Assembly: GCA_963769425.1 (NCBI GenBank)
Contig: CAVYLP010000006.1
Span: forward strand, 448,001 to 512,000
Length of the DNA stretch: 64,000 nucleotides
Reading direction: 5' to 3'
Source: Candidatus Bathyarchaeota archaeon
GTDB lineage: Archaea > Thermoproteota > Bathyarchaeia > TCS64
The position numbers and the translations under genes are program-made. Below, one piece after another: positions 1-64,000 of this stretch (positions are counted from its first letter, which is position 1; every line of letters begins with the position of its first letter). The notes under the pieces were generated by a model that saw only the letters and a program-made list of their open reading frames with translations, had not been told where the DNA came from and made no database searches.

Positions 1-1
1 G

Positions 2-325
2 CTCGTCAGGGGCAAGACCCCGGAGAGGGCAGCGGAGGCTCTCTACGACCAGATAGGCGCGGACATCTCGAGCAGCGACGCGATACCCACCGCCATCGGC
101 CTCTTCGCCGCTGGGGGAGGTGACCCGATGGAGACGATCACCCTCACCGCCAACATGGGGGGCGACACCGACACGATCGGCGCCATGGCGGGAGGAATAG
201 CCGGCGCCTACACGGGCATCGACGCCTTCCCCAGACACATCATCGACACGGTCGAGAAAGTCAACCACCTCGACCTCGCCGAGAAATCGGTGCTCCTCAT
301 GGAGTTCGCGAGGCGGTACCTTTGA
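2..325 (+). CDS. ADP-ribosylglycohydrolase family protein (5'-truncated by window edge)
   Basis: Frame open from base 2; C-terminal GGDTDTIGAMAGGIAGA motif typical of DraG/ARH family. Confidence 0.85.
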   Translation, partial: LVRGKTPERAAEALYDQIGADISSSDAIPTAIGLFAAGGGDPMETITLTANMGGDTDTIGAMAGGIAGAYTGIDAFPRHIIDTVEKVNHLDLAEKSVLLMEFARRYL

Positions 326-1276
326 CCATCGACATGGTGGCCGTCGGCGACTCCACAGTCGACATCGTCGTCCCCGTCCCCCGCTTCCTCAGGGGAAACG
401 AGGACAGCCTCCACAGTTCAGGGCTGGAGAGGCACATGGGGGGCTCGAGCAACTACCTCATAGAGGCGAGCCGCCTCGGCCTTCGGGTGGGCGTCGCCGA
501 CGCCATAGGGGACGATGACCTCGGAGCCTTCTACAGGGCGGGCCTTGAGGAGGAGGGCGTCGACACCTCCCAACTCGTCGTCAGGGAAGGGGGTAGGACA
601 ACCGGCTGCCTCGTCCTCCTCACCAAGAGGGGGAGGCACGCCTACGTGGGGCTCGAGGGGGTCAGCGGGACCTACACGCCGGAGGAGCTTGACGAGGGCT
701 ACGTCTCTGAGGCACACTCCCTACTCATGTCCGGCTACCCCCTCGCTGAGGACCCGATATCCTCCGCGGTCGCCAAGGCGATGAGGACCGCGAAGAGGAC
801 GGGCAGACCCATATTCTTCGACCCCAGCCCCGTCGCCGACTCCATCCAACCCAAACTGCTCCGAGAAGCCGTGGCGTCGACACACACCCTCATCCTCAAC
901 GAGAGGGAGATGGGCCTCATCGCGTCCACCCTCAAGGTGAAGGCCAACGCGGACAGCCTCATCGAACTCGGCGCGAAGCGCGTCGTACTGAAGCGTGGGT
1001 GCGAGGGTTGCACGTTCCACGACAGATCTCGGTTTCGCGGATTACCCCGGGTTCAGGGTCCGCGTCGTCGACACTACGGGGGCCGGGGACTCATTCGACG
1101 CCGCCATCGTCTACGGGACCCTCAGGGGCCTGAGCGACGAGGACACGGCCACTCTCGCAAACGCCGCAGGGGCAGTGAAGGTGGGGAAGAAGGGCGCTGG
1201 GAGAAACGTGCCGACGCGGGCTGAACTGGTAGCCTTCCTCGAGGAGAGGGGGCTCCCACTAGCTTCTGAACTTTAG
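322..1276 (+). CDS. PfkB/ribokinase-family carbohydrate kinase, split by a +1 frameshift near 1015-1030
   Basis: N-terminal GGSSNY...RLG motif in 322..1224; C-terminal VVDTTGAGDSF signature in 995..1276. Confidence 0.85.
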
Positions 1277-2371
1277 CCGCTCCTGGATTACGCGCGCGAA
1301 GTCGCTGCGCGTCACTATGCCGACTAGCTTCCCATCCTGGACGACGGGCAAGCGTCCGACACCCGCCTTCGCCAGCTTGATCAGCGCGTCCACCGCCGCG
1401 TCTCCGGGGCCTATGGTGACGAGGTTCTTCATACTCTTCATGACCTGGTCGACGCGTCTCTCGTCCCAGTGCTCTGGTCCGACCTTGCGCACGTCCTCGT
1501 CCGTGACGAGTCCGAGTAGCTCCCCATTCTTGACGACCGGGAAGCCGTGGTGCTTCGTCGGCACCAGAGCGTAGTCCTGTAGCTGCTGGAGGGTGAGGTC
1601 GGGCTCGACCGTCTTCACATCCTTCGTCATTATCTCGCCGACGGTGACGCCTGTGAGGGCCTGCGTGACACGCGTCTCGTTCATGCTCGCCTGGGCGCTG
1701 CTGTTGACGAAGAGACCGATGAAGAGGAGCCAGATGCCGTTGAAGTCGCCGTAGAGGACCGTGTCGAGGAAGCCGAGGCCGATGAAGCCGTAGCTGAAGA
1801 CGCGGGAGACCGTTGTTACGGTGCGTGTCGACTTGAGTATGTCCTTGTTCCTCCCCCAGACTATGCCGCGCAGGACCCTGCCGCCGTCCATGGGGAAGGC
1901 GGGGATGAGGTTGAAGGCGGCGAGGACGAAGTTGATGTACCCGGCGTACTGGAGGACCGCGAGGACAGCGAGGGGCAGGAAGCCCCCGACTAGGTAGATG
2001 CCGTAGAAGACGACCCCGAGAACTATGCTCGTCAGCGGGCCAGCGGCCGCCATACGCAGCTCAGCCTGTGGGGTGTGCGCCTCCTCCGCCGTCTCCGATA
2101 CCCCGCCGAGGAAGTAGAGGGTGATGCTGTTCACCTTGATGTTGAACCTCTGCGCCACGACGCTGTGGGCGACCTCGTGTATGAGGACGGAGATGAAGAG
2201 CATCGCCGCTGAGACGGCACCTACTCCCCAGTAGAAGACGTCGCTCTGCCCTGGGTACCCATATGGGAGGTAACCCGAGGCGAGTGACCACGCGAGCAGC
2301 GCGAAGATCAGGAACCAGCTGTAGTGGAGGCGAATGTCGACGCCGCTGAGGCGGCCCACCTTGAGAGACAA
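1259..2371 (-). CDS. Site-2 protease (M50) with tandem CBS domains
   Basis: HEVAH zinc motif, FNLIPAFPMDGGR motif, TM segments, two C-terminal CBS repeats. Confidence 0.9.
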   Translation of the reverse strand: MSLKVGRLSGVDIRLHYSWFLIFALLAWSLASGYLPYGYPGQSDVFYWGVGAVSAAMLFISVLIHEVAHSVVAQRFNIKVNSITLYFLGGVSETAEEAHTPQAELRMAAAGPLTSIVLGVVFYGIYLVGGFLPLAVLAVLQYAGYINFVLAAFNLIPAFPMDGGRVLRGIVWGRNKDILKSTRTVTTVSRVFSYGFIGLGFLDTVLYGDFNGIWLLFIGLFVNSSAQASMNETRVTQALTGVTVGEIMTKDVKTVEPDLTLQQLQDYALVPTKHHGFPVVKNGELLGLVTDEDVRKVGPEHWDERRVDQVMKSMKNLVTIGPGDAAVDALIKLAKAGVGRLPVVQDGKLVGIVTRSDFARVIQERLKFRS

Positions 2372-2475
2372 CTAGATCACAGGGATTCGGTCGGAACCCG
2401 TTTTTAATAACCTTCTGACCGGGTAAAAGTTTCCTCGGTAGCAAAAACTAAAACACTCTCGGCACGAATAGTCTT

Positions 2476-4135
2476 GTGATGATAACCTGGGTTGGGATCG
2501 CCCTCGCTTCCTGCCTGCTCCTGCTCGCCACGGTAGGCGACTGCTTCTGCCCCGCCCCAGTCGACGATCCATATCGGGGACATCACCCTCACAGGGTCGC
2601 AGGTCTACGAGGTAAGGGGTGGGACACTGCGACAGAAGGGCAATATCTTCGTCGGAGACAACGCCACCCTGAGACTCGTCGACGCCGACCTTGAGTTCCT
2701 GAAGACCAACGTCGAGAACAAGCAATTCAACTTCACCATCTCGGGGCACGGCCACCTGATCCTGCAGAACTCGAGACTCAACCTCACCAACTTCTACTCC
2801 GTATCGGCCTCAGATGAAGCCGAGGTGATCCTCGAAGGCTCCAAGGCGATCATGTACGAACCCTACGGCTCAAACGGGTACCTCATCGTGGGGGGATTCA
2901 CGCTCTTTGGTGACGCATCCATACAGGCCAGCGACTCGAAGATCGGGATGATTGACCTCAGGGACGGGTCATCGGCGAGTGCCACAAACACCCTAGTCGG
3001 GAGGGTGTACGAGAGGGGGAACGGCGGATATCGTCTCGATAACTGCACAGCGGAGTACCTCTTCTTCTGGCTACAGGACTCGACGGGCGTTGTAAAGCTG
3101 CGGGCGAGCGGGTTCGTCGGGCACTGGGACTCGAAGACGGATTCCACGGGGTTCCCATACAACGTGGAGTTGAGCAACACGACACTCCTCAAGGGCTTCT
3201 ATCCCATGTTCAATAACTCGAACGTCACGCTAGTCGATTCCGACCTCTACGGGGTCGGCATCTTCTTCAGCGGACTCGTAATCGATAACAGCACACTCAC
3301 GGAGATAAACATCGACCATGGCACGGCACTGGAGGTCAGGGACTCCACTATAGACTCGATCGATACGTGGAGCAGCGTCGTGCCCAGTCTGGAGATATCA
3401 GGGTCGCGCATCAGGTCGCTTATCTTCCCGACGCAGGCCCCCACCTGCATGATCGATGTAAGTGGGTCAAATATCGGAGACGCGGAACTCGAATACTACA
3501 CCCAAGATGACATGAAGGGAATTGTATGGCTCCGTGACACGAGGTTCGGAAACCTGACCTTTAGTTATGGTCCTTTCGAGGTCCACGCTGTCAACGTCAC
3601 AGTTGCCGATAGGTTCGGGTTCATCAACCAGTACATCCCCTCCGAACTCAAGGTCTCGGGTATCATCGTTTTCGGCCCCGGGTGCACATATGAGAGGGAT
3701 GTGGATAGCCTAGACGCCTGGGTGAGGCGGACGTACGACATCTATGTGACGAGCGGCTCGGAGCCGCTCGCGAGGGCTAGCATCGAGGTGCGCGGGGTTA
3801 ACGCCACGAGCAAGGATATGGAGACCGACGCCAACGGCTACGCCCACTTCGACCTAGTGTTCAGGGACAGATTCGAGCTGGTGAAGTCCCCCCAGCCTGG
3901 CGGGCCATATGCGATGAAGGAGTTCAACATGACGGCTCCCATCACCCTGACAGTCAGCCACGGCGGAGACATCTACGAGGCGGGAGTCGGGCTCCTGACA
4001 ACCACACCCGTTGAGGTGTCATTTCCCGCGTACACGCGCCCCCAGAGGGAGGCGTTAGCCGCATTCTTCTCCGCGGCTCTCATCCTCCTCGCGACTTACG
4101 TTGTCTACTGGCAGAAGTTTGCTCGCAGGTCTTAA
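2476..4135 (+). CDS. Putative secreted, C-terminally anchored beta-rich surface protein; frameshift in G-run at ~2576-2579
   Basis: Signal-peptide-like MMITWVGIALASCLLLLA at 2476; after cggggac the frame GDITLTGSQVYEV... runs stop-free into ORF 2825..4135; many NxT/S sequons; C-terminal TM helix followed by basic tail. Confidence 0.65.
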
Positions 4136-4167
4136 ACGGGTTCGGGGCGATCTTACCCTGATCCAAG

Positions 4168-4533
4168 ATGGCGAAGATCGTTAAGCGAAAGGACGCGCCC
4201 CGGCTCGAAACGGTTGCTGGGCGCCACGGCGAGATACTCATGGCGGGGGAGAAGTGCATGATGATGATCAACACGATCGAACCCGGCCTCCCCACGCCGC
4301 CCCACAGCCACCCCCACGAGCAGATAGGATACCTCCAAGAGGGGGAGGGTGACCTCTACATCGGCGACGAGATGATACACATAAAGGCCCAGTGTAGCTT
4401 CGTCGCTCCCGGCGGCGTCACTCATAACTTCGACGCCACGGGAAGCAAGCCCGCCGTCCTCATAGAGTGCTTCGCGCCCCCAAGGGAGGACTACCTAGAG
4501 CGCGTCGCCAAGGACGGCAAGAAAAAGAAGTAG
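4168..4533 (+). CDS. Cupin domain protein
   Basis: PPHSHPHEQIGY and APGGVTH cupin motifs. Confidence 0.85.
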   Translation: MAKIVKRKDAPRLETVAGRHGEILMAGEKCMMMINTIEPGLPTPPHSHPHEQIGYLQEGEGDLYIGDEMIHIKAQCSFVAPGGVTHNFDATGSKPAVLIECFAPPREDYLERVAKDGKKKK

Positions 4534-4535
4534 GA

Positions 4536-5000
4536 CTACTTCAGGTTATTCAGCATCCTGAAGTCCTCCTTGACTGTATTGAGGACGACGTGCGTGTTCG
4601 TCCTCTCGATGTCCGGCATACTGAGGAGGGCCTTCGGGAACTCGCTGAGCTCCTGCCTGTTCTTGAACTTCGCGACGACTATGCTGTCGATCTCGCCGGT
4701 GATGTCATAGACGGCGCAGACGTAGGGGAGCTTGCTGATGGCCTTCTGGACCTCTATGAGCTTCCCTCGGGCCACGGTGATCTCGATGATGACCGTGAGC
4801 TCGTATCCGAGCCTCTCCCAGTCGACCATGATCGTGTAGTCCTTCACGACCCCCGCGGACTCGAGTCGGCTGATGTGGTTGATCACCGTCGCCGTACTGA
4901 CACCAATCGCCTTCGCCAGTTCCCTCTGGCTTCTCTTAGAGTCCCTCAGCAGCTCGCTGAGGACCTTCCGGTCTATCTCGTCTAGCATGAACATGGGCAT
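4536..5000 (-). CDS. Lrp/AsnC family transcriptional regulator
   Basis: LDEIDRKVLSELLRDSKRS...ELAKAIGVS HTH; YDITGEID RAM domain. Confidence 0.92.
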   Translation of the reverse strand: MPMFMLDEIDRKVLSELLRDSKRSQRELAKAIGVSTATVINHISRLESAGVVKDYTIMVDWERLGYELTVIIEITVARGKLIEVQKAISKLPYVCAVYDITGEIDSIVVAKFKNRQELSEFPKALLSMPDIERTNTHVVLNTVKEDFRMLNNLK

Positions 5001-5149
5001 CTCACCTTATCGCTTTGAGCTGTAAAAGTATACACGTGTATATGAAATTTATGATAAGTTTAATATATGTAGATGGTAGAAGCGGATTTCATTAAAGTTG
5101 TTGGTGATGTCATCTGTCCGATGAAAGGGGGTACGGGACGGCGGCCGCG

Positions 5150-6007
5150 ATGACGGTCGCGATCATCTGGGGGCTGAGCTTCGTGGCGGCGAGCGTCGTG
5201 CTGACGACTCTCCCACCTGTAATACTTGCGGCGGTGAGGTTCCTCATAGCTGCAGCAATCTACGCACCAGTGGTACTCTGGGAGTACAGCAGGGGAAACA
5301 AGCCGACGATAGCGGACCTGAAAGAGCTCGCCGCCCTGGGCTTCCTCAGCATAAGCATCTACTTCTGGCTCCAGTATACGGGCGTCGCGTACGCCGGTGC
5401 CGGAGTCTCGGCTGTCATCGTCACGGGACTCATCCCAGTCCTGACTGGCCTCGCGGGCACGGTCATCCTGAAGGAGAGGTTCAACCTGAAAAAGGGCTTC
5501 GGGATAACCCTGGGCCTCGCTGGGGTTGTCCTGATCGCCCTCCCCAAGCTCCTCGTCAGCAACGTGGACTGGCTATTCTTCGTTGGTGTCCTTTGCCTCC
5601 TCGGCAACGCGGTCTGCTGGAGCCTATACTCCACTCTGAGCCGGAGGCTGATGAAGAGGATCGGGAAGCCCCTGATGGTCACAGCCTACACGACGTTCTT
5701 TGGGATGCTCTTCCTCCTCCCCATGAGCCTCACGGCTGATTGGGGGACTGTCTCCCTCCTCTCGTCGAGCCAGTGGTGGAGCATACTCTACCTCGCTGTC
5801 ATCTGCAGCAGCGGAGGCTACTTCCTCTGGAACTACGCCCTCAGCAAGACTGAGGCGGTGAAGGCGACGACGTGGCTGTACCTCGAGCCTGTGGCGGCCT
5901 TCGTGGGCTCCTTCGCCCTCTTCGGCGTAGTGCCGCTACCTCTTACAATCCTCGGAGGGGCCGCGATCCTTATCGGGGCACTCTTAACAAGTCTATCCAA
6001 ACAATAA
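5150..6007 (+). CDS. EamA/DMT family transporter
   Basis: IWGLSF start, ILKERF, YLEPV motifs, about 10 TM helices. Confidence 0.88.
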   Translation: MTVAIIWGLSFVAASVVLTTLPPVILAAVRFLIAAAIYAPVVLWEYSRGNKPTIADLKELAALGFLSISIYFWLQYTGVAYAGAGVSAVIVTGLIPVLTGLAGTVILKERFNLKKGFGITLGLAGVVLIALPKLLVSNVDWLFFVGVLCLLGNAVCWSLYSTLSRRLMKRIGKPLMVTAYTTFFGMLFLLPMSLTADWGTVSLLSSSQWWSILYLAVICSSGGYFLWNYALSKTEAVKATTWLYLEPVAAFVGSFALFGVVPLPLTILGGAAILIGALLTSLSKQ

Positions 6008-6094
6008 CTAAAAGCGAGTTTCACCTTTTTGCTATACATTTGTATAGGAAAATAGGGATAAGGTATATATTAATCGTCTAGGTAAAGCTATGAT

Positions 6095-7453
6095 ATGCCT
6101 AAGAGCGTTCTTACTCATCCTGACAGTATCGAGCCGATTATGGCTGAAGTGAAGAAGCGCGACATCCGATACATTCGTATAATCGTTGTCGACATGAACG
6201 GCATGCCGAGGGCCCTGATCATCCCCGAGTACGAGCTACCCACCGCCCTCCGCGATGGAATCGGGATCGACGGGTCGAGCCTCGGCCTCGTCCCGATCGA
6301 GCACAGCGACCTCACCGCCCACCCCGACCCGACGACCTTCATGGTCCCGATGTGGGAGACGCCCGGAGTCGCCCTAATGTTCACCTACCTCAGCAGGCCC
6401 AACGGCGCACACTTCGAGGGTGACTCCCGAGGCCGCCTCAGGTCCGCCCTCGACGAGCTCGAGGAGAAAGGCATGGGCCTCAACACGGGCCCCGAGCTCG
6501 AGTACTTCTACGTCCAGCGCCAGAACGGGGGCATCGTCCCCTACGGCGCGGGTGGCTACTACTACCTCCCACCCATGGACCCGACCGAGGACATGAAGCT
6601 GGAGACGATGATGTACCTCGAGGACGCGGGTTTCCAGCTCGAGAAGATCCACCACGAGGTCGGTATGGGGCAACAGGAGATCAACTTCCGATACGCAGAC
6701 GCCCTGAAGACGGCGGACAACACCGTCCTCTACAAGCTCGTCGTAAAGACGGTCGCCGAGAAGCACGGATACCCAGCGACCTTCATGCCCAAGCCCTTCT
6801 GGGGGATGAACGGCTCCGGCTGCCACTTCCACCTCAGCCTCACCGACCTAAAAACGGGCAGGAACCTATTCGGTGACAGGGACAGCGACAACGGCCTCAG
6901 TAAGCTCGCCTACGGCTATATAGCTGGCGTGCTAAGCCACGCGAAGGCGATGAGCATGGTCGTGGCCCCGCTTGTCAACAGCTACAAGAGGCTAGTACCA
7001 CACTACGAGGCCCCAGTCTACATCGCGTGGGGACTCGGCAACAGGTCAGCGATAGTCCGTGTACCGCAGTACCCGGGCGACAAGGCCAAAGTCACGCGCA
7101 TCGAGTACAGACACCCCGACCCCAGCTGCAACCCCTACCTCGCAACAACAGCGATGCTCATGTCCGGCCTCGACGGCATAAAGCGGAAGGCGGACCCGCC
7201 GGGAATATTCGACGATAACGTCTACCACGCTAAGAACCTGGAGATGCTACCGGAGCACCTTGGGGACGCCGTCGACATCTTCGAGAAGGACAAGGTCCTA
7301 ACCGATGCCCTCGGCGACTACATAAGCGGGACCCTCGTCAAGGCGAAGAGAGCCGAGTTCGAGGCCTACCTTAAGTACGTGGGTACGGACTGGGCTTCGA
7401 GCCGCCCACGCATCACCCCATGGGAGATAGACAGGTACCTGGTCACCTGCTAA
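6095..7453 (+). CDS. glnA: Glutamine synthetase (type I)
   Basis: DGSS, GPELEY, HHEV..GQQEI, ATFMPKP, NGSGCH, NSYKRL, NRSA, RIEYRHPDPSCNPYL motifs. Confidence 0.9.
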   Translation: MPKSVLTHPDSIEPIMAEVKKRDIRYIRIIVVDMNGMPRALIIPEYELPTALRDGIGIDGSSLGLVPIEHSDLTAHPDPTTFMVPMWETPGVALMFTYLSRPNGAHFEGDSRGRLRSALDELEEKGMGLNTGPELEYFYVQRQNGGIVPYGAGGYYYLPPMDPTEDMKLETMMYLEDAGFQLEKIHHEVGMGQQEINFRYADALKTADNTVLYKLVVKTVAEKHGYPATFMPKPFWGMNGSGCHFHLSLTDLKTGRNLFGDRDSDNGLSKLAYGYIAGVLSHAKAMSMVVAPLVNSYKRLVPHYEAPVYIAWGLGNRSAIVRVPQYPGDKAKVTRIEYRHPDPSCNPYLATTAMLMSGLDGIKRKADPPGIFDDNVYHAKNLEMLPEHLGDAVDIFEKDKVLTDALGDYISGTLVKAKRAEFEAYLKYVGTDWASSRPRITPWEIDRYLVTC

Positions 7454-7868
7454 ACCTGCGGGGGCACCCCATCTCCTCGATCTTCGAGGGTAGGTCCTCA
7501 AGTTCCTCAACCATTCTACCGTACCACCTGTCGAGCATATCTCTTATCGATGCCCTGAGCTTCACGGGAGGCACGGCCATGTAGACATACTTGTACCCAC
7601 CGACCCCGATTAGCTCCTCGTTTCTGGTTGCCAGCCCCTTCTCCACAAGCGACTGTAGCAGTCTCTGTGTTGTGGGGCGGCTCTTATCCAGCCTGTCTGC
7701 TACCTCCTGCACAGTCGTCTTCCCAAGCCCGGAGAGGGCGCAGTACGCCTCGACCTCCGAGGTCTTCACACCGAGGGCACACCTCATCAGGTCGTCCGCC
7801 CCGAGGCTGGGCGCGTTTATCAGGCTCTGTAGCTCCCTGAGAGACACATGTTCAATGATGTTGAACAC
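7443..7868 (-). CDS. TrmB-like HTH transcriptional regulator
   Basis: TVQEVADRLDKSRPTTQRLLQSLVEKGL HTH and GGYKYVY wing. Confidence 0.75.
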   Translation of the reverse strand: MFNIIEHVSLRELQSLINAPSLGADDLMRCALGVKTSEVEAYCALSGLGKTTVQEVADRLDKSRPTTQRLLQSLVEKGLATRNEELIGVGGYKYVYMAVPPVKLRASIRDMLDRWYGRMVEELEDLPSKIEEMGCPRRFSR

Positions 7869-7917
7869 CTTAAAATATCTTTATATCCGGCGCAAACCAA
7901 CAAGAAGACGAAGAAGA

Positions 7918-8244
7918 ATGGCGGAACATAAAACCGTCGAGGTAACCGACGACTCCTTCGAGGAGTTCGTCGCCAAGAACAAGATCGCGGTCATAGACTG
8001 CTGGGCAGCTTGGTGCGGCCCCTGCACCATGCTCAGCCCTGTTGTAGAGCAGCTCGCTGGCGAGTACACGAACATCACCTTCGGGAAGCTCAACGTCGAT
8101 GAGAACAGGAAGGTCCCGATGAAATTCGGCATCATGAGTATCCCCACCCTACTCTACTTCAAGGACGGGAAACTCGCCGATAAGACACTCGGGGCACTCC
8201 CAAAGAAGATGCTTGAGGGCAGGCTCCAGCGGCTCACCGAATAG
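7918..8244 (+). CDS. trxA: Thioredoxin
   Basis: WCGPC active site and SIPTL; start reassigned to ATG 7918 (MAEHKTVEV). Confidence 0.92.
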   Translation: MAEHKTVEVTDDSFEEFVAKNKIAVIDCWAAWCGPCTMLSPVVEQLAGEYTNITFGKLNVDENRKVPMKFGIMSIPTLLYFKDGKLADKTLGALPKKMLEGRLQRLTE

Positions 8245-8595
8245 GCTCATATCTCGGCATTGAGGATATTTAAGAACCGCAATAATTCAAGCGATTTTAT
8301 CAACTTTATAAAGACGTGGTTGAGACCACCGTCTTAGGCACTTTCTCTATGTGCTCATCCTGCTCAGCGACACGACGCTGAACCTAAAGTATCTTCTCCT
8401 TTAGCATCTTCAATAGCTTAAAACCCCAAACTTTGGAAGCTTTAGGTTGGTAACACAAGTCTGAACGGGAGGAAGACCAGCTTTTGATAACTGATTTTTT
8501 TCAAATATCATATGCTACAATGACAAAAGGAGCCTAAAAACTGTTTCTTTTCCACACACATTAAACACTTAATCGTATGGATTTTTTAATAAAAG

Positions 8596-8850
8596 TTAGG
8601 CCACGGGGCCGAGGGCGGCGAGAATCTCCTCGGTGGAGATTATGCCCCTAAATGGCTTCCCACCGATGATCAATGCGGGGACCGTCATGAGCCCTTGCTT
8701 CCTCGCCAACCCGATGTGGTCGGGAAGCGTGTAAACCACTACCCTCGTACTGGGGCGGAGTTTCATCACATGTGCCAAGTTCTCCGCCACTTGCTTACAC
8801 TTGCCACAGAGGGGTATGCGGAAGAAGACTACGTCGGCCTCGACTGACAT
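8596..8850 (-). CDS. Small thioredoxin/glutaredoxin-like protein
   Basis: CGKC motif and TVPALIIGG cis-Pro loop, 84 aa. Confidence 0.7.
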   Translation of the reverse strand: MSVEADVVFFRIPLCGKCKQVAENLAHVMKLRPSTRVVVYTLPDHIGLARKQGLMTVPALIIGGKPFRGIISTEEILAALGPVA

Positions 8851-8930
8851 GTATCCTACTCCATCGCCTGCGAATAAATAAGCTCCTCATGAGCGCCTGA
8901 AAGTGTTTTATACGATCCCATCCCAAGCCA

Positions 8931-10151
8931 GTGGATAAGTCGGGGAATCTGATGCTTGAGCTAGTCGGCCTACTCTTAGCCTTCGTCGTCATCTTCGCGC
9001 TAAGGTTCAGGAACTTCGACTTCGCTGGGAGCATCCTCATCGCTGCGGGCATCATAGGGGTGACCTCGGGGAAGCCGCTCACCATCTTCGTCGGCGTCCT
9101 CTACGAGACGCTGGCGGACAAGACGACGTGGGAGCTATGTGCCGCGGTTGGGGTCATCACGATCTTCGGTTACACCCTTAAAGAGACGGGGCACATGACG
9201 GACCTCATCGAGAAGCTACGCAGCTTCCTCCCCAGCAGGGTTCTGCTTGCCCTCATACCCGCCCTCTTCGGGATACTCACCATGCCCGGCGGCGCTCTCA
9301 TGTCCGTTCCCTTCAACGAACCGGAGGCAGACAGGCTCAAGCTCAAGCCCGAGTACAGGACCTACATCAATATCTGGTTCAGGCATGTCTGGTACTGGGC
9401 CTCCCCCATCAGCACAACAACGCTGCTCGCCTGCAGCATAGCGGGCATCGCCCTCCTTGACTTCATTAAGCTCAATCTCCCAATCTTTGTCCTGACCTGG
9501 ATCATCGGCTTCGCTGTGACGTGGGCGTGGATAAAGGGCGAAAAGATCGCTGACGGCGGGGTGAGGGACTACAGGGGTAGCCTCGTCGGCCTCTCCCCAA
9601 TACTCGTCACTGTCGCCCTCACCCTAGTCGGCGCCCCCATCTGGGTCGCGGTCCTCGTCGGGATACTCATGGTCGTGCTGATGAGGAGGGTAAATCCGAG
9701 GAGGGCCGTCGACTTCGTCGTGAAGGGGGTGAAGCTCGACATAGTCGCCGCAGTCTTCGCGACGCTGTTCTTCAGGTACATGGTTGTTGACTCGGGGAGT
9801 GTGAACATCCTCCTCGGGGACATACTCGGGCTGGGTGTGCCCCTGTTGGCGCTCTTCATAGTCGTCCCCCTCCTCGTCGGCGCGATCTCGGCGCAGCCCA
9901 CCCTCGGCATCGGTATTGTGTTCCCAATCCTCATGCCACTCGTCGCCCCAATCAACGCCTACTGGATGACCATCATGTTCGCGGGGATAGTCGCGGGTTA
10001 CACGGGCTCCCCCCTACACCTCTGCCTCATACTCACCAACCAGTACTGCAAGTCCGACCTCAACAAAGTCTACAGGTACCTGATACCGTCGCTGCTGCTG
10101 CTACTCGGCGTCGTAATCGTCTACCACGTCGCGCTGGGTGGCCTGTGGTAA
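8931..10151 (+). CDS. DUF401-like polytopic membrane protein
   Basis: MPGGALMSVP, NIWFRH, SPLHLCLILT motifs; many TM helices. Confidence 0.75.
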   Translation: MDKSGNLMLELVGLLLAFVVIFALRFRNFDFAGSILIAAGIIGVTSGKPLTIFVGVLYETLADKTTWELCAAVGVITIFGYTLKETGHMTDLIEKLRSFLPSRVLLALIPALFGILTMPGGALMSVPFNEPEADRLKLKPEYRTYINIWFRHVWYWASPISTTTLLACSIAGIALLDFIKLNLPIFVLTWIIGFAVTWAWIKGEKIADGGVRDYRGSLVGLSPILVTVALTLVGAPIWVAVLVGILMVVLMRRVNPRRAVDFVVKGVKLDIVAAVFATLFFRYMVVDSGSVNILLGDILGLGVPLLALFIVVPLLVGAISAQPTLGIGIVFPILMPLVAPINAYWMTIMFAGIVAGYTGSPLHLCLILTNQYCKSDLNKVYRYLIPSLLLLLGVVIVYHVALGGLW

Positions 10152-10190
10152 CGCCTTTAACCACCTCCGCCTGATTCTTAACCGGTCAGT

Positions 10191-11216
10191 TTGGGCGTCA
10201 ACCTCACCCCGATAATCGAGAAGAGGGTCGTTACCCTCGACGACCTCCGGGGGAGGAGCTTCGCCGTGGACGGCTTCGTGGTTCTCCACCAGTTCCTCGC
10301 CCTGATCAGGGGGCGGGACGGGCAGCCACTGACGGATGCCACTGGTAGGACGACGAGCCACCTAGTCGGTCTCGCCTTCCGCACAACCCGTCTTATAGCT
10401 GACTATGGTATGAGCCTCGCCTTCGTCTTCGATGGGCGCCCACCCCAGCTCAAGAGAGCGGAGGTGGAGAAGCGCCGCGTGATCAGGGAGAGATTCGAGG
10501 AGGAGTACAGGGAGGCTGTCGCGGCGGGTGACTACAAGGCGGCGATGAGCAAGGCCGTGATGACGGGGCGCCTCACGGGTGAGGGGATAGTGGACGCGAA
10601 GAGGCTACTCGACCTCCTCGGAATCCCATGGGTTCAGGCCCCGAGCGAGGGGGAGGCACAGGCTGCCTACATGGCGGCGAGGGGGGATGTTTGGGCCTCG
10701 AACAGCCAGGACTACGACAGCCTACTCTTCGGCACCCCCCGCCTCGTGCGCTACATCACCATACAAGGGGAGGAGTGGCTCCCAAGCAAGGGGCGTGCTC
10801 GCAAGCTCCTGCCCGAGATCATAGAGCTCGAGCCATTTCTGTCAACCCTTAAGCTCACGCGGGGGCAACTCATCGACTTAGGGATACTCGTCGGCACTGA
10901 CTTCAACCCGGGCATCAGAGGCATAGGGCCTAAGACGGCGCTCAAGCTCCTAAGGAAGCACGGGCGCCTAGAGGACCTCCCACCCGAGATCAGAGATCAG
11001 CTAACCCCAGATATAGACGCTATAAGGGATCTCTACATCAACCCACCCGCCACCGACAAATACAGCCTTGAAGAGAAGCCAGTGCAAGAGCAGGAGCTCA
11101 TTAAGTTCCTCTGCGACGAGCGGAGCTTCAGCAGGGAGAGGGTGGAGACAATGATCACAAGGATGAGGGGGGCGCGCGGACAGAAGCGGCTTAGCGACTG
11201 GTTCGGGGGACCCTGA
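10191..11216 (+). CDS. fen: Flap endonuclease 1
   Basis: MGV start, FVFDG, APSEGEAQAA, SQDYDSLLFG, GTDFN.GI.GIGPK, C-terminal PIP box QKRLSDWF. Confidence 0.95.
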   Translation: MGVNLTPIIEKRVVTLDDLRGRSFAVDGFVVLHQFLALIRGRDGQPLTDATGRTTSHLVGLAFRTTRLIADYGMSLAFVFDGRPPQLKRAEVEKRRVIRERFEEEYREAVAAGDYKAAMSKAVMTGRLTGEGIVDAKRLLDLLGIPWVQAPSEGEAQAAYMAARGDVWASNSQDYDSLLFGTPRLVRYITIQGEEWLPSKGRARKLLPEIIELEPFLSTLKLTRGQLIDLGILVGTDFNPGIRGIGPKTALKLLRKHGRLEDLPPEIRDQLTPDIDAIRDLYINPPATDKYSLEEKPVQEQELIKFLCDERSFSRERVETMITRMRGARGQKRLSDWFGGP

Positions 11217-12796
11217 TGGCCACCCCATTCTCCCGCCTCGCGGAGCTCTGCGGCGCCCTCGAGGCCACGACGAAGCGCACCGAGAAGACCCGCCTCATAG
11301 CCGAGTTCTTACGTGGCCTCTCTCCAAACGAGGTAGCGCCAGCTGTACTCCTTATTGTTGGCCAGGTCTTCCCTGAGTTCGACCCACGCACTCTCGAGGT
11401 AGGCTGGGGCACAATGAAGCGCGTCCTCGAGAGGACTAAGCAGACGACCCTTCTCAGGGGGAGCCTCAGCATACGCCGCGTCCACGAGGCCCTCAGTGAG
11501 ATAGCGCAGACTAAGGGGTCCCAGTCTAGGAAGCTGAAGGAGCGGTTACTCGTCGGGCTCATCAGCGACGCGAGCCAGGGGGAGGTTGAGGTACTCGTCA
11601 AGATCATCTTCGGGGAGATGCGGATCGGGGTAAACGAGGGGGTGATGCTCGACGCCCTCGCCGAGGCAAGCGGCGCCCCGCTCCCACTCGTTAGGCGCGC
11701 CCTCATGCTCACGGGGAACCTCGGGGAGGTCGCCCTCGTAGCCGTTACACAAGGGGAGAAGGGGTTTGAGGGAATCAAGCCCGAACTATTCGTCCCTCTA
11801 AAGCCGATGCTCGCGGAGACCGCCGACGACCCGGAGGAGGCCATAGAGGAGCACGGGGGGCGCACCGTCTTCGAGTACAAGTTCGACGGCGCACGCGTCC
11901 AGATACACCGCCTCGGAGATGAGGTGAGGATATTCAGCAGGCGCCTCAGCGACGTGACCGAGAGCGTTCCCGACGTAGTCAACATCGTCCAGAGATTCCT
12001 CCCCAAAGTCGGGATCATAGTCGAGGGGGAGATAACCGCCGTCGGCCCCGGGGGGAAGCCCCTCCCTTTCCAGGACCTCATGCGCCGATTCACACGCGTA
12101 CAAGACGTGGAGAAAGCGATCGAGCAGATCCCCCTCAAGCTCCATCTATTCGACGTCCTCTACCTTGACGGCACCCTACTCATCGACGAGCCCTACGAGA
12201 CGCGCTGGGCCATACTCAGCAAGATCGCCCCGGTGGAACTGCTCGCGGAGAGGACGGTGACGAACAGCCCCGCGGAGGCGAAGGCCTTCCTGAAGGCTGC
12301 GATGAAGGCGGGGCACGAGGGGCTGATGGCGAAGCGCCTAGACAGTCACTACAATCCGGGGGCTCGGGGCAAGGACTGGCTCAAGCTCAAGCCCGCGGAG
12401 TCGGTTGACCTCGTTATCATAGCGGCGGATTGGGGCTCGGGGCGGAGGAGAGGCTGGCTGAGCAACTACCATCTCGCCGCCCGGGACGGTGACGAGTGGA
12501 AGGTGGTAGGCAAGACGTTCAAGGGGCTCACCGACGAAGAGTTCCGCTGGATGACGAAGCGGCTACAAGCCATCAAGGTGAGCGAGACAGACTACACAGT
12601 CTCGGTGCGCCCCGAGGTCGTCGTCGAGGTAACCTTCAACGAGGTCCAGCGCAGTCCCCACTACAAGAGCGGCTTCGCCCTCAGGTTCGCACGCATAACA
12701 CGGATACGCAACGATAAGGGGCCGCTGGACGCCGAGACCCTCGACCAGATAAGGGCACACTACAAGAGGCAGTTCAGGGTTAAGGATCAGCTTTAG
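11216..12796 (+). CDS. lig: ATP-dependent DNA ligase
   Basis: EYKFDGARVQIH adenylation motif, EGLMAK, WLKLK, ALRFARITRIR; TGATG overlap with fen. Confidence 0.93.
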   Translation: MATPFSRLAELCGALEATTKRTEKTRLIAEFLRGLSPNEVAPAVLLIVGQVFPEFDPRTLEVGWGTMKRVLERTKQTTLLRGSLSIRRVHEALSEIAQTKGSQSRKLKERLLVGLISDASQGEVEVLVKIIFGEMRIGVNEGVMLDALAEASGAPLPLVRRALMLTGNLGEVALVAVTQGEKGFEGIKPELFVPLKPMLAETADDPEEAIEEHGGRTVFEYKFDGARVQIHRLGDEVRIFSRRLSDVTESVPDVVNIVQRFLPKVGIIVEGEITAVGPGGKPLPFQDLMRRFTRVQDVEKAIEQIPLKLHLFDVLYLDGTLLIDEPYETRWAILSKIAPVELLAERTVTNSPAEAKAFLKAAMKAGHEGLMAKRLDSHYNPGARGKDWLKLKPAESVDLVIIAADWGSGRRRGWLSNYHLAARDGDEWKVVGKTFKGLTDEEFRWMTKRLQAIKVSETDYTVSVRPEVVVEVTFNEVQRSPHYKSGFALRFARITRIRNDKGPLDAETLDQIRAHYKRQFRVKDQL

Positions 12797-12814
12797 GAAC
12801 CCGAGAAACTCCAA

Positions 12815-13213
12815 TCAAACTGGGAAATGTTTAACTTCAACCTCTTTGGTCTTTCTCAACTCACTGTCCGTTGTAAGGAGCAGACCATTCACTCTCTTTG
12901 TTAGGGTCAGAGCATAGCAATCGGCCAGAGATAGATCGAGTTCTCTCCGGCACTTTTCAAGACCAGCGAGCCGATCCAATCCAGGGTCATTCACAACCTC
13001 GATTTCGCTCTCGATCACCATGTTATACCGGGTATCGGCAGTCTGCCTCCCGAGGGTTTGACACGTCTTGTAGTAAAACTCAGCGAGGTTGATCCCTGCG
13101 ACGTGTCCGAGGGCTTCTCCCTCACTGATCCTTTTGAAGTACGGTAGGACCCGCTCGTCCCTCAGGAAAAACAGGTTGAAGACCCCTGCGTCGAGGACTA
13201 TGTTATTCCTCAC
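12815..13213 (-). CDS. PIN-domain (VapC-like) toxin
   Basis: VLDAG, INLAE, LSLADCYA, LLTTD PIN acidic residues. Confidence 0.85.
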   Translation of the reverse strand: MRNNIVLDAGVFNLFFLRDERVLPYFKRISEGEALGHVAGINLAEFYYKTCQTLGRQTADTRYNMVIESEIEVVNDPGLDRLAGLEKCRRELDLSLADCYALTLTKRVNGLLLTTDSELRKTKEVEVKHFPV

Positions 13214-13445
13214 GGGCTTCCCGCCTGTGTTCCTCGTTTAATTCACGGACCGCCTTTTTGATCTCCTCGGCATGCGCCTCATCTATCCCGTAATAATCGA
13301 TGAGTCTCTTCTTTGGGACTAAAAGGACATATCCCTCCTCTTCGACGAAGCTGACCTTGTCTCCCTCCTTGATGCCGTATTTTCGCATTATCTTGGCTGG
13401 GATGGTAACCATGCTCCGACTGGTCACCGTGGCGGTCTCGGTCAT
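13203..13445 (-). CDS. AbrB/MazE/SpoVT-family antitoxin
   Basis: VTSRSMVTIPAKIMRKYGIKEGDKVSF swapped-hairpin motif; overlaps the PIN gene. Confidence 0.85.
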   Translation of the reverse strand: MTETATVTSRSMVTIPAKIMRKYGIKEGDKVSFVEEEGYVLLVPKKRLIDYYGIDEAHAEEIKKAVRELNEEHRREAREE

Positions 13446-13450
13446 ACTTT

Positions 13451-13514
13451 ACCATGAATAGAGTGGAAAACCATGCATTTATTCATTTGCATGGTATTTT
13501 TATCGCTGCATGGT
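13451..13514. promoter_or_regulatory. Putative autoregulatory operator of the TA pair
   Basis: ACCATG at 13451 and 13470, CATGGT at 13490 and 13509 (19-20 bp spacing), immediately upstream of the antitoxin start. Confidence 0.55.
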
Positions 13515-13590
13515 TTTATGCTAATTGCATTGACCTCCACATAGGCGGTGCAAAGAAGTCTTAATCCCCTCGTGGCGTTGTTTAGAAGCC

Positions 13591-14523
13591 GTGAAGCTCG
13601 TTCTATTCAGGGAATCGGAAGAAGAGGTGTGCCCCGGTCTCATCACGGACCGCGGCGTCGTGAACATCTCGCCGGCTGTTCAGCCGGGATGCACCCCCGA
13701 GCAGACGATGGAGGGCATAATAAACTACTTCGACTCGCTGCGGCCGAAGCTCGAGTGGCTCGCCACGGAGGGAAAGGCTACGCCTCTGGACAAGGTGCGG
13801 TTGCTCCCCCCACTTCCCAGGCCGGGGAAGATACTCGCCTGCATCGCCAACTACTGGGAGCATGCACAGCGTGAGCCCCGGCAGCTCAACATGTTCCTAA
13901 AGAGCCCCGACGCTGTCGTGGGCCCCGGGGACACCATCAGGCTCCCCGACTTCACGGAGCCTTGGGAGTTCATGCACGAGGCCGAGCTGGCTGTAGTCAT
14001 CAAGGGGCCGGCGAAGATGGTGAGTAGGAAGGACTGGCGGAGCGCCGTCTTCGGCTACACCTGCCTGATAGACGTCTCCGCCCGAGAGCAGGGGAGGAGG
14101 ACGTGGAGGGCGGGGAGCTGGCTGGGGAAGAGCTTCGACACCTTCGCCCCCATCGGCCCATGCATCACCACGGCGGACGAGATACCCGAGCCAAACGACC
14201 TCATAGTAAGGTTCTGGGACGACGGGCAGCTCCGCCACAACTACAGCACAGACGACATGGAGCACCGAGTCCCCGAGCTAGTCGAGTTCGCATCGAAGGC
14301 GATCACCCTCAACTCGGGGGACCTCATCTCCTGCGGCACTAACCACGAGGGGCTCGGTGCCCTGCAGGACGGGGAGACGGTAGAGATTGAGATCGAGAAG
14401 ATCGGGCGCATGTCCCTGAAGGTGGAGGACCCCCTCAAGCGGAAGTGGGAGCGCGGCGTCTACATGGGCGCCGACTCCACGAACCCGGAGGCGGTGAAGA
14501 GGAACCGCCCACAAACGGGCTGA
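13591..14523 (+). CDS. Fumarylacetoacetate hydrolase family protein
   Basis: GKILACIANY, HEAELAVVI, GKSFDTFAPIGP, GDLISCGT motifs. Confidence 0.88.
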   Translation: MKLVLFRESEEEVCPGLITDRGVVNISPAVQPGCTPEQTMEGIINYFDSLRPKLEWLATEGKATPLDKVRLLPPLPRPGKILACIANYWEHAQREPRQLNMFLKSPDAVVGPGDTIRLPDFTEPWEFMHEAELAVVIKGPAKMVSRKDWRSAVFGYTCLIDVSAREQGRRTWRAGSWLGKSFDTFAPIGPCITTADEIPEPNDLIVRFWDDGQLRHNYSTDDMEHRVPELVEFASKAITLNSGDLISCGTNHEGLGALQDGETVEIEIEKIGRMSLKVEDPLKRKWERGVYMGADSTNPEAVKRNRPQTG

Positions 14524-15946
14524 CTAGAACTGCTTGAGCGGTGGCTTGAGGTCGAGCGGGATCGGAGGCTTGTACTTCCGCCCCGCGAGGCGCGTCTTGA
14601 ACTCTGCCTTAACGTCCTTGAGAAGTTTCGGCTTGGTCATAAGGTCGAGTGCAGTGCCCGCCATCGTCTTAGTTGCGAACAGCAGCCCCTTGTGCCCGAT
14701 GCTCATGCCTCCCTGGGCGGTGAACTGCCAGCTGTGCCCGGGAGTGCCGAGCATGCAGGTGACGGTGCTGAACTCCTTCGTCGGCGTCACCCAGCTAACG
14801 TCGCGAGACGTCGGTGCTGCCTGCTCCGACCTCCCCCGCCTGATAGTCGTCGAGGATACGCTCGTCGAATAGCTCGTCGACGAGCTTCTCCCACCCGGGG
14901 CGCTTGCCCTTGCGGAGCCCCTCCTTCTTCTGGGCGGGGTCGATGCTCTTGTTCATCTCCTTGGCGAACTTGAGGTCCGCCTCGTCGTGCTTGGGGGCGC
15001 CGACCTCGCGCATGTTGGCGACGATGGTCTCGCAGAGCTTGCCGTTGGGGAGCTCGTTGTAGCATCCAGTGAGGAACTCGACCTTGTGGGTCGTGCGCGC
15101 CATCTTGTCCGCGCCGTCCGCGATCTGGAGGACCCAGTTGTAGATGGGCTCCATCTGCTCGCGCTCGGGGGCGCGGACGTAGTACCAGACGCGTGCGTAG
15201 GCGGGGACGACGTTCGGCTGGCCTCCGCCGACCTCGGTGACGTAGTGGACGCGGGCCTTCTCGATGACGTGCTCGCGCATGAAGTTGACGCCGTTGCTCA
15301 TGAGCTCGACCGCGTCGAGGGCGCTGATGCCGTTCTCGGGGTCACCTGCCGAGTGTGCGGTCTTGCCGTAGAAGTGGACCTTGAAGCTGTTCATGGAGTT
15401 GCTGCTGCCGGTGCCCGCGGTGTTTGCGGAGCCGGGGTGGTGGCTGATGCAGGCGTCGACGCCGTTGAAGAGGCCGTGGCGGGTCATCCAAACCTTGCCG
15501 ACGAGGGTCTCCTCGGCTGGGCACCCGTACATCTTGATTGTGCCCTTGATCTTCCCCTCCTCCATCGCGGCCTTCATCGCGACCGCCGCGGTGAGTGCGG
15601 TTGTGCCGTGCATGTTGTGGCCGCAGCCGTGGCCAGGAGCACCCTCCTTGACCGGCTCCTTGTAGGGGACGGCCTTCTGGCTGAGCCCCGCGAGGGCGTC
15701 CAGCTCACCCATTAACCCGATGGTTGGACCACCCTCTCCGTTGCTCCAGGTCGCCACGAAGGCTGTGGGCATGTCCGCCACGCCCCTGTCGACCTTGAAG
15801 CCCTTCTTCTCGATCCAGTCGGAGAAGAGCTTGCTCGTGTTCGTCTCCTGGAGGCCTACCTCGGCGTACTCCCACGCCTTGTTGCTGATCTTTATGATCT
15901 CCTTCTCGTTCTCTTCCACCCAGTTGAAGGCTTTTTGCTTGGACAA
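14524..15946 (-). CDS. M20D amidohydrolase (AbgB-like), split by frameshift near 14803
   Basis: ELDAL, GHGCGHN, GCPAEE, GGQPNVVP; GSTDV|DVSWVTPT spans the shift into ORF 14524..14790. Confidence 0.85.
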
Positions 15947-16098
15947 ATCAATCGGGATTATCTAGCCCTGTTTAGGGTATAAAACCAGCGACGGACTATA
16001 TCCCACGGGAAACGCTAACGCGGCCACCATAGTAGCACTACATAGGCAGTGCCTCCTGCCCAACACGCTTTTAAATACCGCCGAAGCAATCCCCACAG

Positions 16099-16433
16099 GT
16101 GAAGAGAGGAATGACGCACCTCCAATATCTACCGGCGGAGTCGAAGACCTCCGCAGACTCCTTCTAAGGACCCTAAACGATAACCAGCTACTCATACTCA
16201 GCAAGGTAGCATCCAACAATCGACCCCTAACGGGACTCCTCATAAGCCTCTCAAGGGAGACTGGTATACCCCTGTCAACCCTGAAGTTAAACGCCCGCAT
16301 CCTCCGTGAACTCAACCTCATCAGCTACGGCTCGGTAGGGGAGAAGCGCCAAGCCGAGGTCGAGCCCGTTGGAAGCCTCATCCTAAGACTCATGGACGCC
16401 CCCGAGAGCGCTAAGATCAGGCTCTACGATTAG
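16099..16433 (+). CDS. Winged-helix protein missed by the ORF track (1-nt deletion near 16140)
   Basis: VEDLRRLLLRTLNDNQLLILSKV...LSRETGIPLSTLKLNARILRELNLI...* to TAG 16431-16433; GTG 16099/ATG 16111 lie in the adjacent frame; TTTAAATA box at ~16070. Confidence 0.65.
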
Positions 16434-16506
16434 CTGCACCCACCCTTCAGCCCACCGTAAACCCTCACTCATTTAAGCCTGTGAAGCCACCTAGAGATCA
16501 TTCTCG

Positions 16507-18231
16507 GTGGATGAGAGCATGGGCGAGATAAAGATACTCCTGGGCTTCGAAGTCGGAACCGGCAAAGAGGTACACATGAGCCTCCACCACACCGTTATAA
16601 CGGGGATGACACAGCTTAGCGGCAAGACCACCACCCTTGAGGCCATCATCAGCCGCGCTAACAGGCGCGCAATCGCCTTCAAGACGAAGCGGGGTGAATC
16701 CGGCTTCAACAGCTACCGCGAGATACCCCCATTCTTCGAGGAGAGAGCCGACTGGCAGTACGTGTCAACCCTACTCGAGGCCGTCATGCGGGAGAAGATG
16801 AAGTTCGAGCGCCCCTGGATAATGAAGGCCACGCAGGGCACCAAGAGCCTGCGCGAGGTCCTCGAGAACGTCCAGATGCTCCGCTCCGAGGCGACCAAAC
16901 AGCTTCCAGAGAACGTCTATACCGCCCTCGAGGAGTACCTCAAGATCGTCGTCCCCCAGATAGAGAAGTTCAGGTTCAGCAAGACCCTCGACATCATCGA
17001 CGGCATTAACGTCATGGACCTCACCGAGATGACCCTTGAGCTCCAAGGGCTCGTCATCCAGAGTACCATGGAGTACGTCATCAATAACCTCCACGAGACC
17101 ATCCTTATCGTCCCCGAGGCCTGTGAACACATCCCCCAGGGTAGGAACACCCCCGTCAAACTATATGCCGAGACCTTCATCAGGAAGGGCGCCGCAATCG
17201 GCAACTACCTCTTCATAGACAGCCAGGACATCGCCGGCATCGACAAGATGCCCCTCCGCCAATGCAACAACTGGATACTCGGAAGGCAGCGCGAGGGCCA
17301 CGAGGTGGAGAGAGTCCGCGAGCAGATCGGGAGGAACAAGATAGACGCCGAGGAGATCAGGACCCTGCCCCTCGGCCACTTCCTCGCCATCCTCGGCGAC
17401 GATGTGAAGAGGGTTTACGTCCTCCCCGCTGGGGTCCCCGCAAAGATTGGGCGCCGCGTCGCAATGGGAGAAATGGCCGTCACAGACGCGGGCAAGTACA
17501 TGAACAACCCCTCCCCCGAGGAGGAACAAGCACCGGGGGCACAGACGGGCATCCGACGCTTTCTCCCCGCTCCAGGAGGCGACCGCGCCCTACGCCGAGT
17601 CGAGGAGTTGGATATGAAGCTCGCTCGAAGGGACAACGAGTTCTCCCTACTCCGAACGGAGGTCGATGGGCTCCGCAAGGAACTCATAACCAGCACCGCG
17701 AAGCTGGAGCAGCTCATGAGACAGCAGGAGACCACTGAGCAAAGGGCCGCAAAGAGCCAGGTGCCTGCCGTCCGCCCAGGCTTCACCATCGACGACCTGA
17801 ACCAACTCATAGATCAGCGTATGCACCAGATAATCCAGTATGATAAGCCCACCGTATTCACACAGGTCGACGTCTCTGGGAGGTTCAAAGAGGTCATAAG
17901 GGAGCGCTTCGTCCGCGAGCTCGGCCTCAGAATCAGGGCCCTCCCCCCGTCCACGATACACGCGGCGATGGTTGTACATGAGAGGAAAGGCATCAAGAGG
18001 GGAGATCTCTACAGCTTTCTCCACGGAGGCAACGGTAGGATAAACGACGACTTCTACGCCGAGCTCCAGACCCTCGAGGACGCTCGCCTAGTAGTCTACA
18101 GCAAGGAGACGGGCATTATCCATTGGGCCCTCGGAGAGTACTTGAAGAGGGAACTCGGCGCCATCTACGACGAGGCCGCGGTAAAACAGGCGGAGGACTA
18201 CCTCGCCAGTCTACTGCTCCCGGCTAACTGA
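16507..18231 (+). CDS. HerA/FtsK/VirB4-like P-loop ATPase with coiled coil and C-terminal helical/wHTH-like region
   Basis: HTVITGMTQLSGKTT Walker A, ILIVPEA Walker B position, IRKG, DSQDIAGIDK..LRQCNNWILGRQ motif; heptad-rich central segment. Confidence 0.7.
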   Translation: MDESMGEIKILLGFEVGTGKEVHMSLHHTVITGMTQLSGKTTTLEAIISRANRRAIAFKTKRGESGFNSYREIPPFFEERADWQYVSTLLEAVMREKMKFERPWIMKATQGTKSLREVLENVQMLRSEATKQLPENVYTALEEYLKIVVPQIEKFRFSKTLDIIDGINVMDLTEMTLELQGLVIQSTMEYVINNLHETILIVPEACEHIPQGRNTPVKLYAETFIRKGAAIGNYLFIDSQDIAGIDKMPLRQCNNWILGRQREGHEVERVREQIGRNKIDAEEIRTLPLGHFLAILGDDVKRVYVLPAGVPAKIGRRVAMGEMAVTDAGKYMNNPSPEEEQAPGAQTGIRRFLPAPGGDRALRRVEELDMKLARRDNEFSLLRTEVDGLRKELITSTAKLEQLMRQQETTEQRAAKSQVPAVRPGFTIDDLNQLIDQRMHQIIQYDKPTVFTQVDVSGRFKEVIRERFVRELGLRIRALPPSTIHAAMVVHERKGIKRGDLYSFLHGGNGRINDDFYAELQTLEDARLVVYSKETGIIHWALGEYLKRELGAIYDEAAVKQAEDYLASLLLPAN

Positions 18232-18688
18232 CCCTGTGGTCGTAGTCCATGTCCGGCGTCTTCACTGGGCGGGTGACGAGCGTACCGTCCTCAATGCTCC
18301 ACTCCCGGAGCCCAGCATACTCGATACCGTTTTCCTCAAGTATCTTACGCGCCGTCTCTCCCTCGTTGGAGGGGACGTAGACGAAGAGCTTCTTGAATCT
18401 CTCACCCATCCCCGTCCTCTCCGATAGTAGCCTCCACTTCGCCACGAGGTCGGGGGTGACCTCCATCTCGACCTCACCGATCTCCCGAATGTTTCCGTCT
18501 GGGTTTAGGACGACGACGCTCGGGTAGACCTTCCCCTTAGGGCCATCGACAGCGTAGTTCCTCTCCCGGCTCGTGTTGACGATGGTGCGCCTATCCTCGT
18601 CCCACGTCGTTTGGTCTATGAAAGGGAACCTCGTGGCCCCTATTATCCTCGAAATCCTGCCCCTGAGTACGTCCTTCGGCGGGAGCAT
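18224..18688 (-). CDS. Hypothetical protein, possible PD-(D/E)XK-like fold
   Basis: 154-aa ORF with coding-like composition; YPSVVV...IGEVE and LFVYVP pattern. Confidence 0.55.
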   Translation of the reverse strand: MLPPKDVLRGRISRIIGATRFPFIDQTTWDEDRRTIVNTSRERNYAVDGPKGKVYPSVVVLNPDGNIREIGEVEMEVTPDLVAKWRLLSERTGMGERFKKLFVYVPSNEGETARKILEENGIEYAGLREWSIEDGTLVTRPVKTPDMDYDHRVS

Positions 18689-18710
18689 GAGGGATAGTTG
18701 ACCGCCCCAC

Positions 18711-20408
18711 TTATGATTTCTGCGCCGAGTGCTCCCTCGCGTAGTCGTCCATCGCCCTCTGGAGGCGGCGCTCTATCTCCGCCTCGACGGCGACGCGGTC
18801 AACCTTCCCCATGCCCGTCAGGGGGAGGCTGTCCACGATGTCAATTCTCCCCGGGACTTGGTAGGGCTGGAGTCTAGCCCTGCACAGTTCAACGAGCCTA
18901 GCTTGAACACCCTCAGGGTCTAGGCTCTTCTTCAAAACGACGAGCGCCTGGATGTCGGTGTTGCACCGCAACGGATCAGGAGCTCCGACCGCCACCGCGG
19001 CCTCGACGTCTGGGCTGCTGAGCAGGACATCCTCGACCTCGACGGGCCAGACGGTGTGCCCAGCGGCGACTATTCGATCCCTCATGCGGCCCATGACGTA
19101 GAGCCAGCCCACTTCGTCGACGTGGACCACGTCACCGGTGTGGAGCCAGCCGTCGACGAGAACCCTCGCGGTCTCCTCGGGCGACTTCCAGTATCCTTTC
19201 ATTATCTGGGGGCCGCGGACGAAAAGCTCCCCCGCCTTCCCCGGTGCGACCTCAATCTCCCCGACCTGCGTATCCACGACCCTTACCTCAGTGTCGGGGT
19301 AAGCCATGCCCGCGCTCAGGTAGTTTCGCTCCCCCTCGATAGGTGTGGCGTGGGTCGCCGGGCCGGCCTCGGTAAGGCCGTAGCCCTGGTAAAATTTCGC
19401 ACCTGTAACTGCCTCGAACCTCTTCATCAGGTCCGGTGAAATCGAGGCTCCCCCGCTCGAGGCCGTCGTGACACTGCTTAGGTCGTAGCTTCCGAGTCTG
19501 GGGTGTTCGAGTATCTCGGTGACGAATCGCGGGATTAGGGGCATGTGTGTGACCCTATGCCTCTGGACGGCCTCTAATATCGCCTCCGGCTTAGGGTTGG
19601 GGACGACGACAAGTGTACAGCCGAAGCTCACCGCCTCGTTCATGATGTTCAGCCCGTAGCTGTGGAACCAGGGGACCGCGCAGAGGATGAGGGGCCACCC
19701 CTCGGGCTGAGGCTTGGCGCTGTAGCCCCAGCCCCTGAGCCAGTAGTAACTCTGGAGGGCGTTAGCAACAAGGGCGTAGTGGGTGAGCATCACGCCCTTC
19801 GGCTGCCCGGTTGTCCCGGATGTGTACAAGATAGCGGCGACGTCCTCCTTCGAGTCGACTAGGATTGGCTGTGCGGCACCCCCAACAATCAACTCGTCAA
19901 ACCTCAGCGCACCAGCTGGGGGCTTCCCCCGGTACACCAACCCGCTCAGGAACCGCATGTGCACGGGCGCGTACTCCGCCGCCTCGGCGATTATCACTTT
20001 ACCCGAGTAGTCCTTCGGAAGCCTATCCATCAGCCTGTCGAGGCCGACGAGGACCTTGCAATCCGTCTCCGTGAGTTCTCTGCCGATCTCCTCGACAGGG
20101 TTGAGGGGGTTGACGGGGACCACTATGGCCCCAGCGGCAAGTGCACCGTTGAAGGCTATTAGGAACTGAGGGGTGTTCGCAAGCAGAAGCCCGACGCGTT
20201 CACCCTTGGCAACTCCCAGACGCTTGAGGTGGCCTGCGAATCTGAGTGCCTTCCCCCATAACTCAGAGTAGGTGACGCCGTTGCCGAGGTAGAGCGCCCC
20301 GACCCTCCCCGGGAACTTCCTAGCGCTGTTCTCTAAGAACTCGTATAGGGACATCTCTGGGTACTCGATGCTCCTAGGCACGCCTGGGGGGTAGAACCGG
20401 GCCATCAA
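18711..20408 (-). CDS. Long-chain acyl-CoA synthetase (AMP-binding)
   Basis: YTSGTTGQPKG, QGYGLTE, GELFVRGPQIMKGYW, GWLHTGD motifs. Confidence 0.9.
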   Translation of the reverse strand: MMARFYPPGVPRSIEYPEMSLYEFLENSARKFPGRVGALYLGNGVTYSELWGKALRFAGHLKRLGVAKGERVGLLLANTPQFLIAFNGALAAGAIVVPVNPLNPVEEIGRELTETDCKVLVGLDRLMDRLPKDYSGKVIIAEAAEYAPVHMRFLSGLVYRGKPPAGALRFDELIVGGAAQPILVDSKEDVAAILYTSGTTGQPKGVMLTHYALVANALQSYYWLRGWGYSAKPQPEGWPLILCAVPWFHSYGLNIMNEAVSFGCTLVVVPNPKPEAILEAVQRHRVTHMPLIPRFVTEILEHPRLGSYDLSSVTTASSGGASISPDLMKRFEAVTGAKFYQGYGLTEAGPATHATPIEGERNYLSAGMAYPDTEVRVVDTQVGEIEVAPGKAGELFVRGPQIMKGYWKSPEETARVLVDGWLHTGDVVHVDEVGWLYVMGRMRDRIVAAGHTVWPVEVEDVLLSSPDVEAAVAVGAPDPLRCNTDIQALVVLKKSLDPEGVQARLVELCRARLQPYQVPGRIDIVDSLPLTGMGKVDRVAVEAEIERRLQRAMDDYAREHSAQKS

Positions 20409-20483
20409 GTTACGGGATGCAAGCGCCGAGCCTATAAATTCGCCCCCGAACCAGTTTTAACGCGGCAAGCGGATCGATGTAGC

Positions 20484-21377
20484 ATGGCAGGACTTAACCT
20501 CGAGGGAGTCTACGTCCCCAATGTCACGCCATTCGACGAGAAGGGGGAGATACAGTACGACGCACTCGGCGAGCTGATCGAGTACTGGATAGGCGCCGGC
20601 GTATCCGGGATAGTCGCCAACGCGAGCACTGGCGAGTCCCCGTACCTCAGTAGGGAGGAGCTGACCAGTATGCTTGGCTTCGTCCTCGAGAAGGTGGACG
20701 GGCGAGTGCAGGTCATCGCTGGCACGGGAGCCATGGCGACGAGGGAGACGATAGAGTTCACCCGGGACGCAAAGAACGCAGGCGCCGGGGGTGCCCTCAT
20801 CACTACGCCCTACTTCTACCGCCCGAGCGAGGAGGAGCTTTACCGCCACTACGCCGCGGTCCTCTCAGCCGTCGACCTCCCCTCTATAATCTACAACGTT
20901 CCAAAGTTCACCGGCTATAGCATCGCCCCCAAAACGATCGCTCGGATCGCCGATGACTGCAGCGACCTCGCCGGCGTCAAGGACAGCAGCGGGAGCCCCG
21001 GCAACATGGCGGAGATAATCCGACTGTGCGGCGACAGGATAGCCTGCCTCAGCGGGGCGGCGGACATGTTCCTCCCGACCCTCAGCCTCGGCGGGAGGGG
21101 CGCGGTCCTCGCCATAGCAAACGTCGTCCCGGGGACCTGCGTCGAGCTATACAAAGCCTTCCGAAACGGTGACATAGCCACGGCTGGGAAGAGGCAGAGA
21201 ACAGCCAGCCACGTGAATAACGTCCTCGTAGCCAGTTTTCCACAGGTCGCGGCCATCAAGTCCGCCCTCAACCGCATGGGATACGGTGCAGGTGCCCCGC
21301 GGCAGCCGCTCCTCCCCCTGAACGAGGCTCAGGAGAAGGCCGCTGCCGAGGCCTTGAAAAACACGAAGCTATACTAA
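20484..21377 (+). CDS. DapA/N-acetylneuraminate lyase family aldolase
   Basis: VTPF, STGE, TPYFY, IYNVP, GVKDSSG Schiff-base lysine. Confidence 0.88.
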   Translation: MAGLNLEGVYVPNVTPFDEKGEIQYDALGELIEYWIGAGVSGIVANASTGESPYLSREELTSMLGFVLEKVDGRVQVIAGTGAMATRETIEFTRDAKNAGAGGALITTPYFYRPSEEELYRHYAAVLSAVDLPSIIYNVPKFTGYSIAPKTIARIADDCSDLAGVKDSSGSPGNMAEIIRLCGDRIACLSGAADMFLPTLSLGGRGAVLAIANVVPGTCVELYKAFRNGDIATAGKRQRTASHVNNVLVASFPQVAAIKSALNRMGYGAGAPRQPLLPLNEAQEKAAAEALKNTKLY

Positions 21378-22849
21378 GAACTAGGTTTTTTTTCGGTCAA
21401 CGACAGTATGACCGTCACAGCCAGCGAGAGGGGTATGCTCACAATACCAGGGTTCTCCAGCGGGAAGATCGCTGCAGCCCCCATAACGGTGGGACTCAGG
21501 ATTATCAACAGGATCGAGGATGCGAGCCCTGTCCAGATGCCCGCAACGATGCCGCGCTCCTTCGCCCCCTTCCAGAAGATGGTGCACAGCAGCGCTGGCA
21601 GGTTCGCTGACGCTGCGATGGCAAAAGCAAGTCCGACGAGGAAGGCGACGTTCTGCCCCTTCGCAACTATTCCTAACGCGATAGCTAGTATCCCGACCCC
21701 CACAGCCGTTATCTTCGATATGCGAAGGATAGTCGCGTCACTCCGCTCTTTCCCCAGGTACTCAGTGTAGATGTCGTGCGCTATCGCCCCGGCTGCGGCC
21801 ATGATCAACCCGGAAACGGTCCCGAGTATGGTCGCGAAGGCTATGCTGCTGATGAGGGAGAAGAAAACCTCACCGCCTATGAAGTTGGCCAGCAGAGGGG
21901 CTGAGAGGTTCTGGTTCGTCGCGTCGTATGTGCGGAAGTAGTTCGCGCCGAGGCCGAGGAACAGGGTGAGGATGTAGAAGACGCCTATCGCGCCTATGGC
22001 GACGACGGTGGACTTTCTAGCGTCAGCCGGCGTTGGCACAGTGTAGTACCTAATCAGGACATGGGGTAGAGCCGCTGTCCCGAGTATCAGCCCCATCGCT
22101 AGGCTTGCGAAGTCCGTCGGGTTATGGTACTTGAGCCCCGGTGAGAGGAAGACATCCCCTGTCACAGTACCCCCGCTCGGCAGCAGGACGCTCTGGTTGT
22201 TGAGGATGCTCGTGATGAAGCTTATCGGGTCCTTCCCAGCGACGACGAGTACGCCGATGGTGAGGCCGAGCGCCGCGAGCAGAAGCAGGAACCCCTTGAT
22301 GAACTGGACATAGGTCGTGGATACCATCCCCGCCGTGGCCACAATCAGGATGACCAAAGCGCCGACGATGACGACCCCCACTTCGTATTGGAACCCGAGC
22401 AGGGGTTGGACTATACTCCCCGCCCCAACGATCTGAGGGATGAGGTAGAAGATGCTCACAACCAGCGTGCTCACCGCCGCGGCGAGCCTCACCCTCTTGC
22501 TCTTGAAGACGCTGACTAGCGCATCACCGAATGTGTACTTGCCCATCCGTCGGAGCGGCTCGGCGACGAGTAGGAGCGCCACGACCCACCCTGCGAGGAA
22601 ACCGATACTGTACATGAAGCCGTCGAAGCCGGAGAAGGCGATCAACCCGGCTATACCGAGGAAGCTCGCCGCGCTCAGGTAGTCACCGGCGAAGGCGATG
22701 CCGTTCATCAGCCACTTGACGCCTCCCCCCGCGACGTAGTAGTGGCTCGATGTCTTTACGCGCCTCGCTGCCCAGAAGCTGATGGCGAGGGTAATCCCGA
22801 CGATGATGGCGAAGAGCATGAAAGCCAACGGGTGGAAACTGTAATCCAA
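21374..22849 (-). CDS. actP: Cation/acetate symporter (SSS family)
   Basis: NGIAFAGDYLSAASFLGI, AEPLRR.GKYT, GTAALPHVLIRYYTVP, NPGIVSIP. Confidence 0.88.
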   Translation of the reverse strand: MDYSFHPLAFMLFAIIVGITLAISFWAARRVKTSSHYYVAGGGVKWLMNGIAFAGDYLSAASFLGIAGLIAFSGFDGFMYSIGFLAGWVVALLLVAEPLRRMGKYTFGDALVSVFKSKRVRLAAAVSTLVVSIFYLIPQIVGAGSIVQPLLGFQYEVGVVIVGALVILIVATAGMVSTTYVQFIKGFLLLLAALGLTIGVLVVAGKDPISFITSILNNQSVLLPSGGTVTGDVFLSPGLKYHNPTDFASLAMGLILGTAALPHVLIRYYTVPTPADARKSTVVAIGAIGVFYILTLFLGLGANYFRTYDATNQNLSAPLLANFIGGEVFFSLISSIAFATILGTVSGLIMAAAGAIAHDIYTEYLGKERSDATILRISKITAVGVGILAIALGIVAKGQNVAFLVGLAFAIAASANLPALLCTIFWKGAKERGIVAGIWTGLASSILLIILSPTVMGAAAIFPLENPGIVSIPLSLAVTVILSLTEKKPSS

Positions 22850-22850
22850 C

Positions 22851-23111
22851 TCACGACTCCTCCGTCTTCCCCGCGAACCAGTTGTAGAGTAGGGCGATCA
22901 CGATCGCCGAGATGATGATCAGCATGCCGCTGACGACACCGAGGTTGAGGCCGCCGAGCCTCAGCGTGAGGACGCTCCTGAAGAACGTCCCCGCCAAAGT
23001 GAAGAGGGTATAACCAACGATGTAGACGGCGAAGAGGGCCAAGCCAAAGCGGAACTTCCGCCTCTCCGCTTTATGTCTAGCCATGGAATCATCTAAACGG
23101 TCATCAACCAT
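22851..23111 (-). CDS. DUF485 (YjcH-like) small membrane protein; start uncertain
   Basis: Two TM helices, directly upstream of actP as in yjcH-actP operons. Confidence 0.7.
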   Translation of the reverse strand: MVDDRLDDSMARHKAERRKFRFGLALFAVYIVGYTLFTLAGTFFRSVLTLRLGGLNLGVVSGMLIIISAIVIALLYNWFAGKTEES

Positions 23112-23234
23112 ACAAAGCACCATTAGTACAGTAAATACTCTAAAGACCATTTATCACCGAGTTGGCGTAAAGAACTTTCTCCCATCAGCGGCAATCGTCA
23201 GAATATTCATCGCCAAATAACACCCTACAAAACC

Positions 23235-23403
23235 ATGAAACAGAGCATCGCCGAAGTAATGGGAGGCTACGAGATCGCGGACCAATCTCACACCTTCGAG
23301 GAGGGGATGTATCTCATCGCCCTACCCCCTCAAGATCGGTGAAGGCACAGGCTCTTCTAAAAGGGCCATCGCCCTCGCCCCCAGAAACCCTACCCATAAA
23401 TGA
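23235..23403 (+). pseudogene. Cyclase/kynurenine formamidase C-terminal remnant
   Basis: GMYLIALP|LKIGEGTGSSKRAIAL across a shift in the C-run at ~23325 matches the cyclase-family LIALPLKI..GTGSP.RAIA motif; the rest of the gene is absent. Confidence 0.55.
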
Positions 23404-23456
23404 GAAGCCTCCGAATCTAACTTAAATCCCGATACCCCTAGGATAGATCGAGGACA

Positions 23457-23918
23457 ATGTTCGACCCCGTTTTCAGCAAGGTGCTAGTCGCATACGACGG
23501 CTCAGACGCATCCAAGAGGGCTCTCGACCACGCGGCTAAGATGGCGGCCATGTTCGAGGGGGAACTCATCATACTCACGGTCGTCCCGAAGGTCTCCGTG
23601 CCCGTCTACTCCAACGCTGAGCTCGGCGCGCAGGCGATGGACATCGCCAGCCTCCAGGAGCGTATGCGCGAGAACTACGGCCAGTCGATAAAGAAGGCAG
23701 AGGAGGAGATCCATGGTTTATACCCCCACCTCAAAGTCGACACCATCCTCACGGAGGGGAGACCCGCCTCAATCATCGTCTCCGAGGCGGACAAGCAGGG
23801 CGTCAGCCTCATAGTGATGGGGAGCAGGGGACTCGGCGGGATCACGGGGTGGATACTCGGAAGCACGAGCCGCCAGGTCGTCGACCTTTGCACCAAGGCC
23901 ATCCTTATAGTAAAGTAG
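23457..23918 (+). CDS. Universal stress protein
   Basis: VLVAYDGS, LIVMGSRGLGG...LGSTS. Confidence 0.92.
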   Translation: MFDPVFSKVLVAYDGSDASKRALDHAAKMAAMFEGELIILTVVPKVSVPVYSNAELGAQAMDIASLQERMRENYGQSIKKAEEEIHGLYPHLKVDTILTEGRPASIIVSEADKQGVSLIVMGSRGLGGITGWILGSTSRQVVDLCTKAILIVK

Positions 23919-23990
23919 GCCCCCCTTTTTCACCCACGCCTCTACGGTAACCTTTAACACACTCGCCAACGGGATACAATACGAAAACCG

Positions 23991-25319
23991 ATGGTCCTAG
24001 AGAAGCTCGGCTCTAGTCTCTACGACGCACTACGTAAGGTCATAAAGGCATCAGTTGTAGACGAGGCCCTGGTCAAGGAACTGATCCGAGACTTCCAGCG
24101 AGCACTCCTGCAAGCCGACGTAAACGTCGCCCTCGTCATGCAGCTAAGCCAGAACATCGAGAAGAGGGCGTTAAACGAGGAGCTCCCACCGGGCATAAGT
24201 CGCAGGGAGCACGTCGTCAAGGTCGTCTACGATGAGCTGACCAAGTTCGTCGGCGAGAAGCAGGACGACATAAAGATCGTACCCGGTAAACAGAACATCC
24301 TGATGCTCGTTGGCATCCAAGGCTCGGGGAAGACGACTACGGCGGGTAAGCTCGCCCGCTACTACCAGAAGAGGGGCCTCAAGACGGGGCTCATCACCTG
24401 TGACACCTTCCGGCCAGGCGCCTTCAACCAGCTGAAGCAGATTTCAGAACAGATCAAGGTCGACTTCTACGGCGAGCTTGATAGCAAGGATGCCGTCTCT
24501 GTCGCGAAGCACGGCGTGGACCGCTTCAAGTCGTACGAGGTCGTCATCCTCGATACCTCGGGTCGTCACAAGGAGGAGAAGGGGCTCATCGAGGAGATGC
24601 AACAGATCGCCGCAGCGGTGAAGCCCCAGGAGATAATCCTCGTCCTCGACGGCACCATCGGGCAGCAGGCATCCTCTCAGGCCCAAGCATTCATGGAGGC
24701 GACTCCCATCGGCAGCATCATCGTCTCCAAACTCGACGGCACAGCCAGGGGCGGAGGCGCGCTCAGCGGCGTCGCCGCCACGGGCGCCCACATCAAGTTC
24801 ATCGGTACCGGCGAGAAGATCGAGGACATAGAGCCATTCGCACCAGGCCGCTTCGTCGGCCGCCTACTCGGAATGGGGGATATAGACGGACTCGTCGCCA
24901 AGGTCAAGGAGGCCGAGATCCAGCCCAGCGAGAAGGACGTCCGCCAGATGATGAGCGGGAAGTTCAGTCTACAGGACATGTACGACCAGTTCGAGGCGAT
25001 GAGCAAGATGGGCCCCATCCAGAAAGTCCTAGGTATGATCCCTGGGATGAGCTACCAGCTCCCGGAGGCCGACATGGAGAAGGCCGAGGAGCGCCTCGAG
25101 AAGTGGAAGGTCATAATCAGGAGCATGACCATCGAGGAGAAGGAGGACCCGAAGGTCATCAACTCAAGCCGCATGAAGCGCATCGCCCGTGGCTCGGGCA
25201 CCACCGAGGCCGACGTTAGGGAGCTGATCAAACAGCATGAGAACATGAAGAAGATGTTCAAGCAGCTCAAGGGGAACCGCCGCCTCAGGAACATGCCTAT
25301 GAAGATGTTCCAGAGATAG
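23991..25319 (+). CDS. srp54: Signal recognition particle protein SRP54
   Basis: [36 protein letters not shown], Met-rich M domain with RIARGSG. Confidence 0.96.
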
Positions 25320-25320
25320 A

Positions 25321-27211
25321 CTACCTGAGAAGGCCCCTCTTCTCCAGCTTCTCGACCACCTCGGGAAGATCCAGCGCCTCCAGCGTCTCCCTCCGTTGTA
25401 GTCCCGTCCCCGGGTCCCAGCCATGGAGGGTGTAGTACTCGTCGAGCATCCTCTCCCACTTCTCGTGGTCGATGCGCTCCCCCTTGTAGGGCCCAGACTT
25501 CACCGGCTCCTCCCAGAACCTCTTCGGTGGATGGTCATCCCGACGGGTGAACCCACCGTGGAGCACGTTGAACGCCTTCTCGAGGTTGACGACCTGGCGC
25601 CCTATCCTCATGAACCGGTCGACTGATATGTCCATCCCCGTGAGACTGCTCGCCAGTTCAGCGACGTATTTCGCCGCGTCGGGGGCGGCCTTCGTCTCCC
25701 AGGATAGGAGCCCATTGTTGTAGAGGCAGGTCCCCGTCATGTCGACTATGGCTTTGAACTGTTCCTGCATGTGAACGCCGTAGGGGACGCCCTCGTAGCT
25801 GAGGAACTCCTCAGGGGTGAAGCTGTGCGTCGCGCCACGTAGGTGGCGCCCGGCTGATGCTGAGGTGACGACGCCGAAGCCCCACCCCTTGGAGATGCGA
25901 ATGCCGTCGACGGTGTCCTGTCCCTTTATATGGAGCGCGAACTCCTCCGACCCCTTGCCCAGCCTCTCCGCCGCGGCTTTGACGCCGTCTGCGAGCAATT
26001 CACCGAACCCCTCCCTGTACGCGATCTTCTCTATGAGAGCCAGACACGGCGTCGTGGTTGCCCCACTTAAGCTCCAAACCATCGGTGTCCTTCTTCGTGA
26101 GAAGCCCTTTCTCGTAGCATTCGAAGGCCCAAGCGATGACGACGGACACGTTATCCCCGTCGAGCCCGAGCTGGTTCGTCCGCAGATGCGCCTTGATCGC
26201 CGCCTCGGGGTTGGAGCAGTCCACCCGTGTGCAGAAACTGTTGCTGCTGTTGTTCCACCACCCCTCCCCCTCGATCGCGTATGGACCATCTGGCACGAGC
26301 ATCCACGGCATGCAGCCGACTGGGCAGCCGTAGCAGGCGAGTATCTTCGTCCTGTACTTCTTCATGGCGTCGCCGGAGACTAGCTTGATCTTCTCGGGGT
26401 CCCAGTACTCGTCCTGCCCGTTCCGTACGGGGCGGAAGCCGGCCTCCCACGCGGGGCTGCCGTAGTAGCTCTCGACGCCGTAGTAGCCATCGACGCGGTA
26501 CTTCGCCGCCTTCGGGAACTGCTCAATCTTCTCCCTAGCAGCATCAACCGCTTTGATGAACCTCTCCGGCTCCGCGATGGCTATCGACTGTGTGCCCCTT
26601 GCGGCGATCGCCTTGAGGTTCTTGGAACCAAGGATTGCGCCGATGCCCGAACCCCCAGCGGCCTTCGACCTGTCGGATATGACGCAGGCTGACTTGACGA
26701 GATTCTCGCCGGCGGGGCCGATGCCTATTACGCGTACCTCGTCGTCGCGCTGCTCCGCCCTGATGGCGCGCTCGGTCTCCCAAGTCGTCTTCCCCCAGAC
26801 CCCGTGGGCGTCCCTCAGCTCCGCATCCCCCTCGTTCAGCCAGAGGTAGACGGGCTCATCGGCGCGCCCCGTGAATACCAGTGTGTCGAAACCCGCGTGC
26901 TTCATCTCCGCACCGAAGTGTCCACCGCAGTTCGCGGAGCCGACGCCCCCCGTGAATGCGTTCTTTGTGTCGATGGATATCCTGCTCCCGAACGGGGACA
27001 AGGTGCCGACGAGTGGGCCGACGCCGAACAGCACCATGTTCTCGGGGGCCAACGGCCTCACGGAGGGGTCCAGCTCGTTGAAGAGTATCCAGGCGTTGAT
27101 GCCCCTGCCACCGACGACCCTGTCCGCGTACCTAGCCGTCGGCTCAACGATGAGCCTCCCGCGGGTAAGGTCGACCCTGAGCATCTTCCCGGCGTATCCC
27201 GGGCGCCTCAT
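25321..27211 (-). CDS. aor: Aldehyde:ferredoxin oxidoreductase family (W/Mo-pterin), frameshift near 26045
   Basis: GYAGKMLRVDLT, IGPAGENLV, GSKNLKAI, CYGCPVGC; C-half LIEKIAYREGFGELLADG...MLDEYYTLHGWD. Confidence 0.88.
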
Positions 27212-27447
27212 TGCTTGACGCTCCTCGCGCCATAGGCGCAGTACTTGACGCATAGCAGAGTCTCCTCCCCGGCGCACCAATCGCATGTGGAGTCGAGGCT
27301 CATGGTGATCTTCGCCGAGTCGTTGTCCCGGTGGATGTGTGTGCTTACCACGGCGGGGTTGAACGCCTCATGGCCGGTGTGGTGGAGGGAACAAGCGGCC
27401 TCGCAGAGCTTGCACCCCTTGCAGCGGGTGGGATCAAGGAGGATCAA
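27208..27447 (-). CDS. Small 4Fe-4S ferredoxin associated with AOR
   Basis: CKGCKLCEAAC and CDWC...CVKYC; overlaps the aor start. Confidence 0.85.
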   Translation of the reverse strand: MILLDPTRCKGCKLCEAACSLHHTGHEAFNPAVVSTHIHRDNDSAKITMSLDSTCDWCAGEETLLCVKYCAYGARSVKQ

Positions 27448-27490
27448 TCGTGATTCCTGAGAAAAATGGCTCGGGGGTAAATGAACCTGT

Positions 27491-29473
27491 CTAGAGGTAG
27501 GTCTCGAACCAACGGAGGATGTGTCCTAGGCGCGCCTCTCTGTGCTTCGGCTTCCCGCTGCGGCTCAACTCATGGTTCTCCCCAGGGAACCTGATGAACT
27601 CGGTGGGGACGCCGAGATACTTGAGGGCAGTGAAGAACTGCTCCCCCTGCTCCATGGGGCAGCGGTAGTCCTCCTCGCTGTGGAGGACGAGGGTCGGGGT
27701 CTTGACGTTCTTGACGTACCTTATGGGGCTCTTCGCCATGAACTCTTCCTCGTTCTCCCACGGGACACCGAGCATCTCCCTCCTCCCGAATGTCCATCCG
27801 ATGTCGGATGTGCCGAAGAAGCTCACCCAGTTGCTTATGCTACGCATTGTCACCGCTGCTTTGAAACGGGTCGTGTGTGTGACTATCCAGTTCGTCATGT
27901 AGCCGCCGTAGCTGCCTCCGAGGCAGGCGAGGCTCTCACCGTCGATCCAGTCGAAGGTCTTGATGCAGTGGTCGACGGCCTCCATGATGTCGGCGTAGTC
28001 CTGCTCACCGTAGTGGCCGGGTAGCCCCGCCTGGAAGTCCTCCGAGTAACCCCCGCTCCCCCACGGGTTGATGTACATGACAGCGTAGCCCCGACCAGCG
28101 AGAACTTGGTGCTCGTGCATGAAGGCGTTGCCGAAGACGCCGCGGGGTCCGCCGTGTATCTCGACGACCATCGGGTACTTCTTCCCCTTCTTGAAGCCGC
28201 TCGGCTTCATTATCCAGCCCTCGACGACGTGGCCTCCACTGGACGTGAAGGTGAAGCGCTCGTGTGGGCGGAGGTCCAGGTCCTGACACCACTTCTTGTT
28301 GAAGTCGGTGATCTGCCTGTCCTTGCCGTTGGTCCTGATCCAGAGGTCTGGCGGCCTCGTCGTGGCGAGTGCCATGTAGGCGAGAGCCCCCTCCCTGTTC
28401 ATGCTCCAGGACTCTACGCCGTGGTCGACCTCGCCGAGGAGTTTCTGGACCTTGCCCCCCTTCGCCTTGACCCTGTTTAACGTGCTGACACCGGCGAAGT
28501 TTGATGTGAAGTAGATGAACCCGTCTCCGCCCCAGAGGGGCGTCGGGTCTATCGAGGAGACGCGCACGTCGCAGCTCAGCTTCACGCCGAGGTCGGGCTC
28601 GAAGTCCTCGGTGACCTTCCTCGGGGCTCCCCCCTCGGCGGGCATCACCCAGATGTCTGCCTTGGTCGCGCCGCCCTTCCTGTAGTCGTGGCCCGCGAAC
28701 GCGATCTCCTTACCGTCCGGGGATGGTGACACACCGACCATGCCGCCACCCGCGCCGTGGATGCTCCAAGTCCCCTCGGTGAGCCTCCTCGGCTCCCCCC
28801 TCGGGTCGACCAGATAGATGTGATCGTAGTCGTCCCGATCCGCATCCGGGTCGGTGTTCCCATAGAATAGTATGTCGGAGCCAATCCATTCGGCCCCCTC
28901 GATCTTGTACTCTCCCTTCGTCACCTGCTTCGGCTTACCGCCCCTCAGAGGGATGGTAAAGGCGTGCTTGTATATGCCCGGATAGAAGCCTCTGCCGTTG
29001 AACTTGTAGCCCAGGCGCGTGATGCGCTTGGCGTCTCCCTTGGGTTCCTCGGGCTGCGTGGGGCTGATGAAGAGTATCTGCTTCCCGTCGGGGCTCCACC
29101 TAGGCGCCTCGACGCCGAGTTTCAGGTTGGTGAACTTCCTCGCCTCCCCGCCGTCGATCGGGATGACATATAGCTGGGGCTTCTTCTTCTCCTCCCCCTC
29201 TTTGGTGGGGGGCGTTGACGTGAAGGCAAGCCTCTTCCCGTCGGGGGACCACCGCGGCCCCTTGTCCTTCCCCCTCCCCAAGGTGAACTGAGAGGATGTA
29301 CCCGTCTTAGAATCCGTCACCCAGATGTCGCTCACGTATTCGTCCTTCTCGTAGTCGAACGTCGTGTGGACGAAGGCTACGCTTCGTCCATCCGGAGAGA
29401 TGCGGGGATCCGACACCATCCTGAGCCTGAAAAGGTCCTTTACCTCAACCGGTTTCCTCTTCGCCAAGAACAC
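27491..29473 (-). CDS. S9C acylaminoacyl/prolyl oligopeptidase
   Basis: WSPDGK propeller repeats, IHGGP, GGSYGG nucleophile, EDYRC, ENHELSRSG. Confidence 0.92.
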   Translation of the reverse strand: MFLAKRKPVEVKDLFRLRMVSDPRISPDGRSVAFVHTTFDYEKDEYVSDIWVTDSKTGTSSQFTLGRGKDKGPRWSPDGKRLAFTSTPPTKEGEEKKKPQLYVIPIDGGEARKFTNLKLGVEAPRWSPDGKQILFISPTQPEEPKGDAKRITRLGYKFNGRGFYPGIYKHAFTIPLRGGKPKQVTKGEYKIEGAEWIGSDILFYGNTDPDADRDDYDHIYLVDPRGEPRRLTEGTWSIHGAGGGMVGVSPSPDGKEIAFAGHDYRKGGATKADIWVMPAEGGAPRKVTEDFEPDLGVKLSCDVRVSSIDPTPLWGGDGFIYFTSNFAGVSTLNRVKAKGGKVQKLLGEVDHGVESWSMNREGALAYMALATTRPPDLWIRTNGKDRQITDFNKKWCQDLDLRPHERFTFTSSGGHVVEGWIMKPSGFKKGKKYPMVVEIHGGPRGVFGNAFMHEHQVLAGRGYAVMYINPWGSGGYSEDFQAGLPGHYGEQDYADIMEAVDHCIKTFDWIDGESLACLGGSYGGYMTNWIVTHTTRFKAAVTMRSISNWVSFFGTSDIGWTFGRREMLGVPWENEEEFMAKSPIRYVKNVKTPTLVLHSEEDYRCPMEQGEQFFTALKYLGVPTEFIRFPGENHELSRSGKPKHREARLGHILRWFETYL

Positions 29474-29612
29474 TCACATGGTTAAGTTTCTTCGTATTCT
29501 TTAAAAAACCCCCGAGTGGGAGCGGTCGAAATTAATAGAACTTATAAAAGAGTGTGTTGATTAGGTGTGGTGCTCAGCCGGGGGCTATACCACCGGAGAT
29601 GGGGCGAAAATA

Positions 29613-29906
29613 ATGGGAAAGAGCCAAGGACTACGCAGAAAGAGCAGGGCTGCTCTCACTAAGAAGGTCAGGGAGCACGGGAAGATTCCGCTTACGAGGC
29701 TACTTACAGAGTACCTACCTGGTGAGAAGGTCATTATAAAGATCGACCCAGCCATCCACAAGGGCATGCCCCACAAGAGGTTCGCAGGGCAGGTCGCCAC
29801 AGTCAAAGCAAAGCGCGGGAAGGCATACGTCCTCGAGATCCCGCAGACAAAGATAGTCAAGACCATCATCGCGCTACCCCAGCACCTCAGGAAGCACGTC
29901 GATTAA
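29613..29906 (+). CDS. rpl21e: 50S ribosomal protein eL21
   Basis: MGKSQGLRRKSR, IDPAIHKGMPHKRF.G, P.HL. Confidence 0.93.
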   Translation: MGKSQGLRRKSRAALTKKVREHGKIPLTRLLTEYLPGEKVIIKIDPAIHKGMPHKRFAGQVATVKAKRGKAYVLEIPQTKIVKTIIALPQHLRKHVD

Positions 29907-29919
29907 GGGGCAAAACGCC

Positions 29920-30246
29920 ATGTCTGTAGTTGAGAAAAAGGAGATAACTGTCGCCGAGGCGAAAGCGCTTCTAGAGGCTAAGGCGGAGGAACTCGATCCC
30001 CTACAGCGCAGGGTACTCGACTACACGGTTCGCTTCGCTAAGACGGGCAGCGCCGATTCCGATAAGCTCGTTTCCGAGCTCATGGAGAAGGGCGGGATCG
30101 ACAGGCAGCTAGCCGTTCAGCTTGCGAACTGCATGCCGGGCAGCATCGCGGAGATCCGCACGTTCCTGGGTCGCCAGAGGATCATATCCGAAGAGGCCGT
30201 CGGCAGCATCCTGACAATAATCAAGAAATACAGGACCACACAATAG
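29920..30246 (+). CDS. rpo4: RNA polymerase subunit Rpo4 (F)
   Basis: ITVAEAK, QRRVLDY..RF, AVQLANCMP...EIRT; position after rpl21e. Confidence 0.88.
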   Translation: MSVVEKKEITVAEAKALLEAKAEELDPLQRRVLDYTVRFAKTGSADSDKLVSELMEKGGIDRQLAVQLANCMPGSIAEIRTFLGRQRIISEEAVGSILTIIKKYRTTQ

Positions 30247-30251
30247 TTCAC

Positions 30252-30866
30252 GTGCAGGCCAGCCCGGGTGTGAACGTTTTGTATAGGGACCAGAAGAAGT
30301 ACGAGGAGTACGCATACGTCCTAGACTACCTCGAACACGGTCGCCCTGGGGCGCTGAGGACCCCGCATAGCTCCAGCGGGATCATCCAGATGGTCGGCGA
30401 GTCATATTTCACATTGCTGGAGGCCTCCCCGAAGAAAGACGCTGAGTACAACCCCCGCGACAGGATATTCGTTGGCAAGGGCGACAGGGCCCTAGTCTCC
30501 CATATCATAGGGAGGGTTACTTACTCAGAACTCACAAACTCAGCCAAGGCTGAGTTACCGGGGGTTGTCGAGATAATAGTCAGAGCGAACGAGCAGTTCT
30601 TCGTCAACTTCTTCAACACGAGCCAACCGGTTACACCGAGGATGCACAGCCTCGAGCTTATCCCAGGCATCGGGAAGAGGCTCATGTTCCAGATCCTTGA
30701 CCTTAGGGAGAAGGCTCCTTTCGTGAACTTCAAGGACATCGAGGAAAGGGTTAACCTGAAGGACCCCCCGGCGCAGCTCGCAAAGAGGGTCCTCGAGGAG
30801 CTCAGCCAAGAGGAGAAATACCTACTCTTCACGAGGCCGAGCGCCGACCACGTCTACCAGCAGTAG
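30252..30866 (+). CDS. DUF655 (OB-fold/HhH nucleic-acid-binding protein)
   Basis: EEYAYVLDYL, FTLLE, FFN...TPRMHSLELIPGIGK. Confidence 0.9.
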   Translation: MQASPGVNVLYRDQKKYEEYAYVLDYLEHGRPGALRTPHSSSGIIQMVGESYFTLLEASPKKDAEYNPRDRIFVGKGDRALVSHIIGRVTYSELTNSAKAELPGVVEIIVRANEQFFVNFFNTSQPVTPRMHSLELIPGIGKRLMFQILDLREKAPFVNFKDIEERVNLKDPPAQLAKRVLEELSQEEKYLLFTRPSADHVYQQ

Positions 30867-30919
30867 CCGTCTGATAATCCTTTTACCCTGAGGGGTATTA
30901 TTCTCACCCTGATTGGGTC

Positions 30920-31681
30920 TTGAGGCTCGACGACGAGATCGGGGAGCTGAGGAAGGAGCTCCAGAGCTTCCGTACTGAGACGCGGCAAAGACTAGAACTC
31001 ATAGAAAGCGAGGTCACAAAACAGGTGAGCCTGAACTATAACCGGGCGATCGTCGACTACCTGCAGAGCGCGACGCTTGATTTCATCGACTCGATGAAGT
31101 GTGAGAGGGGCGGGGATGCGGAGGCGAGGTGCAAACAGAAGATGAGGGAGACCCAGAGGCAGTACCTGGAGCTCCTGAAGGCTGGGAGGCTCAGGGATAG
31201 CCTCGGGGCTCTGAAGGAGGCAATCGAGGTCTCAACGGGGATGGAGAAGGGACTCGCCTCAAGCGGTAACATAGTATGCGCAGAGTGCATGAGGAAGGAA
31301 GCCGATTTCCTCGAAATCAATGGTGGCCTCCTCAGTCAGCTCACGATGCTGCAGGAGCCGTTGGCCCCGGTCTCGGACGAGAGAAGCACGATTGTGACGC
31401 TGGACCCTGTCGCGATGGAGCAGAGTGTCCTCGACCCTGTCGCCCATAGGGCGCGACTTCAGGTTATGCTGAGCATCTTCAAGGGGGAGAATAGGTTCGC
31501 TGACTTCACAGCAGCCACTGGATTGAAGGGGGGTCACCTGCTCTATCATATAAACAAGCTACTCGAGGGGGGTCTAGTCCAGCAATATGAGTCGAAGGAC
31601 TACGTGCTGACACGGAAGGGGCTGAAGACGCTTGTTCTCCTCGCGCAGATGGGGGACGAGCTCGCCCCCGCGGGGAACTGA
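30920..31681 (+). CDS. ArsR-like winged-helix regulator with Cys-containing N-terminal domain
   Basis: PVAHRARLQVM...GLKGGHLLYHINKL...YVLTRKG; Cys residues including CAEC. Confidence 0.75.
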   Translation: MRLDDEIGELRKELQSFRTETRQRLELIESEVTKQVSLNYNRAIVDYLQSATLDFIDSMKCERGGDAEARCKQKMRETQRQYLELLKAGRLRDSLGALKEAIEVSTGMEKGLASSGNIVCAECMRKEADFLEINGGLLSQLTMLQEPLAPVSDERSTIVTLDPVAMEQSVLDPVAHRARLQVMLSIFKGENRFADFTAATGLKGGHLLYHINKLLEGGLVQQYESKDYVLTRKGLKTLVLLAQMGDELAPAGN

Positions 31682-31784
31682 CTTGCGCCACCTCTTATAG
31701 TGGAAATAATTTTTATGGGCCGCTCCCGTGGCGGGGAGCCATTATGTTTTTAAGAATCGTCATGTGCATGTCTGTGGATAAACC

Positions 31785-32285
31785 TTGAACGCCAGGAACT
31801 TCAGGAACCCGGACCGCATGGCTTACACGCGGCGCAAGTTCATGGGCGGCATCCCCGGAAGCAAGATAGTAAAGTTCACCATGGGCAACACGGGCAAGAA
31901 GTTCCCGATGAGGGTTGAGCTCATAAACCTCGAGCACGGACAGATCAGGAACAACAGCCTAGAATCCGCCCGCATCGCGGCCAACAGACAGTTGGAGCTC
32001 CAGCTAGGCCATGACCTCTACGTGATGAAGGTGGTCCCGTTCCCCCATATAGTTCTGAGGGAGCACAAGAGAATTAACGTCGCCCAGGCTGACCGTTTCC
32101 AAGAGGGTATGAAGCGCCCATACGGTAAGCCCACTGGCACTGCGGCGCGCGTCAAGCGCGGCGAGCCTCTAATCGTTATCGAGGTCGAGAAGGAGGGTGT
32201 TGAGGTCGCGAGGGAGGCTCTCAAGAGGGCGATGGACAAGTGCCCGCTGCCGAGCAGGATCTTCGTCAAAGAGAACACTGAATAA
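31785..32285 (+). CDS. rpl10e: 50S ribosomal protein uL16 (L10e)
   Basis: QIRNNSLESARIAAN, FPHIVLREHK, ADRFQEGM..YGKP.GTAARV. Confidence 0.95.
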   Translation: MNARNFRNPDRMAYTRRKFMGGIPGSKIVKFTMGNTGKKFPMRVELINLEHGQIRNNSLESARIAANRQLELQLGHDLYVMKVVPFPHIVLREHKRINVAQADRFQEGMKRPYGKPTGTAARVKRGEPLIVIEVEKEGVEVAREALKRAMDKCPLPSRIFVKENTE

Positions 32286-33135
32286 GACCGGTCCTTTCTA
32301 CCAGGTCTTTTAGATTTTCCTCCTTCTAGAAATAGTAGTCGTATCGGCTTTGGCGATTTATCTAGGAAGTCTCTATTTACGTTGCCTTGTTTCTAAATTG
32401 ACAAAAGACGACCTAAAAAAGGCCCTAAACACCATCACACCAAATAGATCCTTCCGAAACCGAGACCCTGAACTCACCCAAGAGACGACAAATCCAGCGA
32501 GGATCTTAAACTAATTCATCGGCATCACTCCTCCTCACCTGCACCACACAGGCTTCCCAGTAAATCCCGTTGCATACTCCCCCACACACTCAGCTATATA
32601 TAGTGACGTCGTCGGGGACGCGTCGCCGGAACCATCTGAAACGTGTCCAAAACCATTGAATAACTACTGAAAACCGTTGCATTCCAGATGCCTTCAACAA
32701 TCATTGAAAGGAGTGGATCGCGGTTCATTGAACGATGTGAATGTAGGCGCTGTGAGTTGGCGCCATTCAATCTAAGGCGTAACACTCTTTGGATGTGTTC
32801 ATTCATCGGTGTGAAGGCGTCCCGCGGAAACACCTTATTAGTGGTTACCACTTATGGGGGAAACATCGTGGCGAGTGGGTTAGCGAGGAAAGCTCGAGGA
32901 GTTGATCCTCTCAACCGGTTGTGGGGGGTTATGGCTGTTTAAAACCAGTATTATATAATAAAGGGACTTGGCAGCGCGAGTTCACTGGAAGAGGTGGCAG
33001 TACTTCGCCGCCGCCATTATTTCAGGATATTTTGGCCGATTTCGTGATTTGGGACTTTTTTCTGGCTCTGTTGGCGACGAAAATGCACGGATGCCCATCG
33101 ATTAGAGCACCCCGCTAAAAATGGAGGGTCCTTAG

Positions 33136-34513
33136 TTAGATTTTGCCATACTCCCAGAGGAACGCAGCGCTCATCTTAGCCGTAGTGAGGAACTCCTCGA
33201 CGCCTATCCACTCGTTTGGGGCGTGCGCGTAGTGTGGGGGCATGGCGTCGCTCCCTGAGGAGGCGGAGACCATCCTTAGTGGTGGGGCCGTGTAGTACAT
33301 GCTGGGGCTCGTGCCTCCACTCATCGGGTAGATGAGTGGCTCGTTGAAGCCTAGGTCCCGTATCGCGGCTCTGTGCGCAGCGACTATCCTCGTGTCAGCG
33401 GCGCTCCTGTGGGCGTTCGCCTTCCAGCCGTTGAGCCTTAGCTCGACGTCTGTGAAGCTGTGCGTCTTGAGGTGGGTCTCGACCTTGCCCCAGACATCGT
33501 CAGCGTCCATGCCGGGGACCAGGCGGATGTCCATGTTCACCTTAGCCCACGGCGGATTGATGGTGTATGCGGCGGGTCCGACGTAGCCGGACTGGAGCCC
33601 GTTTATGGTCAGGGTTGGCTCGAACATATAGGCCTGTATAAGGTCCGCGCCGTGGAGGCCACGCATGAAGCCCTTGACACCCCACTGCCTCTTCATCTTC
33701 TCCTCCTCACCCGCTCTCGGCGAGCTTTTCGAGTAGCTCCCTATCGCCGGGCTCGGGTCCCTTTACTCCGTCGTAGAAGCCTTCGATGGCGATCCGGCCA
33801 TCTTCGCCCTTCATACTCTCCAGCGCCCAGACGAGGCGCCAAGCGGGATTCTCGACGACTGGGGCGCAGCTGCTGTGGACGGGCCCGCGATTGTGGTCGC
33901 AGACCAGCTGGAGGTCTATGCACCCTTTCCCTCCGAGGGTGATCCTCGTATCCTTATATGCGGTGCTGAAGGTGCTTGGGCACCACTCGGCCTCGGCTTT
34001 GAGTATCTTCTCCGGGTGCTCCTTTAGGAATCGGCGCAGCTGCCAGCTACCGACTTCCTCCTCGCCGTCGAAGGTGAAGACTATGTTGACGGGGATGCCA
34101 ACGGTCTCGCGGAGAGCCTTGATGGCCATGAGCTCAGCGACGAGTGCCCCTTTGCTATTGATGGCGCCGCGAGCGACTATCTTATCGTCCACTAGCTTCG
34201 CCTCGAAGGGGCCGCTCGCCCACTTGTCGAGTTCGCCGACGGGCTGGGTGTCGTACATTTGATACGCAGTCAGGGTATGATGCGCACCGGGGCTCAGCAG
34301 CTTGCCGTACACCACCGGGTTGCCCTCCCCCTCGACTTGGACAAGTTCGGTTTGGGCCCCAGTTTCCTGGATCATCTCGCGCACCATCTCGGCGCACCGG
34401 TAGACGTTCTCCCGCTCCATCGAGACGCTCGGCTGCCGGAGAAGCTCCTGGCAACGACGAACGTATTCGTCGCGGTTGGCGTCTATCTGTCTGAACACGT
34501 TTTCTAGGGACAT
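33136..34513 (-). CDS. M20 (ArgE/DapE-like) peptidase, frameshift at ~33707-33712
   Basis: MYDTQP, ARGAINSKG, GEEEVGS; C-half PTLTINGL.SGY, DIRLVP, HAPNE. Confidence 0.85.
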
Positions 34514-34576
34514 CTTTTCCCGATGCCATTCCTCCCCCGGAGCCTATTTTAACGTTACAACCCATCGTCTAGTTGC

Positions 34577-35579
34577 ATGTACGAGCTCGAGCTTGAGAAG
34601 GTCGTAGCCGAGATAGGGAGGCGGGGAGCGAGGAGGGTCCTCCTACAGCTGCCAGACGGTATGCGCCCGTTCGCCTTCCAGATAGCAGATTACATACGGA
34701 AAGCTACCCCTGTCGAAGTGATCATAAGCGGCGACTCCTGCTATGGAGCCTGCGACCTTGCATCGAGGCAAGCATCGGAGCTCAGTGTCGATCTCCTGAT
34801 CCATTATGGCCACGCCTCTTTCGTTACCGACGTTGGCATACCCGTCCTCTACGTGGAGGCGAGAATTCCGATCGACGTCTCGAAGATGGTTGAGGCGGTC
34901 CTCCCTAGCATCGAAGGAGTGGGGGAGGGTCGGTTTGACGAGTACTGTACAACACACCCCCCAGCTCAGGGAGGTGGCAGAGGCCCTAGACCAGAAGGGG
35001 ATCAAAGCCCTTGTCGGTGAGGGGGCGGATGAGACCCCCGAGGCGGGGCAGGTCCTCGGATGCAGCTACTCCGCCGCAACAAGGCTCCCGGAGGATGTCG
35101 ACGGATATATATTCATAGGCGGTGGGAGGTTCCACGCGCTCGGCCTCGCCCTGACGACGGGGAAGCCGATCATCGTCGCCAACCCCTACAACGGAAGCGT
35201 GACGAGGCTCGACGAGTCTGAGCTCATGCAGCTCGCCAAGAGGCGGATGGCCTCCATAAACGCCGCCAAGGCGGCGAAGATGATCGGAGTGCTCGTCAGT
35301 TCAAAGCCGGGGCAGCGCGACCTAGCCGAGGCCATGGTCATAGCCGAGAAGCTCGGGGACAGGGAGAAGACGGCTTTCCTCATCTACCTCGATGAGGTGC
35401 GGGCCGATCAGCTGAACAACTTCACAGAACCCGAGGCGTTCATCGAGACGGCCTGCCCCCGCATAGCCATAGACGGCGTCGCTGGGGTCGAACGCCCCAT
35501 ACTCACCGCCGCTGAGGCACGCGTCCTGCTCGGGGAGAGGACCTGGGAGGAGACTTGGGGCCGCGGCTATCTAGGCTAG
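34577..35579 (+). CDS. dph2: Diphthamide biosynthesis enzyme Dph2, frameshift near 34913
   Basis: LLQLPDG, CYGACD, HYGH, GQVLGC, GGGRFH, KPGQ, TACPRI. Confidence 0.9.
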
Positions 35580-35684
35580 GAAGCTTCACCAATCAGTTTA
35601 TTAAAAAGCGGGAGCATAAACAGGGTCGGTCCCTAGGGGATCGGCTCGTAGTGCGGCGGTTTCCGACGCAGCAGGCGCGATGAA

Positions 35685-36263
35685 ATGTCTAAGGCAGGAA
35701 ACATCAAGAGGAAGGTCTTCCCCGGCGAAGAACTCGCGGTCATAGAGGAGTACAACAAGGGGGAGGGCAGCTATCAGGATGATGGGCTGGTCCGATCCGA
35801 GGAACTCGGCGAGACGAGGCTCAACAGGGAGAAGAGGGCCCTAGAGGTCAAGAAGGTAACCAAGCCGCTCAACCTACCCGTCGAGGGCTCTATAGTGATA
35901 GCCGAGGCCGGCTCGATCACCCGAAGGGACGCGAGGGTCGACATCTTCCGTATAAACGGCAAGAAGATCCAGCCCACATACACGGGTGTCATCCACATAA
36001 GCGACGTCGCCCGCGAGTTCGACAGGAACCTGGAGATGGCAATCCGCAGCGGCGACATCGTCCGCGCCGTCGTCGCGAACACGAAGAACACGATCATACA
36101 GCTCAGCATAGCTGGCCCCGAGTTCGGCGTCGTCTACGCCTACTGCAGTAGGTGCGGCGGGATCCTCGAGAACGAGAAGGGTCGCCTGACGTGCCCCAGT
36201 TGCAAGCGCGTCGAGCGCCGCCAGTACGCAAAGAGCTACGGTAAGGAGGATATATCGTCTTGA
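35685..36263 (+). CDS. csl4: Exosome subunit Csl4
   Basis: VFPGEELAVIEEY, GVIHIS, GDIVRA, GVVYAYCSRCG...CPSC zinc ribbon. Confidence 0.92.
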   Translation: MSKAGNIKRKVFPGEELAVIEEYNKGEGSYQDDGLVRSEELGETRLNREKRALEVKKVTKPLNLPVEGSIVIAEAGSITRRDARVDIFRINGKKIQPTYTGVIHISDVAREFDRNLEMAIRSGDIVRAVVANTKNTIIQLSIAGPEFGVVYAYCSRCGGILENEKGRLTCPSCKRVERRQYAKSYGKEDISS

Positions 36264-36553
36264 AGCTCAACATAATCAAGGAAGAGGAAGGCTACGTCGA
36301 GGTGGAGTTTGGTGGCGAGAGCCACACGCTCCTCAACCTCCTGCAGTCGAGCCTCCTAGAGGACCCCGCCGTCGAGATGGCGGGCTACACACGTCCACAC
36401 CCCCTGATGGACAGGAGCAGGCTCTTCATCAGGTTCAAGGGGAAGAAGGCGAACCCGATGGAGATACTAAAGAAGGCAGCGGATAACGCCGAGGCTAAGC
36501 TTAATGAGTTTGACGAGGGCCTGAAGAAGGGCGTCTCCACCCTTAAGAAGTAA
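36260..36553 (+). CDS. rpo11: RNA polymerase subunit Rpo11 (L)
   Basis: GESHTLLNLL...V..AGY..PHPL. Confidence 0.92.
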   Translation: MKLNIIKEEEGYVEVEFGGESHTLLNLLQSSLLEDPAVEMAGYTRPHPLMDRSRLFIRFKGKKANPMEILKKAADNAEAKLNEFDEGLKKGVSTLKK

Positions 36554-36580
36554 ACAGCCCATCTTATTATCGAAGGTAAC

Positions 36581-37066
36581 TTGACCCTTCAGAGGCTACG
36601 CCAGATCAAGAGGGAGATCAGGGTACTAGGCGTGGCTGCTAGGCAAGGCTCCGACGGCTTCACCATCGTCGGTGTAGTCTACAGAGGAAATCTTTGGCTC
36701 GACGGTGTTCTGAGGGCGTACTCCGAGGAGATGGACATCACCGACGCTCTCGCTAAAATGCTCTTCGATTCGCCTCACGCTGGGCAGGTCCGAGTAATAA
36801 TGCTGAGCAAGGAGAACCTACCTAAAGAGGTTCGCATCTCCCTTGAGGAATTAAGCACGAAGACGGGTAAGCCCGTTATCTTGCTGGGCGATATAGTAGG
36901 AAACATCTTCACGTGGAATAGTGGTGATGAGAAAGTAACCTTTTCCGTGGTGGGTCTCAGCCGCTGGTCCGCCGAAGGGGTCCTGAGGGCGTCAACGCGC
37001 GAAGGAGTCATCCCGGAGGCCCTACGGGTGGCCGCCTTGACACTATCCGCGCTACCCGACGGGTAA
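36581..37066 (+). CDS. DUF99 family (endonuclease V-like) protein
   Basis: IKREIRVLGV, VGVVYRG...LDGV, IPEALRVA; conserved position between rpo11 and tfs. Confidence 0.8.
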   Translation: MTLQRLRQIKREIRVLGVAARQGSDGFTIVGVVYRGNLWLDGVLRAYSEEMDITDALAKMLFDSPHAGQVRVIMLSKENLPKEVRISLEELSTKTGKPVILLGDIVGNIFTWNSGDEKVTFSVVGLSRWSAEGVLRASTREGVIPEALRVAALTLSALPDG

Positions 37067-37125
37067 GATGCATAAGGTATTAATACAGCCCATCCGGGTT
37101 ACAGGCTGTGATGGAGGAGTAAAAA

Positions 37126-37446
37126 ACGAAATTCTGCTCTGAGTGCGGGACAATGTGCACCGTCGACCACAAGAAGAGGTGCTACGTCTGCCCCAAGTGC
37201 GGTGCCGAGCAGCCGATGACAGAAGAAATGAAGATAACGCGCGAGACCAAGGAGACGGATAAGATCGTCGTCATTGGCAAGAAGGAGCAGAACCTCCGAA
37301 CCACGCCCCAGGTCAAGGCGGAGTGCCCCAAGTGCGGCAACGACAAGGCGTACTGGTGGATGGTCCAGACCAGGGGCATAGACGAGTCGAGCACCCAGTT
37401 CTACAGGTGCACGAAATGCGGCCACACGTGGCGCGACTACAGCTAA
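37126..37446 (+). CDS. tfs: Transcription factor S (TFS/RpoM)
   Basis: (T)KFCSECG...CPKCG N-ribbon; CPKCGN...QTRGIDE..TQFYRCTKCGHTWR C-ribbon; full N-ribbon needs start at ACG 37126. Confidence 0.92.
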   Translation, partial: TKFCSECGTMCTVDHKKRCYVCPKCGAEQPMTEEMKITRETKETDKIVVIGKKEQNLRTTPQVKAECPKCGNDKAYWWMVQTRGIDESSTQFYRCTKCGHTWRDYS

Positions 37447-37594
37447 ACCACACTAAACGACGGTTTATCACACATCCTATCCCGCTAAACGGTTCTTCGC
37501 ATTTTCATTCGGGAGCATCTGGGATGGTGAATATCCTTTTATTCCCTCTGGTCCTAGGCTAAGACAACCAATTCCAATCTAAGGAGACATTGAT

Positions 37595-38347
37595 TTGTTC
37601 GAGGTAGAGGTTTCCAGTATTGATCCGTTCCGCAACCTGATCAAGGCACTAAGCGTCATAGTCGAGGAGGGCACGTTTGTGATGAACGAGGCCCAGATCA
37701 AGCTCCTAGCCATGGACCCGAGCCACGTCGCCATGGTAGACTTCGAGCTACCCGCCGACTTCTTCGACGCCTACAAGTGCGAGGGGGAGCCCCACCTCAG
37801 CATAAACATAAAGGAGTTCCTCAAGTTCCTCGACCGCGTCGACAAGGACGAGGAGACCTGGATACGCCTCGACGAGGAGAAGGCCAGGCTGGTGATCCTC
37901 TGCAAGCGCGGCGGCCACAGCAGGCGCTTCGAGATGCCCATCCTCGAGCCCATCGACGACGAGGTGCCCCAGCCGAAGATATTCTTCAAAGCGAAGGCGC
38001 GCCTCATCACGGACAGCCTTCGTAATGCTATTCGAGACGCGAACCTTGTCAGCGAGCATGTTAAGGTCGCCGTCGAGGGCGAGATGCTGAAGATCAGCGC
38101 TAACGGTGACATGGGGAGTGCCCACAGCGAGTGGGAGAAGGGGAGCGACGACCTCCTCGACCTCAAGGCCGAGGAGGACAGCAGCGCCACCTTCACCCTA
38201 AGCTACCTCAACGAGATAGCCAACGCAGCGGGCAGCAGCAGCGAGGTCGCCACCATCGAGCTGAGCACAGACATGCCCATAAAGATGGACTTCGAGCTCC
38301 CGAAGGGGAAGCTCGTCTACTACCTCGCCCCCTGCATCGGCGTCTAA
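37595..38347 (+). CDS. pcn: PCNA sliding clamp
   Basis: AMDPSHVAMVD, TFTLSYL, YYLAP. Confidence 0.95.
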   Translation: MFEVEVSSIDPFRNLIKALSVIVEEGTFVMNEAQIKLLAMDPSHVAMVDFELPADFFDAYKCEGEPHLSINIKEFLKFLDRVDKDEETWIRLDEEKARLVILCKRGGHSRRFEMPILEPIDDEVPQPKIFFKAKARLITDSLRNAIRDANLVSEHVKVAVEGEMLKISANGDMGSAHSEWEKGSDDLLDLKAEEDSSATFTLSYLNEIANAAGSSSEVATIELSTDMPIKMDFELPKGKLVYYLAPCIGV

Positions 38348-38364
38348 GAATAGCAGCGGGGCCC

Positions 38365-38961
38365 CTACAGCATCTTTTTCATGGCCCCGTATCCCTTCTC
38401 GAAGGCCCTGTTGTTGGCTTCTAAGAACCTCTTCGACAGGGACTCGCTCATGGCCTTCAACAGAGATTCCATTGATAGGATATTCTCCCCAAGGGCTGCG
38501 TAGGCTCCCAGGATGACGATATTTAGGCTAGCCGGTGCGTCCACGCTTAAGGCGAGTTCGCGGGCATCGACCCTGTAAACCCTACAGCCGATCCGCTCTA
38601 GCGCAGAGGTAACCTTTGATAGTTCCGGATATGCGGCCTCCTTGAGGAGAACTGGTATTGGGTAGACGGGGGCGGTGCTGAGGATGACCCTCGTCCCCGG
38701 GCTTAAGTATTCAGGCGCACGCACGGCCTCGGAGGGCTCGAGGCTGAGGAGGACGTCACATCTCCCCCTCGGTATCAGGGAGCCGTGGACATCCCCGCCT
38801 ATCCTGACGTGGCTCTGGACGGAGCCACCCCGCTGGGCCATTCCAAGGGTCTCCCCGACCCTGACGTCCAAGCCCTCGTCGAGTGCGGCGTGGGCGAGGA
38901 TGCGGGCCAAGGCTATACCACCCTGTCCCCCTATGCTGGTTATGAGGATGTTGTGCTCCAA
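38365..38961 (-). CDS. iorB: Indolepyruvate:ferredoxin oxidoreductase beta subunit
   Basis: IGGQG, ETLGMAQRGGSVQSHVRIG, LEPSEA, N..AF..G; TTG start at 38961. Confidence 0.9.
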   Translation of the reverse strand: MEHNILITSIGGQGGIALARILAHAALDEGLDVRVGETLGMAQRGGSVQSHVRIGGDVHGSLIPRGRCDVLLSLEPSEAVRAPEYLSPGTRVILSTAPVYPIPVLLKEAAYPELSKVTSALERIGCRVYRVDARELALSVDAPASLNIVILGAYAALGENILSMESLLKAMSESLSKRFLEANNRAFEKGYGAMKKML

Positions 38962-38962
38962 G

Positions 38963-40825
38963 TCACTCCCCCTCCCCGATGGCGTGGACTGGGCAGACCT
39001 GCGAGCAGAGCCCGCAGCCTGCGCATGACGCCTCATCTATTACCATCTTTCCCCCCTCGACGTTCATCGCGGGGCAGCTGAGGGTGCGGATGCAGACGAG
39101 GCAACCCGAGCACTTCTCCACGTCAACCCTGCGGGGTAGGCTGAGGGACCTCTGCCGGCCCGCGACGAGGGAGCAGACCCTCCTAAGAATGACAGCTGAA
39201 GGCACGTCGCGGAGTATCGCGTCCTTGAAGGCGTCCGTGCTCGCCCTCAGGTCGTAGGGGTCCACAACAGCGACCTCCTCGATCCCCGAAGCTCTGAGCA
39301 TATCCTCGATCTTGACGGACGGTTGCCCCGACGAGAGTGAGGCTGGCGAGGGCTGGTGGCCCGTCATTCCTGTGATCTGGTTGTCCAATACCGCGATGAC
39401 GAGGGGTGTTTCCCTCCACCCGGCGTTTATGGCGGGAGGAATCCCGGCGTGAAAAAACGTCGAGTCCCCTATGGTTGCGATCACCGGCGTCTTGACGCCC
39501 GCGTACTTGAGCCCGATGGCGTTCCCGATGGAAGCGCCCATGCTCACCTCCGTCCAGCAACTGTTCCACGGCGGATACATCCCGAGGATCGTGCAGCCTA
39601 TGTCACCCGTGACGATGACCTCCTCCTTCTTGAAGCCCAGCTCCCTGAGGGCGTTGGTCAGGGCCGTGTAGGTCCCCCTGTGTGGGCAACCTGCACAGAA
39701 GGGGAGGCTCCGAGGAGGAGCGAGCGCCCTCGCTTCCTTCCGTGCTGAGTCGAGGCTAGGGTCACTCTCGGTGGGGGTCTTATTTGTAAGGGAGTCCATC
39801 GCGCCTTGGACTAGCTCGTTATCATACTCCCCTATCCGGGGGAGGGCGTCGTCCAGCTTCCCAATCACCCTTACCCCGCCGCCTATGTCGGCTACCATAG
39901 CCTTGACCTGCAGCTCCACAAAGGGCTCAAGCTCCTCCAGCACGAGTAGAGAATCTACGTGATTCAACATCCTCCGGATCATTCTCGATGGAAGGGGGTT
40001 CACGGTCCCGATCTTCAGCGTGGAGACCCTGTAATCCCCTGAGGCGAGGACGTCCTCCAGGTAGCCCCATGTGGCCCCCACTGCGATGACGCCGAGCCTC
40101 GAATCAGACATCAGTTCGAACCTGTTGAACGGCGAGGACTCGAACTCTCCGCGCACCTCCTCGATGCGCTCATTGAGCACCCTGTGCTGGTTCTTCACCC
40201 ATAGGGGGGAGGCACGGGTGAATCGGCTTATGTCCTTCCTCAGGTGGAGCTTTGACTCGACCTTTTTGATCTCCCCGAGGCCTACTGGGGCCTTCCCATG
40301 GGCAACTCTTGAGGTTGATCTAACTAGTACGGGTATCTTGTGCCTTTCGGAGAGGTCGAAGGCGGAGACGATCATATCCTTCCCACTCTGGGGGTCGGAC
40401 GCGTCGAGCATCGGGAGAGGGCAGGCCGAGGTGAAGAGCCGGCTGTCCTGCTCCTCCATCCCAGCGTGGGCTCCGGGGTCGTCGGCCACGTAGATCACGA
40501 GTCCGCCGACGACGTCCCCGTAGGCCACCGACATTATCGAGTCCGAGGCGACGTTGAGTCCCGCGCTCTTCATCGTGACTAGGCATCGGGAGCCGCCGAA
40601 GCTGACCCCCGTCGCGATGTCGAAGGCGACCTTCTCGTTGACCGCCCACTCGGCGCGGACCCCACTCTCTCCGGCTCCTTGTATGAGTGTCTCGATGACC
40701 TCCGTCGAAGGGGTCCCCGGGTAGCCTACAGCGAACTTGACGCCCGCCTCGAGGGCCCCACGGGCCACCGCCTCGTTGCCCATGAGGAGATGAATACGGT
40801 CCGCTCCATGTACCACAAACCTCAC
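38963..40825 (-). CDS. iorA: Indolepyruvate:ferredoxin oxidoreductase alpha subunit
   Basis: LMGNEAVARGA, YPGTPSTE, NEKVA, EQDSR, CAGCPHR, GDIGC, GDSTFFH, C-terminal ferredoxin motifs. Confidence 0.93.
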   Translation of the reverse strand: MRFVVHGADRIHLLMGNEAVARGALEAGVKFAVGYPGTPSTEVIETLIQGAGESGVRAEWAVNEKVAFDIATGVSFGGSRCLVTMKSAGLNVASDSIMSVAYGDVVGGLVIYVADDPGAHAGMEEQDSRLFTSACPLPMLDASDPQSGKDMIVSAFDLSERHKIPVLVRSTSRVAHGKAPVGLGEIKKVESKLHLRKDISRFTRASPLWVKNQHRVLNERIEEVRGEFESSPFNRFELMSDSRLGVIAVGATWGYLEDVLASGDYRVSTLKIGTVNPLPSRMIRRMLNHVDSLLVLEELEPFVELQVKAMVADIGGGVRVIGKLDDALPRIGEYDNELVQGAMDSLTNKTPTESDPSLDSARKEARALAPPRSLPFCAGCPHRGTYTALTNALRELGFKKEEVIVTGDIGCTILGMYPPWNSCWTEVSMGASIGNAIGLKYAGVKTPVIATIGDSTFFHAGIPPAINAGWRETPLVIAVLDNQITGMTGHQPSPASLSSGQPSVKIEDMLRASGIEEVAVVDPYDLRASTDAFKDAILRDVPSAVILRRVCSLVAGRQRSLSLPRRVDVEKCSGCLVCIRTLSCPAMNVEGGKMVIDEASCAGCGLCSQVCPVHAIGEGE

Positions 40826-41007
40826 CCGCAGATGAAGATATTAGCCCCTCACATGGTATAATTCAGTTGCGAGCATGAATCGAATAAGCGGGTAAAACGA
40901 TTGGAAGATGGTTCCGACTCCGAAATCTACTACTAAGCACTTCCTAAATATCGAATTGAATGACAAACCCAGTATCCACTGGGGGTGTTTGCTTCTAAGA
41001 AGTGTGA

Positions 41008-41054
41008 GAAGCCGTGGATCAGGTTCCGATATCTCCTGTAGGATCGAGTCATGA
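41008..41054 (-). other. 3' arm of the 23S processing stem (bulge-helix-bulge)
   Basis: Inverted repeat of 44070-44111 with 3-nt bulge / 4-bp CTCC:GGAG / 3-nt bulge. Confidence 0.85.
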
Positions 41055-44069
<3,015 letters not shown>

Positions 44070-44111
44070 GACCCGGTCCCACAGCTGGAGTCGGAACCTG
44101 TGCACGGCTTC
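44070..44111 (-). other. 5' arm of the 23S processing stem (bulge-helix-bulge)
   Basis: gaagccgtgcacaggttccga-ctcc-agc-tgtgggaccgggtc pairs with the downstream arm. Confidence 0.85.
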
Positions 44112-44245
44112 ATAGCCTCTTCGAGGGATTCCATCCCCCCGTGGCTCGCCCTTAGCCCCGCGAGCTGTGCTCGGGAGCCGCATATTGTGAGATTGATTTG
44201 GGTCGGGTAGTTACTTCCCCCGCATTCACTGCGTCGTTCTTTCTT

Positions 44246-45743
<1,498 letters not shown>

Positions 45744-45960
45744 GAATCCGCAAGTCTGTTAACACAGGAATGCGGGAGAGTTCTGTACCTACCCGACCCA
45801 TATCCGACCCGAAGGGGTGTGACCCCTTTGCTCAGGTCGTCATACCTGTTTCCGCCACTGGAGCCGATCCTTCATCCTGAGGCCAAACGCCTCTGTCGGA
45901 TCGAAGCCGCCGACTATGGGCGGAAGACGCTCGACGCGCCAACAGCCATACATCTGGCTG

Positions 45961-45983
45961 TAGATAAAAACGTTATGTTTTCG
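45961..45983 (-). promoter_or_regulatory. Probable rRNA operon promoter
   Basis: TTTTTATCTA TATA-like box with purine-rich CGAAAA upstream, about 220 nt before the 16S 5' end. Confidence 0.5.
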
Positions 45984-46331
45984 AAATAAGGTCCACATCC
46001 CCCTACACTCCAGTGAATCTGAAAGTGAGCAGCACCTTTCAACAGTGTTTTTAAGGGACCCAGCCGGGTAGCGGAGGCACGAATATAAACCAGGGAGAAA
46101 TCGAGGGCAAACCCCCCTCATTTAGGAGAAAGCCGAGTGAACGTATCAATAATATTTTCATGTTAAGAAATTGATTAAAAAGTGATAGTGGGAGGTTGAA
46201 TCGGGAGCCTGTTTTGTATGAGGGAAGCAAGGCAAAAATGCTCCGAAATCGGGTTAGTTTCTATGAAAATTTCACTAGAAGAGCAGTATCTTTAATTAAA
46301 AGAGTGGTTTTGATTAGATACGAGATTTGAA

Positions 46332-46679
46332 TTGTCTAACAATGAGACTAAAACCGATGTGAGCCTCGGGGACCAATTCACGGTCCTCGTCTTGAAGGGC
46401 AAAGCGGATAGCCTGATTAGCAGGATGAAGGACGGGCGCGTAATTCTCTTTAACCGCGAGAACCCGATCTTTGGTGACCTTGAGCCGGGTATGCTCGTCG
46501 AGGTGAGGGTGAGCTTCATCGCACAGAACTACATAATAGTCGACCCCGTGGCGCCTCCTGAGAGCGGTGTCGAGGCAGTCAAGCTAGGTCTCCAGATGGT
46601 CTCAGAGACAGAGAACTGGGAGAATGCTGTGATGGCTAGAGCACTTCTCCACGTCATCGAGCAACTTGAGACCGATTAA
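46332..46679 (+). CDS. Hypothetical protein with TRAM/OB-like N-terminal domain
   Basis: GDQFTVLV...ISRMKDGRVILF...LEPGMLVEVRVSFIAQNY pattern resembles TRAM domains. Confidence 0.55.
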   Translation: MSNNETKTDVSLGDQFTVLVLKGKADSLISRMKDGRVILFNRENPIFGDLEPGMLVEVRVSFIAQNYIIVDPVAPPESGVEAVKLGLQMVSETENWENAVMARALLHVIEQLETD

Positions 46680-46858
46680 TCCACATTTTTATTTTCATTT
46701 TTTTTAAATCACCCGATAGAATTGCTTGATGCGTTGATCGTATTAAATTACAAAATGACTTTCCTATGGGTTTACTCACTGAGTTGTTCATTTTTCTTGC
46801 TGAGTTAAAGTGAGGGGTAGATATCACCGATCCAGCCTCCTGATCGGGGCAATGTGAT

Positions 46859-46887
46859 CCGGGTAAAAACCGGGTAAAAACAGGGTA
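46859..46887 (+). repeat. 11-bp direct repeat CCGGGTAAAAA, two copies plus a partial
   Basis: ccgggtaaaaa ccgggtaaaaa cagggta. Confidence 0.75.
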
Positions 46888-46900
46888 TCATGGACTCTCT

Positions 46901-47076
46901 TGTTCCAGGTAACATGGTACATGTTCCTAGTAGCGTGGAACAGATCGTTCCCAGTAGGGTGGAACATGCGGGTCCTTGATGCACGCGTGGTGTTCCGGGT
47001 AAGGTGGTACGTGTTCCTGGTAGCAGGGTACAATTGTTCCTAGCTAGATGGAACATGTTCCTAGTAGGACGGTATA
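46901..47076. repeat. Tandem array of 21-bp palindromic units TGTTCC-N9-GGWACA
   Basis: Units start at 46901, 46922, 46946, 46991, 47012, 47035, 47056, plus a degenerate slot at 46970. Confidence 0.9.
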
Positions 47077-47230
47077 TTGGTTTATCCACGTTTTTCATAA
47101 TTTTTCCTTACCCCTTCCAGTCGCTGCACCAGTAGAGGTGGGCTTTAGGCTGCCCGAGGACTGCGAGGTTCTGAAGGCATCTGACTAGCTATTCTCGTTT
47201 CGAGGCGTGCGGTTTTGTGAGGTGATGCGG

Positions 47231-47380
47231 TCAGAACGGTGTACCTACACTTGATCCAAACAGTTGGTTGATCAACCAGTTGGCCCCAGAGAGTAACATG
47301 AAGACCAAAACTGCGAAGGCTACAACGCCTACGACTGCGACGAGGGCTGGAACGAAGTGGCTTTCTCTCTCCTTGTTCAT
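47231..47380 (-). CDS. Small single-TM membrane protein (49 aa)
   Basis: MNKERESHFVPALVAVVGVVAFAVLVFMLLSGANWLINQLFGSSVGTPF*, below the ORF-track cutoff. Confidence 0.55.
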   Translation of the reverse strand: MNKERESHFVPALVAVVGVVAFAVLVFMLLSGANWLINQLFGSSVGTPF

Positions 47381-47410
47381 GGCGATATTATCATGAGGGG
47401 AGGAATGGTT

Positions 47411-48453
47411 TCAAGGTTTCTGATCTGGGTCCGTTCCTATCGGCGTAATTGGTAGTCCTATATGTTTCATCCGTGACTGGATTTTCAAGCCTAGGTAGGT
47501 TAAGGCGATGATAGAAGCGAGTCCCACTAATATCATACCAGTGGTGTTGTCCTTCCTTGACTTGTCTAGTTCTTGGAAGAAGGCGAAGACGACGAAGATA
47601 ATGAGGGACCCTACGGTTAAAGCGAATCTATGGAGATCATTGACCTCCCTCCAGTTGTATCTTGTCAGGAGTTGGATGAGCCCGAAGATTATAGCGACAC
47701 CGAGGGTGATGACGAGCAGGGGCAGGGGTTGGAGGTTCGGGACAATTAGGAACGTGGTACCAGATGCGACAGCACCTATACCGGCCACCGTTGCATAGAA
47801 CCGTGGTCGCCTCATCTGCTTAGTTCCCCGACGGGCCCAGTCGGCTGGGAGCTGCCTCGCGATAACTGCAAACACGATCACCGCGGCGGGGCGATGAGAA
47901 ACTGAGGAATGGAAGGCGTGTAACCGAGCAGTAGCCCGAAAAGCACGAATCCGACGATGACGACGTCCACAAATAGAATGGTGCCGACGGCCTTGAACCA
48001 CCTATCGCAGACCCAACGATCACGCTTTCGATCTGGGAAGGCTAACTCCACCAGCAAAACGGGGACTGTGACGCTGACTATGGCGTGGTACATAGTGAGC
48101 TCAGCCGCCCAGACCCAGTTCACCCCGAGCCAGCGCCCGAAGACGCCGAGGATACCTAGGTCGGGCCAAGCTGGGTTGAACCAGCTCGCCACCATGACCC
48201 CTTCCTCGAGGGCGCCGTAGGCAGCGCCTAGGAGTAGCAGGCTGCCCATCCCCCTCCCCCACCGGACTTTGAGCTCCCTCGCGAGCACCGCCCCACTCCC
48301 GTAGAGGCCGAGAAGCATCGTTAGCCCGAAGGGCGTGAAGAACTCTGCCGGCGGGGAGGAGCCAAGGAGAAGCTCGCCGATGGCTGGGGATAGTAGGAAT
48401 AGTATGAGGGCGGGGTTACCCCGGACCTTGAAGGGTAGCTTCGAGGGCGTCAC
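47411..48453 (-). CDS. Polytopic membrane protein of unknown function, frameshift near 47890
   Basis: LSPAIGELL.GSSP, YGSGA..REL, YGALEEG, YHAIVS in N-half; hydrophobic C-half in ORF 47411..48001; GTG start overlaps the upstream stop. Confidence 0.7.
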
Positions 48454-48905
48454 CCGTTTTCCTCGATAATGTCCCACGCGATGCCGGTGGCGGAGAGGAT
48501 GTACCTAGTGCAGTTGTGGAGCCAGAGGTTTCTCCTGTTGTACTCCTCGTATTCCTCCGGTTTTGCTATGTCGAGGCCGAGGAGGGCTGGGCAGCGTATT
48601 TCCCCGTGCTCCGCGTTGAATCGCTTGAGGAGATCCGTGGCGTACCAGTATGGGCGGCGGTCCTTGATCGGCTCGACTTTGTCCCTACCGTACCTGAAGC
48701 TGAGCCCCATGATGGCCCCAGTCACGGCGCCGCATGTCTCGCCGCTCCTCCCAATGCCTGCACCAAACCCCGTGGCGATCCTCGGAATCAGTGGGCTTTC
48801 CAAGCCCTGGCACTTCGCGAGTGCCATCAGGCAGGACTCGGAGCAGAGGAACCTCTGCCCTGCGTAGGTCTCCGCAAGCTTGAGAGTTTCATCCCGTGAG
48901 AGCAT
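48450..48905 (-). CDS. C_GCAxxG_C_C family putative redox protein
   Basis: CSES, ATGFGAGIG...TCGAVTG, IRC, NC. Confidence 0.85.
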   Translation of the reverse strand: MLSRDETLKLAETYAGQRFLCSESCLMALAKCQGLESPLIPRIATGFGAGIGRSGETCGAVTGAIMGLSFRYGRDKVEPIKDRRPYWYATDLLKRFNAEHGEIRCPALLGLDIAKPEEYEEYNRRNLWLHNCTRYILSATGIAWDIIEENG

Positions 48906-48949
48906 AGGCATCGGTGTTGGGAATGCGCCGCATGGGAAATTGTTTGCGG

Positions 48950-50698
48950 CTACCAGACCGCAGGGACAGGCTGACCGGTCCTCACGTTGACGAGGCCACG
49001 GTCGGTCAAGACGATGCCCCATGGGAAGCAGGTGAGGAAGATGAAGGTCTGGGTGTCCACAGGGGTTAGCCCTAGGAGCTTCCCAGGGCCCAGCTTGGCA
49101 GCCTCCTCGTTGACCCTTTCTAGGCCGGCGACGACCTCGGGGAGGGGTCTGTCGGTCATCAGCCCTGCGATGGGTAGGGGCACCTCAGCCTTAACAACGC
49201 CATCCCTTACCACTACTATGCCTCCACCCATCTCTGCGACGCGGTTCACAGCCCTGGCCATGTCCGAGTCGGTGGCGCCGACGACGCTGATGTTGTGGGT
49301 GTCGTGGAGGACGCTCATCGCCACGGCCCCGTGCTTGTAGCCTAGCTCCCAGAAGCTGAGCCCCATTCCTCCACCGTCGCGGCGGATGATAGCAACCTTG
49401 TTCACGTCGTTGGCGAGGTCCCGCTGGACGAGGCCGTTCTCGACGGGTAGTTCCCTCGTTATCGGGGGGAGGTCGGCGCTGAAGTAGTAGGGACGCAGGA
49501 CCACGGCTTTGACCTTGGAGCTTTTTGCGGGTGCCTCTACATTGAAGTCTTTGGCGGTGAGGGGTTTCCTGAGCTTGATCGTGTTGCGGACGTAAGCGGG
49601 TGCGGGCCTTATCGGAATGTCGACTATAAGCCTGCCCTTCTCCGCCACAATTTCCCCATCCGCCATCACCCTGTCGATCTTGAAGGCTTTGAGGTCGGTG
49701 AGGAACAGGATGTCGGCGCGCCTTCCGGGGGCGATTATCCCGACCTCGTGCTCCTTCCTCCAGTGGCGTGCATTGTTGAGGGTAGCGAGTTGGATTGCAG
49801 TGACGGGGTCGAGTCCCTCCTCTATGCAGATTCGGAGCTCGTAGTCTAGGTGGCCTAGCTGGCTTATCCTCTCGGCGGGGCGGTCGTCGACGCACATCCC
49901 AACCATTTGCCAGTCGATGCCCATGGCGACGAGTTCGCGTATCGCCTGCCTGCTGTCCCGAGGTTTTAGTTCGAGGAAGCAACCCCTCTCGAGGAGAGCG
50001 ATGGCCTTCTCGCCGTCTCCGGAGAAGTGGGTTGATGAGACACCTATTGCGAGGAAGGCGTCTGCCTGAGGAGGGGATGGAACTCCGTGCCCCTCGACAA
50101 CCTTCCCAGAGGCAAGCCCCGCAGCAATTACGGCGTGTAGCCGCTCATCCCCCTTGAAGAGAGCCGTGTAGTCCATGACCTCATCGACCCCAGCGACGCC
50201 CTCCAGTTTTAGCGCCTCCTCCGCCTCATTTCCCCCGATGTAGGCGCCAGCAGTCTCATAGGGAGTTGGAGGCGTGGCTGAGCTTAGCCCGACAAATATC
50301 TTCTGGGGGAGCCCCCTCGCCTCTTCGAGCATGTATCTGACACCGTCGAGGCCGAGGGGGTTGCATATCTCGTGGCTGCCCTCGAAGAGGGTGGTCGTGC
50401 CGTGAGGGAGGGTGATCTGGGCGTGGCGTCGCGGGCTCAACCGGCTACTCTCTATGTGGTAGTGGGCATCGACGAGCCCCGGGGCTAGAAAAGCGCCATT
50501 AGCATCGATGATCCTTGTCTTCGGGCCTGCCTTCTGCATCTCTTTCGATATCGAGGCGACCCTGCCCCCGCTAATGGCTATATATACGCCGTTGACGAGC
50601 ATCCTCGTGGCAACGTCGACGAGCACACCATTCTCGATGATGGCGTCAGGGGGGACCTGACCCAACGCGACTTCCATAAGCTTGCGGCGTCCATCCAA
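48950..50698 (-). CDS. ade: Adenine deaminase family amidohydrolase
   Basis: PGLVDAHYHIESS, HGTTT, HEI.N, EVM, ATLN.A, IAPGRRAD, HDTHN, GGG, LPIAGLMT. Confidence 0.85.
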   Translation of the reverse strand: MDGRRKLMEVALGQVPPDAIIENGVLVDVATRMLVNGVYIAISGGRVASISKEMQKAGPKTRIIDANGAFLAPGLVDAHYHIESSRLSPRRHAQITLPHGTTTLFEGSHEICNPLGLDGVRYMLEEARGLPQKIFVGLSSATPPTPYETAGAYIGGNEAEEALKLEGVAGVDEVMDYTALFKGDERLHAVIAAGLASGKVVEGHGVPSPPQADAFLAIGVSSTHFSGDGEKAIALLERGCFLELKPRDSRQAIRELVAMGIDWQMVGMCVDDRPAERISQLGHLDYELRICIEEGLDPVTAIQLATLNNARHWRKEHEVGIIAPGRRADILFLTDLKAFKIDRVMADGEIVAEKGRLIVDIPIRPAPAYVRNTIKLRKPLTAKDFNVEAPAKSSKVKAVVLRPYYFSADLPPITRELPVENGLVQRDLANDVNKVAIIRRDGGGMGLSFWELGYKHGAVAMSVLHDTHNISVVGATDSDMARAVNRVAEMGGGIVVVRDGVVKAEVPLPIAGLMTDRPLPEVVAGLERVNEEAAKLGPGKLLGLTPVDTQTFIFLTCFPWGIVLTDRGLVNVRTGQPVPAVW

Positions 50699-50756
50699 GC
50701 CTATACCATCGCCTCAGAAATGTCAGGGTTAGCGAATAAGAAGTTACCCCGAGTAT

Positions 50757-51452
50757 CTACCACCAGAGCTCGTAGCGCATCTGCTTTCTCCGGATGCCGA
50801 GGCCGCGGAGGGTGTTGACCTGCTCGTGGATCATATCTGTTGGCCCGCAGATGTAGTAGAGGGCCTCGGGATCGACCCCGGCCTCGCGTATGAGGTCTGC
50901 GTCGATCTTGCCCACGCGCCCGCCCCAACTCCTCGCCTCGTCGGTGACAGTTAGGAGTGCCCTCATCCGAGGGTCGCGTCGGGTCGTCTCCTCGATCTCC
51001 TCCCTGAAGAGTAGCTCGGATGGGCTGTTGGTGCTGTAGACGAGGGTTGCTGACGCTGCTGGGTCGCCCCCAGCTATGTATCGAAATATGCTTATGTGAG
51101 GGGAGATGCCGATGCCATCCGCGAGGAGTATCACGTTCCTCGCTTCGCCGGCCTCGTAGAATATCTGTCCGTTCCCGCCGTCGACGTGGACGATGTCCCC
51201 CTCCTTGGCCTCGGTGTGGATGTACCGCGTGACGGGGTTCTCCCCCATCCTCTTCACGGCGAGGTCGAAGTGGCCCCGTGTAAGCGGTGAGCTCGTCATC
51301 GAATATCCAGCGACTTTCCGCTCCCCGGCGATGTCAGCGTAGAAGTCTATCCACTGCCCAGCCTTGAAGGTAAACTCTCCCAGTGGTTCGATGTGCAGAG
51401 TCTTGATGGTGGGAGTTGCTTGTGTGATGTTCCTGATAACGGCGGGGATCAT
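50757..51452 (-). CDS. FAD/NAD(P)-binding oxidoreductase (FNR-like)
   Basis: FKAGQW, YSMTSSP, GIGISP, YYICGP. Confidence 0.85.
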   Translation of the reverse strand: MIPAVIRNITQATPTIKTLHIEPLGEFTFKAGQWIDFYADIAGERKVAGYSMTSSPLTRGHFDLAVKRMGENPVTRYIHTEAKEGDIVHVDGGNGQIFYEAGEARNVILLADGIGISPHISIFRYIAGGDPAASATLVYSTNSPSELLFREEIEETTRRDPRMRALLTVTDEARSWGGRVGKIDADLIREAGVDPEALYYICGPTDMIHEQVNTLRGLGIRRKQMRYELWW

Positions 51453-51492
51453 GTGTTTGAGATGCCCTTGCGGGTAAAAAAAGTGTGAGTGC

Positions 51493-52659
51493 TTAGCCTA
51501 ACTTCTCTGTGGCTGCCTCGATCCTGTCGAGGGCCTCCTTCATGATCGCCTCGCTCGTGGCGATGCACATCCTGAGGTGGTCCTCCCCCTTGGCGCCGAA
51601 GCCGGTACCAGCGGAGAGGCCGACCTTGTACTCCTTCTGGAGTGTGTCCGCAAGGTCCTTGCTATTCAAGCTGAGGTCGAATCGCGGGAACGGGACGTAG
51701 GTCCCCTCGAGGGTGGGAAAGGTTACGCCGTTCATCTTGTTCATGCGGGTAGCGCAGAGCTTTCTGATCTTGGTTATGTGCTTCATCATGTCGCGGCGCC
51801 ACCAGTCGAGTGTTGAATCGAGCATGACGGGAGCTATCGCCTTCGCGAGGGTGGAGGAGCCGCGCTGTATCCCCGTGGCCTGCTTCCTCATGTCCGCCAT
51901 TGCCTCCTTGTTCGTCGTCGCCATGTAGCCGAGCTGGAGCCCGGCAACGCCGAAGGTCTTACTGAAGCCCCAGCTCGTCAGGGTGAGGTCCCCGATCTCG
52001 GGGCTGAGGCTGGCTATGCTGACGTGCTTCCTGTCGTCGAAGACTATGTCCTCCCAGAGCTCGTCCGAGACGACGTTGGTCTTCCTGTCGACAGCGACGT
52101 CTGCTATGCCCTTGAGCTCCTCCTTAGTCATCACACGCCCAGTCGGGTTATGGGGATTGCAGACGCCGATGAGCCTCGTCCTCTTTGTGAAGAGTTTCTT
52201 CAGCCTCTCGACGTCGAACCTGTATCCATTCTCCTCGTCCAGCTCCCAGAGGACCGCCTTAGCTCCGGAGGCGTCGAGGACGCTCTTGAATGGGGCGTAC
52301 ATAGGGTCGGTGAGGATGACCTCGTCCCCAGGCTTGCAGGCGTGCCTAGCGGCGAGCCAGAGGCTCGGGTCCACGCCCTGTATGACCGTGACATCGTCTG
52401 GGGTGACGGGTATCCTGTTGAATCGGCTGATCTTCTCCGCCATCGCGGCTTTGGCTGCTGTGTCGGTGTTGTAGAAGACGTCCTCGGCCTCGACGGCGAC
52501 GTGGAGCGCCTGCTTTATCTCGGGGGCTATCGGGAAGTCGGGCGCCGCTATCCACATGGGTATGACGTCCGGTGGGTTCGTGTGCCACTTGAGGTTGGGC
52601 ACGCTGAGCATAGACTCTACTGTGGCGGAGTTGAAGACATTCTTCCTAGGCATAGGCAT
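51493..52659 (-). CDS. PLP-dependent class I/II aminotransferase (MalY/PatB-like)
   Basis: KW...PMWIA..DF, CNPHNPTGRV, SDE, SKTFGVAGL. Confidence 0.88.
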   Translation of the reverse strand: MPMPRKNVFNSATVESMLSVPNLKWHTNPPDVIPMWIAAPDFPIAPEIKQALHVAVEAEDVFYNTDTAAKAAMAEKISRFNRIPVTPDDVTVIQGVDPSLWLAARHACKPGDEVILTDPMYAPFKSVLDASGAKAVLWELDEENGYRFDVERLKKLFTKRTRLIGVCNPHNPTGRVMTKEELKGIADVAVDRKTNVVSDELWEDIVFDDRKHVSIASLSPEIGDLTLTSWGFSKTFGVAGLQLGYMATTNKEAMADMRKQATGIQRGSSTLAKAIAPVMLDSTLDWWRRDMMKHITKIRKLCATRMNKMNGVTFPTLEGTYVPFPRFDLSLNSKDLADTLQKEYKVGLSAGTGFGAKGEDHLRMCIATSEAIMKEALDRIEAATEKLG

Positions 52660-52701
52660 CGTGTAAGGAAAATGCGCTATGCGTTAATAACAGGTGCCGC
52701 C

Positions 52702-53418
52702 TCAGCCACGCATACTCCACCAGAGGCGAAGGGCCGCCGACCCCATCCTCCACGAGTCCCGGAAGAGCTTCACCTTCGTCCCACGCCCCTCGGACCACTC
52801 GACAGGTATCTCCACCACCCGGAGCCCGCGCCCGGCCCCCCTGATGAGGACCTCGGTGTCCCAGAACCAATGGGTGTCCTCGACCTCGTCCATGTACTCT
52901 ATCAGGCTCTCCCTCTTGAACGCCTTGAAGCCGCACTGGTGGTCGTGAACGGGGGTGCGGAAGAGGAGCCTGATCAGGGTGTTGTAGCACCACGATGCGA
53001 AGCTGCGGCGCAGCGACCTCTTTACCCTGCTCCCGGGGAGCATGCGGGACCCAGTGGCTATATCCGCCCCACCCCGTATAGAGTCGATGAGAGCCCGGAG
53101 CTGCGTGATGTCAGAGGCGAGGTCCACGTCCATGTATACGAGGATGGAGCCTCGGCTCTCCTTGAAAGCGATGTTCAGTGCCCTGCCTCGCCCGAGGCGC
53201 TCGGCGCTGTGTAGGTGGCGGACCTCCGGGTGGGCGGCGGTGATGCGATCCGCCTCGGCGTCGGTGCCGTCGCTACTCCCGTCCTCGGCGATAATGATCT
53301 CAAAGGAGGAGGATGTCTTGCGAAGCTCCACGAGTGCCGCTTCTACGGCGTGCCCTATGTCCTCCACCTCGTTGTAGGCGGGGAAGACCAGGCTCACTTC
53401 GGTTTCAGATTGGCTCAT
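52702..53418 (-). CDS. GT2 dolichyl-phosphate hexosyltransferase
   Basis: PAYNE, EDGSSDGT, GRGRA, MDVD, GSR, DHQCGFKAF, FWDTE. Confidence 0.88.
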   Translation of the reverse strand: MSQSETEVSLVFPAYNEVEDIGHAVEAALVELRKTSSSFEIIIAEDGSSDGTDAEADRITAAHPEVRHLHSAERLGRGRALNIAFKESRGSILVYMDVDLASDITQLRALIDSIRGGADIATGSRMLPGSRVKRSLRRSFASWCYNTLIRLLFRTPVHDHQCGFKAFKRESLIEYMDEVEDTHWFWDTEVLIRGAGRGLRVVEIPVEWSEGRGTKVKLFRDSWRMGSAALRLWWSMRG

Positions 53419-53428
53419 TTTGATCGCC

Positions 53429-55087
53429 TCAGAACTGCCACCCTCTGAACCAGCGCAGGTATTCGACATACCAATGAGGAATAGGGTAGCCGGAGATGAC
53501 GGGGTAGAACGCGGCGAAGAGGACGCATGCTACCGCGATGAATATCACGACGTACCTCCTCTGCCTAGGATTATACCATGCTTCGTGGAGGATCCCCGCC
53601 AAGGCGAGGCATATGATCGGCACTTCGGCGTAGTAGTGGTAGAGGAAGAGGTAGCGCTGGATCAGCGCGTAGGGGAGGAGTTGAGTAATGTAGATTACTC
53701 CGAGGAAGAGGTAAGGCCACTTCTTATGGACTCCCTCGACGAGTGCCACTATGATGGCGACCATTCCCCCCCACCAAATGATTGGGTTCCCCATCGCCGA
53801 TATTGTAGAGGAGAGACCGCCAGGTAGCTGCCTCAGGTAGATCCAGAGCGGGACGAGTATGGTAGGCCACTGCCACCAGAAGGACTCGTTAGGGTGGGTG
53901 AACGCTGCCATCCCGCTGTGGTAGGCGAGCATCGACCACTGTGCGTTGTAGATGTCGACGAGGCTGTGACCGATGAGGGCGTAGGGTATGAATGAGGCGA
54001 GGTAGATGCCGCCTGCGACACCCACGATCATGGTGGCGATAAGCGCGACTGGCTTGATGAGTGAGCGCAGACGTGCGCGGAGGCCAGCCGAGGTGGAGGG
54101 GCCGATGAACCATACACCAAGGAACAGAATCGCTTCCCCCACGAGCCCGAAGAGTGCGATCCACTTTACGGAGAAGGCGAGGCCGAAGCATGCCACCCCG
54201 AGTAGGATGAACCGATAATCGGGGTCGGATCCGCTCACCATTTTCTCATAGCTCAGGTAGAAGAACAGCGTCGAGAGCAGGATGAAGAACACCAGATAGG
54301 TGTCGGCGGTGCCCATTCGGCTCATGGTGAAGTGCATGAAGTCGAGGGAGAGTAGGGATGCCGCGATGGTGGCTGCAGCGCGTGTCTTGAAGAGTGCGAG
54401 GCCGAGGGTGTAGATCACGGGGATCATTAGCGTCGCGAATATGACACCCATTATCCTCCAGGAGAAGGGGTTGAAGCCGAAAGCATCCAGCCCCGCCGCG
54501 ATGATAAGTTTCCCCAACGGCGGGTGTGTCTCCTCCGAGACCGGCTCATTCAGGCTCAGATACTGCTTAGCGGCGCGGACGAAGAGGTCCTCGTCGAAGT
54601 AGGTCTCGGACCGGTATGTGGGGGGGTTCTCGACGAGGACTTGCTCGTCGACGAGCCTCGACACGGTTGGGTCCCCTGCGTCGGATTTTATGCTCTTTAT
54701 CCCCACCAGCGACTGGTTGGAGTCTACGACGGCTATCTCGAGGATGTCGTCCGCGGGGAGGTAGAAGTGGAACCTAACACGGTCCGTCGTCGCGTTAATC
54801 GTGGCGTTTAGCCAAAGGTAGTACCCGTTCTTGTTGAATCCGGTCCTCGCCACCCAGCCCAGCTCGCTGGGGGTCGAGATGCTGACGGTCACGTCCCTGT
54901 CGGTGTTCACGAGCATGTAGACGGTTGAGACCGTCCTGTTACCGTCAAGGGTCAGAGTCACATAGTCTTCCTGAACCCGCCAGGCCGACGAGGGTATTGT
55001 GAGTTGGCCGAGGTTGAAGGCGGCGACGAGAAAGAAGAGCGCCGAGATGGCGATGATGATCGCCGCGTCTCTCCTGTCCAGACTCAA
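53429..55087 (-). CDS. Dolichyl-phosphate-mannose:protein mannosyltransferase-like (GT39/PMT)
   Basis: YFDE, HPPLGKLII, FSWR, SVKW, HP..S.WWQWP, GNPIIWW, FLYHY motifs. Confidence 0.85.
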   Translation of the reverse strand: MSLDRRDAAIIIAISALFFLVAAFNLGQLTIPSSAWRVQEDYVTLTLDGNRTVSTVYMLVNTDRDVTVSISTPSELGWVARTGFNKNGYYLWLNATINATTDRVRFHFYLPADDILEIAVVDSNQSLVGIKSIKSDAGDPTVSRLVDEQVLVENPPTYRSETYFDEDLFVRAAKQYLSLNEPVSEETHPPLGKLIIAAGLDAFGFNPFSWRIMGVIFATLMIPVIYTLGLALFKTRAAATIAASLLSLDFMHFTMSRMGTADTYLVFFILLSTLFFYLSYEKMVSGSDPDYRFILLGVACFGLAFSVKWIALFGLVGEAILFLGVWFIGPSTSAGLRARLRSLIKPVALIATMIVGVAGGIYLASFIPYALIGHSLVDIYNAQWSMLAYHSGMAAFTHPNESFWWQWPTILVPLWIYLRQLPGGLSSTISAMGNPIIWWGGMVAIIVALVEGVHKKWPYLFLGVIYITQLLPYALIQRYLFLYHYYAEVPIICLALAGILHEAWYNPRQRRYVVIFIAVACVLFAAFYPVISGYPIPHWYVEYLRWFRGWQF

Positions 55088-55200
55088 TAAGTCAGCCCCG
55101 TAACCCTTTCCGCGCTGTGGGCTCTATTCACCCAACCGCTCTTAAGACTAACGAGGTCGCGTGGGCATGATATTTAGGGCGCGTCGCGGATAAGGGAACC

Positions 55201-55455
55201 ATGATAGTTCAGGTCGAACATCCACTCTCGAGCCTCCTGCTGCAGCGGAGGGTGAGGGAGGAGACGGGGGAGGAATATCTCCTCATCACGCAGATCAACA
55301 ACGTCCACTTCACGAAGTTGAGCGAGTTCGAGTCCTACTTCAACGAGGTCAACAAGGGGGGCGCCTCCCCGAGCGCGACGAGGCGTATAGTCGACTCGAA
55401 CTTCGTCGTCGTCCCCCTGGGCGTCGTGCGCGGTTTCCTAGAGAACCCCGATTGA
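55201..55455 (+). CDS. Hypothetical protein (84 aa)
   Basis: ATG ORF filling the intergenic gap, coding-like codon usage. Confidence 0.55.
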   Translation: MIVQVEHPLSSLLLQRRVREETGEEYLLITQINNVHFTKLSEFESYFNEVNKGGASPSATRRIVDSNFVVVPLGVVRGFLENPD

Positions 55456-55507
55456 CTCCGCGGCGAGGGGAAGGTATAAAAAGTAACAGAGTGGATTAGA
55501 CGAGGAA

Positions 55508-56065
55508 ATGGATTCATGGGCGCCCTCTTTCACTGATTACCTCCGGAAGGCAGAGGTGAGACTCAGCGGCGCCCTGGGTGGGGCCTGCAGGGTCGCAGTC
55601 TACCACGAGATGAACAGGGACATCCTCAAGATTATAAGCCAGATAGAGGACGAGCGCTTCAGGAGCGAGCTAAGGTACAGCGAGAGGGAGCTGACGATCC
55701 GCTCGAAGAAGCGGGGCTTCACCTGCTTCATAGTCTACCTCGGTGAGAGGCCGGTGGCCTTCGTCTTCGGCTTCGACGATCCCGAGGAGGAGGCCTACTT
55801 CTCCGACAGCGCCGCCACCCTCATCGAGAGGAAGGGTGTCGGCTCGATCCTGACTGCTCTCGAGGCGCTGTACTGCCTCGAGAAGGGTTACCGCTCTGAG
55901 AAGATGATCACCGAGGACCTCGACGAGTCGGGTCGGAGGCTCGTGGAGTACTGGGCGAGGTTCGGCTTCCGCGTAACAGGGAGGAATCCGAAGATTGGCG
56001 TTGAGATGAGGCTGGAGCTGACGCCGGAGACTGTAGGTCTCCTCAGCGGCAAGTACCTCCCGTGA
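55508..56065 (+). CDS. GNAT-like acetyltransferase
   Basis: ERKGVGSIL motif A and YWARFGF motif B. Confidence 0.65.
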   Translation: MDSWAPSFTDYLRKAEVRLSGALGGACRVAVYHEMNRDILKIISQIEDERFRSELRYSERELTIRSKKRGFTCFIVYLGERPVAFVFGFDDPEEEAYFSDSAATLIERKGVGSILTALEALYCLEKGYRSEKMITEDLDESGRRLVEYWARFGFRVTGRNPKIGVEMRLELTPETVGLLSGKYLP

Positions 56066-56068
56066 GGC

Positions 56069-56848
56069 TCACTGGGCAACGTACCCGCCATCGATTAGGA
56101 TGTCTGTCCCCGTTATGTAGCTAGCCTCCTCCGAGCAGAGGTAGACGGCTAGCTTGGCAACGTCTTTTACGTCGCCCCAGCGGCCGAGGGGGATGCGTGA
56201 GATGAGGTTTTCGTTTGCCTCCGGGTTGCTCCATATCGGCTTTGTCAGTTCTGTCTCGAACCAGCCGGGGCTTATTCCGTTGACGGTGATCCCCTCGGGG
56301 GCGAGTTCGATGGCGAGTGCTTTAGTGAATCCGAGTAGACCCGCCTTGCTTGCGGCGTAGGCGGTTCGGTTCGCGGTGGCCACGTGGCTCATCGTCGAGG
56401 TGGTGTTTATGATCCGGCCGTAGCCCCTCCCCTTCATGTGGGGGACGAAGGCATGGCACATGAGGAACGGGCCGATGAGGTTTGTGTCGATGACGCTCCT
56501 CCACTCGCCTGTCGTGAACTCGGTTATGGGCTTTCGGATGTTGATTCCAGCGTTGTTGACGAGGATGTTCACCTCACCGAAGTGCCTAATCGCTGCTTCC
56601 CTGAGGTGCTCAACGTCCTGCTCCCTCGACACGTCAGCTTGAAAGGTCTCAGATACTACTCCGAGGGTTCCAGCCTCCTTCGAGACCTCTCTCAGGCTCT
56701 CCTCGTCCCTTGAAACGAGTGCTAGGCTCGCCCCCGCCTCGCCGAGGGCGATGGCCATAGACTTTCCCAATCCTCTGCTCGCGCCCGTGACTAGGGCGAT
56801 TTTACCGGCAAGTCTCTTGTGATCGTCGGGGGACATGCTACCACTCAA
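56069..56848 (-). CDS. Short-chain dehydrogenase/reductase (gluconate 5-dehydrogenase/FabG-like)
   Basis: TGASRGLG, NNAG, YAASK, PG.F.T, IPLGRWG, DGG. Confidence 0.9.
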   Translation of the reverse strand: MSGSMSPDDHKRLAGKIALVTGASRGLGKSMAIALGEAGASLALVSRDEESLREVSKEAGTLGVVSETFQADVSREQDVEHLREAAIRHFGEVNILVNNAGINIRKPITEFTTGEWRSVIDTNLIGPFLMCHAFVPHMKGRGYGRIINTTSTMSHVATANRTAYAASKAGLLGFTKALAIELAPEGITVNGISPGWFETELTKPIWSNPEANENLISRIPLGRWGDVKDVAKLAVYLCSEEASYITGTDILIDGGYVAQ

Positions 56849-56889
56849 TTCTGTGCGTGGTTGACCGTTTATAATTGGCGGTCTTCGGG

Positions 56890-57147
56890 TTACGGTGCTC
56901 CGCTCCTACGGGAGGCGATGCGATCCTGGACCGTCTTTAGCCGTTCCTCGGAGAGGTAGTACTTGTCGCCGACCTTTACGAATAAGCCGAGCTGGCCGAG
57001 ACGCCTGTCCATTGCCTCGTCAAATCGAGGTGGGAGCCCCAGTTCCTGCGAGGTCATCGCCTTCTCTGGTGTGGTGGCACCCTTCTCCCGGAACCTTTCG
57101 ACGATCTGCTGGATGCGTCCCCGCTGGTTGGGTTGTCGTCTGAACAT
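56890..57147 (-). CDS. Hypothetical small basic protein
   Basis: 85-aa ORF; FREKGATTPEKAMT..ELGL...KYYL possible winged-helix pattern. Confidence 0.6.
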   Translation of the reverse strand: MFRRQPNQRGRIQQIVERFREKGATTPEKAMTSQELGLPPRFDEAMDRRLGQLGLFVKVGDKYYLSEERLKTVQDRIASRRSGAP

Positions 57148-57256
57148 GGTTTGATTGGATTGATCGGCATGATTTACAGGTGATGCAGATGATGGTCTTC
57201 GTGGTTGCGGCGGAGGCCTAGATTCTCACGTTTAAATGTCGGTCAACGAGTAAGAT

Positions 57257-58072
57257 ATGCTTGAAAGCGTTTTCTCAGCTAGGTGTTGTGCTTTGGATTC
57301 CCCCAATGTTGTGGCCCTCGTGGAGGCTTCGGAGTTGGACTCGGAGCGCCTCGCGGAGATGGCGAAGAGGGCGTTCGATTCCGACGTGGAGGTCGGTGCG
57401 CCGGGCCCCGGTGGGCCGCAGGGCTACGACTCCCCCGTGTTCTACACCCGGTCCCTCAAGTTCCTCAGCTGCTACGTGATCCTGCTGGGGGAGGAGACGG
57501 TGGGCGGCGTCTTGGTGAACGTGGGTGGGGCCCACGGCGTCTTGGAGAGGATATTTGTTGATCCGAACCACCACAGAGAGGGGATAGGCTCGAAGGCGAT
57601 GGAGCTCGTCATGGGTAGGTACCCAGACGTCTCCCTCTGGACCCTCGGCGCCCCAGAGTGGAACACACGCACGACAGCGTTCTTCGAGAAGCTCGGCTTC
57701 AGCCAGGTCGGCTGGGACCAGACAGAGCCCGGCGCAAAGAATAGGTGGTACGAGAAGTTGACTGGCGACGCCGAGGCCATCATGCCCATAGGCTCCCTAA
57801 GGGACGGTCTGAGCAACGTCACTGTGGAAGGAAAGGTGGCGGAGAAGTCGTACCCACGCATGGTGAGGTCGAAGAAGACCGGGGGGACACTCACTGTTGC
57901 CAACGCGGCGCTCGAGGACGCCACCGGCAGGATAGTGATGGTTCTCTGGGAGAAGCAGTTCGAGGTCGTGAAGGTCGGGGCGCGGCTCAGGGTGGAGAAC
58001 GGGTACACGAACTCCTATAGCGGCGTGACGCAGCTAAACGTCGGGTACGGGCGGCTCATAACACTCATCTAA
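57257..58072 (+). CDS. GNAT acetyltransferase fused to an SSB/RPA-type OB fold; start may lie further downstream
   Basis: IFVDPNHHREGIGS and FFEKLGF; C-terminal IGSLRDGLSNVTVEGKV...LEDATGRI..VLW...VENGY...QLNVG. Confidence 0.8.
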   Translation: MLESVFSARCCALDSPNVVALVEASELDSERLAEMAKRAFDSDVEVGAPGPGGPQGYDSPVFYTRSLKFLSCYVILLGEETVGGVLVNVGGAHGVLERIFVDPNHHREGIGSKAMELVMGRYPDVSLWTLGAPEWNTRTTAFFEKLGFSQVGWDQTEPGAKNRWYEKLTGDAEAIMPIGSLRDGLSNVTVEGKVAEKSYPRMVRSKKTGGTLTVANAALEDATGRIVMVLWEKQFEVVKVGARLRVENGYTNSYSGVTQLNVGYGRLITLI

Positions 58073-58186
58073 TTAATAGTGAATCAAAGAAGAATGCTTC
58101 GTGGTTTACGAAAATTTTCAGTTGCCTCGACCATAAGACTGTTGAGAAAGGGAGATTTTAGTTGGTAATTTTTAAGAATCGTGGGG

Positions 58187-58354
58187 TGCTCAGGCGAGGT
58201 CACCGCGCTGACAACACTTTGGCGTTATCAGCTGGGAAGTGTAGGTTTCCCGGCCAGCCAAAGCCAGCCAAGTTCCTTCGCAGCCCGCTCCTCACGGTTC
58301 CGCGGCTTTCAGGTCCTCCACTGCTTCGACCTTTCGTCCGCTCCCACCTGAGCA
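58187..58354 (-). ncRNA. Candidate structured non-coding RNA of unknown class (~168 nt)
   Basis: 12-bp closing stem UGCUCAGGUGGG/CUCGCCUGAGCA enclosing several G-U-containing hairpins; GC-rich island in AT-rich flanks; TATA box upstream. Confidence 0.6.
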
Positions 58355-58373
58355 AAGCAATCAAAGTCGCCGG

Positions 58374-58381
58374 AGTATAAG
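58374..58381 (-). promoter_or_regulatory. TATA box of the candidate ncRNA
   Basis: CTTATACT about 20 nt before the closing stem, same geometry as the rnpB promoter. Confidence 0.5.
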
Positions 58382-58568
58382 CGCGTTCCATTGTATTCAG
58401 CTATCAATTAGCGGTTTCTAGACCGCTGATTATGCCATTTAATGCGCCGTATAAGCTAAGTATTATCATGAGCCGAATGTCACTAATTAATTGCGTCTGA
58501 TGGTGTTGTTTAAGGTTCAGTACTATCCGGGTGAGCTTTTTCCTACCTTCTGAGATGCTCGCGTGAGT

Positions 58569-59423
58569 TTAGGTGAGAGGGCATCCACCTGTCGTTGTCC
58601 TTACCCTGTAGATGCTTGTCTGTGCGGTTATGTACAGGGTCTTGAGGTCAGCGTCGCCCCACGCGACGTTCGAGGAGACCTCGGGGGTTTCGACAACGCC
58701 GAGTGGTTCGCCGGATGGGTCTATGACCCATACGCCGCCGGAGCCGGTGCAGTAGATGTTGCCGTGGACGTCGACCTTCATGCCGTCTGGGTTCCCCGGC
58801 TTGGGTCCTTTGAGCTCTGTAAATACCCCGCCATTGCGTATTGACCCGTCTCTCTGCACGTCGAAGACCCGGATGTGGCGCCTAGCAGTGTCGTCGACGT
58901 ACAGCTTGGACTCGTCCGGGCTGAAGGCGAGGCCGTTCGGGCGATCGAAGGAGTCGTCCAGGAGGGTCAGCTTCCTGCGAACCCCGAGCCTGTATACACC
59001 CTGATAGGGCAACTCCTTCCCCTCCAGCCTATCGTTGAGGCCGTACGGCGGGTCCGTGAAGTAGATGGCGCCGCTCCTAGCCACGACGACGTCGTTTGGG
59101 CTGTTTAGTCTCCTGCCTTCGTAGCTCTCGGCAAGTACCTTCACGGTGCCGTCCCGTTCAGTGCGGGTGAGTCGCCTGTCGTGCTCGCAGGCTATTAGGC
59201 GACCGCTTCTGTCGAGGGTGAGTCCGTTACTTCGGCCGCTGGGCCTCCGGTAGACCTCGGCGTGATCGGTGCCGGGGGTCCAGCTGTATATCGTGCTCGC
59301 GGGGATGTCCGAGAAGAGTAGTCTCCCGTCCACCCAGAGGGGGCCCTCCGTGAATTGGAATCCGCTGAGAACCTTCTCGATCTTTGAGTCGGGGATGATT
59401 TTTCCTAGCTTTGATCCCGGCAT
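58569..59423 (-). CDS. SMP-30/gluconolactonase family protein
   Basis: FTEGP.W, SNGL, LNSPND, FTDPPYG, PNGLAFSPD, PDGMKVD. Confidence 0.92.
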   Translation of the reverse strand: MPGSKLGKIIPDSKIEKVLSGFQFTEGPLWVDGRLLFSDIPASTIYSWTPGTDHAEVYRRPSGRSNGLTLDRSGRLIACEHDRRLTRTERDGTVKVLAESYEGRRLNSPNDVVVARSGAIYFTDPPYGLNDRLEGKELPYQGVYRLGVRRKLTLLDDSFDRPNGLAFSPDESKLYVDDTARRHIRVFDVQRDGSIRNGGVFTELKGPKPGNPDGMKVDVHGNIYCTGSGGVWVIDPSGEPLGVVETPEVSSNVAWGDADLKTLYITAQTSIYRVRTTTGGCPLT

Positions 59424-59472
59424 GGCTATCGGGGTCTATGGGTGGCGTCAGGATTTAATGGGTGCGACTAAG

Positions 59473-60141
59473 TTACTCAACGATCTCCTGCAGGACCCGG
59501 GCAACTAAGGCGTTCGAAAGGATGACTGGTTTCCCCGTCGCCTCCCTGACTATCTGCTTCATCTCGTGGGTGAACCCCATACAGTCGAGGAACACCAGAT
59601 CCACGTTCTCTTTAGAGATCCTTGCCGCCATCTCCCTGAGCTCGGTCTCCGATCCGTACGGGGAGGCCGTGTCGTAGTAGACGTCGACGTCCTTACCGAA
59701 GGCGTCCGTCTTCGTCTTGGGTATCTGCTCCTTTGCGGGTACGACGACGGCCAGCTTGCCGCTCCTTAGGGACGCGGTGACCGTCCCCCTCACGATCTCC
59801 GAGGGCTGGACGACGAGGTGCTTGGACTTGAACTCTGGGAACTTGCCAGTGCACAGGAGGAGGGTGACGTCTATCTTTTTCCGCTCTAGATAGTCGATGC
59901 CCTTCTGGAGGTTGGAGATGACGAGGTCGTGCGAGACCTTGATCTCCTCTCCGTCCCTGAGTTTTGTGACGAGTATCCTCTCCCCAGGGGCTACTTTCCT
60001 CCTCCTCAACTCCTCGACAGAGTAGTCGTCGAGCGCCCCCCTCTCGATTATCTCGTAGTCCCTGCCGAGGACGCGCAGGAACTCGCCGATGACGTCCGGC
60101 CGGGGGGACTGCCCGATCGTCAGTATCCCTATTTTCTTCAT
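59473..60141 (-). CDS. AroM family protein
   Basis: MKKIGILTIGQSPRPD, LVTKLRDG, LLCTGKF, ASPY, LDCMGF. Confidence 0.85.
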   Translation of the reverse strand: MKKIGILTIGQSPRPDVIGEFLRVLGRDYEIIERGALDDYSVEELRRRKVAPGERILVTKLRDGEEIKVSHDLVISNLQKGIDYLERKKIDVTLLLCTGKFPEFKSKHLVVQPSEIVRGTVTASLRSGKLAVVVPAKEQIPKTKTDAFGKDVDVYYDTASPYGSETELREMAARISKENVDLVFLDCMGFTHEMKQIVREATGKPVILSNALVARVLQEIVE

Positions 60142-60288
60142 GTTACATGGAACGCTCGACCCGTGGTTTATATCATTATTCATCGTGCCACAGGAAAGTG
60201 ATTCTTACTAGTGATGATTCATGAGAGTATAATAAACTGCTAAAATCAATGTTCTGAATCGTTATATACATTATCGATGCTGGCATAA

Positions 60289-61545
60289 GTGGTAATACTG
60301 ATGAAGTATCTGACATTAGAGGATGTCTTAGATTATCAGATTGGTTGTACGGCCCTCTCGACGGGGGGCGGAGGCGTCGCGCCCTCCCTTGAGGAGGTAG
60401 AGGCGATGGTCCAGAAGGTCCTGGACGAGGGGCACAAGCTGAAGTTCATCGATCTGAAGGAGGTGCCCGACGAGGAAATCGTGTTCTCTGCCTGCGGGAC
60501 AGGCGGCGGCATCCAGACCCCGATGAAGATGAAGTGGGTGGCCAACCCTAGGAGCAAGCTCACTCGGGAGCCTAGGTATAAGATCGATTGGAGCGCGAGA
60601 CTGAGGGACCAGATAATGCAGGCGGACAGAGAGTGGTGCCCGCTTAACACTTGGTCCCAGATACCCGATGCCAACTTCCAGGATAACACCGAGAAGAGGC
60701 TCTCGCAGCTCGTCGGCCGTGAGTCATACACGAACGTGCAGTTCGAGGTCGCGCCCGGGTTCGTGAGCCAGCTCCTTGCCATGGCTAGGAAGGACAAGCC
60801 CTTTGTCGACGCCACCGTCGTCGGCCACAGGGCGGCCCCCGAGATAAGCCAAAATGGGCTCAACCTCGAGAACGTCAATTGCACCCCGGCGGTCTGGACC
60901 ACGATTATGGGGGACTTGCTCGTCTGCGAGAGGGTGCTCTGCTTCCAGAGGATGGAGGAGCTCGTCGAGGGCATCTCAATATACTCCGGCGGCTCCATCA
61001 GGGGCCTGCACGCGGTGAGGGGTAGCGACATGAAGAGGTCCGCCTTCCCCGGCTCCGAGTCCCTCGCCATGAAGGTCGGCAAGGGCATCAGGGGTGCCCT
61101 GAAGAAGGGCGCGCCCCCAGCCGACGCGGCGCTCAAGGCCCTCGGCCCGATAGGCTTCAAGCTCTTCGAGGGGGAGATATTCGACTTCTGGCAGGACGAG
61201 GAGTACTCATTCATGACGGGGACGACGAAGATAAAGGGCACCGACGCCTACGCGGGGCACGACCTGCGCATCTGGTTCAAGAACGAGAACCACCTCTCTT
61301 GGCTCGACGGCGAACCATACGTCACGAGCCCAGACGGTATAAACGTCGTCGACTCCGAGACGGGATGGGGCCTCGCCAACTTCTGGTCCGCCGAGTGGGA
61401 GCCGGGGAGGAAGGTCACCGTACTCGGCGTCGAAGCCGAGAAGAGGTGGGAGACGCCCATGGGCCTCAAGCTCTTCGGCCCCCGCCACTTCAGGACGGAC
61501 ATCCAGCACGTCCCCATGAGGAAGGCGTACAGGGAGTTCAGCTAG
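60289..61545 (+). CDS. DUF917 family protein
   Basis: G...LSTGGGG, DA..GHRAAPE, LF.G.I, WFKNEN, PD.I..VD, FGPRHF. Confidence 0.75.
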   Translation: MVILMKYLTLEDVLDYQIGCTALSTGGGGVAPSLEEVEAMVQKVLDEGHKLKFIDLKEVPDEEIVFSACGTGGGIQTPMKMKWVANPRSKLTREPRYKIDWSARLRDQIMQADREWCPLNTWSQIPDANFQDNTEKRLSQLVGRESYTNVQFEVAPGFVSQLLAMARKDKPFVDATVVGHRAAPEISQNGLNLENVNCTPAVWTTIMGDLLVCERVLCFQRMEELVEGISIYSGGSIRGLHAVRGSDMKRSAFPGSESLAMKVGKGIRGALKKGAPPADAALKALGPIGFKLFEGEIFDFWQDEEYSFMTGTTKIKGTDAYAGHDLRIWFKNENHLSWLDGEPYVTSPDGINVVDSETGWGLANFWSAEWEPGRKVTVLGVEAEKRWETPMGLKLFGPRHFRTDIQHVPMRKAYREFS

Positions 61546-61663
61546 CCTGTCACCCATCAAACTCCATCGTAGCAAGAAAAACTCGCAAAACGGCCTAAAC
61601 TGGAAAAATGACTAAAATAACCTGAATCGCGTTGTTGTTACTACTATCCCAACCATGCGTTAG

Positions 61664-61685
61664 GGTGGTCGGTGTGCCGTTCGTA
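61664..61685 (+). repeat. Distal att-like copy of the rnpB 3' end
   Basis: ggtggtcggtgtgccgTtcgta vs ggtggtcggtgtgccgGtcgta at 62773-62794. Confidence 0.75.
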
Positions 61686-62379
61686 GTATTTCGATTTGAA
61701 GATATACTTTCATTTTAAACATAGCGACAAACCGACAAAGACCTAATCATAGGAAAAATATTATCAGACCGAAATCGGGTGACCAAACAAAAGGTCTAGG
61801 AAAAGAATGGCAGAAAAACTACGAATACTATCTAAACATAAATAAACTCCTAAAAAAATAACGAGGCCAAAATATATTCCCATTATCAATTCAGAACCCG
61901 GAAAATGGTTGATTAGAAGAAGGAGATAGTTCTAGAGCCTTTAGAATATTATATATTCTTGAGAAAATATTGTTTATTCCTAAGAATATTAATCAATATT
62001 TCTACACTAAAAAAAATAATATTTTATACATTTATTGAGGTTCCAATGAATATATTGGGACGCAATAAAACCGCTGTGTATTATTCCCTTAAATATAAAA
62101 ACGGGTGTGCTACCCGAGCCCTCTGAGCATATATGGATCAGATATTAGCCAAACTCAGCTGTCATATTTAGCGGAAAAATTGACAAACCTTTTAGAGGGA
62201 TTCAGAAACATCAAGAAAAATGAACAGGGACTCCACTCCCGGTCACGAGGTATCATTCCAGAGTACAATGAGAAAAAACCCTTGTTTCGGGAAAAAAGAC
62301 TCGTTTGTCAAAAAAGAGCCTTTTTATAAAATGCCACAAGAGGTTGTTTCTCTCCCAATTTTTAGGATCTTGTACTCGA

Positions 62380-62700
62380 GCTTGGAGCCAGCTTCTTGGG
62401 TGAATTTGCATGATTATAATTACCTTTTCTTCTCAGTGTAACTGTAGATCCTGCTATCCTCCCTGTAGCCTGGTATAGACCACTCTATCTTATGCACCTA
62501 AGCATAGTTCCCATAGGCTATCGCCAAATTCCTCTTGTAACCCTCATTCCTCTCAAGCCTAGCCAGAAACCCTCGATCTGACTCAGGATCAGAGAGATCG
62601 GCATTCTATAAGAGTGCCTTCAGGAGATTGGCGTTGTTTCTAATTGTGTCTTCTCTAAGCCCCTTCTTCCTCATCTCCACAGAACTTGGAAAATCTTCTG
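62380..62700 (-). pseudogene. Tyrosine recombinase/integrase N-terminal remnant
   Basis: QKIFQVLW|MRKKGLREDTIRNNANLLKALL*NADLSDPESDRGFLARLERNEGYKRNLAIAYGNYA*VHKIEWSIPGYREDSRI, then ..NSPKKLA; resembles the core-binding region of archaeal site-specific integrases; two in-frame stops and frameshifts. Confidence 0.7.
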
Positions 62701-62773
62701 ATCTAGAAGTGATCTAGATTCAGATTCCTAAGTGTAGTCGGTATTCCGGTAAACGGTCGGTATACCGTTGTAG

Positions 62774-63082
62774 GTGGTCGGTGTGCCGGTCGTAACCCAC
62801 CTTCTGTTCTAGGCGGCATTCAGCTATACGGGCTACCCGCGCCCCCTGCAGGAGGGACCCGGCGCCTATTCGCCCTTTCACCCCGCGGGTCGGCCGTCTC
62901 AACCCTGCCACCCGGCGTCCTCGCCCCTGACCGGGGCTCACAGCATTTGCCGGGGGAGGTACCGTTTCTGTCCGGAGCCGACGCTCTCGCGCCACGCCTC
63001 GCGGCGTCGCGGTCCTGCTCGGTGGATGGAGTTTCCTCAGACCCTTGCGGGCCCGGCGGCCGCTCACCGGCTCACCGACCAC
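62774..63082 (-). ncRNA. rnpB: RNase P RNA
   Basis: P1 GUGGUCGGUG/CACCGACCAC; GAGGAAACUCC (CR I); ACAGAAAC; UGAGAC; GCUGAAUGCCGCC; AACAGAAGGUGGGUUAC (CR V). Confidence 0.93.
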
Positions 63083-63102
63083 GTGACAAGGGAGAAACGG
63101 GC

Positions 63103-63110
63103 TCTATAAG
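63103..63110 (-). promoter_or_regulatory. rnpB TATA box
   Basis: CTTATAGA about 20 nt upstream of P1. Confidence 0.65.
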
Positions 63111-63126
63111 CCTACCTGAGGAGCTT

Positions 63127-63852
63127 TTACTGGTTGCAGCCGCAGGGGTCCCTCATCTGCTTGCCCCCCAGCATGATGTTCTGGCCGAAGCGGTCCCTCT
63201 TCGCCTCGAAGTATCGCTCGTTGAACTCCGTCACCTCCGCCTGGATGGGTATGATGTCCCTGATCTTCACTCCGTATCTCCTCAGTGCCTCCACCTTCGC
63301 CGGGTTATTCGTTATGAGGCGGATGTCACCGACGCCCACCTTCCTCAGCATCGCGGCGGAGACCTCGTAGTCCCGCTCGTCGGCGGGCAGCCCGAGGGCT
63401 ATGTTAGCATCGTATGTGTCGAGGCCCTTGTCCTGAAGCTGGTAGGCGCGGAGCTTGTTCGTGAGCCCTATCCCCCTCCCCTCCTGCTGCATGTAGATGA
63501 GGACGCCGAGCCCCTCCTCCTCGATCATCGTCATGCTCTTCCTGAGCTGTGGGCCGCAGTCGCAGCGGAGGCTGCCCAGCGAGTCCCCGGTGAGGCAGCT
63601 GCTGTGGACCCTCGTTAGGACACTCTCCTTGCCCGAGACGTCCCCCTTGACGACCATCGTGTGGTCTTTCCCATCCTTGTTGTTGGTGAAGCCGATTATG
63701 TGGAAGCGCCCGAAGAGGCTGGGTAATTCCGCCACGGCGACGAGTTGGACGCAGAGCGTCTTCGTGCAGCTGGCGCAATCCCACTTCAGTGGACACGTCT
63801 CGTGCTCCGCTGCGTCCACGTCGAGGACCCGGTGATAGCTGAGCTCCTCCAT
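63127..63852 (-). CDS. ribA: GTP cyclohydrolase II
   Basis: RVHSSCLTGD.LGSLRCDCG.QL, QEGRGIGL.NKLRAY.LQD.GLDT..AN, LITNNP.K. Confidence 0.93.
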   Translation of the reverse strand: MEELSYHRVLDVDAAEHETCPLKWDCASCTKTLCVQLVAVAELPSLFGRFHIIGFTNNKDGKDHTMVVKGDVSGKESVLTRVHSSCLTGDSLGSLRCDCGPQLRKSMTMIEEEGLGVLIYMQQEGRGIGLTNKLRAYQLQDKGLDTYDANIALGLPADERDYEVSAAMLRKVGVGDIRLITNNPAKVEALRRYGVKIRDIIPIQAEVTEFNERYFEAKRDRFGQNIMLGGKQMRDPCGCNQ

Positions 63853-63912
63853 GGGTGTGATCCGAGAACCGGCGGATATGAATGATTAGAGGGTGACAAG
63901 TTTTATGTGGGC

Positions 63913-64000
63913 ATGGAGCGCATATCCCCCGTCTTGGAGAAACAGAGACGCCTAGCCCTGATGATACTCGCGGCGGTGTGCCTGACCTACTTCGTCGAGA
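63913..64000 (+). CDS. N-terminus of a membrane protein, possibly an MFS transporter (truncated by window edge)
   Basis: MERISPVLEKQRRLALMILAAVCLTYFVE... Confidence 0.5.
   Translation, partial: MERISPVLEKQRRLALMILAAVCLTYFVE

Follow-up and report, generated by a model that had tools for sequence, protein, structure and literature searches.

A multi-copy family of pseudoknotted structured RNAs in one family of Bathyarchaeia

The minus strand of the window (the whole stretch of 64,000 nucleotides analyzed here) carries a gene for a small structured RNA at 58354-58187, with position 1 of the RNA corresponding to 58354 after a check of the coordinates. It lies between an SMP-30/gluconolactonase-like gene (SGL), located upstream on the same strand, and a GNAT acetyltransferase gene on the plus strand, which is convergent with the RNA and represents the next gene downstream. 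As stated by a first-pass annotation of this DNA, no same-strand gene follows that the RNA could regulate. A covariance model of the family described below matches the window copy at 58181-58354. The archaeal RNase P RNA gene (62781-63075) is found 4.4 kb from this locus. The window also hosts the 16S and 23S rRNA genes (41054-45743), with a spacer of 175 nt between them, for which ARAGORN reports no tRNA; the 5S gene is unlinked from both, being situated ~480 kb off on the same contig. The features of the locus, given by window position, are:

57257-58072, plus strand: GNAT acetyltransferase gene
58174..58354, minus strand: RNA gene, in which the folded body of 168 nt (58354-58187) is followed by a short 3' tail and the T-rich stop signal TTCTT
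58354-58343 with 58198-58187, minus strand: P1, closing stem of 12 bp (5' strand 58343..58354, 3' strand 58187..58198)
58302..58341, minus strand: P2 arm, built from GCGG/CCGC, a purine-rich internal loop of 5x5 to 6x6, AGGUC/GACCU and a 12-nt loop
58341-58338 with 58305-58302, minus strand: P2a, GCGG/CCGC
58332-58328 with 58315-58311, minus strand: P2b, AGGUC/GACCU
58324-58320, minus strand: 5' strand of the pseudoknot, GCAGU, in the P2 loop
58284-58280, minus strand: 3' strand of the pseudoknot, GCUGC, in the internal loop of the P3 arm
58202..58298, minus strand: P3 domain with P3a, P3b, a 3-bp helix and the hairpin P3c
58298-58294 with 58206-58202, minus strand: P3a
58291-58286 with 58241-58236, minus strand: P3b, GGAGCG/CACUUC
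58277-58275 with 58245-58243, minus strand: 3-bp helix of the P3 arm
58272-58249, minus strand: P3c hairpin, CUUGGCUGGC-UUUG-GCUGGCCGGG, with the invariant apex GGC-UUWG-GCU
58232-58207, minus strand: P4 hairpin of 11 bp, GCUGAUAACGC/GUGUUGUCAGC
58376..58381, minus strand: TATA-like box CTTATA, 22-27 nt upstream of the first paired base, with BRE-like purine-rich positions upstream of it
58403..58407, minus strand: conserved upstream motif TTGAT, at ~-53 from the RNA start
58569-59423, minus strand: SGL gene

Folding of the minus strand yields an energy of -80.6 kcal/mol (z -4.55), which none of 200 dinucleotide shuffles matched; the plus strand reaches -56.5 kcal/mol (z -1.31), with 20 of 200 shuffles being as good. 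The conserved core of the fold consists of P1, a three-way junction and the arms P2 and P3, which are held in a side-by-side arrangement by a pseudoknot of 5 bp between the hairpin loop of P2 and an internal loop within the P3 arm. The 12-bp closing stem proposed by the first-pass annotation is present in the sequence and confirmed by related copies, and the same holds for its arm of GCGG/CCGC and AGGUC/GACCU, the helices P2a and P2b, which are separated in the window copy by the purine-rich internal loop ACGAA/GAAAG. Its hairpins CUUGGCUGGC/GCUGGCCGGG (P3c, 7 of 10 pairs covarying) and GCUGAUAACGC/GUGUUGUCAGC (the 11-bp P4, 6 of 11 pairs changing on both sides) were likewise recovered, and the pairing of GCAGU with GCUGC, so far only suspected, was confirmed as a pseudoknot by covariation in related copies. 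In contrast, the proposed helix GGGAA/UUCCC had to be abandoned because it conflicts with P3b, which contains its 3' half and covaries far better. For the same reason, the register computed by RNAalifold for the P3 arm, including a 2-bp mini-hairpin at GCUGCGAAG, was replaced by the P3b register together with the pseudoknot. Both of these elements were first suggested by eye from the comparison of long and short forms and then counted formally; P3b reads GGAGUG/CACUCC in long forms and GAGAUG/CAUCUC in short forms. The earlier argument for RNA-level selection from G-U pairs also holds, one P3c pair being G-U in 86 of 89 distinct sequences, and such strand-specific G-U pairs agree with the minus strand being that of the RNA.

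Extension of the search toward related genomes revealed a multi-copy family. On the DNA level, 14 of 41 genomes of relatives matched, including 12 of the 17 other genomes of the same genus, and two near-identical copies were found in the genome of the window itself (G000). A first covariance model was constructed from 19 genus-level copies and a core model subsequently from 86 matches. By covariance model, the RNA is present in 51 of the 71 genomes of the GTDB family of G000, with 1 to 6 matches per genome. On genus level, it was detected in 16/17 genomes of g1, 28/32 of g8, 4/5 of g5 and 1/1 each of g20 and g6; no match was obtained in g21 (0/5), g23 (0/4) or the single genomes of g22, g2, g4, g7 and g3 (0/1 each). 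A search for a divergent form in five genomes of the RNA-less sister genera g21 and g23 returned noise only (best 5.5 bits, E = 0.86). None of 8 genomes from three sister families in the same order carries the RNA, nor does any of 123 genomes from 30 other families of Bathyarchaeia, and in a sample of 151 genomes from the phylum only G000 itself matched. G000 harbors four copies, i.e., the window copy, a copy of 174 nt (C1:315267-315440), one of 148 nt (C1:213372-213519) and a divergent one of 138 nt (C6:64447-64584).

A degenerate pattern scan of species-representative genomes gave 98 stretches, and the model confirmed 65 of the 80 loci listed. Of these 65, 63 are titled Bathyarchaeia or Bathyarchaeota, one is titled "uncultured archaeon" and one is a bacterial-titled MAG contig; a further 15 bacterial-titled loci among the 80 were discarded as chance pattern matches, the model finding nothing there. 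Locus L089 lies on a 5.4-kb contig titled Krumholzibacteriaceae bacterium MAG, with a typical RNA copy in the Band_7/DUF4342 synteny of g8, and its genome is filed in the archaeal family; the bacterial title is probably a mislabel. The pattern also matched more than 120 metagenome contigs, 73 of the 80 listed being confirmed by the model, and 0 viral contigs.

The 141 distinct sequences fall into three size classes:

133-150 nt: core form, without P4
172-175 nt: form with P4, the type of the window copy
204-214 nt: form with an enlarged P4

P4 occurs exclusively in the genus of the window, in its forms of 172-175 nt and 204-214 nt. Therefore, the ~168-nt element of the first-pass annotation is a real RNA, but it is neither a single locus, belonging instead to a multi-copy family of one lineage, nor the basic form, since its length includes a genus-specific addition to a core of ~135-148 nt. 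In some paralogs (the 204-214-nt forms L021, L027, L012, L013, L043, L044 and L030), P4 carries a conserved insertion of ~40 nt, which holds a G+C-rich sub-hairpin (CCCGGG-loop-CGGG) and a GUGA element. At L023 (G011:C41:8304-8446), the promoter and the first ~85 nt are intact and followed by unrelated DNA, which could mean that a paralog has decayed, that an insertion or integration has its breakpoint here, or that the assembly is in error. The RNA is non-coding: lengths range from 122 to 214 nt without a multiple-of-3 pattern, 51 of the 141 distinct sequences lack any open frame on the sense strand, and no reading frame is conserved.

Covariation was evaluated on an alignment of 89 distinct sequences made with the core model. 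In total 89.9% of the cells pair (76.0% after shuffling), at a covariation score of 0.400 (0.175 after shuffling), and 0 of 500 shuffles reached the observed pairing or covariation score, a type of test that is inflated by relatedness among the sequences. As a control, sliding the partners by 1-3 columns left 31.7-39.6% paired. An earlier alignment of 75 distinct sequences, made with the first model, had given 87.8% paired cells compared with 76.3% in shuffles. The nested helices are part of the model that makes the alignment, so their counts, listed here by helix, lean toward the structure:

P3b: 99.4% of cells paired, 6/6 pairs changed on both sides
Pseudoknot: 98.4% of cells paired, 3/5 pairs changed on both sides
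P2a: 94.8% of cells paired, 2/4 pairs changed on both sides
P2b: 91.6% of cells paired, 5/5 pairs changed on both sides
P3c: 90.4% of cells paired, 7/10 pairs changed on both sides
P1: 86.4% of cells paired, 6/12 pairs changed on both sides (its two innermost pairs being confined to the long form)
3-bp helix: 83.4% of cells paired, 3/3 pairs changed on both sides
P3a: 74.0% of cells paired, 5/5 pairs changed on both sides

The pseudoknot is absent from every model, and its near-perfect pairing therefore provides independent evidence. One of its pairs is represented by types including A-U (54), C-G (29) and G-U (4), another by A-U (68), G-C (10) and G-U (11), and on the separate alignment of 75 sequences it was 98.1% paired. 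Many homologs were thus found to covary, with the pseudoknot among the covarying helices.

Conserved unpaired nucleotides cluster at the junction, at the flanks of the pseudoknot and at the apex of P3c. Within the junction, A13 and G62 are each found in 88 and A63 in all of the 89 sequences, and an A in the 3' joining strand is present in 87. The A residues flanking the pseudoknot are invariant (89/89), as are G, C, U, U, G, G and C of the apex GGC-UUWG-GCU, each being identical in 89 of 89 sequences. A target for this apex was sought in the rRNA operon of the window, where its complement GCCWAAGC is absent from the rRNA genes; in the whole window this motif occurs 4 times, with 3.77 expected, i.e., at chance level.

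Of the 89 sequences, 62 short forms carry GGGA or GGAA in the 5' part of the junction and R-A-G-A-(A/C)-C in its 3' part. In two reports (PMC4005666; PMC10573300), a k-junction is defined by a loop in the bulged strand, after which G.A and A.G pairs follow, the third helix being inserted in the non-bulged strand. The short-form junction allows a comparable arrangement, with tandem G.A/A.G next to a turn of three nucleotides and P2 inserted in the non-bulged strand, and we loosely regard it as possibly kink-turn-like, judging from the bases alone. In the long form, including the window copy, the same junction bases are Watson-Crick paired and the signature is absent. Furthermore, the k-junctions described in PMC4005666 stack their helices coaxially, and P2 stacked on P3a would need a further bend of P2 to form the pseudoknot.

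A separate observation concerns the loops of P4 (58218-58221) and P3c (58259-58262), which are complementary and co-vary. All 9 sequences with the P4 loop CAAA have UUUG in P3c, and both of those with CUAA have UUAG; the remaining 14 P4 loops, GNRA tetraloops of the sequence GCAA or GUAA, are combined with either P3c loop. Counting closing pairs, the complementarity extends up to 8 nt. It could reflect contact between the two loops, imitation in cis of a target recognized by the P3c apex, or ancestry shared by a few lineages.

Analysis of the 72 distinct copies with full flanks revealed signals at fixed distances from the RNA. An A/T block spans -27 to -23, with A or T in 72/72 copies at both -25 and -24, in 70/72 at -26 and in 65/72 at -23. 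Further upstream, A is conserved at -33 (66/72) and -38 (65/72) and T at -53 (65/72), and the RNA starts with an invariant UGC (72/72). On the 3' side, ATTTT in short forms or TTCTT in long forms follows 8-12 nt after P1; in the window copy, TTCTT is located at 58178-58174, 9 nt past the stem. These promoter-like and terminator-like signals support the promoter of its own that had been ascribed to the RNA. The parallel drawn between its CTTATA box and rnpB also proved justified, the RNase P gene of the window having a similar CTTATA ~30 nt upstream. A scan for sigma-70 promoters and hairpin terminators, which is unsuited to archaea, found none. Paralogs of different genera additionally have in common a TTG(A/T) motif ~27 nt upstream of the TATA box. 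Neither TTGAT nor AAC motifs were seen ahead of the genes for RNase P, 5S and SRP RNA in this genome, and the TTG(A/T) motif may be the site of a family-specific regulator.

With respect to expression, a soil RNA library yielded a contig of 243 nt that spans 58231-58343, shows 4 differences there and continues into a different P4; it is therefore derived from a relative. This is the only hint of expression and a weak one, considering that DNA carry-over is possible. Two runs labeled "metatranscriptomic" are probably DNA, yielding one contig of a relative or nothing, and the contigs carry neither transcript ends nor levels. None of the sequencing runs contained at least half of the sampled words.

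The gene families beside the RNA copies are heterogeneous. Over ~90 loci, the search for a common partner gene returned only synteny classes, none of them spanning paralog classes. A Band_7 gene adjoins the RNA in 11 loci and a gamma-glutamyltranspeptidase gene in 4 loci of genus g8, a LigD primase-polymerase gene lies beside it in 3 loci in divergent orientation, and Yip1 is a recurrent convergent neighbor, which faces the 148-nt paralog at 3-26 nt. These recurrent neighbors represent orthologous synteny within genera and not a shared partner. Congruently, the SGL and GNAT flanks are common to G000 and G008, and the paralogs are stable, with copies occupying syntenic loci in different species. 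Among 64 loci, the downstream neighbor is encoded on the same strand in 34 and on the opposite strand in 22, 8 having none within 700 nt, and convergent genes approach the RNA down to 3-33 nt. The varied and often convergent neighbors argue that each copy is its own transcription unit, with a predicted archaeal-type promoter and a T-run end.

We then compared the RNA with catalogued families. At gathering thresholds, Rfam 15 (4227 models) matched the window only with LSU rRNA, SSU rRNA and RNase P, all of them off the locus. A permissive scan of 57900-58700 up to E = 10 gave four chance-level matches (E 1.8-4.7), the sole one on the RNA being to a structure-less lncRNA model at 12.2 bits with a threshold of 40 bits, and ten diverse members of the family, scanned permissively up to E = 1, gave nothing on the RNA. 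On the plus strand, the type-P3 twister ribozyme model scores 17 bits at 58403-58463 (threshold 39.9 bits, E 2.3) on a small inverted repeat upstream of the RNA promoter; this match was judged to be due to chance. ARAGORN finds no tRNA or tmRNA in the window, and genuine 5S RNA (G000:C6:985798-985917, 71.9 bits), SRP RNA (C6:876292-876603) and RNase P RNA (window 62781-63075) are encoded elsewhere. The first-pass annotation had likewise seen no signatures of 5S, SRP, tRNA, hammerhead or TPP, lysine and glycine riboswitches in the element.

Guide RNAs carry a C box RUGAUGA and a D box CUGA at their ends, or, in the H/ACA type, form a hairpin with a variable pocket, an upper-stem kink-turn and a 3' ACA box. 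Inspection of the alignment led us to reject both types, the 5' end being an invariant UGCCC, no ACA box following P2 and the P2 loop being engaged in the covarying pseudoknot. In literature on structured or non-coding RNA of Bathyarchaeota and in bacterial discovery surveys, no description of the RNA was found, supplementary motif lists aside. Taken together, the lack of a matching Rfam family, the many covarying homologs and the signals of its own support the classification as an undescribed class of stand-alone structured RNA, as the first-pass annotation had proposed.

Considering these data, the window locus is one of four paralogous genes of G000 for a small, stably folded non-coding RNA that probably acts in trans as a binding platform. 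The RNA would exert this role via its tertiary fold, offering a platform for a protein or a ligand, and would involve neither long antisense pairing nor function as the leader of a neighboring gene. As the likeliest single mechanism, it would be part of a ribonucleoprotein, to which we assign somewhat less than an even chance. Candidate sites for protein binding would be the invariant P3c apex and the invariant junction purines, the latter forming the possibly kink-turn-like tandem G.A/A.G in short forms. No partner protein, ligand or target was found among the neighbors of the ~90 loci or, as complement of the P3c apex, in the rRNA operon of the window, and the many g8 copies located 56-145 nt upstream of a same-strand gene leave some room for a role in cis. 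A more far-reaching version is put forward tentatively, according to which this new archaeal RNA class would have its own tertiary core, where the pseudoknot would lock a k-junction-like three-way junction, and would serve as a ribozyme or trans-acting metabolite sensor or as the RNA subunit of a Bathyarchaeia-specific ribonucleoprotein, with 4-6 specialized paralogs per genome.

A ligand-binding or catalytic RNA, i.e., an orphan trans aptamer or ribozyme with the pseudoknotted two-arm core as its pocket or active site, is the main alternative, although a rather unlikely one. A compact three-way junction with a loop paired to an internal loop and with parallel arms is typical of aptamers and small ribozymes, and the architecture found here resembles them. 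The invariant unpaired purines at the junction and beside the pseudoknot fit such a pocket, as do peripheral helices that are free in length and an optional P4. Nevertheless, no Rfam riboswitch or ribozyme model matches, a cleavage-site signature was not recognized, the neighboring genes indicate no single pathway, and the maintenance of several paralogs per genome would be unusual for aptamers.

In build, the RNA can be likened to aptamers that combine a junction with a pseudoknot, such as SAM-I, or with another tertiary bridge, such as TPP; in organization, it can be likened to orphan RNAs such as the raiA motif. The SAM-I riboswitch has an arm with an internal-loop hinge, and the apical loop of this arm forms a pseudoknot with the joining strand of the neighboring domain. 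The RNA described here shares the hinge-bearing hairpin arm and the engagement of its apical loop in a pseudoknot with the neighboring domain. It differs from SAM-I in lacking a model match, in being an archaeal stand-alone gene and in its P2 internal loop, which on inspection of the alignment is symmetric, variable and unfit for a standard kink-turn. The TPP riboswitch aptamer likewise places two arms of a three-way junction side by side and connects them by a tertiary bridge, and the short forms alone also recall its k-junction by the possible tandem G.A/A.G and the third helix in the non-bulged strand (PMC4005666; PMC10573300). On the other hand, the Rfam TPP model does not match the RNA, which has no thiamine genes nearby, does not form a leader and connects its arms by a pseudoknot of Watson-Crick pairs, and the long form of the window has normal pairs in place of the junction motif.

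That the RNA is a cis-regulatory leader, either a riboswitch or a protein-binding element acting on the downstream gene, appears improbable. This explanation draws on genus g8, where the RNA precedes the same-strand Band_7 (SPFH) gene by 77-145 nt in 11 loci and the gamma-glutamyltranspeptidase gene by 56-60 nt in 4 loci. However, the 34 same-strand cases among the 64 loci are about what chance would give and are largely orthologous loci counted repeatedly, and the RNA holds no steady position upstream of same-strand genes of one pathway. Furthermore, a convergent gene lies opposite both the window copy (GNAT) and the 148-nt paralog (Yip1), a T-run follows every copy, and the downstream genes are without shared function.

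Even less probable is a divergent or rearranged member of a known family missed by the covariance models, e.g., a second 5S-like RNA, a permuted riboswitch or the guide of a transposon nuclease. The similar size, the gene of its own, the closing stem, the three-way junction and two arms, the first with a loop of 12-14 nt, recall 5S rRNA (RF00001), but there is no 5S match, a pseudoknot is present and the occurrence is limited to one archaeal family; moreover, the genome encodes its genuine 5S, SRP and RNase P RNAs elsewhere, and no Rfam model matched at the locus up to E = 10 or in the ten diverse members up to E = 1. In one lineage, a long-form paralog (L027 and L136, the same locus) lies 359 nt downstream of tnpB (IS605 OrfB). 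An omega RNA of TnpB, which would overlap or directly adjoin the 3' end of tnpB and terminate in a variable guide, was rejected, as tnpB accompanies a single lineage among the ~90 loci; the 3' tail of the RNA is conserved, not variable, before the T-run, and there is therefore no guide segment.

A MITE-like small mobile element, whose terminal inverted repeats would be formed by P1, or a passively copied integration target is very improbable: multiple copies with a terminal inverted repeat of 10-13 bp, the truncated or hybrid copy L023 and a tyrosine-integrase gene (L084, 6583-7728) 376 nt upstream of one short-form copy in a single lineage would be compatible with it, but the conserved unit runs ~55 nt upstream of the inverted repeat and through the promoter, internal helices and pseudoknot covary with strand-specific G-U pairs, copy number is low (1-6) at loci that are syntenic across species, and viral contigs gave no matches.

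To our knowledge, complex RNA folds that are backed by covariation and lack a known function are few, and nearly all of those described are bacterial. OLE and HgcC-type RNAs belong to such orphan stand-alone structured RNAs, and Bathyarchaeia themselves are uncultured and globally abundant. The raiA-motif RNA (ModT) of Bacillota and Actinomycetota (PMC11706538) is a further example. RNAs of this kind are, like the one described here, separately transcribed, intricately folded, strongly conserved by covariation, restricted in lineage and without a tie to a downstream gene. In contrast to the raiA motif, the Bathyarchaeia RNA is archaeal, and it occurs in several paralogs per genome, shows no similarity on sequence or model level and is built from a three-way junction with a loop/internal-loop pseudoknot.

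The present analysis adds an archaeal RNA family with more than 100 distinct sequences and an independently confirmed pseudoknot, organized as a small multigene family with a conserved promoter architecture. At ~140 nt, the RNA is a small and concrete target for structural and biochemical work. The covariance models built here would allow its annotation in Bathyarchaeia genomes, and the RNA itself may be a lead toward a ribonucleoprotein, sensor or ribozyme specific to this lineage.
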